64,000 nt of DNA from Longimicrobiales bacterium (GTDB taxonomy: Bacteria > Gemmatimonadota > Gemmatimonadetes > Longimicrobiales > Gaopeijiaceae), in contig OZ220732.1 of NCBI GenBank assembly GCA_965116905.1, positions 2,272,001-2,336,000 of the forward strand, in the 5' to 3' direction. A model generated the notes under the pieces. That model searched no databases. It had not been told where the DNA came from and saw only the letters and a list, made by a program, of their open reading frames with translations. Position 1 is the stretch's first letter. Each line of letters opens with the position of its first letter. Both the position numbers and the translations under genes were made by a program. Of the stretch, positions 1 to 64,000 are shown one piece after another.

Positions 1-3
1 CTG

Positions 4-1008
4 GTGCGGCGTGGGCTGGCGGGCCGCTTCGCCGGGGCGGTCGTGCTCTGGTACGTCTTTACGTCGACCGTTGCGGGGCTGATCGCTCTCGTCGCTTCCG
101 CGGCCATCTTTCGCATCCCGCTTGCGGCGGGGGACCAGGGTGTGTGGGCGGAAGCGGTCGCGATGTTGCACAGCCTCGGCGAGGGCGGGGCCTCCAGGCC
201 GCTGCTGGCGATCCTCGCGGGCGTGCTGCTCGGGCTCTTCGGCGCGCGCCACGATCCGACCTACCGAGTGTTGCGCAGGATGGCCGACGCCATCGAGAGG
301 GCGGGCGGCAGCCTGGCCTATATCATGCTCCCGCTCATCCTCGCGTTCGGTGTCACCCTCGGCGTGCGCTTCGGCGCGAGCCTGGGACTGTCCCACTACC
401 TCACCATGACCGGCTACACGGCGGCGCTCGTGCTCGTGTGGTGGGCGTTCTACACGTTCGTGCTCGTGCGCCGAGTGGGGCGCCGGCGCGTGGGGCCCGT
501 GCTGAGCGGCTACTATCTTCCGACCGCGATGTTTGCCGCCGGCACGTGCTCGTCGCTGGCCACGCTGCCCGTCAACCTCGGCAACGCAAAAAAGGTGGGC
601 GTCCGCGACGAGGTGGCCGACTTCGTGCTGCCCTTCGGGGCCGTGGTGAACCTCGATGCGAGCGCGCTGGCCTACCTCGCCTACGGGCCCTTCGTCGTCA
701 GCTACGTCTTCGGCATGGAGCTGAGCTGGGTGATGATGCTCGCCGCCTGGCCGGCCGTCGTCCTGTTCACGATTGCGGCGCCGGGGCTGCCGGCGGGGAT
801 GGGGACGGCGCTCTGGAGCGCGACCCTGTTCGCGAGCATCCTGGGTCTGGAGGGCCAGGCGCAGGGGGACTTCGTCGCGAGCTGGATCGCGCTCTCCGGC
901 GGCATACCCGACATGCTCCGCACGGCGACCAACTGTACCGGCGACGGCTATACCGCGATCATCTTCGATGGCCGATTCGATGAACTCTTCGCGAGGGACC
1001 GTGGCTGA
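4..1008 (+). CDS. Dicarboxylate/amino acid:cation symporter (DAACS family), probably 5'-truncated by the window edge
   Basis: Multi-TM hydrophobic protein with GTCSSLATLP, VLPFGAVVNLD and PDMLRTATNCTGD motifs typical of GltP/SstT-like symporters. Confidence 0.85.
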   Translation: MRRGLAGRFAGAVVLWYVFTSTVAGLIALVASAAIFRIPLAAGDQGVWAEAVAMLHSLGEGGASRPLLAILAGVLLGLFGARHDPTYRVLRRMADAIERAGGSLAYIMLPLILAFGVTLGVRFGASLGLSHYLTMTGYTAALVLVWWAFYTFVLVRRVGRRRVGPVLSGYYLPTAMFAAGTCSSLATLPVNLGNAKKVGVRDEVADFVLPFGAVVNLDASALAYLAYGPFVVSYVFGMELSWVMMLAAWPAVVLFTIAAPGLPAGMGTALWSATLFASILGLEGQAQGDFVASWIALSGGIPDMLRTATNCTGDGYTAIIFDGRFDELFARDRG

Positions 1009-1996
1009 GGCAGGCGTGGACCTGGCTCCCGCCGTGTCCCTGGCCCCCGGCGCCCGCAGGCTCGTGCACGTCAACGGACGCGTCCAGCCGGACGAGGCCG
1101 TCGTCGTCGTCACCGACCCCACGATGCGACGGTATGCCGATGCCGTGGCGGCGGCCGCCCGCGAGGCCGGGGCTGCGGTCACCGTCTGCATTATCCCGGT
1201 GCGGGATCAGGACGGGCAGGAGCCGCCCCCGCCGGTGGCGCGCGCCATGGCGGAAGCGGCCGTGGTTTTCTCGCCCGTGCGCATTTCGATCACCCACACG
1301 CGAGCGATGCGGGCCGCGCTGGACGCGGGCGCGCGCGTATGCATGATGACGGCCTACACCGACGCGATCATGACCAGCCCGGCGCTCCTCGACACGGATT
1401 TCGAGGCACAGGCCGCCGTCTGCCGCCGCCTGGGGGCCGCGTTCACGGCGGGCGACGCGGTGCGGCTGACTTCTCCGCGCGGCACCGATCTCCGCTTCGG
1501 CATCGAGGGCCGGGTCGCCAACGTGCTGACGAACATCCCGGCGCCCGGGGAGCTTGCCCCCGTCCCCGACATCGAGGTGAACGTGGTGCCGGTCACCGGA
1601 TCGGCCCAAGGCACGATCATCGCCGACGCCTCCGTCCCCTACCTGGGCATCGGCATCCTGGACGAGCCCATCGTCTGCCAGGTGCGGGACGGCTACATCG
1701 TCGAGATGACCGGCGGCGCGCAGGCCCACTTCCTGCGCCGCCACCTGGAGTCCTTCGCCGACCCCCACTGCTTCAACGTCGCCGAGCTCGGCGTGGGCCT
1801 GAATCCGAACGCCCGGCTCACCGGCGAGATGCTCGAGGACGAGGGCGTCCTGGGCACGATCCATATCGGCATCGGGACCAGCCACACGCTGGGCGGGGAA
1901 ATCGTGGCGCCGACCCACTACGACCTGCTCATGTGGGCCCCGACGATTGCCGTCGACGGACGGGTCGTGCAGCGGGACACGGAGGTGCTGGTGTGA
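1001..1996 (+). CDS. Aminopeptidase T/M29-like metallo-enzyme, paralog 1
   Basis: GTG overlapping upstream stop; motifs PDIEV, NVAELGVGLNP, EDEGVLGTIHIGIG, THYD. Confidence 0.75.
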   Translation: MAEAGVDLAPAVSLAPGARRLVHVNGRVQPDEAVVVVTDPTMRRYADAVAAAAREAGAAVTVCIIPVRDQDGQEPPPPVARAMAEAAVVFSPVRISITHTRAMRAALDAGARVCMMTAYTDAIMTSPALLDTDFEAQAAVCRRLGAAFTAGDAVRLTSPRGTDLRFGIEGRVANVLTNIPAPGELAPVPDIEVNVVPVTGSAQGTIIADASVPYLGIGILDEPIVCQVRDGYIVEMTGGAQAHFLRRHLESFADPHCFNVAELGVGLNPNARLTGEMLEDEGVLGTIHIGIGTSHTLGGEIVAPTHYDLLMWAPTIAVDGRVVQRDTEVLV

Positions 1997-2009
1997 AGGG
2001 CCCGGCGGC

Positions 2010-2972
2010 ATGAAGGCCGGCGCCAGAATCCTCGTGCGGACGTGCGCCAACGTCCAGGCCGCCGAAAACGCGGTGATCGTGACCGATCCGGAGCGGATGA
2101 GCATCGCCGAAGCCGTCGCCGACGAGGCGCGCGAGGCCGGAGCCGTCGCGAGCATCCTGATCCCGCCGGAACGGTCCATCGACAACGAGGAGCCGGGGGC
2201 GGCCGTCGCCGCGGCGCTGGCGGCTGCCGACGTCGTCTTCCTACCGGTGACGCTTGCCATGGCGCACACGCGCGCCGTACGCGAGGCCATCGGCGCGGGC
2301 GCCCGCGTCCTGTCGATGACGGCCTTCACCGAGCGGATGATGCACGAAGGCGGACTCTTCACGGACTTCCATGCACGCCAGCCGCTGTGCCGCGCCCTGG
2401 CGGCCAGGCTCACCGCCAGCACGCGGCTACGAGTCACGAATCCCGCCGGCACCGACCTGAGCATGAGCCTGGCCGGCGTGACCGGGAACAGCCATGCCTG
2501 CCTGCTCGATGGACCCGGCTTCTCCGCGGTCCCCAACATCGAGGCCAACTGTGCGCCCGCTCAGGGCACAACCGGAGGCGTGTTCGTGTGTGACGGGAGC
2601 ATCCCGTACTACGGCGTGGGCCCCGTCCGCGAGCCCGTCGCCTTCCACATTTCGAAGGGTTTCGTCACCCAAATCGAGGGCGGTGACCAGGCCGAATTCC
2701 TCGCCGATCTGCTTGCCCGGCAGAACGACCGCTGGGTCTACAACGTGGCCCAGTTCGCCTTCGGCCTGAATCCGGCCTGCACCGAGTTCACCGGCGAGAT
2801 GCTCAACGACGAAGGCGTGAACGGCACCGTGCACATCGGGATCGGCACGTCGGCCAACCTGGGCGGCAACGTGTCCGCAAAGACGCACTTCGACGCGGTC
2901 GCACGGGCGCCGTCGGTGTGGGTCGACGAGGAATTGGTACTCCGCGACGGCACCATTCTCGTGGAGGGGTGA
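2010..2972 (+). CDS. Aminopeptidase T/M29-like metallo-enzyme, paralog 2
   Basis: Colinear with paralog 1: PNIEA, NVAQFAFGLNP, NDEGVNGTVHIGIG, THFD. Confidence 0.75.
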   Translation: MKAGARILVRTCANVQAAENAVIVTDPERMSIAEAVADEAREAGAVASILIPPERSIDNEEPGAAVAAALAAADVVFLPVTLAMAHTRAVREAIGAGARVLSMTAFTERMMHEGGLFTDFHARQPLCRALAARLTASTRLRVTNPAGTDLSMSLAGVTGNSHACLLDGPGFSAVPNIEANCAPAQGTTGGVFVCDGSIPYYGVGPVREPVAFHISKGFVTQIEGGDQAEFLADLLARQNDRWVYNVAQFAFGLNPACTEFTGEMLNDEGVNGTVHIGIGTSANLGGNVSAKTHFDAVARAPSVWVDEELVLRDGTILVEG

Positions 2973-3001
2973 AAGCCCGGATTCCCGCCGGTTTCAGCCG
3001 A

Positions 3002-3048
3002 CTATTCAGCCCCTGAATAGGTGTGCAACGTTTCAGCTGAGACGTTTT
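3002..3048. terminator. Hairpins between convergent genes, possible bidirectional terminator
   Basis: ctattcag-ccc-ctgaatag and near-palindrome aacgtttcagctgagacgtt followed by T run. Confidence 0.35.
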
Positions 3049-3070
3049 CGCGTCGCCCACTTCCGCCGAT

Positions 3071-3982
3071 TCAGCCCCGCAGGTGCTCATTGAAGAACGC
3101 GATGGTGCGCTCCTGCGCGAGGCTGGCGGCTTCCTGGTCGTAACGAGGGGTCGTGTCGTTGTGGAAGCCGTGGTTCGCGCCCTCATACATGTGGACCACG
3201 AAGTCCTTTCCGTTCGCCTCCAGCGCCTCCTGGTAGGCCGGGTAGCGGGCGTTGATCCGCTCATCCAGGCCCGCGAGCTGGATCATGAGGGGCGCCTGTA
3301 TCGAGGGCACGTCCTCCGGGGCCGGCGCCGACCCGTAGAACGGCACCCCAGCGCCCAGACTGGGAAGCCGGACCGCGAGCTGATTCACCACTCCGCCGCC
3401 GTAGCAGAACCCGACGGCCCCGACTCGCCCGGTGCTCGTCTCGTGGTCCCGCAGGAAGCGGAACGCCGCCAGCCAGTCCTCCATCATCACGTCCCGGTCG
3501 AGCTGCCGCTGCATCACCCGGCCCTCGTCGTCATTGCCGGGATAGCCGCCAAGGGGGGTCAGCGCGTCCGGCCCCAGGGCTACGAAGCCAGCCGCGGCGA
3601 ACCTGCGGACCACGTCTTCGATATAGGGGTTGAGGCCGCGATTCTCGTGGATGACAAGGATCGCGGGCTCGGGCTCAGTCGCGCCGGCGGGCACGGCCAT
3701 GTAGCCACGCATCGTTCCCGAGCCGTCCGGGGAAGGGTAGGTGACGTAGTCCTGCCGGATCCTGGTGTCGCCGGTCGCCACCTGCCGCGCCCACGCGTAG
3801 TTGGGACGAAGTGCCTCGAGAACCGCCGCGGCAGCCGCTCCACCGCCCAGCACCTTGCCGGCCCCTTCAAGGAAGTCCCGGCGCTGAATGTGCCCGTGGA
3901 CGTAGCCATCGAAGAGCGCCAGTACCTCCTGGGGGAAATCGCTCGCCTTCTTTCGTTTGGTCATGGGTATCCTCTTAGTCAT
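3071..3982 (-). CDS. Dienelactone hydrolase family protein (YghX-like)
   Basis: HENRGLNPYIEDV, GFCYGG nucleophile motif, HGFHNDTTPRYD; RRDFL Tat-like N-terminus; alternative ATG at 3964. Confidence 0.9.
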   Translation of the reverse strand: MTKRIPMTKRKKASDFPQEVLALFDGYVHGHIQRRDFLEGAGKVLGGGAAAAAVLEALRPNYAWARQVATGDTRIRQDYVTYPSPDGSGTMRGYMAVPAGATEPEPAILVIHENRGLNPYIEDVVRRFAAAGFVALGPDALTPLGGYPGNDDEGRVMQRQLDRDVMMEDWLAAFRFLRDHETSTGRVGAVGFCYGGGVVNQLAVRLPSLGAGVPFYGSAPAPEDVPSIQAPLMIQLAGLDERINARYPAYQEALEANGKDFVVHMYEGANHGFHNDTTPRYDQEAASLAQERTIAFFNEHLRG

Positions 3983-4016
3983 GGGTACCTCTGCTAGTTG
4001 TTGCCGACTCCTGCGC

Positions 4017-5105
4017 TCATTCGCCGTCCCTGTCCTGCAGCAACTGCGAGATCTGGTCCAGCTTCGGCCGGATTGACGACATCACCGCCGCGAACAGCAC
4101 CAGCGCCCAGCCCGCCGAAAAGATCAGGTGGACGCCTACCAGAACACGGGCAGCGACCGAAACCGGGGCCACGGTCGCATAGTCCTGACCGAGCGCCGTG
4201 AAGAACGCGAAGGACAGCCATTCGGTGATGCCCGAGCCGGCGTCGGCAAACGCGCCCGGGTGAAAGCGCTCCAGCGTTCCGTAGAACCCGGCGAACACAC
4301 CGATGATCGTCAGGTAACCGAGCGCGAACCCGCCGATCGGAACCCACATGACGCGCAGGTAGTCGGCGAGCTGACCGTAGACGGCGAGCCGCGGCCGGAG
4401 CCATGTGGCGCCGGCGCGCCCCAGGAGGAACGCGATCGCCGGTATCGCGACCAGTGAAAAGACCAGGGTCAGAACGATGTAGAGCGCGGCCGCGATGCCC
4501 GACAGCCCGACATCTTCCCGTATCACCCCGAACCCGAACAGGAGACCCAGGAGCACCGGGAGCGCCACCGCACCGAGGACCAGCGGCCGCGGAGGCCGGG
4601 AATCGCTCCACCCCTCGCGGCGGCTACACAGGAGGCCGACCAGCATCGCGTTCCACGGCACGCCCGCCAGCGGGAACGCAGCAATCAGCAACGCCAGCGA
4701 GAAGTTTCCGGCGACGATCCCGGGAACCAGCCCCAGCGTCAGCAGGACGGCTACAATGAACATTTCCCGGACCACCTCGCGATACCCGGACAAGGACGAC
4801 TTGCCGAGCCCGTCGATCAGGCCGAGTGCCAGAGGACCAAGGGGCGGGATGATAAGTCCCCAACCGATTCCCCGCGCGCCGGTCAGCAGGGCGGCGGTGA
4901 CCCCGACGATCAAGCCGATCAGGATGCCCGTCCACACACCGCCGCGGGCACCTCCCCGGAGGCCGACGCCTGCTCCAACGGCCAGCCCGCAGCCCGCTCC
5001 GAGCAGGACATCGGTGTGATTCCCGGTGATCGCGTAGCCGAAGGTGACGACGACCAGCGCCACGGGCGCGGCGATGCGAAGCGCCTGCGAGATCGAGCGA
5101 TTCAC
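4017..5105 (-). CDS. Multi-pass membrane protein with C-terminal 2TM ion-channel-like pore domain
   Basis: Many TM helices; C-terminal FAGFY...WLSFAFFTALGQDYATVAPVSVAARVLV resembles a pore helix/filter/inner helix. Confidence 0.55.
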   Translation of the reverse strand: MNRSISQALRIAAPVALVVVTFGYAITGNHTDVLLGAGCGLAVGAGVGLRGGARGGVWTGILIGLIVGVTAALLTGARGIGWGLIIPPLGPLALGLIDGLGKSSLSGYREVVREMFIVAVLLTLGLVPGIVAGNFSLALLIAAFPLAGVPWNAMLVGLLCSRREGWSDSRPPRPLVLGAVALPVLLGLLFGFGVIREDVGLSGIAAALYIVLTLVFSLVAIPAIAFLLGRAGATWLRPRLAVYGQLADYLRVMWVPIGGFALGYLTIIGVFAGFYGTLERFHPGAFADAGSGITEWLSFAFFTALGQDYATVAPVSVAARVLVGVHLIFSAGWALVLFAAVMSSIRPKLDQISQLLQDRDGE

Positions 5106-5265
5106 TCTTGAAGTACCTCCTCCTGAAGTACCTCCTGCCGTCAGATCGCTTGGTCAGTTGACAAACGGCATGGCGTCCATATAGCGATTCGGCGAACGGG
5201 TGCGCAAGATTGCAGGGTGGATGCGGGGTGGTGGGGGTGTGTGCGCAGGGCAGGGGCTACCAGAC

Positions 5266-5305
5266 TTGCTGGAACACCCGAACTCAAGTAGCATCCAAGT
5301 GCTAC
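5266..5305 (+). promoter_or_regulatory. Putative sigma70 promoter with overlapping palindromic operator of the TA operon
   Basis: TTGCTG-17 bp-TAGCAT; inverted repeat GTAGCA-N6-TGCTAC (5288-5305) covers the -10; GGAGG RBS follows. Confidence 0.55.
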
Positions 5306-5319
5306 ACGGAGGTGGCACG

Positions 5320-5547
5320 ATGGTTCGAAATGTCAAACTGCGGCGCATGGGTGGGTCTGTCGGGGCTACGCTGCCCAAGGATATGGCGGAACGTCTGCAT
5401 CTGGCGGCCGGCGACGAAGTGTTGGCCGTCGAGACGGCACATGGGATCCTTTTGAGCCCCTACGATCTGGATGTCGTGGACGGATTGGCGATCGCCGCCG
5501 AGGCCCAGAAGCGTTTTCGAGGCGCACTTAGAGAACTCGCGAAGTGA
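5320..5547 (+). CDS. AbrB/MazE-family antitoxin
   Basis: KLRRMGGSVGATLPK...LAAGDEV AbrB motif; C-terminal ALRELAK; overlaps toxin start (GTGA). Confidence 0.88.
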   Translation: MVRNVKLRRMGGSVGATLPKDMAERLHLAAGDEVLAVETAHGILLSPYDLDVVDGLAIAAEAQKRFRGALRELAK

Positions 5548-5948
5548 CGTCGCGGGAGCCGAGGTGGGTTCCCCGGCTGGTCATCGAGGCGGTCCATCTC
5601 GACCAGGTCCGCGAGCACGGCGGCCTGATCGGCATTCGAGACGAGAATGCCCTTGAGTCGGGTCTCGCGCGCGCCAGCCAGAGATGGAACTTTGACCCGG
5701 ACTCGGATCTGCCCCGTCTCGCCGCTGGCTATGTCTTCGGGATTTGCACCGGACACCCGTTCCGCGACGGAAACAAGCGCATCTCGTTTCTGGCCGCCGT
5801 CATTTTCCTCGGCCTGAATGGCTTCGACCTTGTCGCACCCGATGAGGAAGTGGTGGAGAAGATGATGGCCGTCGCTTCCGGCAAGCTCGGTGAGGAAGCG
5901 ATTGCCGACTGGATACGCTCGCGAATCAAGCCGCGCGCGCCCGTCTGA
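5544..5948 (+). CDS. doc: Doc (death-on-curing, Fic family) toxin
   Basis: HPFRDGNKR Doc motif; HGGLIGIRDENALES N-terminal motif. Confidence 0.92.
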   Translation: MTSREPRWVPRLVIEAVHLDQVREHGGLIGIRDENALESGLARASQRWNFDPDSDLPRLAAGYVFGICTGHPFRDGNKRISFLAAVIFLGLNGFDLVAPDEEVVEKMMAVASGKLGEEAIADWIRSRIKPRAPV

Positions 5949-5969
5949 CGCCGCAGCCGAACCCGGAAG

Positions 5970-7124
5970 CTACCCCAGAATCTCCTCGTACACCCGCATG
6001 AAGTTGCCGCCCATGACCTGGGCGACCTCGGCGCCCGAGAATCCCCGCCGTTCCAGCCGCTCCGCGATGATGTGCATCTTCTCCGGCCGGTCGAGTTCCT
6101 CGATGAAGGGCGGCCAGCGCACGTCGACCTCCGGCTTGAACTCGAACTGCGCGTGGAAGTCCCAGAACGCCTGCTCGGTGGGAAAGGAGACCCGCCAGCC
6201 GCCGATGCTCGAGTCGGTGCCGATGCCGACGTAGTCGATTCCGACGAGATCCGCGACATGCGCGATGTGGTCGATGAAGTCGTCCAGAGTCGAGCGCGGC
6301 TTCTTGCTCACGAAGAAGTTGACGGTCGTGATGCCCATGACGCCGCCGCGCGCCGCCAGCGCCCGGATCTGCTCGTCGGCCTTGCAGCGGGGATTGTCGC
6401 ACAGCGCGCGGCAGTTCGCGTGGGTGAAAAGGACGGGCGCGCTGGAGACCTCGATCGCGTCCATCGTGCTGCGCACCCCGGTGTGGGACACGTCGACGAT
6501 CATTCCCAGCTCGTTCATCTTCTGCACGACCTCGACGCCGAAATCGCTTAGGCCGACGTCGACCCGCTCGGTGCATCCCGCGCCCAGGGCGTTGAGCGAA
6601 TTGTAGGTCAACTGCATCTGCCGGATGCCGAGGTTATGGAAGGATTCGACGTTGGCCAGATCGCGCTGGAGGTGCGTCGCGTTCTGAAACCCGATCATGA
6701 CTGCGATTCCGCCCGTGCGCTTCGCCTCCAGAATGTCGGCCACCCGCCGCACGTGGATGACGCGGTCCAGATACCGGTTGAAGATCCCGTGCCAGCTCGC
6801 GATGTCCTGCACGGCATGGTCGTAGCCGAATGGCGGGTCGCCCGGAGCGCCCAGCGTCGTCTCGATCATGGTGAGGCCCGAGCGCTCGATCTCGTCGAAG
6901 CCCTCCGGTCCGAACCGGAGCCCGCCCAGGGCGTCGATCCAGATGTCGTCCTGGCGGGTGGGGGTTTCCGGCGACGTGGGGTCGGCTTCGCGGGCGGGGC
7001 CGTCCCGGCTACCCGTCACGATCGGCTCCGCCGCCTGCCCAATGACGTGCTTGCTCGCACCGAGGCCGAACGCGGTTCCGGCCATCCCGGCGCCCCAAAC
7101 GAATTGTCGGCGTGAAAGTGACAT
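5970..7124 (-). CDS. Tat-exported membrane dipeptidase (peptidase M19)
   Basis: SRRQF Tat signal; QLTYN, MNELGMIVDVSH, FTHAN, GIGTD motifs. Confidence 0.9.
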   Translation of the reverse strand: MSLSRRQFVWGAGMAGTAFGLGASKHVIGQAAEPIVTGSRDGPAREADPTSPETPTRQDDIWIDALGGLRFGPEGFDEIERSGLTMIETTLGAPGDPPFGYDHAVQDIASWHGIFNRYLDRVIHVRRVADILEAKRTGGIAVMIGFQNATHLQRDLANVESFHNLGIRQMQLTYNSLNALGAGCTERVDVGLSDFGVEVVQKMNELGMIVDVSHTGVRSTMDAIEVSSAPVLFTHANCRALCDNPRCKADEQIRALAARGGVMGITTVNFFVSKKPRSTLDDFIDHIAHVADLVGIDYVGIGTDSSIGGWRVSFPTEQAFWDFHAQFEFKPEVDVRWPPFIEELDRPEKMHIIAERLERRGFSGAEVAQVMGGNFMRVYEEILG

Positions 7125-7247
7125 GACGGCGGCCTCCTTAGCGCAGGTCGGACAATGACGTTTTCGGGGCATTCTACGCGACGAATCTCGCACCCGCCAT
7201 CGAATCGTCTGGTCCAAAGACGGCTCGTGTAGTAACGGCTCCAGGCA

Positions 7248-7273
7248 GATACTAAACATATATGTTTAGTATC
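7248..7273. promoter_or_regulatory. Perfect 26-bp AT-rich palindrome, probable operator
   Basis: GATACTAAACATA-TATGTTTAGTATC between divergent genes. Confidence 0.6.
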
Positions 7274-7418
7274 GATTGGATTGCTTGGTCGGATCCAAAC
7301 ACTGACTTTCGCTGTAACCCTCTGACGACGAGACCGAACCCCGAGTCTTGGGTCGCACACTCAACCCTACTGCGGGCTCGTCACAAGGAAGTGCACCTTG
7401 GCCGCGCCCGGGGAGCGG

Positions 7419-8753
7419 ATGAGCCTGACCAGCCTGATCGATGTGGTGACCAGATCCCGTGATTCAGCTATCGGATCTGGTGCCAGGTGGTTGTCGGTGG
7501 TAACCGCTGTTGCTTGCGTCTTCGCGGCACTCTCCGGTTCCTGTGGACAACCGCAGGAGCGGATATTGGATGGCGGGATGATCGAGCTGACAATGGACCT
7601 CAGAATCGGCACTCCCGATGGTCCGCCGGAGACCCAGTTCGGGAGCATCGCTGGCATCGCGGTCGACGACGCCGGTTCATTGTATGTGGCAGATGGGCAA
7701 GACTACGAAGTGCGCAAGTTCGATCCGGCCGGGCAGTTTCTGATCCGTTTTGGCAGGCAGGGCTCGGGGCCCGGCGAGTTCAGCAAGATTGACGGTCTGG
7801 CCCTGCTGACCGACTCGCAGGTGGCGGTGGTCGACGGAATCGAGAATCGTCTCTCCCTGTTCGATTCGTCCACCGGCGAGTACCGCGGGCAGTGGACAAT
7901 CCCGCGTCAGTGGTTGACCTGGTCTCGACACACCATCGTAAGGCGATCTTCGGGCGGGGCATACCTGGGCTTGCCCCCTGAAATGGACCTTGACGGGACG
8001 CCCGTCCGCTGGCCGCGACCGGTGTTCCTCTCTGTGGACGAGGGCGGAAATGTAGTCGACACCATCTGGGCCCCCGAAAGGTATGTCGCGGAATGCGGTA
8101 CACGGTCCAGCCATGCCGTCAGGAGCGGCTGGTATGAAGACATACGTGTGCTTTACGCTCCGAAAGTCGTGTGGACCATCAGTCCCTCCGGCGACGTTGT
8201 GATCGGCTGCCCGAAACAGCTCCAATTCGATATCGTCTCGCCGAACGGCTCACTGGCATCGAGCGACAATGTGTCGTTCGATCCCGTGCCCATCCCCGGT
8301 GACGAGATCAACTGGTTCCTCGATCAGATCGAAGCTGACCGCGGTATGGCCCAGACTCTGGCAGAACTCAATCGCGTAGCGGTAGATCCTGTGCGTCAGA
8401 TCCTGAACTATGACTATCCGGACACCAAGGCCGCATTCAAGGCGATCACGGTGGCTCGTGACGGCAAGGTGTGGGTTCGACTTTCACAGCCCGGCCGGGA
8501 ACGGACGATTCCGACAGGCGCCGGTGCGTATTGGCAGAACGAAACGGGCGGCGCGTTCGAGGTCTTCACCGGGACGGGAAGGCATATCGGAAGAGCGACG
8601 TTGCCTGACGACGTATGGATCGATCCGGATCGGCCGCCGGCTGTAGCCGCGGCGATAACGGGTGAACATCTCTGGGCGTTGACGCTCGACTCATTGGACG
8701 TCCAATCCGTTACGCGCTACCGCATCGGATGGCCCGACGACCTGCGGCACTGA
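7419..8753 (+). CDS. 6-bladed (NHL-like) beta-propeller protein, possible lipoprotein
   Basis: FGSIAGIAVDDAGSLYVAD...FGRQGSGPGEF NHL-type repeat; hydrophobic stretch ending LSGSC; start uncertain. Confidence 0.75.
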   Translation: MSLTSLIDVVTRSRDSAIGSGARWLSVVTAVACVFAALSGSCGQPQERILDGGMIELTMDLRIGTPDGPPETQFGSIAGIAVDDAGSLYVADGQDYEVRKFDPAGQFLIRFGRQGSGPGEFSKIDGLALLTDSQVAVVDGIENRLSLFDSSTGEYRGQWTIPRQWLTWSRHTIVRRSSGGAYLGLPPEMDLDGTPVRWPRPVFLSVDEGGNVVDTIWAPERYVAECGTRSSHAVRSGWYEDIRVLYAPKVVWTISPSGDVVIGCPKQLQFDIVSPNGSLASSDNVSFDPVPIPGDEINWFLDQIEADRGMAQTLAELNRVAVDPVRQILNYDYPDTKAAFKAITVARDGKVWVRLSQPGRERTIPTGAGAYWQNETGGAFEVFTGTGRHIGRATLPDDVWIDPDRPPAVAAAITGEHLWALTLDSLDVQSVTRYRIGWPDDLRH

Positions 8754-8756
8754 AGC

Positions 8757-10195
8757 CTACAATGCAAAATCAAACTGTCTGGCGTTCTCGATCTTCTCTT
8801 CCAGATCCACCAGCGGCGCCGAGTATTCTCCCGAGAAACACGCCGCGCAGAACGGGCCGCCCTCGTTGACCGCGTCGACCAGCCCGTCCAGGGACAGATA
8901 GCCGAGCGAGTCCACCCCCAGATCGGCGGCGATCTCGTCCACGGACATCCGGGCGCCCATGAGCTCCTCCCTGGACGGCATGTCGATCCCGTAGTAGCAC
9001 GGAAACCGCACGGGCGGGCTGGCCACGCGGAAGTGCACTTCGGCCGCCCCCGCGCCGCGGATGAACTTGACCAGGCTGGTCGATGTGGTGCCGCGCACGA
9101 TCGAGTCGTCCACCACGACCACGCGCTGACCTTCGAGAACCTGACGCACGGGGTTGTACTTGACCCGCGCCCCGAAGTCGCGGTCGGCCTGGGACGGGCG
9201 GATGAAGGTGCGGCCCACGTAGTGGTTGCGGAGCAGCCCGAGTTCGTAGGGAATGCCACTCTGTTCGCTGTACCCCAGCGCGGCCGAGTTGGCGCTGTCC
9301 GGGACCGCGATCACGCAGTCGCCGTCGACGGGGTGCTCTCGGGCCAGCTGGCGCCCGAACGACCGCCGGGCGCGGTCCACGCTCATGCCCCACAGGTTCG
9401 AATCGGGGCGCGCGAAGTACACCAGCTCGAAGATGCACGGGGCGGGGGTCTGGGGGTGCATTCCCGGGAGGCTCTCGGCCTTGCCGTCCCGGAAGCGCAC
9501 CAGTTCGCCCGGCTCGATGTCGCGCACGAAGGTCGCACCCATGATGTCGAGCGCGCAGGTCTCGCTGGCGGCCACGTGCCCCCCGTCCAGCTCGCCGAGC
9601 ACCAGGGGCCGGAATCCGCGCGGGTCGCGCACCGCGTACATGGTGTCGCCCACCGTCAGGATCAGCGAATACGCGCCCTCCAGAAAGCTCAGCGCGTCGC
9701 GCAGCTGCGCCTCGACCGTGCGGTGCCGCGAGCGCGCGATCAGGTGCACGATGATCTCGGAGTCCGACGAACTCTGGAAGATCGCGCCCTCCTCGACGAG
9801 CTGGCGCTTCATCCCCTGCGCGTTGGTCAGGTTGCCGTTGTGCACGATCGCCAGGTCGCCCTCAGCGTAACGCACGACGATCGGCTGGGCGTTGACCCGC
9901 GTTCCGCCGCCCGCGGTCGAGTAGCGCACATGCCCGAGCGAAGTCCGTCCCGGCAGCGACGCGATTCGTTCGGCGTCGAAGACGTCCGACACCAGGCCGA
10001 GCTCCTTGTAGAGCTTGGTGCGCGTCCCGTTGGCGGCGCAGATGCCCGCCGCCTCCTGGCCCCGGTGCTGCAGCGCGTACAGTCCCAGGAAGGAAAGCTC
10101 CGACGCGTTCTCCACGTTGCTGATGCCGATGATCCCGCACTCCTCGCGGGGCCGGTCGTCGAGCAGCGGCAGGTGGATGTCGGTCGGGCGACTCA

Positions 10196-10196
<1 letters not shown>
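8757..10196 (-). CDS. purF: Amidophosphoribosyltransferase
   Basis: EECGIIG, LQHRGQE, GHVRYST, VVVVDDSIVRGTT PRPP motif. Confidence 0.97.
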
Positions 10197-12483
<2,287 letters not shown>

Positions 12484-12487
<4 letters not shown>

Positions 12488-13218
12488 GCCACCTCCCGCG
12501 TGCCGGCGCCCACGGCCACGTCCGCCGCATCCGCCACGTCCGCCGCCACGAGCGAGCGGAAGAGCGGCAGGCCGTCCACCGAACCCAGCGCGGCTTCGAA
12601 GGCCCGGTCCGGGTGCGGCATCATGCCGAGGATATTGCCCCGCGCGTTTACGATGCCCGCGATGTTGTTCAGCGAGCCGTTCGGGTTGGCCGTCTGCGTT
12701 GTGTCTCCGCGGCCGTCTGAGTAGCGGAACACGACGCGGCCGTCCGCCTCCAGCCGCGCCAGCGTCTCGGCGTCCGCGTAGTAGTTGCCGTCGGCGTGGG
12801 ACAGCGGCATGCGGATGACCTGTCCCCGGAAGTAGTCCGCGGTGAACGGGGTACCGATCCGCTCGACCCGCAGGTGGCAATCGTGGGACTGAAAGCGCAA
12901 CGACCGATTCCGCAGCAGCGCCCCCGGCAGCATCCCGGCCTCGCAGAGTACCTGGAAGCCGTTGCAGATGCCGACGACCAGTCCGCCTTCGCGCCCAAAG
13001 TCGATGATCGCGTCCATGATCGGGCTGAAACGGGCGATCGCGCCCGGCCGCAGGTAGTCCCCATGCGCGAAGCCGCCGGGCACGATGACCGCGTCCGCGT
13101 CGCCGAGCGAAGTCTCCCGGTGCCATACGTAGCTGGGCGTACCGCCCGCCAGTTCGACCGACCGGAAGCAGTCCTGGTCGCAGTTGGAGCCCGGAAAGGT
13201 GATGACGGCGACCCTCAT
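12484..13218 (-). CDS. purQ: FGAM synthase glutaminase subunit PurQ
   Basis: [27 protein letters not shown]. Confidence 0.97.
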
Positions 13219-13541
13219 TGGACGCCTCCCGCGGTCGTCTCGGCGCCTGCCGCGGCGGTCTCGACGCCTCCCGCGGTCGTCTCGGCGCCTGCCGCGGCCG
13301 CCGTGACCCGGAAATCCTCGGTCACGGGGTTCGCAAGCAGCTTGCGGCACGCCTCCTCCACCCGTTCCGTGGCCTCGGCCGATGACTCGGCGGCCACTTC
13401 CAGGTACATCGCCTTGCCGACGCGCACGTCCTCGATGGTGTCGTAGCCGAGCGAGGCCAGCGCGTGATGGATCGCCTTGCCCTGCGGGTCCAGCAAGCCG
13501 GGCCTGGGCGTGACCAGGACTTCCACTGTGAATCGGCTCAA
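13215..13541 (-). CDS. purS: FGAM synthase subunit PurS with repeat-derived C-terminal extension
   Basis: [26 protein letters not shown] start overlapping pssA stop. Confidence 0.93.
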
Positions 13542-14494
13542 GAGCGCCTCTCCTTCCATTGAATGATATCGGTTTCGCGGTCGTTGCGTGGGTCGGCGTC
13601 CCCGCCGTCCGTGTCCGGCTCGTGGGTCAGTTCGTGGTAGTCCACTTCACGGGGCTCGACATCCGGGTCCTCGTCGGCGGGCTCCTCGTCCAGCAAGGGG
13701 TCGCGCTCCGGCAGCCGGGCGTGGAGGCCGAGGAAGACCGACCGGAGGAATCCCCAGAGGGCGTAGCCCACTATGGCCGGGAAGAACCAGTAGTAGGGAA
13801 CCGTCACGGCGAGCACGAAGCAGCTCAGCAGCAGCGTCGTCCGGATCATGCCGCGCCGGGTCCGGAAGTCCAGCGGTGGCATCTTGGCGTACGGGATGTG
13901 GCTGATCATGAGGATCGAGACCAGGACGGTCGTGATCACCATGATCTGCGGCCAGGGAAGCGTCGCCAGGTACTGCTGGAAGAACGCGGTGGTGGTAAAC
14001 GGGTAGTGCGTCGCGAGCAGCACCCCGGCCGCGGGGCTGGGAAGGCCGTGGAAGTGGCTGCGGGCTTCTCCCCCCTGCTCGACGTTGAAGCGCGCCAGCC
14101 GGATCACGGCGGCCGAGACGTAGGCGAAGCCGATCACCCAGCTCCAGTCGGCCTGCGGGAAGTAGAGGAAGATGAGGATCAGCGCCGGCGCCACCCCGAA
14201 GGAGATCGCGTCGGTGAGCGAGTCCAGTTCGGCTCCGAAGGCCGATCCCGTGCGCGTGACCCGCGCCACCCTTCCGTCGAGGTAGTCCAGGATCCAGGCG
14301 ATGACGATGCACCACCCCGCCCAGATGAAGTCGCCGCGGGAGGCCGCGACCATCGCGTAGAGACCGAAGAAGAGGTTCCCGAGCGTGAAGGCCGAAGGCA
14401 GGATGATGACCCCGCGCCTGAGGTTCGGGCGGGGACGTTCGCCGCGCAGTCGCCGCCAGCGGCCCGGCTTGCGGCTGCGGGGCGCCACGGTCAC
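13538..14494 (-). CDS. pssA: CDP-diacylglycerol--serine O-phosphatidyltransferase
   Basis: DYLDGRVAR...GAELDSLTDAISFGVAP CDP-alcohol motif; RLARFN. Confidence 0.93.
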   Translation of the reverse strand: MTVAPRSRKPGRWRRLRGERPRPNLRRGVIILPSAFTLGNLFFGLYAMVAASRGDFIWAGWCIVIAWILDYLDGRVARVTRTGSAFGAELDSLTDAISFGVAPALILIFLYFPQADWSWVIGFAYVSAAVIRLARFNVEQGGEARSHFHGLPSPAAGVLLATHYPFTTTAFFQQYLATLPWPQIMVITTVLVSILMISHIPYAKMPPLDFRTRRGMIRTTLLLSCFVLAVTVPYYWFFPAIVGYALWGFLRSVFLGLHARLPERDPLLDEEPADEDPDVEPREVDYHELTHEPDTDGGDADPRNDRETDIIQWKERRS

Positions 14495-15180
14495 TCCCCC
14501 CTCCGGCTGATGTGGGCGACCGGCGTCTCGCCCCCGCGCACGCGGTCGCCCGGGCCGACGATCACCGTCCAGTCCGGAGGCAGAAACAGGTCCACCCGCG
14601 AACCGAAGCGGATCAGACCGATGCGTTCGCCCCGGGCCAGGCTGTCTCCCTCGCGCGGATACGTCACGATCCGCCGCGCCACCAGCCCGGCGATCTGCCG
14701 GACGACCATCGGGCCCTCGGCGGTCGCAAGCGCCAGCGACGCCTGCTCGTTCTCGCTGCTGGCTTCTTCGCGCCAGGCGGGCAGGTATCGGCCCGGCCGG
14801 TAGTCGTACGCGTCCACCCGGCCCCCGAGCGGCGCCCGCTGCACGTGCACGTTGAAGACGCTCAGGAAGATCGTCACCCGGGTCGCCGTCTCCCCCATGA
14901 ACGCCGCGCCGGCAACCTCGCCCGCGGCCTCGCCGGCGACCTCGCCAACGCTCATGACCGTGCCGTCGGCCGGAGACACCACGACGCCCTGGTCCGGCGG
15001 AATGCGGCGCTCGGGATCGCGGAAGAAGTACACCACGAAGAGGGTGAGCACGAGCAGGCCGGCCGGCAAGGTCGTGCGCACGCCCCAGCCGCCGCTCCTC
15101 GCCCAGACCGCCGCGAGCACGGCCGCGGCCAGGAAGACGAGGATGAACGGGAGGCCCTCGCGCGCCACGGGCAGGCTCAT
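14491..15180 (-). CDS. psd: Phosphatidylserine decarboxylase
   Basis: FFRDPER, SPADG, IFLSVFNVHVQR, IRFGSRVD. Confidence 0.94.
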   Translation of the reverse strand: MSLPVAREGLPFILVFLAAAVLAAVWARSGGWGVRTTLPAGLLVLTLFVVYFFRDPERRIPPDQGVVVSPADGTVMSVGEVAGEAAGEVAGAAFMGETATRVTIFLSVFNVHVQRAPLGGRVDAYDYRPGRYLPAWREEASSENEQASLALATAEGPMVVRQIAGLVARRIVTYPREGDSLARGERIGLIRFGSRVDLFLPPDWTVIVGPGDRVRGGETPVAHISRRGE

Positions 15181-16082
15181 GACGCGAGCTCCGTACCGGT
15201 GAGCCGCCGGAACACGTCCCGGTAGCGCTCCGAAGTGGCCGCGACGACCTCCTGGGGCAGCGCAGGGGGCGGATATTGCTTGTTCCAGCCCGCTAAAGTC
15301 TCCAAATAATCTCGTACAGGCTGTTTGTCAAGAGACGGCTGTCCCCGGCCCGTCGCATAGTGTTCGCGCGGCCAGAAACGCGACGAATCCGGGGTGAGGA
15401 CTTCGTCGATGAGCAGGAGTTCGCCCTCGGGGGAAATCCCGAACTCGAACTTGGTGTCGGCGAGGATGATGCCCGCTTCGGCGGCCACCGCGCGCCCGCG
15501 CTCGTAGATGTCCAGCGACCGTTCCCGCAGGCGGCCGGCAAGCTCGGCACCCAGAAGATCGGTCACCTGGGCGAAGGTGATGTTCTCATCGTGGCCCTCC
15601 TGGGCCTTGGTCGCAGGAGAGAAGATGGCCGGCGCCAGGGCGTCGCTCTCGACCAGTCCGGGCGCGAGCGGCTCGCCGGCCAGCGTCCCCGCCTGACGAT
15701 ACTCCTTCCAGGCGGAGCCCGACAGGTAGCCCCGCACCACGCACTCGACGGGGAGCGGCCGCGTCCGCCGGACCAGGGTCGCCCGGCCCTCCCATGCGCC
15801 GGGGCAGTCGGCCAGCTGCGGCACCTGGCGGCGGATCTCGGAGGGGCGTATCGAAACGAGGTGATTCGGGATGTCCGCGAAGTGTGTGCGCAGCCACCAC
15901 GCGGTGACCTGGGTGAGCACGCGGCCCTTGTCCGGCACGGGCTCGTTCATCACCACGTCGAAGGCGCTGACGCGGTCGCTGGCGACGAGCAGGAGAAGAT
16001 CGTCGGCCTCCGGCACCGCGTATACGTCGCGAACCTTGCCGCGGAAGAGCAGGGGAAGGGGGAGGGGCGTAGCGGTCGTCAC
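15177..16082 (-). CDS. purC: SAICAR synthetase
   Basis: GKVRDVY, SDRVSAFD, ADTKFEFG, DEVLTPDSSRFW; GTG start overlapping purB stop. Confidence 0.96.
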   Translation of the reverse strand: MTTATPLPLPLLFRGKVRDVYAVPEADDLLLLVASDRVSAFDVVMNEPVPDKGRVLTQVTAWWLRTHFADIPNHLVSIRPSEIRRQVPQLADCPGAWEGRATLVRRTRPLPVECVVRGYLSGSAWKEYRQAGTLAGEPLAPGLVESDALAPAIFSPATKAQEGHDENITFAQVTDLLGAELAGRLRERSLDIYERGRAVAAEAGIILADTKFEFGISPEGELLLIDEVLTPDSSRFWPREHYATGRGQPSLDKQPVRDYLETLAGWNKQYPPPALPQEVVAATSERYRDVFRRLTGTELAS

Positions 16083-17524
16083 ACCCTCACCTCGCCGCGG
16101 GTCCGCACCTCGGAATACCGCTCCAGCACCGGTGCGACATCCGTCGCCAGAAACGCGTCGACCTGTTCGGGCGCCCGGCCCACCAGCTTCTCGGGCCGCG
16201 CCAGCTCTTCCAGCTCCCCGGCGCTCACGCCCAGCGACTCGTCGGCGGCGATGCGCGCGAACAGGTCGCCGTCCCCGCCCTCGGTCATGCGGCGGGCGGC
16301 CGCGAGCGTGTGCCGGCGCAGGCGCTCGTGCGCGTCCTGCCGGTCGCCGCCCCCTGCGGTGGTCCCCATGAGCACCGACTCCATGGCCATGAACGGCAGG
16401 TGAATCGCGAGGTTGGCCGCGACCACGCCCGCGTTCACGCGCAGCCCCGAGGCGACGTTCTCCGCGAGCACGAGGATGGCGTCGGTGGCCATGTAGGCGT
16501 CGGGAATCGCGAGCCGCTTGTTGGCGGAGTCGTCCAGCGTCCGTTCCAGCCATTGCGTCGCCGCCGTGTGGGCGGGGTCCGCGGCCAGCGCGATCACGTG
16601 GCGCGCCACCGCGCAGATCCGCTCGCTGCGCATCGGGTTGCGCTTGTAGGGCATCGCCGACGAGCCCACCTGGTCCTGTTCGAAGGGCTCCTCCAGCTCG
16701 CGCAGGTGCGACAGGAGCCGGATGTCGTGCGCCATCCTGGAGGCCGAAGCCGCCACGCCCGCCAGCGTCGCCAGGAACGCCTGGTCCACCTTGCGCGGAT
16801 AGGTCTGGCCGGTGACGGGGTAGCAGCGGTCGAAGCCCAGACGGCGGCACACGGCCTGTTCCAGCGCGTCGACCCGGGTGTGGTCGCCGCCCAGCAGCTG
16901 AAGGAACGACGCCTGCGTGCCGGTCGTGCCGCGCACCCCCCGCAGCCTCAGATTCGCCAGCCGGTGCTCGATCTCTTCCAGGTCGAGCAGAAGATCCTGA
17001 ATCCACAGCGTGGCGCGCTTCCCGACGGTGGTGGGCTGCGCCGGCTGGAAGTGGGTATAGGCCAGCGTCGGCAGCGCCCGGTGCTCCGCGGCGAACGCGG
17101 CCAGGGCGCGAATCGTGGCGACAACCCGGTCGCGGACGATCGTCATGGCCTCGCGATGCTGGATCAGGTCCGTGTTGTCGCCGACGAAGGCGCTCGTGGC
17201 GCCGAGGTGCAGGATCCCGCGGGCGGCCGGGGCGACGTCGCCGAAGAGGTGGATGTGGGCCATCACGTCGTGCCGGAAACGGCGCTCGTAGCGGGCGGCC
17301 GCGTCCAGGTCGATGTCGTCCAGCGCGGCGCGCATCTCGTCGATCGCCCGTTCGGGGATGTCCAGTCCGGCGTCCCGCTGGGCCTCGGCAAGGGCGAGCC
17401 AGAGCCGCCGCCAGGTGCCGAAGCGGAAGGCCGGGGCGAAGATGCGCTCCATCTCGCCGGAGACGTACCGCGCCGACAGCGGGTGCGTGTAACGGTCGGG
17501 GGCGGGGTTGGACACGGAAGTCAT
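16079..17524 (-). CDS. purB: Adenylosuccinate lyase
   Basis: RHDVMAH, THFQPAQ, GSSAMPYKRNP. Confidence 0.97.
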   Translation of the reverse strand: MTSVSNPAPDRYTHPLSARYVSGEMERIFAPAFRFGTWRRLWLALAEAQRDAGLDIPERAIDEMRAALDDIDLDAAARYERRFRHDVMAHIHLFGDVAPAARGILHLGATSAFVGDNTDLIQHREAMTIVRDRVVATIRALAAFAAEHRALPTLAYTHFQPAQPTTVGKRATLWIQDLLLDLEEIEHRLANLRLRGVRGTTGTQASFLQLLGGDHTRVDALEQAVCRRLGFDRCYPVTGQTYPRKVDQAFLATLAGVAASASRMAHDIRLLSHLRELEEPFEQDQVGSSAMPYKRNPMRSERICAVARHVIALAADPAHTAATQWLERTLDDSANKRLAIPDAYMATDAILVLAENVASGLRVNAGVVAANLAIHLPFMAMESVLMGTTAGGGDRQDAHERLRRHTLAAARRMTEGGDGDLFARIAADESLGVSAGELEELARPEKLVGRAPEQVDAFLATDVAPVLERYSEVRTRGEVRV

Positions 17525-17534
17525 CGCACGGGGG

Positions 17535-19067
17535 TCATCGCCATTCGAGCAGTCCGGTTCTCACCATGCGTCCGTTTCTTTCGAAGAGGAGGACGAAGGA
17601 GCGTCCACTGCGCTGGGTGCGGCGCAGCTCGTCGGCGGCTTCACGGGCCGTGCGAAGCCGCCTGTTGTTCACGGCGAGCAGCACATCCCCGGCCGCCAGT
17701 CCGATGCGGCGCGCGAGCGCGTCCGAGATCTCCACCACAAGAGCGCCTTCGGCGGAGGCGAGACCCCGCTCGGCCTGGATGCCCGGCGTGACGGTCACGA
17801 CTTCCAGGTCACGCAGCAGCTCCACACGGTCGGCCGCGGCCGACGGGAGCGGCGCGGCCTGGATCTGCACGGCTCCCATCCCCTCCAGCGCCAGCTCGAT
17901 CCGGTCGCCGGCGCGGAGGTCGAGCAGCACGGCCGTGTAGTCCAGCGGGGTCGCCATGCGGCTCGATCCGGCGCGGAGCAGCCGCGACCCCTCGCGGATC
18001 CCCGCAGCCGCGGCGGGCGAGCCGCGTGTGACCCGCGCGACGCGCACGCCCCGCGACCGCCCGAAGCCGTCGGCCTCCACCGCGTCCACGCCCAGCCCCA
18101 GCCACGCGCGCTGTGCCTCTCCGTGTTCGACGAGGTCGCGAGCCACCTGGAGCGCGCGGTCGATCGGAATGGCGAACCCCAGTCCCTCGCTTCCCCCCGA
18201 GCGCGACAGGATCGACGTGTTCATCCCGATCACCTCGCCCACGGCGTTGACCAGCGGCCCGCCCGAGTTGCCCGGGTTGATCGACGCGTCGGTCTGGATC
18301 ATGCCGAGGTAGAACCCGTCGTCGTCCTGGCCCGGAATGATGTGGCGTCCGAGCGCGCTCACCACGCCGGCCGTCACCGAGGGCTCGGGGTTGGAGATGA
18401 GTCCCCCGAACGGGTTGCCGATGGCGACGGTCCATTCCCCGATCAGCAGGTCCGACGCGGTGCCGAGCGGTGCGACGGGCAGTCCCGCGGCGCCCTCCAG
18501 CGCGAGCACCGCCACATCGGTCGCGGGGTCGGACCCGGCGAGCCGGGCGTCGAAGTCGCGCCCGTCGGGCAGCGTGACCAGGATCTCGGTCGCCCCGGCA
18601 ATGACATGGTGGTTCGTCAGCACCGTGCCGCGCTCGTCCACGACAAACCCGGACCCGAGGCCACGGGTCTCCCGGAAGGGGAGGAAGTAGTCGTCGAAGA
18701 AGCTGCGGCGGCGCACCTGCTCGCGCCTGCGGACCGACACGGCGACCACCGACGGCGCCACGGTGCGGGCCGCGCGCACGATCGCGGTGGCGCGGGAGTC
18801 GGAAAGGGACTGGCCGGCAGCCCTGGCGACCTCGTTTGCGGACGCGGGAGCCAGCGCCGACGCGGGAGCCAGCGCCGACGCGGAAGCCGGCGCCGATGGG
18901 GAGGCGGGTGCCGATGGGGGAACGGAGGCCGACGCGGGAACGGAGGCCGACGGGGGAACCGGGTCGGGAACGGCCGCGCCGGGCTGCGACGGCTCGCATG
19001 CCGCCAGAAACGCGGCCAGCGCCACCGGAGCGACCCCATGTCTGGACTTCAGGGGAAACCCCGTCAC
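17535..19067 (-). CDS. HtrA/DegP-like serine protease with PDZ domains, lipoprotein
   Basis: FLAAC lipobox, GSGF, LTNHHVI, TDVAVL, QTDASINPGNSGGPL; Pro/Ala/Ser repeat linker. Confidence 0.92.
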   Translation of the reverse strand: MTGFPLKSRHGVAPVALAAFLAACEPSQPGAAVPDPVPPSASVPASASVPPSAPASPSAPASASALAPASALAPASANEVARAAGQSLSDSRATAIVRAARTVAPSVVAVSVRRREQVRRRSFFDDYFLPFRETRGLGSGFVVDERGTVLTNHHVIAGATEILVTLPDGRDFDARLAGSDPATDVAVLALEGAAGLPVAPLGTASDLLIGEWTVAIGNPFGGLISNPEPSVTAGVVSALGRHIIPGQDDDGFYLGMIQTDASINPGNSGGPLVNAVGEVIGMNTSILSRSGGSEGLGFAIPIDRALQVARDLVEHGEAQRAWLGLGVDAVEADGFGRSRGVRVARVTRGSPAAAAGIREGSRLLRAGSSRMATPLDYTAVLLDLRAGDRIELALEGMGAVQIQAAPLPSAAADRVELLRDLEVVTVTPGIQAERGLASAEGALVVEISDALARRIGLAAGDVLLAVNNRRLRTAREAADELRRTQRSGRSFVLLFERNGRMVRTGLLEWR

Positions 19068-19873
19068 CGAAGCGCCCTCCGACGCTCCGGAGCGGCCCGT
19101 GCCGGGGTCGCGCCGGCATCCGAATAGTCCACCCGGGTCAGACAGAGCCCCTGGGGTGGGGCGGGCGGGGATGTCGTCAGGTCGGTCTCTCCGCTGAGCA
19201 GAAGGGCCATCTCCTCCTCCGCGCGCCTGTGCCGCGCGATGTCCACCATTGTCCCTACCAAATATCGCACCATCCGGTGCAAAAAGCGGTTTGCCGTGAT
19301 CTCGAAGACGGCGCCGAGGTCCTCCCAGGGACGCCACCGGGCGCGCATGACGTGGCAGATGTGCCCCCGCTGCGGCTGCCCGGACTTCGCGAAGGCGCGG
19401 AAGTCGTGCACGCCGAAGAGCGCGTGCGAGGTCCTCGCGGCGGCGTCCAGGTCGAGCGGAACGCCGAGGGGCCAGCAAGCGCGGCGATGAAAGGGAGACG
19501 CCGCCCGCGCCGCGATCCCGACCCTGTACTCGTAGCTGCGCGAGGTCGCCTCGAACCGCGGATTGAAGTCGGCCGGGACGGGCTCTGCGCACTCGATCCA
19601 AAGCGAATCGGGAACCAGCGCATTGAGCGATTTGGCGAGCGCCGCAGCCTCCCAGCGCGCGGGCATGGTCACCGCGGCCACCTGGCCCCTGGCGTGAACA
19701 CCCGTGTCGGTGCGGCCCGCTCCGACGACCGGACGCCGGCTGCCCGCGAGCTGCTCCGCGGCCGCCTCGAGCGCGCCCTGTACCGTGGGCTGGCCGGGCT
19801 GGAGCTGCCACCCGTGGAAGGCGGAGCCGTCATAGTGCAGGGTCAGCTTGAAGCGGGTCTCGGGATCGCTCAT
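19064..19873 (-). CDS. truA: tRNA pseudouridine(38-40) synthase
   Basis: YDGSAFHGWQ, GAGRTDTGVHARGQ, FLHRMVR. Confidence 0.96.
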   Translation of the reverse strand: MSDPETRFKLTLHYDGSAFHGWQLQPGQPTVQGALEAAAEQLAGSRRPVVGAGRTDTGVHARGQVAAVTMPARWEAAALAKSLNALVPDSLWIECAEPVPADFNPRFEATSRSYEYRVGIAARAASPFHRRACWPLGVPLDLDAAARTSHALFGVHDFRAFAKSGQPQRGHICHVMRARWRPWEDLGAVFEITANRFLHRMVRYLVGTMVDIARHRRAEEEMALLLSGETDLTTSPPAPPQGLCLTRVDYSDAGATPARAAPERRRALR

Positions 19874-20020
19874 TTCCGGCGGCGGCGTCCGACCAGGTGG
19901 CTCAGCCCCGGTGGGGGGATGGTGCGAAAGCTACCCGGGGGCGGTCGCCAGTCAACCGCCGGGCTGGGCATGGGCGGGGACAGGGTCCCGCAACCACGGC
20001 GCGCGTGGCTAGTTTTGTGC

Positions 20021-21067
20021 ATGGCAGTGACCGACGTGACATTCAGCCTTGTTCCCCTGCTTGCGAAGGCGGTTGGCGGGGAGGACCTCTCCGCCGCCGA
20101 GGCTCGCGACGCCTTCGGCCACATCGTCTCCGGCGACGCGTCGCAGGTTGCGACCGGGGCGCTGCTGGCCGCGCTTCAGACGAAGGGCCTGGCGCCGTCC
20201 GAGGTCGCGGGCGGGGTCGAGGCGCTCAGGGCGGCGATGATTCCGGTGGCGGCTCCCGACACGGCCGGTCTGGTGGACACCTGCGGGACCGGCGGGGGCG
20301 GGGTGTCGACCTTCAATATCTCTACCGCGGCGGCGCTGGTTGCGGCGGCCGGGGGTGTGCGCGTGGCCAAGCACGGCAACCGTTCCTTCACCTCGAAGTG
20401 CGGGAGCGCCGACGTGCTCGAGGCGCTGGGGGTCGAGGTCGAACTCTCGCCGGAGGGCATGGCCGCGGTGCTGGCGGAGGTGGGGATCGTCTTCATGTTT
20501 GCGCCGCTGCTGCACCCCGCGATGCGGCATGTGGGGCCCGTCCGCCAGGCGCTGGGGATCACCACGATCATGAACCTGCTGGGCCCCCTCGCCAATCCGG
20601 CGGGTGCGCGCCGCCAGGTCGTGGGCGTGGCCGATCCGGACTACGTCGACCTCGTCGTGCGGGGACTCGCCGAACTGGGACACGAGCGCGCGCTCGTGGT
20701 GCACGGGGCTCCCGGGATGGACGAGATCAGCCCGTGCGGCGCGACGCGCGTGGCCGAACTGCGGGGTGGCGCGGTGTCGTCGTACGAGGTGACGCCAGCA
20801 GAGCTGGGCGTGGAGGCGGTCGACCCGGACGATCTGGCCGGCGGCGAGCCCGGCGAGAACGCGGCTGTCGTGCGCGCGGTGGTCACGGGGGAGGACAGGG
20901 GCGCGGGCCGGTCGGCCGTGCTGGTGAACGCGGCGGCGGCATTCCTTGTGGCGGGCAGGGTGGACTCGCTCGCCGACGGAGTGGCCGCGGGCGCCCGGGC
21001 GATCGACTCCGGCGCGGCGGCGGCGGTTCTCGACGGCCTGGTGCGGGCGAGCCGCGCGGCGCGCTGA
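20021..21067 (+). CDS. trpD: Anthranilate phosphoribosyltransferase
   Basis: DTCGTGG, FNIST, KHGNRSFTSKCGSADVLE. Confidence 0.96.
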   Translation: MAVTDVTFSLVPLLAKAVGGEDLSAAEARDAFGHIVSGDASQVATGALLAALQTKGLAPSEVAGGVEALRAAMIPVAAPDTAGLVDTCGTGGGGVSTFNISTAAALVAAAGGVRVAKHGNRSFTSKCGSADVLEALGVEVELSPEGMAAVLAEVGIVFMFAPLLHPAMRHVGPVRQALGITTIMNLLGPLANPAGARRQVVGVADPDYVDLVVRGLAELGHERALVVHGAPGMDEISPCGATRVAELRGGAVSSYEVTPAELGVEAVDPDDLAGGEPGENAAVVRAVVTGEDRGAGRSAVLVNAAAAFLVAGRVDSLADGVAAGARAIDSGAAAAVLDGLVRASRAAR

Positions 21068-21092
21068 CACTTTTCGGCGCGCTGAACCCGTC

Positions 21093-21695
21093 TCAGTACG
21101 TTCGGATCAGACCCACCACGACGCCCTGAATCCGCACGTTGCGGGCGGGCTCGATCAACGGGGGAACGTTCTCGTTGGCGGGCTGCAGGCGGACCTTGTT
21201 CCCCGGCTCGCGGTAGAGCTTCTTGACCGTGGCGGCCTCGTCCCCGACCAGCGCGATCACCATCTCGCCGTCCTCGGCGGTCTGCCGCGCGTTGACGATG
21301 ATGTGGTCTCCGTCGCGGATATGCTCGTCGATCATGGACTGGCCGGACACGCGCAGCACATAGTGCTCGAACCCCTTGCGGATCATGTCGCCCGGGACGG
21401 AAAAGTTCTCGGTGTCCTCGACGGTCTCGATCGGCATCCCCGCGGCCACCGTGCCGAGCAGCGGCAGCGGCACCGTGGGCTCCTCCTCCGGGGGGAACTC
21501 CACCGACCGACTCTCACGGTAGGATCTGCGAATGTAGCCCTTGCGCTCCAGGTTGCTGAGGTGCTCGTGGACGGTCGCCAGAGACGTGTAGCCGAAGGCC
21601 TCGCGGATCTCGTCGAAGCTGGGCGCATAGCCGTGCTCTTCGATGAATTCCTTGAGGAAATCCAGGATCTGCTTCTGGCGTTTCGTCAGAGGCAT
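21093..21695 (-). CDS. lexA: SOS repressor LexA
   Basis: LTKRQ...GYAPSFDEI wHTH; VAAG cleavage site; GQSM and TVKK catalytic residues. Confidence 0.96.
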   Translation of the reverse strand: MPLTKRQKQILDFLKEFIEEHGYAPSFDEIREAFGYTSLATVHEHLSNLERKGYIRRSYRESRSVEFPPEEEPTVPLPLLGTVAAGMPIETVEDTENFSVPGDMIRKGFEHYVLRVSGQSMIDEHIRDGDHIIVNARQTAEDGEMVIALVGDEAATVKKLYREPGNKVRLQPANENVPPLIEPARNVRIQGVVVGLIRTY

Positions 21696-21760
21696 CGCTC
21701 TTTCCTTATCTTGGGGAGGCGGATTTCCGATCCCGGGGGAACGGGACGCGCGCCCTGTGA

Positions 21761-21802
21761 CCGAACAGGCTCCGAATGACGATAACCGAATCTTGCCCGA
21801 AG
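21761..21802. promoter_or_regulatory. Candidate LexA operators (two CCGAA-N6-CCGAA direct repeats)
   Basis: CCGAA at 21761, 21772, 21786 and 21797 upstream of lexA. Confidence 0.55.
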
Positions 21803-22603
21803 CACAAGCCTGGCATCCTGGAGCGCATCGTCGCCGGCAAGGCGGCCGAAGTTGAGGCGCTCAGGGGGGTGTGCGCGGACGTGTTGCGGGCGGCCGGCGA
21901 CGCTCCGCCGCCGCGGCAGGTACTCCGGGCGATGGTCCGGAGCCGCCACGTCGGCGTCGTTGCCGAGGTGAAGCGGCGCTCGCCGGGAGCGGGCGAGATC
22001 GACACCGCGCTCGATCGGGTGGAGCTGGCGGCCGAGTACGAGGAGGGAGGGGCGCTCGCGGTCAGCGTGCTGACGGATTCGAGGTGGTTCGGCGGGTCGC
22101 TCGACGACCTGCGCGCGGTGCGGGCCGCCGGGAACGTCCCCGTGCTTCGGAAGGACTTCGTCGTCGACGGGGTCCAGGTCGCCGAGGCGCGGGCCGCCGG
22201 CGCCGACCTGGTGCTGCTGATCGTGCGCATCCTCGATCCGGTGTTGTTGCACGACCTGCGGGCCATGATACACGACATGGGAATGACGGCCCTGGTCGAG
22301 GCGCACGACGAGTGGGAGGTGGAGGCCGCGCTCGAGGCCGGGGCGCAGCTGCTCGGCGTCAACAACAGGGATCTCACCGTCTTCCGCACCGATCTGGCCG
22401 TCACCGAGCGCCTGGCGAAGTACGTGCCGGGTGAGGTGCTGCTGGTGTCCGAGAGCGGGATCGCGGACGCGGCCGACGTGGCCCGCGTGGCCGCCGCGGG
22501 GGCCGATGCCGTGCTCGTCGGGGAGGCGCTGGTACGGAGCGGCGACCCGCGTGGGGCGGTGGCCGCGATGGCGGCCGTGCCGCGCGAGGGGGTGCGGGGG
22601 TGA
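21776..22603 (+). CDS. trpC: Indole-3-glycerol phosphate synthase
   Basis: AEVKRRSP, SVLTD, LRKDF, GVNNRDL, VSESGI. Confidence 0.96.
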   Translation: MTITESCPKHKPGILERIVAGKAAEVEALRGVCADVLRAAGDAPPPRQVLRAMVRSRHVGVVAEVKRRSPGAGEIDTALDRVELAAEYEEGGALAVSVLTDSRWFGGSLDDLRAVRAAGNVPVLRKDFVVDGVQVAEARAAGADLVLLIVRILDPVLLHDLRAMIHDMGMTALVEAHDEWEVEAALEAGAQLLGVNNRDLTVFRTDLAVTERLAKYVPGEVLLVSESGIADAADVARVAAAGADAVLVGEALVRSGDPRGAVAAMAAVPREGVRG

Positions 22604-23286
22604 TGGCGCGCCGGGGTGCCGCGCGGCCCGTGGCGGCGAAGGTGTGCGGCGTGATGACGCCCCGCGACGCGGGGGTGGTGGAGGGGGCGGGGGCGGACTT
22701 CATCGGCGTGATCCTCTCGCCGGGCTTCGGGCGCAGTGTGGCGGCCGAGCGGGCCGGTGCGATCTACGACGCCGCGTCGGCGCGCCGGGTCGGGGTCTTC
22801 GTGGACGCGGACGAGGGGGACGTGACCCGGATCGCGGCCGAGCTGGATCTTGACGTGATCCAGCTGGGGGGGAGCGAGAGGACCGACGTCGTGGCGCGGA
22901 TCGGGGCGGCGGGGAGGTGGGGGGTGTGGAAGACGGTCCACGCACGGCCGGACGTGCCGTTGGCGGACGCCGCGGCGCCGTACGCGGCCGTTGCGGACGG
23001 CATTCTGCTCGACTCCTGGGACCCGCGGCGCCCCGGGGGCACCGGAAGGACCTTTTCGTGGGCGGGGGTGGGCCGTGAGGTGCGGCGCGCCATCGGGTCC
23101 GCGACCCTCATCGCGGCCGGGGGCATGAACCCGGACAACGCTGCCGATGCGGTCCGGGCCCTGGCCCCCGACGTGCTCGACGTCAGTTCGGGGGTGGAAG
23201 CCGCCCCGGGGACCAAGGACGCCGGCAGAACGCGAGCCTTCGTGCGCGCGGTGAGGCGTGCGGGCAGGGAGGAGGGGGAACGTTGA
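22600..23286 (+). CDS. trpF: Phosphoribosylanthranilate isomerase
   Basis: KVCG, VGVF, GGTGRTF, AGG, DVSSGVE. Confidence 0.94.
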
Positions 23287-24473
23287 CGGCCCCGGTCCGC
23301 GAACCCGGGCGGTACGGCCCCTACGGCGGGCGCTACGTGCCCGAGACGCTGATCCCGGCGCTGGATGAACTGACGGGCGCGTACGCGCGGGCCAAGGCCG
23401 ATCCGTCGTTCCTGGCCGAGTTCGATGCTCTGAGCGCGGACTACGTCGGCCGTCCCACGCCCCTCTACCGCGCCCGCCGCTTCGAGGCGGAGGCCGGGGT
23501 CGGGCCGGTCTACCTCAAGCGCGAGGATCTGAACCATACCGGCGCCCACAAGATCAACAACACGGTCGGGCAGGCGCTCCTCGCGAAGCGAATGGGAAAG
23601 CCCAGGATCATCGCCGAGACGGGGGCCGGGCAGCACGGCGTGGCGACGGCGACCGCGTGCGCGCTCTTCGACATGGAATGCGTGGTCTACATGGGCATGG
23701 AGGACGTGGAGCGGCAGTCTCTCAACGTCTACCGCATGGAGCTGCTCGGAGCCGAGGTGCGGCCCGTCGAATCCGGGACCCGGACGCTCAAGGACGCCAC
23801 CAACGAAGCGCTGCGCGACTGGGTCACCAACGTGCGCGACACGCACTATATCATCGGCTCGGTGGTGGGTCCCCACCCCTTCCCGCTGATCGTGCGCGAC
23901 TTCCAGGCGGTCATCGGGCGCGAGGCCCGGCGCCAGATCCTCGAGGTTGAGGGTCGGCTCCCCGCATCGGTGGTGGCGTGCGTCGGGGGCGGCTCCAATG
24001 CGATGGGGATGTTTCACGCCTTTGTCGGGGACGAGGGAGTTGCCCTGATCGGGGTCGAGGCGTCCGGGCACGGGCTGGGGAGCGGCCACTCGTCGGCGCC
24101 CCTGAGCGAGGGCCGGCCCGGAGTGCTGCACGGATCGCTGAGCTATCTGCTCCAGGACGCGGACGGGCAGGTCGCGCCCGCCCACTCGATCGCGGCGGGA
24201 CTGGACTACCCGGGCGTCGGGCCGGAGCACTCCCATCTCATGGATTCGGGCCGCGCCAGGTACGTGAGCGTCGGGGACGAAGCCGCAGAGAGGGCGTTTC
24301 GGGCGCTGCCGGGGCTGGAGGGGATCATCCCGGCGCTGGAGACGGCCCATGCGCTCGCCTGGGTCGCCGCAGCGGGGCGGCGGGGCGAGATCGCGGCGCC
24401 GGTGGCCATCTGCCTGAGCGGGCGGGGCGACAAGGACGTGGTGCACGTGTCCCGTCTGGCAGTCCGTGGATAA
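23283..24473 (+). CDS. trpB: Tryptophan synthase beta chain
   Basis: [37 protein letters not shown]. Confidence 0.98.
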
Positions 24474-24705
24474 AGCCGCCCGGGCACCGAGAGCGGCGAG
24501 GCGCCGGGCCGGCAAGGCGCGACGAAAGGCCAGTAGCAGTGCTACGGGCCCGAGGAGCAACGCGGAGCACGGCCCCGACAGGCCAGAACGTAAAGTAAAC
24601 ATGACATTGTGTAAACTATGATTTACAGCGTGAAGAGGCGAGGCCGAGCGCCCGGCCCGGATGCATCGCCGTTCGAATGCCGGGGGGATTTTGTCCACGG
24701 ACTGC
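24459..24705 (+). mobile_element. 247-bp MITE-like fold-back element, copy A
   Basis: Terminal inverted repeats GCAGTCCGTGGA(T/C)AAA flanked by TG on both sides; homologous to 39993-40239 in reverse orientation. Confidence 0.8.
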
Positions 24706-24739
24706 TGGGTGGGGGGGAAGCCGGGAAGGGGGCCGTGCC

Positions 24740-25549
24740 GTGAGCGGGCGTGCGCCGGTGGGACGAATCGGTGCCCGGTTCGAGAAGCTGGCCCGGGAGG
24801 GGCGCCGCGGCTTTATCCCGTACGTTACGACCGGGTACCCGTCGCTGGCCCACACGCGTGAGATGGTGGCCGGGCTGGCCGAACTGGGCGCCGACGTGAT
24901 CGAGCTCGGCATCCCGTTCAGCGACCCGATGGCCGACGGACCCACGATCCAGCGTTCCAGCCAGGGCGCTCTGGACAACGGAACGACCGTCGACGACGTG
25001 TTCGAAGTGCTGCGGGACCTGCGGCGTACGAGCGATGTGCCGGTGGTCGTCTTTTCGTACCTCAATCCCATCTATTCGCGCGGCGTGGACGCCTTTGTGC
25101 GCGAGGCGGTCGAGGCGGGTGCCGACGGGATTCTGCCCACGGATCTCCCCCTCGGTGCCGATCCGGAGCTCGAGTCGAAAATCCTCGATTCCCCCCTGGA
25201 CCTGGTGCGCCTCGTGGCTCCGACCACGACTCCGCAGCGGGTTCGGGAGATCGCGCTGGCCAGCCAGGGGTTCGTCTACTATGTGGCGCGCACCGGCGTG
25301 ACCGGTGCCCGCGAGCAGCTGAGGAGCGCCCTGGCGGAGGAGGCGAACGCGGTTCGTTCGGTTTCGCCGCTGCCGGTGGCCGTGGGCTTCGGCGTGTCCA
25401 CTCCAGACCATGCGCGCGCGGTCGGCGCGGCCGCCGATGCCGCTGTGGTCGGGAGCGCGCTCGTCGCCCGCCTGGACGAGGGGGGAGTGGATGGGGCCCT
25501 GGCTCTGGCAGGCGACCTCAGGCGGGCCCTCGACGAGGTGTGCAGCTAG
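24740..25549 (+). CDS. trpA: Tryptophan synthase alpha chain
   Basis: IELGIPFSDPMADGPTIQ, GFVYYV, GVTG, VGFG, VVGSA. Confidence 0.97.
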   Translation: MSGRAPVGRIGARFEKLAREGRRGFIPYVTTGYPSLAHTREMVAGLAELGADVIELGIPFSDPMADGPTIQRSSQGALDNGTTVDDVFEVLRDLRRTSDVPVVVFSYLNPIYSRGVDAFVREAVEAGADGILPTDLPLGADPELESKILDSPLDLVRLVAPTTTPQRVREIALASQGFVYYVARTGVTGAREQLRSALAEEANAVRSVSPLPVAVGFGVSTPDHARAVGAAADAAVVGSALVARLDEGGVDGALALAGDLRRALDEVCS

Positions 25550-25553
25550 GCAG

Positions 25554-27191
25554 CTAGGGCCTTAGTCGGTCCGCCAGCCGGGGATCCGGCGCGACGAATA
25601 CGGTGCGGACACGGTCCGGGATCACCGCGCCCGGTGCCGCCTTCCGGGGCTTGCGCACCCATTTGCGGCGGGTCCAGTCGACCGGCACCGTGGCCGACGC
25701 ACGCGCGCCGCTGTGGCTGGCGGCCAGAATCGCGGCCTCTTCCAGATCGGCTGCGGGGGGACTGTCCGGGCTCGTCCAGCGCAGGATCACGTGGGCTCCC
25801 GCCGCGTGGCGCGCGTGCAGCCAGATGTCGGCTGGCCGGGAGTGGTGGAACGTGAGGTCGTCGTTGCGGCGGGCACCGCGCCCTACCCGGATCTCCAGGC
25901 CTCCCGAACTCCTGTAGGATCGATAGGGAAGCAGCGGGGCAGAGCCCGGCCGGGCGGGAGAGCGGCGGGTCGCCGCCGGTGTCAGGGCCGCGACCTCCCG
26001 GGACGACAGTCGAGCATTCCGGGCGCGTTGTTGCAGGTCTTCGATCCGGGCAAGTTCGGCCTCCGCTTCGCCTATCCGTTCGCGCAACGTAACCGCGCCC
26101 CTCTCCAGTCTGCCGGCCTTCCGGAAGAGTGCGTTGGCGTGCTCCTGCGGCCTGCTCCCGGGATCCAGCAATACCACGCGTGGCCGCCCGTCGAAGCCGA
26201 CGAGTGCCGCCTCGCTCGCACCGGCGTCGATCAAGTGGATTGAGGAGAGGATGAGCGCGGCTTCCTCTCGCATCCGGTCCGCGCGGGCGGTCCGCTCCAG
26301 CTGATGGTGCAGCCGCTTCAGCTTTCTTTGTACGCGGCGGCGCTCACCGGCCAGTGCCCGTGCCACCGCGGCGGACGCGCGGCCGGCGTCGGGATCTGCC
26401 GCGGCCAGCACGTCTTCCATGCCATGCAACAGGCTCTCGACCGCCCTGGCGGGCATTGGGGGCAGGGGCCAGGGGTAGGGCTGCGGTCCCGACGGCATCT
26501 CCAGCAGGTGGGGCGAACGGGCTGCGGGCGCCGCCATCCGACGCCACCTGCGGAATCCTTCTTCCCTGGTCGGGGCCTCCAGCAGATACCGGGCGTTCAG
26601 GCTGGACGCATGAGCGACACCGGTCAGCAGGGCCCTGCGGGCGTCTTTCGGGCTCAACCCTTCGAATCGCAGGTCCCAGGCAGCCAGATCCAGCTCGTCC
26701 GTTCGCCGGGCACCGTCAGGCCCGGACGGGGGCGCCCATGGCTGTCCGACCCGGTGTCTTCCGGAGCCAGCGCTCGTCAGCCGTTTTCGCACGCGCAGCT
26801 CGGGTCCATCCGTCCACAGTGCGTTCCATCGGTTCGTCGCGAGTTCGACGATCAGCGACGGGTGCGGCTTCCTGCCCCGCACGCGCCGGAATCCGAACAC
26901 GATTATGCGCTCGTCCCAAACTGCCTCCACACGGGTCAGCACCGCGGGCAGCGGCTCGGCCTCCGGCTCGGGCTCCTGCACCGACGCCGGCTCCGATCCC
27001 GGCTCCGACGCCTCCCGCAGCACGATCACTCCCGTCCCTGGGGACAGGTCCACGACCAGCGTCGCGTCACGGAAATGGACCGCGACCCGCCTGGTTTCAC
27101 GGTCGAATCGAATGGTGCGAGCCCGTGCGCCGACAAGCCGGTCCTCAAGCTCGGCAGCGACCGCGCGGGCCAGACACGGATCCCAGATCAC
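25554..27191 (-). CDS. NFACT (RqcH/FbpA-like) ribosome quality control protein
   Basis: C-terminal VGRGARRNDDLT, WLHARHAAGAHV, VDWTRRKWVRKP NFACT-R domain; GTG start inferred. Confidence 0.85.
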   Translation of the reverse strand: MIWDPCLARAVAAELEDRLVGARARTIRFDRETRRVAVHFRDATLVVDLSPGTGVIVLREASEPGSEPASVQEPEPEAEPLPAVLTRVEAVWDERIIVFGFRRVRGRKPHPSLIVELATNRWNALWTDGPELRVRKRLTSAGSGRHRVGQPWAPPSGPDGARRTDELDLAAWDLRFEGLSPKDARRALLTGVAHASSLNARYLLEAPTREEGFRRWRRMAAPAARSPHLLEMPSGPQPYPWPLPPMPARAVESLLHGMEDVLAAADPDAGRASAAVARALAGERRRVQRKLKRLHHQLERTARADRMREEAALILSSIHLIDAGASEAALVGFDGRPRVVLLDPGSRPQEHANALFRKAGRLERGAVTLRERIGEAEAELARIEDLQQRARNARLSSREVAALTPAATRRSPARPGSAPLLPYRSYRSSGGLEIRVGRGARRNDDLTFHHSRPADIWLHARHAAGAHVILRWTSPDSPPAADLEEAAILAASHSGARASATVPVDWTRRKWVRKPRKAAPGAVIPDRVRTVFVAPDPRLADRLRP

Positions 27192-27281
27192 GGGCCTTGG
27201 TGCCGAGCCTGGGGCCCGGTTACCGTTACGATGACGACTGACCTGACCATTCTTCAAGGTACACGGACTGCTGGGGGTAAC

Positions 27282-27884
27282 ATGTCGGTAGGCGTGCGGA
27301 CGAGGGCCCCGGTTCACCCGATCGTCGCGGCCGCCGCGGAGGGCCGGCTGCCCGAGTGGGCTGTTGCCGGCGCGGGGCGGCGGCAGCATATGGAGCGGGT
27401 GGCGGGTGTGCTCGAAGGCTGGGCCCGCGAGATGGGGCTCGGGGGGGAGGACATCGCGAGGTGGCGCGGCGCAGGCATCCTGCACGATGCGCTGCGAGAC
27501 GCGTCGCCCGCCGAACTGGCCGGCATCCTGCCGAGCCGGCTTCGCAAGCTGCCGCGAAATGCCCATCATGGCCCCGCGGCGGCGATCCTGCTGCGTGCCG
27601 GTGGCGTATCGGATCGCGGCCTCTTGCGTGCGGTTCGTTGGCATACACTGGGCTCGAAGAGGTTCGGCAAGCTCGGCAAGGCCCTGTACGCGGCCGATTT
27701 CCTCGAGCCCGGCCGGTCGGGAAAGAGAAAATGGCGAAGCGGACTGAGGGCGCGTGCATCGGACGAACTGGACCGGGTGGTCACCGAAATCCTGAGAAAC
27801 CGGATAGATTACCGTGTACGCGCCGAGCTGCCGGTCCACCCGCGCACGATCGGCTTCTGGAACTCACTCGTAAAGGCTTCCTGA
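27282..27884 (+). CDS. HD-domain phosphohydrolase (YqeK-like)
   Basis: H..RV, GILHDA, HGPAAA, AVRWHTLG, LYAADFLEPGR. Confidence 0.85.
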   Translation: MSVGVRTRAPVHPIVAAAAEGRLPEWAVAGAGRRQHMERVAGVLEGWAREMGLGGEDIARWRGAGILHDALRDASPAELAGILPSRLRKLPRNAHHGPAAAILLRAGGVSDRGLLRAVRWHTLGSKRFGKLGKALYAADFLEPGRSGKRKWRSGLRARASDELDRVVTEILRNRIDYRVRAELPVHPRTIGFWNSLVKAS

Positions 27885-27893
27885 CGACAGCCG

Positions 27894-28463
27894 ATGGGAC
27901 GATTCCTGAGAGCGGCAATCTTCAGCCTTGCGGCCCTGGGCGTGATTGTGCTCCTCGCATCTTCCATCATGCAGTGGATTCCGGAGGCGACAGCGCCGCC
28001 GGGCCCCGTGTTTTCGCCGGCGCAGGACACGGAGAGCGGGCGCGAGGCGCGCATCACGGTGGACGTGCGCAATGCGGGCGGGGTCGACGGCATGGCGCGC
28101 GCCGCGACGGACTACTTGCGGGAGGCGGGCTTCGACGTGGTCGGAATCGGCAACGCCCGCAGCTTCGACCAGGAGACGTCGGTGGTGATCGACCGCGTGG
28201 GGAACCGGGGTACGGCTGCCCGGGTAGCGGAGGTGCTGGGGATCGACAGCGTAGCCAGCGAGCCGGACCCGAACCTCTTCGTTGACGTTACCGTAAGGCT
28301 TGGTGCCGCGTGGTCGATTCCGCAGGAGTCGGTCCCGGTCGCGGTCGTGGCGCAACCGGAACGGGCCGGCTTCATCGCACGGCTGCGAGAGTTCCTTGCC
28401 GGCATGGGAGACGAAGGCCAGGGCATGGGAGACGAGGGCCAGGGCATGGGAGACGAGGGCTAG
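27894..28463 (+). CDS. LytR C-terminal domain membrane protein
   Basis: N-terminal TM; VDVRNAGGVDGMA, GFDVVGIGNA, DVTVRLG. Confidence 0.85.
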   Translation: MGRFLRAAIFSLAALGVIVLLASSIMQWIPEATAPPGPVFSPAQDTESGREARITVDVRNAGGVDGMARAATDYLREAGFDVVGIGNARSFDQETSVVIDRVGNRGTAARVAEVLGIDSVASEPDPNLFVDVTVRLGAAWSIPQESVPVAVVAQPERAGFIARLREFLAGMGDEGQGMGDEGQGMGDEG

Positions 28464-28469
28464 GCATGG
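28401..28469 (+). repeat. 3 x 21-bp tandem repeat at gene junction
   Basis: GGCATGGGAGACGARGGCYAG x3, then GCATG of lepB. Confidence 0.9.
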
Positions 28470-29248
28470 CCGCAAAACGGAGACGGAAGACCCGCCGCGC
28501 ATCGGCGCCACGGGGCCGCGGAAAGACCGCGAAGGAGCCTACGAAGGGCCGCCGCGGGGCGGCCAGGGACGAAGAGGGCGGGAGTGGGGCCGAATGGATC
28601 AAGTCCATCTTCTACGCGTTTGTCATCTTTTTTGTCATGAGACTCTTCCTGATCCAGACCTTCGTGATCACCTCCGGATCGATGGAGAACACCCTTCTGG
28701 TCGGGGACTTCCTGGTGGTCAACAAGGCGGCGATCGGCTCCCGGGTTCCCTTCACCGACATCCGGATTCCGGGATACTCGGAGCCCAGGCGGGGCGATGT
28801 CCTCGTCTTCGATCCGCATCACGAGGAGGACATGACGCTCGTCAAGCGCCTCGTGGGCGTGCCCGGGGACGTTCTGGAGATGCGGGACCGGGTGCTGTAC
28901 CTGAACGGACAACCGCAGGACGAGCCCTATGTCGTGAGGAGCGGGCGTCCCGACGAATTCGACCCCTCGATGCTGTGGCAACTGAATCACCTCGTCGAGG
29001 CCGCGCCCGACGAGTATCGCCCGACGCGTGACAACTGGGGTCCTCTGTTGGTCCCGGACGGGTACTACTTCATGCTGGGCGACAATCGCGACTCAAGTCT
29101 CGATTCGCGGTTTTGGGGACTGCTGGAAGGATGGCGTTTCGAGGGGCGCGCGGCGCGCATCTATTTCTCATACAACCGCGACTCGGACCGTCCCTTTCCG
29201 TGGATCAGGGAGATCCGCGGGAGCCGGATCGGAGACGGAATCCGGTAG
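28466..29248 (+). CDS. lepB: Signal peptidase I
   Basis: SGSMENTLLVGD, LVKRLVGVPGD, GDNRDSSLDSRFWG. Confidence 0.96.
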   Translation: MAAKRRRKTRRASAPRGRGKTAKEPTKGRRGAARDEEGGSGAEWIKSIFYAFVIFFVMRLFLIQTFVITSGSMENTLLVGDFLVVNKAAIGSRVPFTDIRIPGYSEPRRGDVLVFDPHHEEDMTLVKRLVGVPGDVLEMRDRVLYLNGQPQDEPYVVRSGRPDEFDPSMLWQLNHLVEAAPDEYRPTRDNWGPLLVPDGYYFMLGDNRDSSLDSRFWGLLEGWRFEGRAARIYFSYNRDSDRPFPWIREIRGSRIGDGIR

Positions 29249-30320
29249 CAGCCGGGCGTCTTCGACCGCGGCCATGCCGACTGGCCCGCAGCTGTCCGCA
29301 GGCGGCGTCGATGTCCCGGCCCCGCGGTTCCCGTACGGCCACCGGCACTCCGGCATCCTGCAGCCCGTCGCTGAAGGCCCGCACACGCGCCGGCCGACTC
29401 GGCTTCCACTCGACGTAGGGGATGGGGTTGAAGGGAATGAGGTTGACGAACGCCTGGACCCGCCGGGCCAGCTGCACCAGTGGGGCCAGGAGGCCGGGAT
29501 CGTCGTTGACGCCGCGGATCATCGTGTACTCGAAGGTGATCCTGCGTCCCCCTTTGCGATTGAATGCCTCCAGAGCGTCGACGACCTGGTCCAGCGGGTA
29601 GCGGCGCTCGAGCGGAATGATCTCGGCACGGAGTTCCGACACCGGAGCGTGCAGCGAGAGCGCGAGGCGGAACTGCTCGGGCCGGTCCGCCAATTCGGCG
29701 ATGCCCGGGATCACCCCGACGGTGGATACCGTGATCCGCCTGGCCCCGACACGGTAGCCGGCGTTCAGGATGGTGAGTGCCGGGAAGACGTTGCGGCGGT
29801 TCGCCAGGGGCTCGCCCATCCCCATGAAGACGACGTTCGTGACCGTGCCGCGGCCGTGCTCGGCCGCCCACCGCAGCGACGCACGGTATTGGCCGACGAT
29901 TTCCGCCGGGGTCAGCTGTCGCCCGAATCCGGACCACCCGGTGGCGCAGAAGCGGCACTTGAGCGCGCACCCGGCCTGTGACGAGAGGCAGAGGGTGAGG
30001 CGGTCGCCCGAAGGAATGAGGACGCTTTCGACGACCTCGCCGCCCCGCAATGCCCACAGGTGCTTGACGGTTCCGTCCGCGGACTCTGAAACGGTGTCCT
30101 CCGAAGGCTCGTCAAGACGGAGGCTGTCCTCCAGCGCACGGCGTTCGTCCACGGGCAGGTTGGTCATTTCGGCGAACGAACGCGCGTTGCGGGCGAAAAG
30201 CCACTCCTCGACCTGACTCGCCCGGTACGATGGCTGTCCGCGCTGGCGAAAATGACCCTGCAGGGTTTTGCGCAGGCGAGGCGGTGTCAGCCCCAGAAGA
30301 TTCGGTTGGTCGGGGGTCAC
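29205..30320 (-). CDS. rlmN: 23S rRNA/tRNA m2A radical SAM methyltransferase
   Basis: CLSSQAGCALKCRFC, FMGMGEP, NLIPFN, DIDAACGQL. Confidence 0.96.
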   Translation of the reverse strand: MTPDQPNLLGLTPPRLRKTLQGHFRQRGQPSYRASQVEEWLFARNARSFAEMTNLPVDERRALEDSLRLDEPSEDTVSESADGTVKHLWALRGGEVVESVLIPSGDRLTLCLSSQAGCALKCRFCATGWSGFGRQLTPAEIVGQYRASLRWAAEHGRGTVTNVVFMGMGEPLANRRNVFPALTILNAGYRVGARRITVSTVGVIPGIAELADRPEQFRLALSLHAPVSELRAEIIPLERRYPLDQVVDALEAFNRKGGRRITFEYTMIRGVNDDPGLLAPLVQLARRVQAFVNLIPFNPIPYVEWKPSRPARVRAFSDGLQDAGVPVAVREPRGRDIDAACGQLRASRHGRGRRRPAATGFRLRSGSRGSP

Positions 30321-30438
30321 GGGTCGTGGGTCGTCTTTCTTGAAAGCCCCTTGAAGCGGGGCTTAAGTTTACCGCGAGAGCACGTCCGGCGCTCGTGCCG
30401 TCGGCCGGTAACCCCCAATGGCTCACCGGAGACGGTTA

Positions 30439-32223
30439 GTGTCGACAAACGTAAAGAGTGCCACGACGATGCGTACGGCAGGCGCCGGACGGATCACATC
30501 GGTAATGACGGGCCGGGAAGTGCGGATCGCCGGCTGGGTGCATCGCAGGCGGGATCTGGGCGGCCTGGTCTTTCTCGACGTCCGCGACCGCTCGGGCATC
30601 CTCCAGGTGTCGGTGGGTCCCGATTGGTCGTCGGAGCAGGCGGTCGATGCCGTGCGGGGCCTGGGCGTCGAGGACGTGATCCTCGTACGGGGCGTGGTTT
30701 CGGCCAGACCCGAGGCCGCACGCAATCCCGACATGGCCACCGGCGATGTGGAGGTGCAGGCCACCGCGCTTGAGGTGCTCAACAGGGCGCGCACACCGGC
30801 CATACCGGTGTACCGGCCCCCCGAAGAGGAATTGCCATCGGAGAAGCTTCGGCTCCGACACCGCGTCCTCGACCTGAGGCGGCGGGAGCTGCAGGAGAGG
30901 CTGGAGCTGCGCCACCGGCTGGTGCTGGCTGTACGGAACTACTTCGACAGCCAGGGCTTCCTGGAAATCGAGACGCCGATCCTGACCAAGCCCACCCCGG
31001 AGGGTGCACGGGACTTCCTCGTGCCGAGCCGGGTTCACCCGGGCGAATTCTTCGCACTCCCGCAAAGCCCGCAGATCTACAAGCAGTTGCTGATGATTGC
31101 CGGGTTCGACCGCTATGTGCAGATCGCGCGCTGCTTCAGAGACGAGGACCTGCGCGCGGACCGGCAGCCCGAATTCACCCAGATCGACGTGGAGGCGTCG
31201 TTCGTGCAGCCCGAGGACATCTACGGGTGGTGCGAGGGACTGATGGTCGACCTGGCCGAGGTGGCCGGCATCGACGCCGCGCCGCCGTTCCAGCGACTGG
31301 ACTACCACGAAGCCATGGAGCGCTATGGCTGCGACCGTCCCGATACGCGCTACGACCTCGAGATCCGCGATCTCACCGACGTCCTCGGCGGCTTGGACTC
31401 GGACATCCTCCGGCGTGTGGTTGCAGGAGGCGGACGGATCCGGGGCCTCGCGCTGGATGGGGGGGCTCGTCTCACACGGAAGCAGATCGTGGCCATGGAG
31501 GACGCGGCCCGGGCGACCGGCGCACCCGGCCTCCTGTGGGCCAAGGTCACCGAAAGCGGCGCCACGGGTCCGATGGGCCGCTTCTTCCGGGACGATACCG
31601 GCGCAACACTCGGCCTTGCCGCGGGCGACCTCCTCGTCGTGGCCGCGGGAGCGGACCGCGTCACCTCTCCGGCGCTGGACGCGGCCCGTGCCGCCGCCAT
31701 CGTGGCGCTGCAGCTGCCGAAGACCACCGAGCACGCATGGCTCTGGGTGACCGGCTTCCCGGTCTTCGAGGACGCCGGGGACGGGGCGCTGGCGGCGAAC
31801 CACCACCCCTTCGTGCACCCCGACCCCGCCGACGCGCACCTCCTCGACTCCGACCCGCTGGCGGTGCGGGGTCTCGCCTACGACCTGGTCTACAACGGCA
31901 CCGAGCTGGGCTCGGGCAGCATTCGCAACCACGATGCCGACATGCAGACCCGCATCCTCGCGCTGTTGGGGCTCGACCCCGACGAGATCGCGCGCAAGTT
32001 CGGCTTTCTTCTCGAGGCGCTGCGGTCGGGAGCGCCGCCGCACGGCGGGATCGCCCTGGGCGTGGACCGCCTCGCCGCGCGATTCTCCGGTGGCGCGAGC
32101 CTGCGCGACGTGATCGCTTTTCCGAAGACGACCGCGGCGCGGGCGAGCTTCGAGGGCGCGCCGTCACGGGTGTCGCCGGGGGAGCTGGAGGCGCTCGGGA
32201 TTTCGATCGGAGAGCACGAATGA
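30439..32223 (+). CDS. aspS: Aspartate--tRNA ligase
   Basis: RRDLGG, PEGARDF, LPQSPQ, FRDEDLRADRQPEF, GAPPHGGIALG; GTG with GGAGA RBS. Confidence 0.97.
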   Translation: MSTNVKSATTMRTAGAGRITSVMTGREVRIAGWVHRRRDLGGLVFLDVRDRSGILQVSVGPDWSSEQAVDAVRGLGVEDVILVRGVVSARPEAARNPDMATGDVEVQATALEVLNRARTPAIPVYRPPEEELPSEKLRLRHRVLDLRRRELQERLELRHRLVLAVRNYFDSQGFLEIETPILTKPTPEGARDFLVPSRVHPGEFFALPQSPQIYKQLLMIAGFDRYVQIARCFRDEDLRADRQPEFTQIDVEASFVQPEDIYGWCEGLMVDLAEVAGIDAAPPFQRLDYHEAMERYGCDRPDTRYDLEIRDLTDVLGGLDSDILRRVVAGGGRIRGLALDGGARLTRKQIVAMEDAARATGAPGLLWAKVTESGATGPMGRFFRDDTGATLGLAAGDLLVVAAGADRVTSPALDAARAAAIVALQLPKTTEHAWLWVTGFPVFEDAGDGALAANHHPFVHPDPADAHLLDSDPLAVRGLAYDLVYNGTELGSGSIRNHDADMQTRILALLGLDPDEIARKFGFLLEALRSGAPPHGGIALGVDRLAARFSGGASLRDVIAFPKTTAARASFEGAPSRVSPGELEALGISIGEHE

Positions 32224-33218
32224 CGGGCGGTACGCTGGTCGAGCACAATCTGAATGCGGAGGGCGCGGACCAGTTCATCCTCGCGGGAGTCGGCGACGCC
32301 AACTTCCGTGAGCTGGAGACGCTTTTCCACGTCCAGGTGGTGATGCGCGGCGATCATGTGAGAGTCACGGGGCCATTGGAATCGGTTGCCGACTCGGCGC
32401 GCGTGGTCGAGCACATGATCGAGCTCGCGCGGCTGGGGAAGTCCTTCCCGGCTTCGGACATCGCGCGCTTCGCCGCGAGCCTCGACGCGCGGGACGGGCC
32501 CGACATCCGCAGCGACGACGAGCGCCTCCGGATATCGGTGCCTGGATCGCGCCGTACGATCGTGCCGCGCTCGGAGGGCCAGCGCAGGTATCTGCAGGCC
32601 ATGGAGGACTCCGACATCGTCATCGGGATCGGTCCCGCGGGCACCGGCAAGACCTATCTCGCCGTCGCCCGGGCGGTCGCGGAGCTCTTCCGGAAGCGTG
32701 TGCGGCGCATCATTCTGGCCCGTCCCGCGGTGGAGGCCGGAGAGAACCTCGGCTTCCTTCCCGGCGACCTCCAGGAGAAGGTCGACCCCTACCTCCGCCC
32801 GCTGTACGACGCGCTCGAGGACATGATGCCGGCGGCCAGGGTCCGGCGCGGAATCGCCGAGCGCACGATCGAGATTGCCCCGCTCGCCTACATGCGCGGC
32901 AGAACCCTCTCCGACGCTTTTGTCATCCTCGACGAAGCCCAGAACGCCACAGCGGCGCAGATGAAGATGTTCCTCACGCGCATCGGCGTGAACTCGCGCG
33001 TGGTGATCACCGGCGACAAGACCCAGATCGACCTGCCCCGAGCCCAGGTCTCCGGTCTGATTCAGATAGAAGACATCCTCGGCGAAGTCGAAGGCATCGA
33101 GTTCGTGTACCTGGATGAGAGCGACGTCACTCGCCACCGCCTCGTGAAGCACATTGTACGTGCCTACGCGGCAGCGGACGGACGCCTTGCCGAGGAACGC
33201 GACCATGACCGCCGGTAA
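32220..33218 (+). CDS. phoH: PhoH-like ATPase
   Basis: GPAGTGKTYLA, RPAVEAGE, APLAYMRGRT, LDEAQN. Confidence 0.95.
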   Translation: MTGGTLVEHNLNAEGADQFILAGVGDANFRELETLFHVQVVMRGDHVRVTGPLESVADSARVVEHMIELARLGKSFPASDIARFAASLDARDGPDIRSDDERLRISVPGSRRTIVPRSEGQRRYLQAMEDSDIVIGIGPAGTGKTYLAVARAVAELFRKRVRRIILARPAVEAGENLGFLPGDLQEKVDPYLRPLYDALEDMMPAARVRRGIAERTIEIAPLAYMRGRTLSDAFVILDEAQNATAAQMKMFLTRIGVNSRVVITGDKTQIDLPRAQVSGLIQIEDILGEVEGIEFVYLDESDVTRHRLVKHIVRAYAAADGRLAEERDHDRR

Positions 33219-35385
33219 CGGGAAACGCCGGCTGCTCTCGGGCGTCCCGCAGCGCGGATGGCCGGATGCCGCGGTCCACCACGGGGTGCGCTGGCTGCTC
33301 CTGGTGTTGCTGGCGGGAGGGCTCGTGACTCTCTATCCGTCGGATCCGGGCGTCGGGATCGGCCGATACAGCGCGGGCACCGTCGCCGAGCGAGACATCA
33401 TCGCTCAGGTCGGCTTCCCGGTTCCGAAGGACTCCGCCGTGCTCAGAAGCGAAAGGGACGCGGCGGCGGCCTCGGTCATTCCGACGTTCACCTACCGCGC
33501 CGCCGCCACGGACTCGACGCTTGCCGGTCTGGCGGGCCTTTTTGCACGCGTGGATTCGGCTTCGCTGGTCGACGGCGTGGCGGGAATCGCCGGCATCCTG
33601 GCGACGTCCGGGATCGACGCGGACGCCGCGCAGGTGGAACTCCTCGCCGAACCGGAACGCCGGACCGGTTTGCACGAGCGGGCGGCGTCCGCGGTCCGTG
33701 CACTGACTCCCGACGGGCTGATGGCACCCGGCGCGGCCTCTCGAATCACCACCGATTCGGTCCGCGTGGTCCGGGGCGGCGGGAGCTCGGTGGTTGCGCG
33801 CAGCGCGGTGCTCTCGGGCCGCGAGTTCTACGACCGCGCGCTGGCCGGCATGGAATCCGGACCCGAGAGCGACCTCCTGCGCGTCGTGCTCGCCCGGTAC
33901 CTCACGCCCAGTCTGATTCCCGAGACGGTCAGGACCGAGAGAGAGCGGGCCTTCGCGCGCGACACGATCCCGATCATGTCGGGACGCGTGCTGGAGGGCG
34001 AGGCGATCGTGCGGGCGAACGATCAGGTCGGCGAGGAGCAGCTGCGCAAGATCGAGGCGTACCGCAACCAGTTGCGCTCCGAGGGGATCAGCGTGGACAG
34101 CTCGAACCTGGCGGGCAATCTCGGCGGGCTCCTGCTGAACACGCTTCTCCTGACCGTCCTGGGCGTGCTCGTCTTCTTCTTCCGGCCCGAGATCTATCAT
34201 TCATTCCGGTTCGTGCTGGCCATACTGAGCATCTTCGCCCTGTATTTCGTTGCCGGTTTCGTGATCACCGGGCTGGGTCTTCCCCCGGCCGCCCTGCCGA
34301 TCGTCTTTGTTGCGGTCTCGCTGTCGATCCTGTGGGACGGACGCCTGGCGCTGCTCGCGGTGTTCGTCGTTTGCGGGATCACGGCCGTGCAGGAGCCCTT
34401 CGGGGAAGTGCCGGTCCTGTTGACGCTTCTGGCCGGTGGCTCCGCGGCCGCGCTCTCGGTTCGCACATTCCGGCGACTGGCGCAGACCTGGGTGTTCATC
34501 GCGGTGACCGCGGGCGCCTACGCGCTTGTTTTCGCCGGACTCCAGATGCGCGGCCCGGATTTCGCGCTGGCGCCGTCGCTGCTGTGGGCACTCGTCAGCA
34601 CCGTGGCCGGCGTCATTCTGGCCATCGGCTTCATACCCGTCTACGAATGGGTCGCGGGCATCACCACCGACCAGACGCTGATCGGATGGGCGGACGCCAA
34701 TCGGCCACTCATGCGCCGAATGGCCGTCGAGGCCCCGGGCACGTTCGCGCATACGCTGCAGGCCGCAAGCCTGGCCGAGGCCGGCGCAGGGGCGATCGGC
34801 GCCAACACCCTGCTTTGCCGGGCCGGGGTCTACTACCACGACATCGGCAAGATGCGCCGCCCGGACTACTTCATCGAGAACCAGCACGGCGCCAACCCAC
34901 ACGAGGACCTCGATCCGCTCGAATCCGCCAGAATCATTCGCGACCACGTGGTGGAGGGAGTCAGGATGGCGCGCGCCGAGAAGGTGCCCGAGGTGCTGGT
35001 GGACTTCATCCGCGAACATCACGGCGACCAGACGATCGGCTTCTTCCTCCACACCGCGCGTCAGCTGGCCGAGCGCGAGGGGAGCGACCCGCCGGATCCT
35101 TCGGTCTTCCAGTATCCGGGTCCCCGGCCGCGGACCCGCGAAACCGGTATCGCCATGCTTGCCGATTCGACGGAATCCGCCGCGCGGGCCATGGACAGCC
35201 CGACCGAAGAGCGTCTGCGTGAGCTCATCGACAAGATCTTTGAGACCAAGGCCGCTACCGGCCAGTTGGACGACTGCCCCCTGACCTTCCGGGACCTGGC
35301 CCGGTTGAAGAAGCAGTTCGCCACGTACCTCAGCGGAAGCCATCACACCCGGATCCAGTACCCCCGTGCCGGGGATGAACGGTGA
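33205..35385 (+). CDS. 7TM-HD (HDIG) phosphohydrolase, PgpH-like
   Basis: Extracellular domain, TM bundle, APGTFAH, YYHDIGK, IREHHG, MLADS. Confidence 0.9.
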   Translation: MTAGNGKRRLLSGVPQRGWPDAAVHHGVRWLLLVLLAGGLVTLYPSDPGVGIGRYSAGTVAERDIIAQVGFPVPKDSAVLRSERDAAAASVIPTFTYRAAATDSTLAGLAGLFARVDSASLVDGVAGIAGILATSGIDADAAQVELLAEPERRTGLHERAASAVRALTPDGLMAPGAASRITTDSVRVVRGGGSSVVARSAVLSGREFYDRALAGMESGPESDLLRVVLARYLTPSLIPETVRTERERAFARDTIPIMSGRVLEGEAIVRANDQVGEEQLRKIEAYRNQLRSEGISVDSSNLAGNLGGLLLNTLLLTVLGVLVFFFRPEIYHSFRFVLAILSIFALYFVAGFVITGLGLPPAALPIVFVAVSLSILWDGRLALLAVFVVCGITAVQEPFGEVPVLLTLLAGGSAAALSVRTFRRLAQTWVFIAVTAGAYALVFAGLQMRGPDFALAPSLLWALVSTVAGVILAIGFIPVYEWVAGITTDQTLIGWADANRPLMRRMAVEAPGTFAHTLQAASLAEAGAGAIGANTLLCRAGVYYHDIGKMRRPDYFIENQHGANPHEDLDPLESARIIRDHVVEGVRMARAEKVPEVLVDFIREHHGDQTIGFFLHTARQLAEREGSDPPDPSVFQYPGPRPRTRETGIAMLADSTESAARAMDSPTEERLRELIDKIFETKAATGQLDDCPLTFRDLARLKKQFATYLSGSHHTRIQYPRAGDER

Positions 35386-35813
35386 TCACGATCCACGTCA
35401 ACGCGCCGGAAAGGGTCGGCGTTCCGCGTGACCTGATCCGCCGGGCGTTGCGCGAGACGCTCCGGCGTGGCGGACATGAGCGTGCCGAGCTCTCGGTGAC
35501 ATTCGTCGGAGATACGGAGATCACGCGGCTCCACGAACGGTATCTGGGCCGCGCCCGCGTGACGGATGTGCTCTCGTTCGCGCTCCACGAAGGGGGCGAA
35601 GATCCGCTGGGCGACGTGTACGTCGGTTACGAGCAGGCGCGCCGCCAGGCGGCGGATACGGGCGTCGACCCGGAGGAGGAACTCGTCCGGCTGGCGGTAC
35701 ACGGGGCGCTGCACGTGCTCGGGTACGATCATCCCGAGGGTCCCGAGCGGACCGGCAGCGAGATGTTCCGGGTCCAGGAGGAAGTCGTGCGCGGACTGGG
35801 GGCGACGGCGTGA
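35382..35813 (+). CDS. ybeY: rRNA maturation endoribonuclease YbeY
   Basis: TDVLSF, HGALHVLGYDH. Confidence 0.95.
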   Translation: MITIHVNAPERVGVPRDLIRRALRETLRRGGHERAELSVTFVGDTEITRLHERYLGRARVTDVLSFALHEGGEDPLGDVYVGYEQARRQAADTGVDPEEELVRLAVHGALHVLGYDHPEGPERTGSEMFRVQEEVVRGLGATA

Positions 35814-37180
35814 GCACGGATACCCCTCCCGTCGTGGCGAGCCAGGCCACCCTGAGCGAGCTGATCGAGCTGGCCGAAACGGGCGACTTCTCCAGGGTGC
35901 CCGATCTGCTCGAAGGGATGCACCCCTCCGATATCGCCGATCTCGTCGCCTCGGTCGCCGTGGAGGAATACAGGATCGAAATACTGGAGGCCCTCCCCAC
36001 CGAGGTGGCTTCCGAGACCCTCGCCGAGATGGAGGAGGACGAGGATCGCGCGGAGCTCCTGACCGGGCTGGACGAGCGGAGGGGCGCCGAGCTGCTGCAG
36101 GGGTTGGCGGACGACGATGCGGCCGACCTCCTCGGCGAACTCGAGCCGGGCGACCGCGATCGGATGCTGGCCGCCCTGCCCACGGAGGAAGCCGGCGAGA
36201 TCCGCGAACTGCTTCGCTACGGCGAAGAGACGGCGGGCGGCCTGATGACGACCTCGCTCGTTTCGGTGTCGACCGGCGCAACCGCCGGCGAGGCGATCTC
36301 CGAGATACGGAAGCAGGGCCGCGAGGTGGAGGACTTCTACACGGTCTTCGTGGTCGATGAGCGGAACCGGTTGCGCGGCACGGTACCGCTGGACGACCTG
36401 ATTCTTGCCGAGCCGTCCGACACCGTCGCGTCCCTGGTGGAGCCGCCGGTGGCCACGGTGCTGCCGGACATCGACCAGGAGGAAGTGGGACAGCTGATCG
36501 GCCGCTACAACCTGGTCAGCGTCCCCGTGGTCAACCACGACGGTTCCCTGCTCGGGCGCATCACCTTCGACGACGTGATCGACGTCATCGAGGCGGAGAC
36601 CACCGAGGACATCCTCAGGCTGGCCGGTGTCTCGGACGAGGAGGAACTGAAGGGCGGCTGGTTCGAGTCGGTCCGGGCTCGACTGCCGTGGCTGGTTCTC
36701 AACCTGGCGACCGCGGCGCTGGCCGCATCGGTCATCCTGGCCTTTGAGAGCACGATCGAGGAAGTTGCCTTCCTGGCCTTCCTGATGCCGGTCATCGCGG
36801 CTCTGGGGGGGAACACGGGCACCCAGGCGCTGGCGGTTACCATTCGGCGTATTGCCGTCGGTGGAGGAATCCACGCCGGCCAGTTCCGGGTCGTGGGGAA
36901 GGAGGTGCTGGTGGGGCTGCTGAACGGCTTCGTTCTCGGCGCGCTTTTCGCCGTGTTCGCGTATGTGTGGATGGACGGCGACCCGCGGCTGGGACTCGTG
37001 GTGCTCCTGGCCATGTGGGCGAACATCATCGTCGCCGGATTCGCGGGCGCGATGATCCCCACGGTATTGCACCGGCTGGGCGTCGACCCGGCGGTGGCTT
37101 CGTCGGTGTTCGTTCACACACTCACGGATCTGGTCGGATTCGTCATGGTGCTCAACCTTGCCGCGGCCCTCCTCTTCTAG
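35810..37180 (+). CDS. mgtE: Magnesium transporter MgtE
   Basis: Acidic N domain, CBS pair, RLPWL, GGNTGTQ, DPAVASSVFV..TD. Confidence 0.95.
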   Translation: MSTDTPPVVASQATLSELIELAETGDFSRVPDLLEGMHPSDIADLVASVAVEEYRIEILEALPTEVASETLAEMEEDEDRAELLTGLDERRGAELLQGLADDDAADLLGELEPGDRDRMLAALPTEEAGEIRELLRYGEETAGGLMTTSLVSVSTGATAGEAISEIRKQGREVEDFYTVFVVDERNRLRGTVPLDDLILAEPSDTVASLVEPPVATVLPDIDQEEVGQLIGRYNLVSVPVVNHDGSLLGRITFDDVIDVIEAETTEDILRLAGVSDEEELKGGWFESVRARLPWLVLNLATAALAASVILAFESTIEEVAFLAFLMPVIAALGGNTGTQALAVTIRRIAVGGGIHAGQFRVVGKEVLVGLLNGFVLGALFAVFAYVWMDGDPRLGLVVLLAMWANIIVAGFAGAMIPTVLHRLGVDPAVASSVFVHTLTDLVGFVMVLNLAAALLF

Positions 37181-37187
37181 GGCGAGA

Positions 37188-38264
37188 ATGACAGCCCCTG
37201 CTCGAGCCGAGAAGAACCGGCGTCTCGCCGCCGATTTCCGGAGCGGCAAGCGCCCCGCGCTGGCGCGTGCCATCTCGATGGTGGAAGGGCGGCGCCCCGG
37301 CGTGGCGGACCTGCTCCAGGAACTGCTCCTGGCACGGCCTCAGGCTCGGCGGTTCGGCATCACCGGCCCCCCCGGCGCGGGCAAATCCAGCTTGGTGGCC
37401 GGCCTGGCGACCCTGCTTCGCGCACGTGGCGAGAAGGTCGCCATCGTCGCGGTCGACCCGACGTCGCCCTACTCGGGTGGTGCGCTCCTGGGTGACCGCA
37501 TCCGGATGAACGACCTGGCCACCGACCCCGGGATCTTCATCCGCTCGATGGCCACGCGCGGGTCGCTGGGAGGCTTGGCCGCGACGACGCGCGAGGTGGT
37601 CGACCTGCTCGACGCGTTCGGCTTTCCGAACGTGCTCGTGGAGACCGTGGGCGTGGGGCAGACCGAGTTGGAGATTGCCTCGGCGGCCGACTCGGTCGCG
37701 GTCGTGCTGGTGCCCGAGTCCGGCGACGGGATCCAGGCCATGAAAGCGGGACTCATGGAGATCGCGGACCTGTTCGTGGTCAACAAGGCGGACAGGATCG
37801 GCGCGGACCGCATGGTGCGGGAGATCCGGCAGGCGCTGGCGCTCCGGGCCGGGCACGGGATGTACGGAGTGACGGCGCACCACGGGGTGGATCTGTCCCG
37901 CCTGGATCAAACGGACGAGGATCCCGACACGGCCCATGCCGCGGCCTGGGAGATCCCGGTCCTCAAGACTTCGGCGGGCCGGGGCGAGGGCATCGAGGAG
38001 TTCCTGGACGGGCTCCTGGCACACAACCGCCACCTCACCGAGTCGGGAGCACTGGAAGCCCGCCGCGAACGCCGGGCGGGGAGCCGTCTGCGCGACGTGA
38101 TCGTGGGTCGTTTGAGGGGCCGGGCCGAGGCGTTTCTGGCGTCTCATCCAAATCTGCCGGCGCGGATTGCGGACATCGCCGGAGGACGCGCCACGGCCTA
38201 CGGTGTGGCAGACGAGCTGATTCCCGCCATATTGAAGAAGGAGCCGAGGTCGGATCAGGGTTAG
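37188..38264 (+). CDS. meaB: MeaB/ArgK G-protein chaperone of acyl-CoA mutases
   Basis: GITGPPGAGKS, AVDPTSP, GDRIRM, ETVGVGQ, VNKAD. Confidence 0.95.
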   Translation: MTAPARAEKNRRLAADFRSGKRPALARAISMVEGRRPGVADLLQELLLARPQARRFGITGPPGAGKSSLVAGLATLLRARGEKVAIVAVDPTSPYSGGALLGDRIRMNDLATDPGIFIRSMATRGSLGGLAATTREVVDLLDAFGFPNVLVETVGVGQTELEIASAADSVAVVLVPESGDGIQAMKAGLMEIADLFVVNKADRIGADRMVREIRQALALRAGHGMYGVTAHHGVDLSRLDQTDEDPDTAHAAAWEIPVLKTSAGRGEGIEEFLDGLLAHNRHLTESGALEARRERRAGSRLRDVIVGRLRGRAEAFLASHPNLPARIADIAGGRATAYGVADELIPAILKKEPRSDQG

Positions 38265-38274
38265 GAGGGATCAC

Positions 38275-39992
<1,718 letters not shown>

Positions 39993-39993
<1 letters not shown>

Positions 39994-40239
39994 AAGGCCG
40001 TGGACAGAATCCCCCCGGCATTCGAGCGGCGATGCATCCGGGCCGGACGCCCGGCCACACCGTCTCATGATGTAAGGCAAAGTTTCCATAATGTCATGTT
40101 TACTATACATGTTTGTTTGTCGGGGCCGCGCTCTGCGTTACTCCTCGGGCCCGTAGCGCCGCTACTGGCCCTTCGTCGCGCCTTGCCGGCCCGGCGCCTC
40201 GCCGCTCTCGGTGCTCGGGCGGCTCTATCCACGGCCTTC
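39993..40239 (-). mobile_element. 247-bp MITE-like fold-back element, copy B
   Basis: Terminal inverted repeats GAAGGCCGTGGA(C/T)AGA flanked by TA on both sides; reverse-complement homolog of copy A. Confidence 0.8.
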
Positions 40240-40249
40240 TAGCAAGGCC

Positions 40250-41632
40250 GTGGACGGAATCCCCCCGGCATCGCGCATCCTGATTGCCGACGATCAGCCC
40301 GACGTTGTCGAGGCGTTGCGTCTTCTTCTGGTGTCGGCGGGCTATGAGTCGGAGGCCGCGGGTGGCCCCGAGGAGGCGTTGGCCAGGCTGGAGGATGGCG
40401 TCTTCGACGCCGCGCTCATCGACCTCAACTACACCCGCGACACCACCTCCGGGCGCGAGGGCCTGGACCTCCTGAGAAGGCTCCATGAGATCGACAGCAC
40501 CCTGCCCGTCGTCGTCATGACCGCGTGGGGGAGCGTCGAGAGCGCGGTCGAGGCGATGCGTTGCGGAGCCCGGGACTACATCGAGAAGCCCTGGGACAAC
40601 GATCGCCTCCTTGCCACCCTGAAGACCCAGATCCAGCTCGGCCGCGCGCTCCGCCGTTCGCAGAAGCCGAGGAACGGGGATGCGCACACCACGCGCCCGC
40701 CCGCCCATCCACGCCTGATCGCCTCGTCGAAGGCGATGAAGCCCGTTCTGAAGGTCATGCGCCGTGTCGCTCCCTCCGACGCCAACATCCTCATTACGGG
40801 GGAGCACGGGACCGGGAAGGAGGTCGTGGCGGGATGGCTGCACGCCTCGTCCGCGCGTCGGCACGCCCCGCTCGTGACCGTGAACATGGGCGGAATCTCC
40901 GAGGGTCTGTTCGAGAGCGAGCTTTTCGGGCACGTGAAGGGGGCGTTCACCGACGCCAAATCCGACCGCGCGGGGTTTTTCGAACTCGCCCACGGCGGGA
41001 CCCTGTTCCTCGATGAAATCGCCAACACCTCCCTGCCGGCGCAGGCCAGGCTCCTTCGCGTTCTCGAAACCGGCGAGCTGCAGCGCGTCGGGTCTTCCGA
41101 TGTCGTGAGGATGGATATCCGCCTTCTGTCGGCGACGAACGCCTCTCTCGACGAGGCGGTCGCCGAGGGACGGTTTCGAGAAGACCTGCTCTACCGCATC
41201 AACACCGTCGAGATCGCGATTCCGCCACTCAGGGACCGCCCCGAGGACCTCCTGCTTCTCGCCGCCCACTTCCTCGAGCGCGAGTCGGCACGCTACGGCC
41301 GGCCCGGCCTCGGCTTCACGGCCGGTGCTTCCCGTGCGATGCTGGATCATCCCTGGCCGGGCAACGTGCGGGAGCTCAAGCATGCCGTCGAGCGGGCGGT
41401 GCTCATGTGCGACGATCTGGAAGTCGGGGTGGAGGACCTCGCGCTGCGTACGCTGCCGGGTGGTGCGCTCCCGCTGGAGGAACTCAAGCTCGGGGAGGTG
41501 GAGCGCGTCCTCATCGAAAGGGCCATGGACCGGCACGACGGCAACGTCAGCCAGGCCGCCGAAAGGCTCGGCCTCAGCCGGAGCGCGCTGTACCGACGCC
41601 TGGCCCGCTACGGCATCGGCGACGTCGGGTGA
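40250..41632 (+). CDS. Sigma54-dependent response regulator (NtrC family)
   Basis: Receiver ILIADD, GEHGTGKE, ELFGHVKGAFTDA, WPGNVREL, Fis HTH. Confidence 0.95.
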   Translation: MDGIPPASRILIADDQPDVVEALRLLLVSAGYESEAAGGPEEALARLEDGVFDAALIDLNYTRDTTSGREGLDLLRRLHEIDSTLPVVVMTAWGSVESAVEAMRCGARDYIEKPWDNDRLLATLKTQIQLGRALRRSQKPRNGDAHTTRPPAHPRLIASSKAMKPVLKVMRRVAPSDANILITGEHGTGKEVVAGWLHASSARRHAPLVTVNMGGISEGLFESELFGHVKGAFTDAKSDRAGFFELAHGGTLFLDEIANTSLPAQARLLRVLETGELQRVGSSDVVRMDIRLLSATNASLDEAVAEGRFREDLLYRINTVEIAIPPLRDRPEDLLLLAAHFLERESARYGRPGLGFTAGASRAMLDHPWPGNVRELKHAVERAVLMCDDLEVGVEDLALRTLPGGALPLEELKLGEVERVLIERAMDRHDGNVSQAAERLGLSRSALYRRLARYGIGDVG

Positions 41633-43068
41633 CCCCGGACGACACGTCGGCAAAGCCGGGATCCGAATCCGCCGGACCGGTCTGCCGAGCGCCTTTTGTG
41701 GGCCGGTGGGCCCGCCTCGAATTCGACCTTCAGATCATTCTCCTGTCCAACCTGGCCGGACTGCCGGCGTTCGCGCTCGCCATGTACCTCCTCTGGACCG
41801 GAGATGTGGCGACATCGACCCGCTGGCTCGCGACCGCGGGGATTCTGCTTCTGTGGGGAGGGTTGACCGCGGTTCTGCGCGCGAGGCTTGTGCGCCCGAT
41901 CCGGACCCTGTCCAGCGTGCTGCTGGCCTTGAGGGAAGGAGACTTCTCGATCCGGACACGCGTGCCGAAGACGCTCAAGGGGCCCCTCGCGCTGGCCTTT
42001 CAGGAGACCAACAGGCTGGAAGCCATCCTGAGGGAACAGCGGCTGGGGGCCGTCGAGGCCACGGTGCTCCTGCGGAGGATCCTGGAGGAGATCGACGTGG
42101 CCGTGTTCGCCTTCGACGAGGACGAGAGGCTGCGCCTGCTCAACCGGGCCGGCGAGCGGCTGCTCGACCAGCCCTCGAAGGCCGTGCTGGGGAGTTCCGC
42201 CGCCGACCTGCGGCTGCAGGAGGGACTTGTCGGCCACGCGCCGCGAACGATGGAGGTGAATCTGCCGGGAGGACAGGGAAGGTGGGAGCTGAAGCGCACC
42301 GTCATCCGTCAGGAGGGGGCGCCCATGAAGCTCCTGGTGCTTTCGGATCTCTCCCGCGCGCTTCGCGAGGAGGAGCGTTTGGCGTGGAAGCGCATCATCC
42401 GGGTGCTCAGCCACGAGATCAACAACAGCCTTGCGCCGATCAAGTCGATCGCGAGCAGTCTGCGCAAGCTCGTGAGCGGCGATTCATCCCAGGGAAGGCT
42501 CGGGCATGATCTGTCCCGGGGGCTCCGGGTGATCGTGGGCCGAGCGGAGTCACTTGGCCGCTTCATGGCCGCGTATGCCCGCCTCGCCCGCCTGCCCGCG
42601 CCGACCCCGGTGTCGACGCCGGTCGGGCCGCTGATCCGGCGAAGCGCCGATCTGGAGACCCGGCTGAAGGTGGAGGTGACCGGCGGACCCGAACTGAGCA
42701 TCATGGCGGATCCGGATCAGCTGGATCAGCTGCTTATCAACCTCGTGCGCAACGCGGCCGATTCGGCGCTCGAGCGCGGTGGCGCGGTCAGGGTGGGATG
42801 GCGGGTGCGCGACGGAAGGTCCCTCGAAGTCGTGGTGGAGGACGAGGGGCAGGGTGTGCAGGACACCGCCAACCTCTTCGTGCCCTTCTATTCCACGAAA
42901 CCCGGTGGTTCCGGCATCGGGCTCGCGCTCTGCCAGCAGATCGCCGAGGGGCACGGGGGCCACCTGGCGCTGCGAAATCGCGAGCCTCGGGGCGCGGTGG
43001 CGATCCTGTCCCTGCCGCTGGAGACGCGGCTCCGGGAGGCGCGGTCCCGGAGCCGCGTCAGCGGCTAG
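41629..43068 (+). CDS. Sensor histidine kinase (NtrY-like, 2 TM, PAS-like)
   Basis: LSHEINNSLAPI H-box, NLVRNA, DEGQG, PFYSTKPGGSGIGL. Confidence 0.93.
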   Translation: MTPDDTSAKPGSESAGPVCRAPFVGRWARLEFDLQIILLSNLAGLPAFALAMYLLWTGDVATSTRWLATAGILLLWGGLTAVLRARLVRPIRTLSSVLLALREGDFSIRTRVPKTLKGPLALAFQETNRLEAILREQRLGAVEATVLLRRILEEIDVAVFAFDEDERLRLLNRAGERLLDQPSKAVLGSSAADLRLQEGLVGHAPRTMEVNLPGGQGRWELKRTVIRQEGAPMKLLVLSDLSRALREEERLAWKRIIRVLSHEINNSLAPIKSIASSLRKLVSGDSSQGRLGHDLSRGLRVIVGRAESLGRFMAAYARLARLPAPTPVSTPVGPLIRRSADLETRLKVEVTGGPELSIMADPDQLDQLLINLVRNAADSALERGGAVRVGWRVRDGRSLEVVVEDEGQGVQDTANLFVPFYSTKPGGSGIGLALCQQIAEGHGGHLALRNREPRGAVAILSLPLETRLREARSRSRVSG

Positions 43069-44525
43069 CGCCCGATGTCGTCACCCCCGGCGGTGATGAC
43101 GAATTCGACCCTGCGGTTCTCGGCCCAGGACTCTTCGTCCGTACCGGGAACGCGCGGCCTGTCCTCGCCGAAGTACTCCACGGTGAAACGGGCCGCGTCA
43201 ATTCCGAGTCCGGCCAGGACCTCGAGCACCGCTTCGGCTCGCAGTCTGGACAGCTCCATGTTGTATACCGGATCCCCGCGTTCGTCCGCGTGGCCTTCGA
43301 TCCGGATCTGGACTCCCGGATTGTCGCGCAGGATCCCCGCCTTGGCACGCAGCCTCGCCTGCGCCTCGTCGCTGACCGCCGCGTCGTCGTACTCGAAGTA
43401 GACCATCTCCTGGAGGGTGCGGCGGGCGGCCATGGCGCGGCGCTCCCGCTCCCTCTCGGCCGCTTCTCTCTCGGCCGCGAGGCGACGCTCCTCTTCCGCC
43501 TGTGCCCTGCGGATCGAGTCCTGGCGCATCCGTTCCAACTCCTCCGCCGACGGGCCGGGATCTGCCGGCGGGGGCGGTGGCGGCGGGGGCGGCGGTGGCT
43601 CGTCGCCGCAGAGTCCCATCCGTCCGGGGCACAGGGCAAACGAAGCCAGCACGCCGAGCTTCCTGGTCCGGAACGTGGTGTGGCTGTCGCCCGCCAGGCT
43701 CAGCGAGAAGGCCCCCACGCGAACCCCGCTGAAGTCCATTTGCACCCCGGCGTTGAGGTCGAATCCATTGAACTCGGCCATCAGGTTCAAGCCCCGCCCC
43801 CCAGCCATGCCGACATGTATCGTCGATCCGGCGAACAGGCCGCCGGAGCCCCTCTGCGCGTAGAAGTCGAGGTCACCGCCCGCCGAGAAAAGGCCCGCGC
43901 CCCAGCCGAGAGTCAGGCTGACGAAGCTCGCGTCGGAGGTGGGCAATATGGCCGTTCCGACCGCGTACGGACTCAGGTTGCTGTTGAATTCGTCCCCCTG
44001 TCCCTGGGCCTGGCGAGTGCGGTAGTCCGGGTGGCCGAACCTGGGGGGCTGCAGGTCATCTACCCAGCCGGCCCCGAAGGACGGTGACGACAGGTACCGG
44101 GCCCCAACCGCGAGCTTCACGTTTTCGGAGGTCGAGGGCAGAAGCGAGATGCGGCCGAACGCTCCCAGGATGTTGCCGCCGTTCGCCTCGTCGTCGAAGT
44201 GCTGAATCGTGGTGCCCACCTCCACGCGGTCGAAGAGCCCGAGCGTGAAGGACATGTCGGACAGCCACTTGTTGTAGGCGTCGCCCCTGCGCCGCACCTC
44301 GCCGTTTCGCCTCAGCAGCAGCGTCTGGTCGATGTTGATCCCGAATCCCGAGTACGTTGCGACGAACGTTGAGTGTGGCAGGACTGTCGCGACCGGGACG
44401 TCCAATATGCCGGAACCGTACCGGAGGGTGCTGGGCATCTGCGTGGTCTGTGCCGAGCCATCCGGCGCTACGACGAAGAATGCCGCAAGAGCGAATGCGC
44501 CAACGCGAAATCTGACCGGATTCAT
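43065..44525 (-). CDS. Outer-membrane protein: beta-barrel-like N domain, poly-Pro linker, OmpA/Pal-like C domain (copy 1)
   Basis: Signal peptide; long Pro run; YFEYD, IEGHADERG, YNMELS..RA, YFGEDRP, NRRVEF. Confidence 0.88.
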   Translation of the reverse strand: MNPVRFRVGAFALAAFFVVAPDGSAQTTQMPSTLRYGSGILDVPVATVLPHSTFVATYSGFGINIDQTLLLRRNGEVRRRGDAYNKWLSDMSFTLGLFDRVEVGTTIQHFDDEANGGNILGAFGRISLLPSTSENVKLAVGARYLSSPSFGAGWVDDLQPPRFGHPDYRTRQAQGQGDEFNSNLSPYAVGTAILPTSDASFVSLTLGWGAGLFSAGGDLDFYAQRGSGGLFAGSTIHVGMAGGRGLNLMAEFNGFDLNAGVQMDFSGVRVGAFSLSLAGDSHTTFRTRKLGVLASFALCPGRMGLCGDEPPPPPPPPPPPADPGPSAEELERMRQDSIRRAQAEEERRLAAEREAAERERERRAMAARRTLQEMVYFEYDDAAVSDEAQARLRAKAGILRDNPGVQIRIEGHADERGDPVYNMELSRLRAEAVLEVLAGLGIDAARFTVEYFGEDRPRVPGTDEESWAENRRVEFVITAGGDDIGR

Positions 44526-44628
44526 AAGTGTCTACCCCGTGGTGGGAAGGTGAAAACAGCCACACTAAAGCTACCGCTGGCCGGCACACAATGGAAGACG
44601 CTGCGCCGCAACGGGTTGCCCGTGCCCG

Positions 44629-44730
44629 CTGCCAGCAGATCGCCAAGGGACACGGAGGACGGCTGACGCTGCGGAATCGCAATCCCGGGGGTGCGGTGGC
44701 GATCCTGGCCCTGCCGCTGGAGATGCGGCC
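44629..44730 (+). pseudogene. Remnant of the 3' end of the histidine kinase gene
   Basis: CQQIAKGHGGRLTLRNRNPGGAVAILALPLE matches CQQIAEGHGGHLALRNREPRGAVAILSLPLE at 42931-43023. Confidence 0.85.
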
Positions 44731-44746
44731 GGCCTCTCGTCACCGA

Positions 44747-46216
44747 CTAGCGTCCGATGTCGTCGCCTCCGGCGGTAATGACGAACTCGACCCTGCGATT
44801 CTGCGCCCAGGACTGCTCGTCCCTGCCCGGAACGCGCGGCCGGTCCTCGCCGAAGTACTCCACGGTGAAACGGGCCACATCGAGTCCGAGTCCGGCGAGG
44901 AACTCGAGCACCGCTTCGGCGCGCCGCCTCGACAGATCCATGTTGTACACGGGGTCCCCGCGTTCATCGGCGTGGCCTTCGATCCGGATCCGTACTCCCG
45001 GATTGTCGCGCAGGATTGTGGCCTTGATCCGCAGCCTCTCCTGGGCTCCTTCGCCGACCGCCGCGTCGTCGAACTCGAAGTAGACCATCTCCTGCAGGGT
45101 GCGGCGGACGCGTATCGCGCGGCGCTCCCGCTCGGCCCGCTCCCGCTCGGCCTGCTCCCGCTCGGCCGCGAGGCGACGCTCCTCTTCCGCCTGTGCCCTG
45201 CGGATCGAGTCCTGGCGCATCCGCTCCAATTCCTCCGCCGACGGCCCGGGATCGGGCGGCGGGGGAGGCGGTGGCGGGGGAGGCGGTGGCTCGTCGCCGC
45301 AGAGTCCCATCCGTCCCGGACACAGGGCAAACGAGGCAAGCACCCCGATCTTCCTCGTCCGGAACGTGGTGTGGCCATCGCCGCTCAGGCTCAGCGAGAA
45401 GGCCCCCACGCGGACCCCGCTGAAGTCCATTTGAACCCCGGCGTTGACGTCGAATCCATCGAACTCGGCCATCAGGTTCAGACCCCGCCCGCCCCCCATG
45501 CCGAGATGGATCGTCGATCCGGCGAACAGGCCGCCGGAACTCCGCTGTGCGTAGAAATCAAGGTCGCCGCCCGCCGAGAAAAGGCCGGCTCCCCAGCCCA
45601 GGGTAAGGCTGATGAAGCTCGCGTCGGAGGCGGGCAATGTGGCCGTGCCGACCACGTAGGGGCTCAGGTTGCTGTTGAACTCGTCGCCCTGCCCCTGGGC
45701 CTGACGCGTGCGGTAGTCCGGATGCCCGAACCGGGGCGGTTGCAGGTCATCGACCCAGCGCGCGCCGAACGAGGGTGACGAAAGGTACCGGGCCCCCACC
45801 GCGAGGCTGAGATTCTCGAGCGTCGAAGGCAGAAGGGAGATGCGGCCGAAGCCGCCGAGGATGTTGCCGCCGTTCGTCTCGTCGTCGAAATGCTGAATCG
45901 TGGTCCCCACCTCCACACGGTCGAAGAGTCCAAGCGTGAAGGACACGTCGGACACCCATTTGTTGTAGGGTCCCCCCCTGCGCCTCACCTCTCCGTTCCG
46001 CCTCAGCAACAGCGTCTGGTCAATGTTGATGCCGAAGCCCGAGTACGTTGCGACGAACGTCGCGTGGGGCAGAACGGTCGCGACCGGAATGTCCAGAATC
46101 CCGGAACCATACCGGAGGGTACTGGGCATCTTCGTGGTCTGCGCCGAGCCCTCCGGAGCCACGAGAAAGAAAGCCACAAGAGCGAATGCGCCAAGGCGGA
46201 ATCTGACCGGATTCAT
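44747..46216 (-). CDS. Outer-membrane barrel-OmpA/Pal-like protein (copy 2)
   Basis: Close paralog of 43065-44525 across the full length. Confidence 0.88.
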   Translation of the reverse strand: MNPVRFRLGAFALVAFFLVAPEGSAQTTKMPSTLRYGSGILDIPVATVLPHATFVATYSGFGINIDQTLLLRRNGEVRRRGGPYNKWVSDVSFTLGLFDRVEVGTTIQHFDDETNGGNILGGFGRISLLPSTLENLSLAVGARYLSSPSFGARWVDDLQPPRFGHPDYRTRQAQGQGDEFNSNLSPYVVGTATLPASDASFISLTLGWGAGLFSAGGDLDFYAQRSSGGLFAGSTIHLGMGGGRGLNLMAEFDGFDVNAGVQMDFSGVRVGAFSLSLSGDGHTTFRTRKIGVLASFALCPGRMGLCGDEPPPPPPPPPPPPDPGPSAEELERMRQDSIRRAQAEEERRLAAEREQAERERAERERRAIRVRRTLQEMVYFEFDDAAVGEGAQERLRIKATILRDNPGVRIRIEGHADERGDPVYNMDLSRRRAEAVLEFLAGLGLDVARFTVEYFGEDRPRVPGRDEQSWAQNRRVEFVITAGGDDIGR

Positions 46217-46396
46217 GGTGTCCAACCCGTGGTGGGAAGCCAAAAGCATTCACTTTCAAGCTACCGTGCGCGCTGTTCGGGACGCAATGAAAAACACCTC
46301 GTTTCCAGCGGATTGGGCCTGCCGGTTGCTCATGGCTCACAATCGGTCCGACTCGATCGCCCCCGATATCCTGTTGCCGCACCCGCCGGCCGCCGG

Positions 46397-47476
46397 TCAG
46401 CCGTGCCCGAGGGGCGCGAACGACTTCTGCCAGCCTACGGTCAGGAGCCAGTCGGTCTCGAGCTGCGGACCATTCAGGCGCTGATATGCGGGCACGTGCC
46501 ACTCCGCCGCGATGCGGTGGCCCCGGAGCGCACCGTCAGGGAAATGGATGTTGAGTCCCAGAGGGATGTCGACGCGGGTCCCGCCCCGGAGTTCCTCCCT
46601 GACGGTCGGCACCATCATGGGGTTGCCGTAGGCCAGGTCGTGCCCCGCGTAGTTCCCCCACCGCCGCAGCAGCAAGCGTGCCGACAGGCTCACGCGTTTT
46701 GCGGGCCTCACGGCGAACCAGCCGGTCAGGTCCGAGGCATGACCCTTGCGATAGCCGCGGCTGTTCTCGCCGAGCCGGAGAGTGCCCAGCGCCTGCAGTC
46801 CCCACGACGTTCGTTCCCTCATGCCCAGCACGGTGATGCCGGGCATGACGTCCCATGTTCCCGAGCCGAGTTGCATGGGGTAGGGCATTTGCACGGCCCG
46901 GCCCATGCTCATGGGGTTCGCGCCGGTCTCCTCGATGGATCCGGTCGGAAGTCCGACACCGGCGTTCAGATGGACCCGGATCGAGCCGGCCCGTTTGACG
47001 CCGATGAGGGCGCCGATCGAAGCGTCGCCAAGCCCGGATGAGGCGGCCCTGAAGTTGCCCCCCGCGCGGGTGACGTGGTTCATGGACTGGTGGACCCAGT
47101 GGGCCATTGCCATCAGGGTGACGATGTTGCTGGGGGCGTACATGAGTCCGGCCATGTGCATCGTCATGGTCATGTCGAGGGGGGCGACCATGAACGAGGC
47201 GTGGACATCGGAGGGCTGGACCCGGTCCGTGCCGTCGCGGTTTCCGTCCATGGCCATGCGCATGAAGCGGTAGGAGAGCATGAATTCGCCATGCTCGTGG
47301 GTGTGCTCGCCCATCACTCCGATGGGGGCGTGTCCGTCGGGCCGGGACGAGGTCCATTCGTACTGGGCGTCAAGGGGGGCAATGATGGCTGAGACCGCGG
47401 CCAGGAACGTGGCGACGGTCGCGGCGATCGTGGTCGAGGGCACTCTGAGTGCATGGGTGCGTATTTCGATATGCAT
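46397..47476 (-). CDS. Met/His-rich outer-membrane beta-barrel ('transporter' family), probably metal related
   Basis: Signal peptide; RPDGHAPIGVMGEHTH, MTMTMHM, GLGD, PYPMQLGSGT. Confidence 0.75.
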   Translation of the reverse strand: MHIEIRTHALRVPSTTIAATVATFLAAVSAIIAPLDAQYEWTSSRPDGHAPIGVMGEHTHEHGEFMLSYRFMRMAMDGNRDGTDRVQPSDVHASFMVAPLDMTMTMHMAGLMYAPSNIVTLMAMAHWVHQSMNHVTRAGGNFRAASSGLGDASIGALIGVKRAGSIRVHLNAGVGLPTGSIEETGANPMSMGRAVQMPYPMQLGSGTWDVMPGITVLGMRERTSWGLQALGTLRLGENSRGYRKGHASDLTGWFAVRPAKRVSLSARLLLRRWGNYAGHDLAYGNPMMVPTVREELRGGTRVDIPLGLNIHFPDGALRGHRIAAEWHVPAYQRLNGPQLETDWLLTVGWQKSFAPLGHG

Positions 47477-47660
47477 ATTGCGTCCTTTTGTATGCTGTAC
47501 ATCACATCAAGGATGATGAGGGGTCCGCGCCGTGATGGGCTGGCAGAGCCGGGCCGCGGAGTCGCGGTCGCATCCGAATCCATCGTGCGGCGAATCGTGC
47601 GGCGCATCGGGCGGCGGACCGCCGATGAAGATTCCGCGCGTCGGGCCGAACGGCCCGGAT

Positions 47661-48140
47661 TCAGGAAAGAGGCGGCCCGTTGGCGAAGGGAAGCGTGTAG
47701 GGCGCGCGGCCGAATGGAAGCCGCGGCGACGCGCTCCGCACGGAGGGGGCGGCAACGAGGGGTTGCGACGCCAGCTTGACCCCGTCGGTGGCAGGCAAGG
47801 CGGGGCCGGCAGGGACCGGGCACTTGCCCAGGCAGTCGCAGGGCGCGGGTGCGTGGGACGGTCCTCGGTCGGAGCCGTGGTCTTCCGCGAGATGCCTACC
47901 GTGGCCGGCTCCGTGCTGGCCGCCGTGGTGGCCGTGTGCGTCGGCGGCGCCGTCATGTCCGTGCGCGGCGTTGCCGTGGACGCCCGCCGATTGGGCGCCG
48001 TGGCCGCCCGGGCCCGTGTGGTGGGGGCAACCCGCGCCGGGAACCCAGGGGAAGGCGGACGGCGAGAGCGCCAGGACGACGAGCAGGCTGACGAGCTTTG
48101 TCCCCCGCCGCCGCGTCCGCCTCATTCGCACGTTGCTCAA
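47661..48140 (-). CDS. His-rich DUF2946-like protein, putative regulatory leader peptide
   Basis: Basic plus hydrophobic N-terminus, CPHH, His/Gly tract, CDCLGKC, C-terminal PFANGPP. Confidence 0.7.
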   Translation of the reverse strand: MSNVRMRRTRRRGTKLVSLLVVLALSPSAFPWVPGAGCPHHTGPGGHGAQSAGVHGNAAHGHDGAADAHGHHGGQHGAGHGRHLAEDHGSDRGPSHAPAPCDCLGKCPVPAGPALPATDGVKLASQPLVAAPSVRSASPRLPFGRAPYTLPFANGPPLS

Positions 48141-48333
48141 ACCGTCGATTCAGGTTCCCAATCAGCCATTGGCAGGCCGACCTTCGTTGCCGAAGGATAA
48201 CACGGATCTCGTGATTCAGCGCGTTGGAGCCAATGGGCGCGCAGTGACGCCAGGGGCGCGTTCGGCGCATGACGCGTATATTTCAGGCATCCCCCCGTCT
48301 CTGACATCTGTAACCGCGTGGAGACCCCCTATC

Positions 48334-50742
48334 TTGCTCAACAAGTTGGCCATCCTCGCCGCGCTGGCCGTGGCGCCCGACCAGGAGATGGGTGCTGCCC
48401 GGCCTTCGCGAACCGAGGTCGCTCCCGATCGGCCGGTCGCCGCCACCTACAACGGTTTCGAGGGCCAGACGAACGTGGTGGCCCCCCGCATGACCGACCC
48501 CGGGATCGATGTCGACGGGCGGCTGGACGACCCTGCCTGGTCCGAGGCCGCTCTCCTGACCGGTTTCTCGCAGTACGACCCCTCCGAGGGGATACCAGGC
48601 ACCCAGAACACCGAGGTGCTGCTCCTGATTTCGCAGGACGCCATCTACTTCGGCGTGCGCGCGTTCGACGACAACCCCGGCCGCGTCCGGGCCACGCTCG
48701 GCGAACGCGACACCTTCTACCGCACCGACGACTACATCCAGTTCATCCTCGACACCTTCGACGATCAGCGGCAGGCGTACTCGATCGTGGTGAACCCGCT
48801 GGGTGTGCAGCAGGACGGCCTCTGGATCGAGGGCAGGGTGGGGCGGTTCGGACGCAACTTCGGTCCCCCGATCGACTGGAATCCGGATTTCGTCTGGGAC
48901 TCCGAGGGGCGGGTCGAGGACTGGGGGTACGCGGTCGAGGTCAGGATCCCGTTCAAGAGCATCCGCTTCCCCGAGGCCGCCGAACAGGCGTGGGGACTTC
49001 AGGTCTTCCGCAAGATCCAGCGGCTGGGATTCGACGAGTCGTGGGCGCCGGTTACCAAGGACGTGGCGAACAGGCTGACCCTTTCGGGTTCGCTAAGCGG
49101 GCTGCGCGACCTCGAACGCGGGATGTTCCTGGAGCTGAACCCGGTGCTCACCGGGACGCGCCAGGGGACCTATGACGCAGGCGCCGGTGCATTCACGCGG
49201 GAGCCGGTGAGCGGCGAATTCGGCTTCAACGCCAAGTACGGCCTTACTTCCAACCTTACGCTCGACGGGACGTACAACCCCGACTTCAGCCAGGTCGAGG
49301 CCGACGCCGGACAGATCGCGGTCAACGAGCGGTTCGCGCTGTTCTATGAAGAGAAGCGGCCGTTCTTCCTGGAGGGGACCGAGATCTTCACGATGCCGAA
49401 GAACCTCGTCTACACGCGCAGCATCATCAATCCGGTGGCGGGCGCGAAGCTGTCGGGAAAGGCGGGCAGCTTCCAGCTGGGGTATCTCGGCGCGGTCGAC
49501 GAGGTTGGCGATTCCGGTGAGCCTGCCGAGAGGCCCGTGGTGAACCTGCTGCGGGCGCGGCGGGACCTGGGCAGCGCGTCCACGCTGGGCATGGTGTACA
49601 CCGACCGCACCACCAACAGCGACCAGTACAATCGCGTGCTCGGCATCGACGGCCGCTTCGTGATGGCGAGGCGTTACACCCTGACGCTGATCGGAGCGGG
49701 GAGCCGCACCGCGACGGTCGGATCCGGTCCCGAGACGGGGAGCTACTTGTCGCTGCAACTCGAACGCGCGAGCCCCACGCTCACCTTCAACCTCGACCTC
49801 GAGGACGTGGCCCACGGCTTCGACGCGGGCAGCGGACTGATTCCCCGTGTGGGTGATACGCGCCTGCAGTCGCGGCTCGAATACAACTTCCGGGGCGAGC
49901 CGGGCGCGCTCGTGGAGCAGTTCCGCCCGGGGTTCGACGCCAGCGCGTTCTGGGACCACGACTCGTTCTGGCGGCGCGAGGTGTTCGAAGAGGCCGAGCT
50001 CCGCTACGGAGTCACGACCTCGTTCCGCAACAACATCACCGTGCTGCTGGCCGCCACCGCCCGGCGCTACGACTTCCGCGCCGCCGACTACGACGGGCTG
50101 TTCGTCGATGGCGGCGGGGGCGGTGAGGTCCCCTTTGTTGCCGACCAGGACCCGTTCGGACTGCTGCACGGCGTTGGCGGGTTCTTCTGGGTGAACAGCT
50201 GGGACGTGCTGCGGGGGCGCGTGCGCTGGGGCTATAGCCAGGACGCGGTGTTCGACCTTCGCTACGGGGTGCCGATCGAGGTGGGCCGCGGGTGGGACGC
50301 CGACATCGCGGTCTACGCATACCCCACGCGCCATCTGTCGGCCGAACTCGGGTTCCGCTACCAGAGCCTGGTGCGCGAGCGTGACGGCACGCGGGCGCTG
50401 GAGGCCGTGATCCCGCGCATCAAGACCCAGTACCAGTTCAACCGGGCGCTCTTCCTGCGCGCGATCGTGGAGTACGGGGCGCAGATGCGCCGCGACCTCG
50501 TCGATCCGGCCACCGGGCGTCCGCTGCTCGGTTGCGGCTCGAGCGGTTGTTCGCTCCGGGGCGGCACCGACGCGAACGACTTCCAGGTCGAGACGCTGCT
50601 CAGCTACGAGCCCACCCCCGGCACCGTGTTCTTCGTGGGCTACTCACGGCAGATGGAGGACACCGGGCGGTTGCGCTTCCGCGACGTGCGGCCGACCGCG
50701 GACGGGCTGTTCGCGAAGGTCAGCTATCGTTTCAGGCGGTAG
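48334..50742 (+). CDS. CBM9-like/DUF5916 outer-membrane protein
   Basis: VDGRLDDPAW, E.RIPFKSIRF, NPDFSQVEAD, EKRPFFLEG, terminal KVSYRF; TTG start with GGAGA RBS inferred. Confidence 0.85.
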   Translation: MLNKLAILAALAVAPDQEMGAARPSRTEVAPDRPVAATYNGFEGQTNVVAPRMTDPGIDVDGRLDDPAWSEAALLTGFSQYDPSEGIPGTQNTEVLLLISQDAIYFGVRAFDDNPGRVRATLGERDTFYRTDDYIQFILDTFDDQRQAYSIVVNPLGVQQDGLWIEGRVGRFGRNFGPPIDWNPDFVWDSEGRVEDWGYAVEVRIPFKSIRFPEAAEQAWGLQVFRKIQRLGFDESWAPVTKDVANRLTLSGSLSGLRDLERGMFLELNPVLTGTRQGTYDAGAGAFTREPVSGEFGFNAKYGLTSNLTLDGTYNPDFSQVEADAGQIAVNERFALFYEEKRPFFLEGTEIFTMPKNLVYTRSIINPVAGAKLSGKAGSFQLGYLGAVDEVGDSGEPAERPVVNLLRARRDLGSASTLGMVYTDRTTNSDQYNRVLGIDGRFVMARRYTLTLIGAGSRTATVGSGPETGSYLSLQLERASPTLTFNLDLEDVAHGFDAGSGLIPRVGDTRLQSRLEYNFRGEPGALVEQFRPGFDASAFWDHDSFWRREVFEEAELRYGVTTSFRNNITVLLAATARRYDFRAADYDGLFVDGGGGGEVPFVADQDPFGLLHGVGGFFWVNSWDVLRGRVRWGYSQDAVFDLRYGVPIEVGRGWDADIAVYAYPTRHLSAELGFRYQSLVRERDGTRALEAVIPRIKTQYQFNRALFLRAIVEYGAQMRRDLVDPATGRPLLGCGSSGCSLRGGTDANDFQVETLLSYEPTPGTVFFVGYSRQMEDTGRLRFRDVRPTADGLFAKVSYRFRR

Positions 50743-50745
50743 CCG

Positions 50746-51318
50746 ATGACGCTGGACATCCTCGGCAACCTCGGCGAATTCGTCGGTGCCATCGGCGTCG
50801 TGCTGTCGCTGCTGCTCGTGGCGCGCCAGATGAAGCGCGGCGTCGAACAGACCAGCCGCAATACCAGGCGCGTGCGCGCCGCTGCGTTCAACTCGATGGT
50901 CGAGAACAGCATCCGCCTGCTCGAACACGTCTTCCGCGACAGCGAGCTGGCCAATTTCCTCGCGCGGGCCGCCGACGATCCGGAGGCGCTGACGCCCGGA
51001 GAGCGGTTGCGCTGGGACTCCTACATGACCGCGATCTTCCGCCACTTCGGCAACCTGCTGTACCAATGGGAGACCGGGGCGATGGAGGACAAGATATGGG
51101 AATCCTACCGTCGCTCCTTCAAGGATCATCTGGAGGAGGAGTCCTGGATGAGCTGGTATCTCGACCGCCCGCACCTCTTCGACCAGCGCCTCGCGGACGA
51201 GGTGCGCGGCATCCTGGAGGACCTGGCGAAGGAAGGCGTGCCGCACGCGGTGGCGTGGAAGGAGGGTGGGGGCCGCATCGGATTCAAGGCTTCGCTGGGT
51301 AGCGTGACGAAGGGCTGA
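50746..51318 (+). CDS. Hypothetical protein with N-terminal TM helix
   Basis: LGEFVGAIGVVLSLLLVARQ then helical domain; coding-like codon usage. Confidence 0.7.
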   Translation: MTLDILGNLGEFVGAIGVVLSLLLVARQMKRGVEQTSRNTRRVRAAAFNSMVENSIRLLEHVFRDSELANFLARAADDPEALTPGERLRWDSYMTAIFRHFGNLLYQWETGAMEDKIWESYRRSFKDHLEEESWMSWYLDRPHLFDQRLADEVRGILEDLAKEGVPHAVAWKEGGGRIGFKASLGSVTKG

Positions 51319-51432
51319 GCGCCTCGAGCCAGCGACGTAAAGCCCCATTCCTCGCAGGTTTGGAGCGGACTTGACCTCAGGCGATTAGATTCCTAGCGGT
51401 TTTGGGGGAGATCTGGAACCCGGTTTGAGGCG

Positions 51433-52629
51433 ATGCCATTGGGAGCGACACAGGAAAAGGCGATCCGAGTCCCCGACGCGTACATGCCGGGATACCTGGC
51501 GGCGCGCGAGCAGCATCCCGAACTCGCGGAAGCCTACATCCGCTACACCACGGTGGGCGATCCGCTGGCGGATGCCGTCGTCGAGGATTTGTCGGATCTC
51601 CCGCCCAACGAGGTCCACGCAGTCCTTTCGAGGGCGCTGGACGACCCTGCGGAACTGGATGGTGCTCCCGATTCGCTCAAGGCGTTCATCGGCGAGGCCA
51701 ACGACATCCCGGACTGGTTTGACAGCGGCCGCGCCAGGGTCGCCTCGCGGGCCTTTCTGCGCAATTCGGACATCGTGCTGGCCGCCCTGGTGGGTGGAAG
51801 CATCGTAGAGGGGTTTGCGACCCTGATCAGCAAGTCCTTCCGGATTCGGGGCCGGGTCACGCAGTCCGGTGTCCGCCGCCTGAAACAGAACGGCATGCAG
51901 CTCGTCGAGCAGTACCTGCCCGGCGGCATGGATCCCGGGGGCGACGGATGGAGGCTGACGCTCAGGGTGCGGCTGGTGCACGCCCAGTCCAGACGCCTTC
52001 TGGACCAGTCGGATGAGTGGAATCACGAGAAATACGGCACGCCGCTGAGCGCCGCCCACATACTGCTCGCCGGCGCCGCCTTCTCCGGCCGGCTCATGCA
52101 GCATACCGCCGCGCTTGGAGGCGACTTCACCCAGGAGGAACGCGACGCGTACGTCCACGTCTGGAAGTACACGGGGCTGCTCATCGGCATTCCCGAGCCG
52201 CTTCTCTTCGAAGATGAAGCCTCGGCCGTGCTCGCCTTCAAGGTGGGCGCGATGTGCGAGCCTCCGGCCGACTACGACGCGATCATCATGGCCAACAGCA
52301 TCGTGAACAGCGCACCCGTGATCGTGGGCATCACCGATCCGGCCGAGCGAAGGAAGACGGCCCGGGTCATCACCCAGGCCTGCCGGGAGCTCATCGGCAA
52401 TGAACTGGCCGACACGTTCCTGTTCCCCACGCGCCGCCGGAAGGTGCTGCCGTGGATGCGGTTCAAGAATCGGAGCCGCCGGGTCGTCCGGAAGACGCTG
52501 CCCTGGTTGGCGAAGAAGCAGGATCTGGCCCGTTTCGAATACCTCATGAATTTCGCGAGCCTGGACAAGATGGCGTACTCGTACAAGCTCCCCACGACCC
52601 TCTACGACGAAGACTCCCAGGACTGGTAG
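51433..52629 (+). CDS. DUF2236/MpaB/Lcp-like heme oxygenase-family protein
   Basis: GDPLADAVV, IPDWFD, RVRLVHAQSR, HVWKYTGLLIGIP. Confidence 0.85.
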   Translation: MPLGATQEKAIRVPDAYMPGYLAAREQHPELAEAYIRYTTVGDPLADAVVEDLSDLPPNEVHAVLSRALDDPAELDGAPDSLKAFIGEANDIPDWFDSGRARVASRAFLRNSDIVLAALVGGSIVEGFATLISKSFRIRGRVTQSGVRRLKQNGMQLVEQYLPGGMDPGGDGWRLTLRVRLVHAQSRRLLDQSDEWNHEKYGTPLSAAHILLAGAAFSGRLMQHTAALGGDFTQEERDAYVHVWKYTGLLIGIPEPLLFEDEASAVLAFKVGAMCEPPADYDAIIMANSIVNSAPVIVGITDPAERRKTARVITQACRELIGNELADTFLFPTRRRKVLPWMRFKNRSRRVVRKTLPWLAKKQDLARFEYLMNFASLDKMAYSYKLPTTLYDEDSQDW

Positions 52630-52637
52630 CCACGGGT

Positions 52638-54152
52638 ATGAACAACGCAGCCACGGGCATGAACATCTGCCGATCCTTCAAGCATGGCCCGAGGGCAAAG
52701 CCGGGCCTGTGGCCGGTGTCGGCGTTCTTCGCCGCCCTGCTCCTCTCTGCCTGCGGCGGCGACGAGGAGACCCCGGTCGCCCCGCCGCCGCCCCCACCCC
52801 CGCCGCCCCAGGAGCCCAACGTGCTCCCGACGGCCGCCTTCGCGCTCGACGTGGACCTTGGCGAGGTGCCTCTCGAGGTGAGCTTCGACGCTTCGTCGTC
52901 GACCGATTCGGACGGCAGCCTGGTTTCGTACGCGTGGAGGTTCGGCGACGGCGGCACGGGGTCGGGCGTTCGCACGACGCACACCTACGGGGAGCCGGGA
53001 AGGTACCGGGTCGACCTGACCGTCACCGACGACCGCGGAGACACGGCGTCCGCGCGCGGTGCCGTGGTTGCCTACAGTCCCCCGGGGAGCGGACCCAACG
53101 CCGTCGCGGGCACGGTGTGGTTCGACCGTGACATGGACGGCGCCCTGGACGACGAAGAACGCCGGCTGGGTGGCTTTGCGGTCTTCGTCGACGAAAACGG
53201 CAACGGAGCCTACGACAACGGCGAGAGGTTCACCCTGTCGGCCCCGGACGGCACCTACGAACTGGCGGGACTCGATCTGGGCACCAGCCACACGGTCTCC
53301 CAATTCCTGGAATTCGGCTGGACCAGCACGTTCGCGGGACCGGCCGCGCCCCCCTCGGATGCGCTGCCACCCGGGACTGCGGCGATCGTCAACGGCGACA
53401 ACGCCGACATCGAGGCGTTCCCGTTCCAGGTGGCCCTGCGGACCAGCGAGACCCAGTTCCAGTTCTGCGGCGGGACCCTGATCAACAGCCGCTGGGTGTT
53501 GACGGCCGCCCACTGCGTTGCGGGCGCCCCCGCCAGCGAAATCGAAGTCCTCGTCGGCAGCGCCGATCTGAACACCGGCGGCGAGCGCGTGCCCGTGCAG
53601 GCGGTCCGGTTCCATCCGAGCTTCGGCGCCACGATCGACTACGACGTCGCGCTGCTGCGGCTTCCGGATCCGCTGCTGCGCCCCCGTGTCTACCTGCAGC
53701 GGCGCGACCAGCCGGCCTATTCCGAGCCCGGCGACACGGCCACCGCCATCGGCTGGGGACAGACCGAAACGGGCGACCCGTCCGACGTGCTTAAGAAAAC
53801 GACCCTGCCGATCATTACGAACTCCGATTGCGACAAGATCGCGGGCATCTTCTTCTCCCGCATCACGGAGCGCGTGATCTGCGCCGGGGCGGAGCGCCTG
53901 GACCGGGGCATCTGCTTCGGAGACAGCGGCGGTCCGCTACTCGTGCCGTACGAAGAGTCGTGGATGGAGGTGGGGATTTCGAGCTTCCTGGTCAACCGGG
54001 ACCAGTGCGGCAACATCCCGACCGCGTTTGCGCGCGTCTCCGAACTGTACGACTACATCGTCTCCATCGCGCGGATCGAGGACTCGCTGGCCTACGAAGT
54101 CGACTGGAGCGAAGGGACCACGGTGCGGGTCGACTTCGGCAACTTCCACTAG
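52638..54152 (+). CDS. Lipoprotein: PKD + SdrD-B-like + S1 (trypsin-fold) serine protease
   Basis: LLSAC lipobox, poly-Pro, FDASSS.D.DG...W.FGDG PKD, GTVWFDRDMDG, IVNG, LTAAHC, DVALL, GDSGGP. Confidence 0.88.
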   Translation: MNNAATGMNICRSFKHGPRAKPGLWPVSAFFAALLLSACGGDEETPVAPPPPPPPPPQEPNVLPTAAFALDVDLGEVPLEVSFDASSSTDSDGSLVSYAWRFGDGGTGSGVRTTHTYGEPGRYRVDLTVTDDRGDTASARGAVVAYSPPGSGPNAVAGTVWFDRDMDGALDDEERRLGGFAVFVDENGNGAYDNGERFTLSAPDGTYELAGLDLGTSHTVSQFLEFGWTSTFAGPAAPPSDALPPGTAAIVNGDNADIEAFPFQVALRTSETQFQFCGGTLINSRWVLTAAHCVAGAPASEIEVLVGSADLNTGGERVPVQAVRFHPSFGATIDYDVALLRLPDPLLRPRVYLQRRDQPAYSEPGDTATAIGWGQTETGDPSDVLKKTTLPIITNSDCDKIAGIFFSRITERVICAGAERLDRGICFGDSGGPLLVPYEESWMEVGISSFLVNRDQCGNIPTAFARVSELYDYIVSIARIEDSLAYEVDWSEGTTVRVDFGNFH

Positions 54153-54168
54153 CGCCCGCCGCCGCCCC

Positions 54169-55182
54169 TCACGACACGTACTCCCTGAGCTTCGCCACCT
54201 GGTCGTGGTCGCCGAGCACGATCAGGTCGTCGCCGGCGCCGAGCCGCATGTCGGCCCTCGGGTTGAACAGGATGTCCTTGCCGGCGTCGCCGTGCTTGCT
54301 GACCGCGATCACGACCAGCCCGGTCCGCTCCGGGATCCGCGCCTCTTCCAGCGTCCGTCCCAGGATCTTCGACCGCCCGCCGACCGTGGCCTGGTCGATG
54401 TGGCGCGAGAGGTGAACCCCGGTGGAGGTCACGTCGAGGAATGAGGCGACGGACGGCCGGGTGAGCAGCGAGGCCACCCATACGGCCCCGGTCACGTTCG
54501 GGCTGACCACGTGATCGGCGCCGGCCTGATACATCTTGGCCGTCGCCGACTGGCCCTCGGCCCGTGCGATGACCACCAGCTTCGAATTCAGGTGACGGGC
54601 CGACAGGCAGACGAAGAGGTTGTCCGCGTCGGCCGAAAGGCAGGTGACGAGGCCCATGGCGGAATCGACGCCCGCTCGTCTGAGCACGCGGTCCTCGGCC
54701 GCATTGTCGTCGACGATCAGCACGTCGGGATCGACGTTGCGCAGGGCATCGCCCGCCTCGGGGTCCCTCTCGATCACGACGTACTCCTTCTTCGCGCCGA
54801 TCAGCTCCACGATGACCTGGGTCCCCATCCTCCCGGCGCCGCACACGATCACATGGTCCTTCATGCGACGAATCCTTTTCATGGTTGTACGCTTTTTGTA
54901 CGTGTTGCGTAGGTCCATCCGCACCATCGACGTGGTGATCAGGGCGAACCACGCGGCCAGTCCCGTGAGCCCGCCGATGAGCATGCATATCGTCCAGTAG
55001 CGGCCCGCCTGGGTCAGAGGGTGCACCTCGTGGTAGCCGACCGCGGTGATCGTAATGATCGTCATGTAGAACGAGTCGGCCCAGTTCCACCCCTCGATCC
55101 ACGCGTAGCCGACGGTCCCGACGCCGACGAGCAGCAGGAAGAAGGCCACGACCATCGCGACCTGGGAACCGCGAAAGATCAT
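54169..55182 (-). CDS. 2TM potassium channel with TrkA-N/TrkA-C (RCK) domains, MthK-like
   Basis: YMTIITITAVGYHEVHP pore, VIVCGAGRMG Rossmann motif, GADHVVSP, FNP...GDDLIVLG. Confidence 0.9.
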   Translation of the reverse strand: MIFRGSQVAMVVAFFLLLVGVGTVGYAWIEGWNWADSFYMTIITITAVGYHEVHPLTQAGRYWTICMLIGGLTGLAAWFALITTSMVRMDLRNTYKKRTTMKRIRRMKDHVIVCGAGRMGTQVIVELIGAKKEYVVIERDPEAGDALRNVDPDVLIVDDNAAEDRVLRRAGVDSAMGLVTCLSADADNLFVCLSARHLNSKLVVIARAEGQSATAKMYQAGADHVVSPNVTGAVWVASLLTRPSVASFLDVTSTGVHLSRHIDQATVGGRSKILGRTLEEARIPERTGLVVIAVSKHGDAGKDILFNPRADMRLGAGDDLIVLGDHDQVAKLREYVS

Positions 55183-55241
55183 GGGCGCCGCTCGTAGGTC
55201 ATGGGTACCGCTCGAAGATCATGGGCGCCGCTCGAAGATCA
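55176..55241 (-). repeat. 3 x 20-bp tandem repeat at gene junction
   Basis: AGATCATGGGCGCCGCTCG(A/T)-like unit x3, spanning the hydrolase stop and the channel start. Confidence 0.9.
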
Positions 55242-56673
55242 GATCGCGCACCCGCACGCCCGTCACGGTGAAGCCGCTCAGGCGGCCCGCCCCGTCGCGC
55301 ACGAAGCGCACCTCGGGCAGGAACCACTGGTCGCCGGTGAATTCGTCCTCACCGGTCGGCGACAGCACGCTCGGGTCGTTGCGCCAGTGGCTGGCGACGA
55401 GCCGTCCCTCTGCGTCCACATCCAGGTCGTAGGTGCTGTCCAGCTCCGGACTGCGGTAGCTGCCCGCGTACTCCCGCAGTTGATCGGCGGTCAGCGACGG
55501 GCCCTCGGGTTCGGGCTCGGGCTCCGGGGTCTCGGGTTCGGGCCCCATGAGGTTGCCGACGTAGACCTCGGCCACCCTGCGCGCGCGCCCGGCCGGGTCG
55601 CAGTCCGAGACGTTGCAGAAGATGGCGATCGAGAGGTTCTGCTCCGGGAAGCGCGTGAAGTTGGTGCGGTAGCCCACCCACGAGCCGCCGTGCCCGAAGG
55701 TGGGAAGCCCGCGGTAGTCCCCGACCGAGAGCCCGTGGGCATAGTCGAGCGTGTCGCCGTTGGTCAGCACGCCCGCTTGCACCATCGTGCGCAGCATCTC
55801 CTCGCCGCCCACCTCTGCCGTCTCGTAGTTGCGCATCCAGCGGATGAAGTCGTCGATCGAGGTGTGCAGCGACGAGGAAGCGAGCGCCGTCAGCTGGTTC
55901 GGCAACCGCTGAAAGCCCTCGCCCGCGCGTTCACCCTCGCCCAGGCCCCCGGCCAGGCCCATCGGCGCGTACGACTCCGCCCGTCCGGGAACGATCTCCA
56001 GGTAGTCATCCGAAAAATGCGTCCGCGTCATCCCCAGCGGCCCGAAGATCCGCGACTCGGTGTACTCGCGGAACGTCATCCCCGACTGCACCTCGATCAC
56101 GCGCGCCAGCAGGTTGTAACCGGTATTCGAATACGCGTACTCGGAGTTCGGCGGGAAGTTGATCGCCTGCTGGTGTTGCAGCATGCGCAGGATCTTCTCG
56201 AACGAGATCACGTCCGTGAACCCGATCCCTCCGAGCGCCATCGTGTGCGGCCAATCCCGGATCCCGCTCGTGTGGTGGATCAGGTGCCGGGCCGTGATGA
56301 CCGCGCCGAAGTCCGGCAGCTCGGGAACGTAGGTGCGCACATCGGCGTCCAGGTCCAGGTTGCCTTCGGATTCGAGGAGAAGAGCGGCCATGGCCCCGAA
56401 TTGCTTGGATATCGACGCGATGTCGAAAACCGTTCCCGGGGTGATGGGAATGCCGTGATCCATGTGCGCGGTGCCGTAACCCGCGCGATGCACCACCTCG
56501 CCGCCCATCACGACCCCCACAGCCGCGCCGGGACGGTCGCCGGCCAGGTCGGCGAAGATGGCGTCGACGTCCGGATTGGTGGGGCCGCCGGACGCGGGAG
56601 GTGGGGGCGCACAACCGGCAAGCCATGCGATCGAGAATGCGGCAAGCGTTGCCGTCAGTGGTATCCGTTTCAT
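55219..56673 (-). CDS. Serine hydrolase (beta-lactamase/D-aminopeptidase family) lipoprotein
   Basis: LAGC lipobox, FDIASISK (SxxK), YSNTGY, HGGS. Confidence 0.92.
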   Translation of the reverse strand: MKRIPLTATLAAFSIAWLAGCAPPPPASGGPTNPDVDAIFADLAGDRPGAAVGVVMGGEVVHRAGYGTAHMDHGIPITPGTVFDIASISKQFGAMAALLLESEGNLDLDADVRTYVPELPDFGAVITARHLIHHTSGIRDWPHTMALGGIGFTDVISFEKILRMLQHQQAINFPPNSEYAYSNTGYNLLARVIEVQSGMTFREYTESRIFGPLGMTRTHFSDDYLEIVPGRAESYAPMGLAGGLGEGERAGEGFQRLPNQLTALASSSLHTSIDDFIRWMRNYETAEVGGEEMLRTMVQAGVLTNGDTLDYAHGLSVGDYRGLPTFGHGGSWVGYRTNFTRFPEQNLSIAIFCNVSDCDPAGRARRVAEVYVGNLMGPEPETPEPEPEPEGPSLTADQLREYAGSYRSPELDSTYDLDVDAEGRLVASHWRNDPSVLSPTGEDEFTGDQWFLPEVRFVRDGAGRLSGFTVTGVRVRDLIFERRP

Positions 56674-56892
56674 GCGTCGGCCTCCTGATGCCCGGTAATC
56701 GTGACACTTGGCTGCCACGGTGGCGCGGACGTGCGTCGATTGCAATAGCGGTGCGTGGCGGGGCCCGACCCACGGCCTGCCGACGCTGCTATGAGCCCTT
56801 CACAATCCGGTAGCGGACGATGTAGTCGACGCCGAGCCGTGCCCCTGCCAGGAGCGGAAACGGATGCTTCGCGGGCGTGTTGGCCGTCGTTT

Positions 56893-56930
56893 TGCGACAA
56901 TTTCGGACAAAGATGCGACAAAAACGGACA
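56893..56930. promoter_or_regulatory. 21-bp-period direct repeat, candidate activator site
   Basis: TGCGACAAtttCGGACA and TGCGACAAaaaCGGACA between divergent genes. Confidence 0.5.
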
Positions 56931-56948
56931 TTGGCCATATTGTCTATC

Positions 56949-59777
56949 ATGATCGAAGTCACCGGTAACGTAAGAAGGCGCCCTGCATCAGTGCGCCCTC
57001 CATCAGTATACCCCCTCGCCACCGGGTGGTGCCTCCTTTTCACCCTGTTCTCGCTTACCCCGAGCTCTGCGGCCGCACAGGCCGGCATGGAGGGCACGGT
57101 CCGCCACGCGGCAACAGCAGCGCCCCTCGCCGGTGTGCAGGTCAGTATGCCGGCGCTCAGCCTGGGCGGCCTCACCGATCCGGGCGGAAACTACGCGATC
57201 TCGGACATCCCCGCCGGGACGCACACGGTCGAGTTCAGCAGGATCGGCTTCGCCACCGAGGTCCGGGAGGTCACGCTGGCCGACGGCCAGACCTTGCAAC
57301 TGGACCTGGCGCTGCGCGAAACAGCGGTCGCGCTCGAGGGACTGGTCGCGGTGGGCAGCCGGGCGCGGCCTCGCACCGTCACGCAATCGGCCGTGCCGAT
57401 CGACGCCATCGCCTCGCAGGACTTCATCGACCAGGGCGACACGGACCTGAACGACCTTCTCCGCACGGTGATCCCCTCCTTCAACGTCAATCCGCAGGCC
57501 GTGGGGGACGCGGCCCGGATCATCCGGCCCGCCAGTCTGCGCGGACTGGCCCCCGACCACACCCTGGTGCTGGTCAACGGCAAGCGCCGCCACCGCGCGG
57601 CGGTGATCACCTGGATCGGCGGCGGGTTCGCCGACGGCGCCCAGGGGCCCGACATCTCGTCGATCCCCGCGATTGCGGTGCGCCAGGCCGAGGTGCTCCG
57701 CGACGGGGCGTCGGCACAGTACGGCTCCGACGCGATCGCCGGGGTGATGAACTTCACGCTCAAGGACGCTCCCTCCGGCGGAAGCATCGAGTTCCGCACG
57801 GGCACGTTCATGGAGGGCGACGGCGAGTCCTACACGCTGGCGGGCAACATCGGGCTCCCGCTCGGCGAGAGCGGGTTCGCCAATCTCAGCGCCGAGTTCG
57901 GCGCGTCGAACCCGACCAGCCGGAGCGTGCAGCGGGACGACGCTGCGGCGCTGATCGCGGCGGGGAATACGCACGTCCGCGACCCGGCCCAGATCTGGGG
58001 GGCGTTCGACGTCGACAACGACCTCAAGCTATGGGGCAATTTCGGGCACTTCGTCCGCGACGGCCTGCAGCTCTACGGGCACGCCAACTACTCGACCGAG
58101 ACCATCACCGGCGGCTTCTTCTTCCGCAACCCGAACACCCGCGCGGGGGTCTACAGCCTCGACGGCGGCAAGACGCTGCTGGTCGGCGACCTGCTCGACG
58201 CCCGCGACGGCGTGCTCGACGGCTCGGCCGGGTGTCCGGTGGTCAACATCACCAACTGGGTCCCGGACCCGGTCGCGCTGGCCCGCGTGTTCGAGGATCC
58301 CAACTGCTTCACCTTCCAGGAACTCTTCCCCGGGGGCTTCACGCCCCAGTTCGGGGGCGACGCAATGGACGGATCGGTCGTTGCGGGGGTCAAGGGACAG
58401 ACCGGGGGCGGGCTGCTGTGGGATGCCAGCGTCGTCATGGGACGCAACGCGATCGACTTCTTCATCGACAACACGGTGAACGCGTCGCTGGGTCCGGAGT
58501 CCCCTTCGTCCTTCGACCCCGGCCTCTACCAGCAGTCGGAGCTGAACCTCAACGTCGACCTGAACTATGCGGTGAACGACGTGGTCAACGTCGCCGGCGG
58601 CGCGGAGTTCCGCGACGAACACTTCAAGATCGGGCTCGGCGACGACGCGTCGTGGGTGATCGGGCCCTTCGCCGCGCAGGGGTTCAGCTCCGGCTCGAAC
58701 GGTTTCCCCGGCTTCAGCGACATTGCGGCGGGGGCGTGGCACCGGGTCAACTTCGCGGTGTACGGGGACCTGGAGATGAGAAGCCGGGACGACCGGTGGA
58801 CGCTCGGCGCCGCGCTCCGCACCGAGCGCTTCGCGGACTTCGGGACCACGGCGAACGGGAAGGTGGCGGGCCGGCTCGCCCTTGGCGACGCGCTGGCCGT
58901 CCGCGGCAGCCTCAGCACCGGGTTCAGGGCGCCGACGCCGGGGCAGCAGAACGCATTCAACGTGACCACCGGATTCGACAGGACGCTGCGGGAGCTGGTC
59001 AACAACGGCACGATTCCCTCGACGTCGAGAGTGGCGGAAGTCGTGGGCGGCAAGCCGCTCGACGCCGAGAAGTCGGTGAACGCCAGTCTCGGCTTCGTGG
59101 TCGACGCAGGGGCGTTCAGTGTGTCGGCGGACTACTTCCGGATCGCGCTCTCGGACCGAATCGCGCTCAGTCAGGTGTTTTCGCTCGACCCGGCGGACGC
59201 CGAGCGCCTCATCGCGGAGGGGATCACGAGCGCGCGGAACCTGGCCAACTTCCGCTTCTTCACCAACGAGTTCGACACCCGCACGCAGGGGATCGACGTG
59301 GTGGCGTCGTTCGTGCCCGGTGCGGGCGCCGGGACGGGCGACGCGGGCGGGGCGGGCGGCACCGAGTTCAGCCTCGCGTTCAACCACACGAACACGAGGG
59401 TGACCCGCTACAACCCCCAGGTGCTCGACGAGGTGCGCATCCGGCAACTGGAAGACGCGCTGCCCGGCACGCGCTGGATGGCATCGGCGCGGAGGACCCT
59501 GGGCGGCATCTCGGCGCTGGCACGGCTGAGCTACTACGCCGGCTGGTTCGATGCGCGCGACGACCGCGCCTATCCCGGCGAGTCCCTCATCGACCTGGAG
59601 GCGTCCTACCCGGTGACCGAGGCGGCGAGCGTCACCATCGGTGCGCAAAACGCGCTCAACCGGTATCCCCAGGAGAACCCCGACGCGGCAATGGTGGCGG
59701 GGAACCGCTACAGCTCACAGACCCCCTTCGGCGCCAGCGGCGGATTCGTGTACGTGAAGGCGGGGTATCGCTGGTAG
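56949..59777 (+). CDS. TonB-dependent receptor with N-terminal carboxypeptidase-regulatory-like domain
   Basis: VAVGSR TonB-box region, LRGLAPDHTLVLVNGKRRH, VLRDGASAQYGSDAIAGV, GFRAPT, terminal aromatic; start uncertain. Confidence 0.93.
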   Translation: MIEVTGNVRRRPASVRPPSVYPLATGWCLLFTLFSLTPSSAAAQAGMEGTVRHAATAAPLAGVQVSMPALSLGGLTDPGGNYAISDIPAGTHTVEFSRIGFATEVREVTLADGQTLQLDLALRETAVALEGLVAVGSRARPRTVTQSAVPIDAIASQDFIDQGDTDLNDLLRTVIPSFNVNPQAVGDAARIIRPASLRGLAPDHTLVLVNGKRRHRAAVITWIGGGFADGAQGPDISSIPAIAVRQAEVLRDGASAQYGSDAIAGVMNFTLKDAPSGGSIEFRTGTFMEGDGESYTLAGNIGLPLGESGFANLSAEFGASNPTSRSVQRDDAAALIAAGNTHVRDPAQIWGAFDVDNDLKLWGNFGHFVRDGLQLYGHANYSTETITGGFFFRNPNTRAGVYSLDGGKTLLVGDLLDARDGVLDGSAGCPVVNITNWVPDPVALARVFEDPNCFTFQELFPGGFTPQFGGDAMDGSVVAGVKGQTGGGLLWDASVVMGRNAIDFFIDNTVNASLGPESPSSFDPGLYQQSELNLNVDLNYAVNDVVNVAGGAEFRDEHFKIGLGDDASWVIGPFAAQGFSSGSNGFPGFSDIAAGAWHRVNFAVYGDLEMRSRDDRWTLGAALRTERFADFGTTANGKVAGRLALGDALAVRGSLSTGFRAPTPGQQNAFNVTTGFDRTLRELVNNGTIPSTSRVAEVVGGKPLDAEKSVNASLGFVVDAGAFSVSADYFRIALSDRIALSQVFSLDPADAERLIAEGITSARNLANFRFFTNEFDTRTQGIDVVASFVPGAGAGTGDAGGAGGTEFSLAFNHTNTRVTRYNPQVLDEVRIRQLEDALPGTRWMASARRTLGGISALARLSYYAGWFDARDDRAYPGESLIDLEASYPVTEAASVTIGAQNALNRYPQENPDAAMVAGNRYSSQTPFGASGGFVYVKAGYRW

Positions 59778-59792
59778 GGAGAGGCGTCGGTA

Positions 59793-60860
59793 TCAGGCGC
59801 GGTCCGCGTCAGGCGGGGCGGCCTCGGGCAGGCTGGCCTCCGGCGGGCTGGCCGTCCCCTCCGTCTTGCCCTCCCGGTGCTCCTTCATGAATTCCTCCGT
59901 CCCTTCAGGCAGGAACAGGTTGTCGGAAATGTCCGCGATCTCCTCGGCGTCCCGCCAGGCCTGCTCCAGCAGCCAGAGCTCGCCTTCCAGCGCGCGGCGT
60001 TCCTGCTCTTCGTGGAGCGCCATCTCGAGTGCCAGCTTGGTGGGTTTGGGCATCTTGTTGATGTAGCCGGGCACGCCCTTCTTGTCCTTGAACCGGTCTC
60101 CCTCGGCCACGTCGAGCAGGAAGCGCTCCGGGTGGCCGAGGGTCTCGATTTCCGTCACCGCGTCCTGGACCGTCTCCTTCGTGCCGCCCATCGAGTTCAT
60201 TCTTGGCAGGATCGATCCGGCGAAGCGGCGGGCCTCGGGGCCCTCGTGCCAGGTTTTCTTCTTCCCCTTGCGCACCTGGACCTTGAAGCCGAGATCGTCG
60301 TCGGACGGACGCACCCGCGTGCCCAGCAGGTCCTGGCGCTTGAGCTTGATGGTCCCGCCCCCTTCGGGGTGCAGCTTGACGAGCGTGCGGGAGTTCATCC
60401 ACATGTTGACGAAGTTGCCGGACTGGCTGAGCATGAAGCCGCTGAAGATGCCCGCGGCGGCCCCCCCGATCATGATTCCTCCGAAGACGGCGACACCGGC
60501 GGCGCCATACAGGATCGCCTTTCGCCGCCGTCGCCCGAACTGGTCGCCGTAGCGCCAGGCAGCGAACTCGGGCCGCATGGGCTCGCCGATCCGGACCAGC
60601 GTCAGCCCCTCGGGATGGCGCGCGAGCCCGATGTTGTCGGTCGAGACGCGGATGCGGGTATCGCGGAAGATCCGTTCGCAGTCCTCGACCGCCTCCCAGC
60701 GCTCCTCGAGCGGCGTGAGATTCCAGCGCTCGCACTTCCTGCACACCACCCAGAGCCGCCCGCGCGCGGCGTCGAAGGCGAGTCGGCGCCCGACGGGGAA
60801 CGACTCGATGACCTCGTTCGCGCCCAGGGGCTTGCGGCAGAACATGCACGACTTGTACAA
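59793..60860 (-). CDS. Conserved-looking hypothetical protein with N-terminal 4-Cys Zn-ribbon and one TM segment
   Basis: TTG start with AGGAGG RBS; CMFC...CRKC; TM; ALEMALHEEQERRALEGEL. Confidence 0.8.
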   Translation of the reverse strand: MYKSCMFCRKPLGANEVIESFPVGRRLAFDAARGRLWVVCRKCERWNLTPLEERWEAVEDCERIFRDTRIRVSTDNIGLARHPEGLTLVRIGEPMRPEFAAWRYGDQFGRRRRKAILYGAAGVAVFGGIMIGGAAAGIFSGFMLSQSGNFVNMWMNSRTLVKLHPEGGGTIKLKRQDLLGTRVRPSDDDLGFKVQVRKGKKKTWHEGPEARRFAGSILPRMNSMGGTKETVQDAVTEIETLGHPERFLLDVAEGDRFKDKKGVPGYINKMPKPTKLALEMALHEEQERRALEGELWLLEQAWRDAEEIADISDNLFLPEGTEEFMKEHREGKTEGTASPPEASLPEAAPPDADRA

Positions 60861-61045
60861 GGCCCCTCCTGTTGACGTAGCGGCACACGCGCCGTAACCA
60901 AAGTAGGATACGAGGTTGGCTGGCGCGTTGTTCACCCGGGGCGTCCACCGCTACGGTGACAACGGAGGTGGTCTGCAGCGTGCTGCCACGCGAGCGGGTC
61001 ACGCACGAAACGATGGCGACGAGAAGCGCCGCTCGTTTCTTCAAT

Positions 61046-61507
61046 TCATCGCAGGCTCACGTTCACGGCGAACTCCAACTGCCGGTGCATATTGGGCCGG
61101 ATCGCGAAGCCGGTTTCGACCCCCCGCCCCTCGCGCACCGCCTCGTTCCTGTCCCGGGCCGCACGGTTCCAGTCCCCTGCCGTGCGCCACGCCGACACTA
61201 TGCTCCACACCCAGCCGCCGCACCCCAACAACAATCCTACTTCGTGGAGAGTCGTAACGGTCCCTGTCCGCATGGCATGCCCTGTTGCCAGGAGGCCGGC
61301 CACACGGGGCACCGCCGGCGCGATGCCGCGCCTGGGGTCGCCCGCGTACGCATGACCCAAGAAGGGGAAGAGGAATTCGAGCGTCGCGGCGCCCCACTCC
61401 GAACGCAGCGGTAGCACATCGTCGTCGTCTGGAAGCTGGGCGGCAACGGGAGCGACCGCGACGGCCGAGAGAACGGTAGCGAGCATGAAAGCTGTACGTC
61501 GTCTCAT
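61046..61507 (-). CDS. Hypothetical exported/membrane protein
   Basis: GGAGA RBS, signal peptide, PFLGHAYAG motif, hydrophobic segments. Confidence 0.6.
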   Translation of the reverse strand: MRRRTAFMLATVLSAVAVAPVAAQLPDDDDVLPLRSEWGAATLEFLFPFLGHAYAGDPRRGIAPAVPRVAGLLATGHAMRTGTVTTLHEVGLLLGCGGWVWSIVSAWRTAGDWNRAARDRNEAVREGRGVETGFAIRPNMHRQLEFAVNVSLR

Positions 61508-61528
61508 GGGTGTCTCCTTCGGGATAGG

Positions 61529-63439
61529 TCAGCGCGCATCGCGCTTTCGGTTGGCCCTCTTGGCAGTCGGCCGATTCCGCGGCATGCGCTCCATGAGCGC
61601 CCTCTCCCTGGCCTCCTCAAGATCAGCCCGCAGATTCGCCCTCAGCACGTCGCCTGCCTGCCCCGTCACACCCGTCGCAGCGGCCTCACCGGTCGCGGCT
61701 CCGGCCTCATCTCGTGCGATGCATTCCTTCAGGTTGACGGTGCCACCCGTGGACGTGCGTTGCGGATTCACTCGCACATGCCCGGGGATTCCCCGAAGCC
61801 GCCACTGTAGCGGAATGCAGCCGGAGAAACGGTTTCGGCGGACATCGCCGTAGGAGAGGAGGGGCACGGAGCCTGTCAACTCGTTGCCTGCAATAGAGAT
61901 GAAGCTATCGACCTCGTATAGCGAAAGGCTGTCGAGCTCGACCGGTGCCGGTCCTGAGAATGCGTTGTTGTCCGCGAACAGGTAGGTGAGAGGGTATCGG
62001 TCACTGTCCCAGTCATGCAGGAATGCCGACCGCACGAACTCGCCCGATATCGCTCCCGAAAGACTGTTGTCGTCCAGCCACAGGACTTCCAGCACCTCCA
62101 GGCCCCCCAGTTCCGGCGGAATCGACCCCGTCAACTGGTTGTCCTGCAGTTCCAACGATCTCAGACGGTTGAGCTGACCCAGCTCCGGCGGAATCGCGCC
62201 CGTCAGCCGGTTGCCGGCAAGAGACAGATCCCGCAGCCCGGACAGGTCACCAAGCTCCGGCGGGATGGACCCGGTGATTTCGTTGTCGTTCAGGAGCAGG
62301 AACCCGAGATCGTCCAGGTTGGTCAACTCGGACGGGAGTCCGGTTAATTCGTTGTGGGCGAGGGTGAGAAACCGGAGGTTGGCGAGGTCACCAAGTTCCG
62401 ATGGGATGCCGGTCAGGTTGTTTCCTGAAAGGTCCAACACCTGAAGATTGCCCAGGTTGCCAAGTTCCGCCGGGACGCTGGTCAGCCCGAGATCCTCGAG
62501 GGTCAATCCCACGAGGCTGTCGATGTCGCCAAGTTCCGGTGGAATGGAACCCGTCAGCCGATTCGTGCCCAGCGACAAATACAAGAGGCCATCCATGCTG
62601 CCGAGTTCCGATGGAATCGATCCGGTCAACTGATTGTGGTTGAGCAACAACTCTTCGAGATTGGCCAGTTCAGCGAGTTCGACGGGGATCGATCCCGTCA
62701 GTTGATTCCCGGCCAGGATCAACTCCTCGAGATCGGCCAGCTCGCCGAGTTTGGCGGGGATCGATCCCGTCAGCTGATTCCCGGCCAGGTACAACCGAAC
62801 GAGATTGTCGAGATTGCCCAGCTCTGGCGGGATTGAACCCGTGAGCCCGTTCTCGTCGAGATCCAGGACGTTCAGGCTGGACAGGTTGCCGAGTTCCGCC
62901 GGGATCGAGCCCGTCAGTCGGTTCGCCCAGAGATCCAGGACTTCGAGGCTGGACAGGTTGCCGAGTTCCGCCGGGATCGAGCCCGTCAACCGGTTGAAAG
63001 AGAGGTCCAGTTCCTCCAGGTTGCCCAGGCTGCCCAACTCCGCCGGGATCGAGCCCGTCAACCGGTTTTCGGTCAGCTCCAGGAGTTCCAGGTTGCTCAG
63101 GCTCCCGAGTGCCGGCGGGATCGACCCGGACAGGTTGTTGTCATTCAGCCACAGCTCTCGTACCCGGCCGGTCGTATCCACACTGACGCCTTCCCAGCGT
63201 TCGATCGACGGCTCGGTCGTCCAGCCGCCCTGATAGTACCATTCCGGACCACCGGTAGCGTGATAGAAGGTCTCGAGGATTTCGCGGTCAGTGGGCGCAT
63301 TGGGCGCCGCACTATGAGCCTGTGCCTCGGCGGAAGGCACGGTTTCGGCAATTGGCGCCACTACCTCTGCGGCGTCTGAAGTGCAGGCCACAGGCACGAG
63401 GCACACCACCGCTGCACTGGTCCAGAAGCGATTCAACAT
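61529..63439 (-). CDS. Plant-type leucine-rich-repeat lipoprotein (eukaryote-like protein)
   Basis: About 16 repeats LxxLxLxxNxLTGSIPxELGxL; N-cap DREIL..FY.ATGG..W...W.GV; PVAC lipobox; GGAGG RBS. Confidence 0.92.
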   Translation of the reverse strand: MLNRFWTSAAVVCLVPVACTSDAAEVVAPIAETVPSAEAQAHSAAPNAPTDREILETFYHATGGPEWYYQGGWTTEPSIERWEGVSVDTTGRVRELWLNDNNLSGSIPPALGSLSNLELLELTENRLTGSIPAELGSLGNLEELDLSFNRLTGSIPAELGNLSSLEVLDLWANRLTGSIPAELGNLSSLNVLDLDENGLTGSIPPELGNLDNLVRLYLAGNQLTGSIPAKLGELADLEELILAGNQLTGSIPVELAELANLEELLLNHNQLTGSIPSELGSMDGLLYLSLGTNRLTGSIPPELGDIDSLVGLTLEDLGLTSVPAELGNLGNLQVLDLSGNNLTGIPSELGDLANLRFLTLAHNELTGLPSELTNLDDLGFLLLNDNEITGSIPPELGDLSGLRDLSLAGNRLTGAIPPELGQLNRLRSLELQDNQLTGSIPPELGGLEVLEVLWLDDNSLSGAISGEFVRSAFLHDWDSDRYPLTYLFADNNAFSGPAPVELDSLSLYEVDSFISIAGNELTGSVPLLSYGDVRRNRFSGCIPLQWRLRGIPGHVRVNPQRTSTGGTVNLKECIARDEAGAATGEAAATGVTGQAGDVLRANLRADLEEARERALMERMPRNRPTAKRANRKRDAR

Positions 63440-63914
63440 TGTTCAGCCTCCTTCATCCCGGGGGCGGCTCCGCCTCTTGCGCGAAGCCCGGGATGGGCGC
63501 GATGAGCGGCAGCGCGAGAGTGAGTACGCATCGGTTCATGGCTTCCCTCTACGCGATCAATATTATCACGGTGCGTATTCCCAGGCGATCAAGACATGAT
63601 TTACAGGGTTTAGAAGGTTATCAAACAGAGACCCAACCGACGTTCGCCGAGGGAAAGATGTGGAGCCGGCATGCGTACAGGCATCCCCTCTTCAGGGGAC
63701 CCCCCGGCCTGGGGTGGAATGCGAGGCGGGTCCGGAGCGGGGATTTCCAACCTGGCCAGTGCATGCGCCCTCCAGCGTTGCATCTTCGCGCCACCCCCCA
63801 AAGGTTGAGCAGGTATGGCTGGTGGTGGGCCGGGCCGGGAGCGATTGGCCGGTCTCGAGATTGAGGACCGTGGCAAAAGGTAGTGGTCAAGCAACCCGTA
63901 CGAGAGAGAAGCCG

Positions 63915-64000
63915 ATGGAACCGCAGGCGACCGCACTGATCAACGATCCCATGGGCGTTTTCGCCTTCCTCGCCGGAGTCGTCGCGCTGGTTTTCTGGGT
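63915..64000 (+). CDS. N-terminus of a membrane protein (DUF819-like), truncated by window
   Basis: MEPQATALINDPMGVFAFLAGVVALVFW after a purine-rich RBS. Confidence 0.5.
   Translation, partial: MEPQATALINDPMGVFAFLAGVVALVFW

Follow-up and report, generated by a model that had tools for sequence, protein, structure and literature searches.

A 245-bp MITE, present twice in the 64,000-nt stretch of DNA analysed here (the window), carries in its centre a predicted operator of the regulator of modAB. We assign a probability of roughly 0.7 to the overall reading that this MITE is moved by an IS1182-like transposase and that the regulator is now a chromosome-wide binder. The operator cassette in the centre of the MITE is the main novelty and was overlooked in the original prediction for this DNA. 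The 4.2-Mb source genome is designated G000, and other G-numbers denote the relatives compared with it; the features of the window are collected in Table 1.

The mechanism that we propose would run as follows. An IS1182-like DDE transposase would cut and paste the 245-bp MITE in trans into CTAG-like sites, a 170-bp backbone having presumably captured the autoregulatory operator of the regulator early in the genus. Two regulator dimers would bind side by side with a 21-bp period, and the regulator would have turned into a chromosome-wide binder instead of a promoter-specific one, with the MITE as one supplier of new sites. Selection would keep the half-sites intact only while the regulator is present; where the regulator is lost, the cassette would drop out between its direct repeats. 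The arms, rich in G.U or G.T pairs, would hold both ends together by pairing on one strand, their match being restored repeatedly by independent double changes.

Table 1. Positions of the MITE copies, their parts and the neighbouring genes in the window
Feature	Position	Strand	Remarks
trpB	23283..24473	+	C-terminus shortened by copy A, ends SRLAVRG
Left target duplication of copy A, CTGG	24456..24459	+	Empty allele has a single CTGG
MITE copy A, 245 bp, ends CAG...CTG	24460..24704	+	Inside the last codons of trpB
Left terminal inverted repeat of copy A, CAGTCCGTGGATAAA	24460..24474	+	Same as left end of the partner IS
Internal hairpin, GTAGC/GCTAC core	24527..24551	+	Covarying pairs, columns 72-88 and 74-86
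75-bp cassette (approximate limits)	24574..24648	+	Between direct repeats of ~10 bp; missing from the 170-bp form
39-bp double palindrome of copy A, predicted tandem operator	24589..24627	.	40.4 bits; native operator 40.9
Right terminal inverted repeat of copy A	24690..24704	+	
Right target duplication of copy A, CTGG	24705..24708	+	
trpA	24740..25549	+	GTG start no longer overlapped by the trpB stop
Methylmalonyl-CoA mutase N-terminal subunit	38275..39993	+	Its TAG is the target of copy B
Flanks of copy B	39990-39993; 40239-40242		TTAG; CTAG
MITE copy B, 245 bp, variant ends AAG...CTT	39994..40238	-	Directly 3' of the mutase stop codon
39-bp double palindrome of copy B	40071..40109	.	36.5 bits
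Older relic right end adjoining copy B	40243..40271	-	AAGGCC variant, as copy B

A mobile element and its partner insertion sequence

Two inverted 247-bp copies had been described at 24459-24705 and 39993-40239, and they indeed align without gaps, with 212 of 247 positions identical. The net length of 249 bp implied by the earlier description (247 bp with TA flanks) also stands, while the element itself is corrected to 245 bp plus a 4-bp target duplication, because copy A is flanked by CTGG on both sides, the tandem period is 249 bp, and 12/12 partner insertion sequences (IS) show such duplications. The outer G and C of the 247-bp unit are most likely the inner bases of this duplication. The alternative of 247 bp plus TA adds up to 249 bp as well and agrees better with copy B and two empty sites; identical perfect 4-bp flanks were found in only 24 of 103 collected MITE copies, and the inner bases of the flanks are better conserved than the outer bases.

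G000 contains eight full copies, three 170-bp copies and many half-ends (59 ends counted). Both the 245-bp and the 170-bp forms have terminal inverted repeats of 14-15 bp and are short, non-coding, multi-copy and dispersed, as expected of bacterial MITEs, and target-site duplications, empty sites and an autonomous IS with matching ends were all found. The element is present in 22 of 24 genus genomes, 4 of 16 others giving no more than weak matches, and the named records that contain it are nearly all MAGs of Gemmatimonadota/Longimicrobiales. Most sequencing runs containing this stretch are labelled sponge metagenome, and the genus is mostly sponge-derived. Copy A had no DNA match in a plasmid collection. 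Head-to-tail MITE arrays with periods of 249 or 171-175 bp occur in G051, G059, G064 and G197, which suggests re-insertion into the element's own duplicated target.

Empty alleles, which had been named as a check on mobility, were found at site A in relatives and at both sites between strains. At site A, 30 loci were compared, of which two had no trpB anchor; a full copy is missing from all 27 relatives in which both anchors are present. Three relatives have 107 bases where G000 has 356, a difference of 249, and one CTGG instead of two. In 3 of 4 public runs there are contigs in which exactly 249 nt are missing at this site, with 4 ambiguous letters, and one contig that skips copy A shows otherwise 16 differences from the window in about 1150 letters. 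For copy B, 2 of 4 runs yielded contigs without it that are otherwise identical and have 3 letters in place of 246. These skipping contigs indicate that copies A and B are polymorphic at the strain level. Both copies look recent, and copy B very recent. The relic right end beside copy B is retained in strains without copy B, and a similar relic is found in G001; G005 carries the 170-bp form at the same position as copy B.

Through the recent insertion of copy A, TrpB has become shorter, and trpB and trpA no longer overlap. The TrpB ortholog of G062 ends in SRLGGGEAGKGELP, and its stop codon overlaps the trpA start, whereas the present trpB stop of G000 is a TAA at 24471-24473, within the left terminal inverted repeat of copy A. 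CTAG occurs in G000 at 0.28 of expectation, and this scarcity helps explain why insertions are found at stop codons.

The original prediction had also proposed a non-autonomous element, possibly moved by an IS5/IS1182-like transposase, with no transposase in the window. None was found among 16 large ORFs scanned in the window, and a genome-wide profile search of G000 gave no matches to PF05598, PF01609 or PF01797. Together with the empty sites, ends in common with an IS from relatives support the proposal: transposases with DUF772 are present in 31 of 53 genus genomes, and 30 transposase loci that were fetched yielded 12 complete elements of 1496-1536 bp with MITE-type 15-bp ends CAG[T/G/C]CCGTGGA.AAA. 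Each of the 12 is bounded by a perfect 4-bp duplication, CTAG in 11 cases and ATAG in one. The transposase is encoded by a single 476-aa ORF in locus L024 and scores above the cut-off for PF05598 (DUF772), PF01609 and PF13751. Among seven NCBIfam models IS1182 was the best, at 193 bits against a cut-off of 270, and the IS5 models were likewise below their cut-offs. Judged by these profile scores, the partner enzyme is IS1182-like without being an IS1182 member, and it is the likely mover of the MITE. Its nearest plasmid relatives are 46-52% identical, one of them labelled IS5 family. G000 itself holds only a 104-aa transposase fragment with 59% identity, and an intact partner transposase is absent from it although copies A and B look recent. 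The MITE thus resembles an IS1182/IS5-type DDE IS with DUF772 in sharing its 15-bp ends, with a CTAG duplication in the partner IS, while by eye its interior looks unrelated to that of the IS. An origin as a REP/REPIN with a RAYT was rejected, since PF01797 had no matches in G000 and the ends and duplication are of the DDE type.

The central cassette and its candidate regulator

The 245-bp form differs from the 170-bp form by an additional 75 bp, which are flanked by short direct repeats. Whereas the 170-bp form is found also in sister genera (g14, 4/5; g18, 1/1) and in another family (4/7), the genus-type cassette motif occurs in 7 of 10 genus genomes versus 2 of 190 others. The double palindrome within the cassette (the box) has the consensus TGTMAA-N6-TTKACA-N3-TGTMAA-N6-TTKACA. 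In 69 copies not selected on the box, its half-site columns, chosen after the alignment had been seen, are 96% conserved, versus 68% for the spacers and cassette flanks. No covariation was detected in the box in either pairing scheme, and conservation of sequence without covariation is characteristic of double-stranded DNA sites recognised by a protein. The same lack of covariation led us to reject a hairpin or cruciform function of the box. Two divergent sigma-70 promoters with TTGACA-like hexamers were also considered and rejected, as the last T of the -10 element is not conserved and a promoter scan found none.

The half of the box, an 18-bp palindrome TGT(A/C)AA-N6-TT(T/G)ACA, is listed among XRE Motifs 24, 25 and 27 (PMC12565409, Table S1). 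According to the accessible part of that source, Motif 24, paired with a protein other than the present regulator, gave a shift in EMSA, and its proteins have 2.2 sites each on average. The 18-bp unit TGTMAA-N6-TTKACA is conserved here by sequence, as in an XRE tandem operator. As far as that part of the source goes, the likeness extends to the arrangement of about two palindromes per protein beside small XRE proteins with an SRQ helix; in contrast to Motif 24/25/27 sites, which are described there as local and autoregulatory, the site studied here is found chromosome-wide and in a MITE, and the candidate regulator carries a fused PBP domain that binds molybdate.

Of 15 foreign loci, hand-picked from non-repeat matches in unrelated genomes and metagenome contigs, 12 have the double box next to small SRQ-helix XRE proteins, and three more such cases were found. 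Only one of the 20 HTH_3 proteins of G000 has an SRQ-type helix, namely a 370-aa HTH-PBP protein (gene at G000:C1:977773-978885, minus strand) that heads modA-modB and shares 46% identity with one of the small XRE proteins over 61 residues. A double box lies 32-191 bp upstream of the regulator gene in 47 of 48 genus orthologs, as expected of an operator of its own gene; the exception, G023, has a diverged regulator with an altered helix and no boxes genome-wide. The sister genus has a site upstream of the regulator in 3/3 cases, as a variant scoring 12-21 bits. With a relaxed pattern, G197 and G183 of that genus give exactly one site each, preceding the regulator gene, and G199 has seven further dispersed sites with the variant half-sites of that genus; remnants of MITE arms lie near three of the seven. 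These observations predict that the box is the operator of the XRE-HTH/molybdate-binding regulator of modAB; another protein of the same specificity is possible as its binder.

The presence of boxes follows that of the regulator. This protein was not found in G008, G011, G016, G057 and G064, which have 0, 0, 1, 0 and 0 box matches, respectively, while the other 47 genus genomes (G023 apart) have 3 to about 250 boxes. On a tree of one gene (mutase), the genomes without boxes belong to three separate lineages, so that the co-occurrence amounts to about three independent losses on this one-gene tree. As predicted beforehand, 16 of 16 complete MITEs from G016, G064 and G017 are 169-171 bp long, and 30 loci from these three genomes contain no box. 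In G017 the HTH region is frameshifted, possibly through an assembly error, and there are five MITE-type box matches elsewhere in the genome. The highest box densities occur in the smallest box-rich genomes, G019, G044 and G059 (68-250 boxes in 2.1-2.9 Mb), whose regulator matches only to residue 226-228, the PBP sensor domain being cut short.

Sites across the chromosome

A box matrix trained on 25 solo sites, with the MITE sites left out of training, detected 38 sites in G000 at >=22 bits (30 solo and 8 in MITEs) and none in three local shuffles at the same threshold. The solo boxes in G000 lie in tandem, divergent and convergent gaps in numbers of 14, 8 and 4, close to the 13.6, 8.6 and 3.8 or so expected from gap length, and four of the 30 are inside ORFs. 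In-frame boxes occur within conserved ORFs, for example those of an SMC and a P-loop protein. Among 62 + 62 proteins encoded beside solo boxes we found no molybdenum theme and no shared pathway, and a molybdenum or other coherent regulon was accordingly rejected for this set. Twelve sites are near ori and six near ter, with nine expected, which shows no clear bias; oriC of G000 is near 0.88 Mb (dnaA, two parS) and dif at 2.93 Mb.

In G000, 19 of the 30 solo boxes that three close species have at syntenic positions are present as well, and the remaining 11 are missing or decayed; a further 16 could not be placed, and an additional partial comparison gave one shared and three absent. One solo box is found 164 bp upstream of the glutamine synthetase III gene in at least three species. 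MITE arms stand beside 13 of 30 boxes in G059 versus 0 of 30 in G000, and although one G000 solo box differs from the MITE boxes at two positions, most differ at 8-13 of 39. The MITE therefore demonstrably supplies sites in some lineages; for G000, the missing arms and the 8-13 differences leave a MITE origin of the solo sites mostly unsupported, and many solo sites may be of other origin, for instance from a 21-bp tandem duplication as seen in G061.

Several box-like sequences were noted in passing. At about 18,900-19,000 of the window (G000:C1 about 2,290,900), G062 and G005 have a solo double box and G000 has none; near that spot G000 has an 18-bp tandem repeat (18819-18962). Two different AMP-binding enzymes, at G000:C1:1363440 and in G001, have an in-frame double box before the SG(G/S)(T/S) loop, and a near-identical sequence recurs in at least seven genus genomes. 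On G024:C101, three YhgA-like/Rpn genes stand in a row, two of them with a double box ~125 bp upstream; an association of boxes with Rpn/YhgA genes was rejected, being confined to this one contig and absent in G000. An AT-rich high-copy repeat with CACTG ends and several TGTAAA/TTTACA units gives exact matches to the box pattern in many metagenome contigs and is probably a eukaryotic host transposon unrelated to the box.

What the chromosome-wide sites might do was weighed against two other accounts of them. An ordinary MITE could carry a passenger operator that is bound by the regulator, its copies titrating the protein or doing nothing, while the solo boxes are a separate regulon evolved by the host. 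Such a history would suit the 30 G000 solo boxes without nearby arms, the 19 of 30 syntenic boxes common to the species, and the box before glutamine synthetase III. We nevertheless consider it unlikely, given half-sites that stay 96% conserved against 68% in drifting cassette columns, solo-box gap types that track gap length with 4/30 boxes within ORFs, and neighbours without a molybdenum theme. Still less probable in our judgement is a role of the double box in recombination or attachment, by Xer or another tyrosine recombinase, in which the boxes would delimit accessory gene cassettes and the MITE would carry one as a landing pad. The box arms lack the 6-8-bp spacer of dif geometry, matches of the XerC/D type are found in box-less genomes as well, the sole box of G197 and of G183 is the regulator promoter site, and boxes lie in frame in conserved ORFs; all this outweighs the resemblance of the XerD arm of the G000 dif to a box half-site, the accessory genes that boxes often flank, and the 11 of 30 syntenic boxes absent or decayed in G000. 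A dif/Xer site proper was discarded, as the true dif is at 2.93 Mb and the XerD-like arms overlap with no conserved XerC arm, and so was a Ter-type site, whose geometry and position do not fit.

If the regulator does bind these sites chromosome-wide, their role may, by analogy with IHF on Correia elements, be architectural (bending, bridging or road-blocking) and not one of molybdate control of neighbouring genes; this is the weakest step of the argument, and we would give it even odds. A further suggestion is offered only tentatively: the MITE may have captured the operator of a local molybdate-transport repressor and dispersed it over the chromosome, so that this metal-sensing XRE regulator became a nucleoid organiser peculiar to the genus and possibly switched by molybdate, with 3-250 sites per genome, even inside coding sequences. 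Nucleoid-protein sites such as matS, parS, NBS and SBS are present as tens of promoter-independent palindromes per chromosome, some of them within ORFs. The boxes differ from these in having no clear ori/ter bias and 0-250 copies within one genus, and in that the candidate binder is a metal-transport regulator. In eukaryotes, transposons are well known to spread transcription-factor sites, and the nucleoid-organiser proposal, if true, would provide a bacterial case. Natural controls exist in the cassette-less ancestral form, the single-operator sister genomes, the genomes without regulator and boxes, and the empty alleles between strains; moreover, because the candidate protein, site, transposase and element are all named, binding and effects on transposition are directly testable in E. 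coli.

The closest described parallels are the Correia elements (CREE) of Neisseria and QMITE1 of Coxiella, which the accessible parts of two sources present as hairpin MITEs with a central IHF site (PMC10969869; PMC5896051). On that description, the present element shares with them the form of a non-autonomous hairpin MITE beside genes with a central site for a host protein, predicted in our case. It differs in its cargo, a predicted operator of a specific, ligand-sensing local regulator and not a generic IHF site, as well as in its IS1182-like partner, its CTAG target, and a cassette whose presence tracks the regulator across genomes. The 2024 review of bacterial MITE roles (PMC10969869) lists, in its accessible text, promoters, IHF sites, RNase cleavage, insertional knock-out and sRNAs, and that text names no operator of a specific regulator among MITE cargos. 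Control of modABC of the ModE type involves other motifs in the portion available of PMC545781. A word search of the accessible text of PMC10469786, which probably concerns the relevant order, found no 'transpos', 'molybd' or 'repeat'. We found no description of this element or of an XRE-operator MITE in the literature searched, bioRxiv supplements and most subscription papers lying outside the search.

Arm pairing and the RNA question

The original prediction described a fold-back element with mirrored changes at its termini and compensatory changes in a GTAGC/GCTAC hairpin. These changes are present in the sequence of both copies, and the folds of copies A and B are far more stable than those of all 200 shuffled versions of each (z -7.5 and -9.0). 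In an alignment of 69 distinct 245-bp copies, 45 named pairs are 95.3% paired, a figure to be read with the right arm having been selected by the search pattern in most copies. Constraint on the arm structure is borne out by 12 pairs changed on both sides, no measure being reached in any of 500 shuffles. On a tree built without the tested columns, both-side changes occurred eight times at pair 14-232 and four times each at 1-245 and 184-190; pair 72-88 underwent three changes to a standard pair, and pair 51-195 one change, a subfamily trait. The covariation that had been proposed as a check holds up in the arms, where it recurs and is strand-specific. Some of the mirrored terminal changes, however, probably arose by copying between ends and not by stepwise selection, because the AAGG ends of the very recent copy B equal those of the adjoining relic.

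The pairing favors one strand. Cells that are not Watson-Crick include 270 of the G.U type versus 14 of the A.C type, and the top strand folds better in 69/69 copies. Neighbouring host genes, called around the insertions with our own codon model, are oriented opposite to the top strand in 28 of 31 co-directional cases; of 99 insertions, 35 have a stop codon directly at the right end and five have one at the left end. For 33 of 47 ends the top strand is opposite the leading strand, a tendency confounded with gene direction. Since pairing is constrained on the strand that host mRNA seldom carries, we infer a constraint at the DNA level or on antisense, or a purging of the sense orientation, any of which fits better than a cis-acting mRNA element.

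The possibility that the element is mainly a structured RNA family with incidental mobility was assessed on these data. The arm covariation, which exceeds 500/500 shuffles, the G.U-type excess and the uniformly better fold of the top strand speak for such a family, but the asymmetry is no different for G.T pairs in single-stranded DNA. Near-identical strains differ in the insertion, host transcripts read the weaker strand in 28/31 co-directional contexts, a scan found no consensus promoter or terminator, and Rfam gave no match at gathering in the window and none at E<=5 on copy A. The sole RNA run consists of contigs only, which cannot show a transcript. We hold this account to be very unlikely, and the earlier suggestion of a stand-alone structured ncRNA family found no support, the element being insertionally polymorphic, without consensus promoter or terminator, and read by host transcripts mostly on the worse-folding strand.

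Further repeats were observed elsewhere in the window. Two tandem OmpA/Pal-domain paralogs, 85-90% identical in parts, lie on the minus strand at 43065-46249, three repeats with a 20-bp period (55175-55241) are located upstream of an unannotated 495-aa ORF, and a 636-aa leucine-rich-repeat protein with 72-bp repeats is encoded at 61529-63439.
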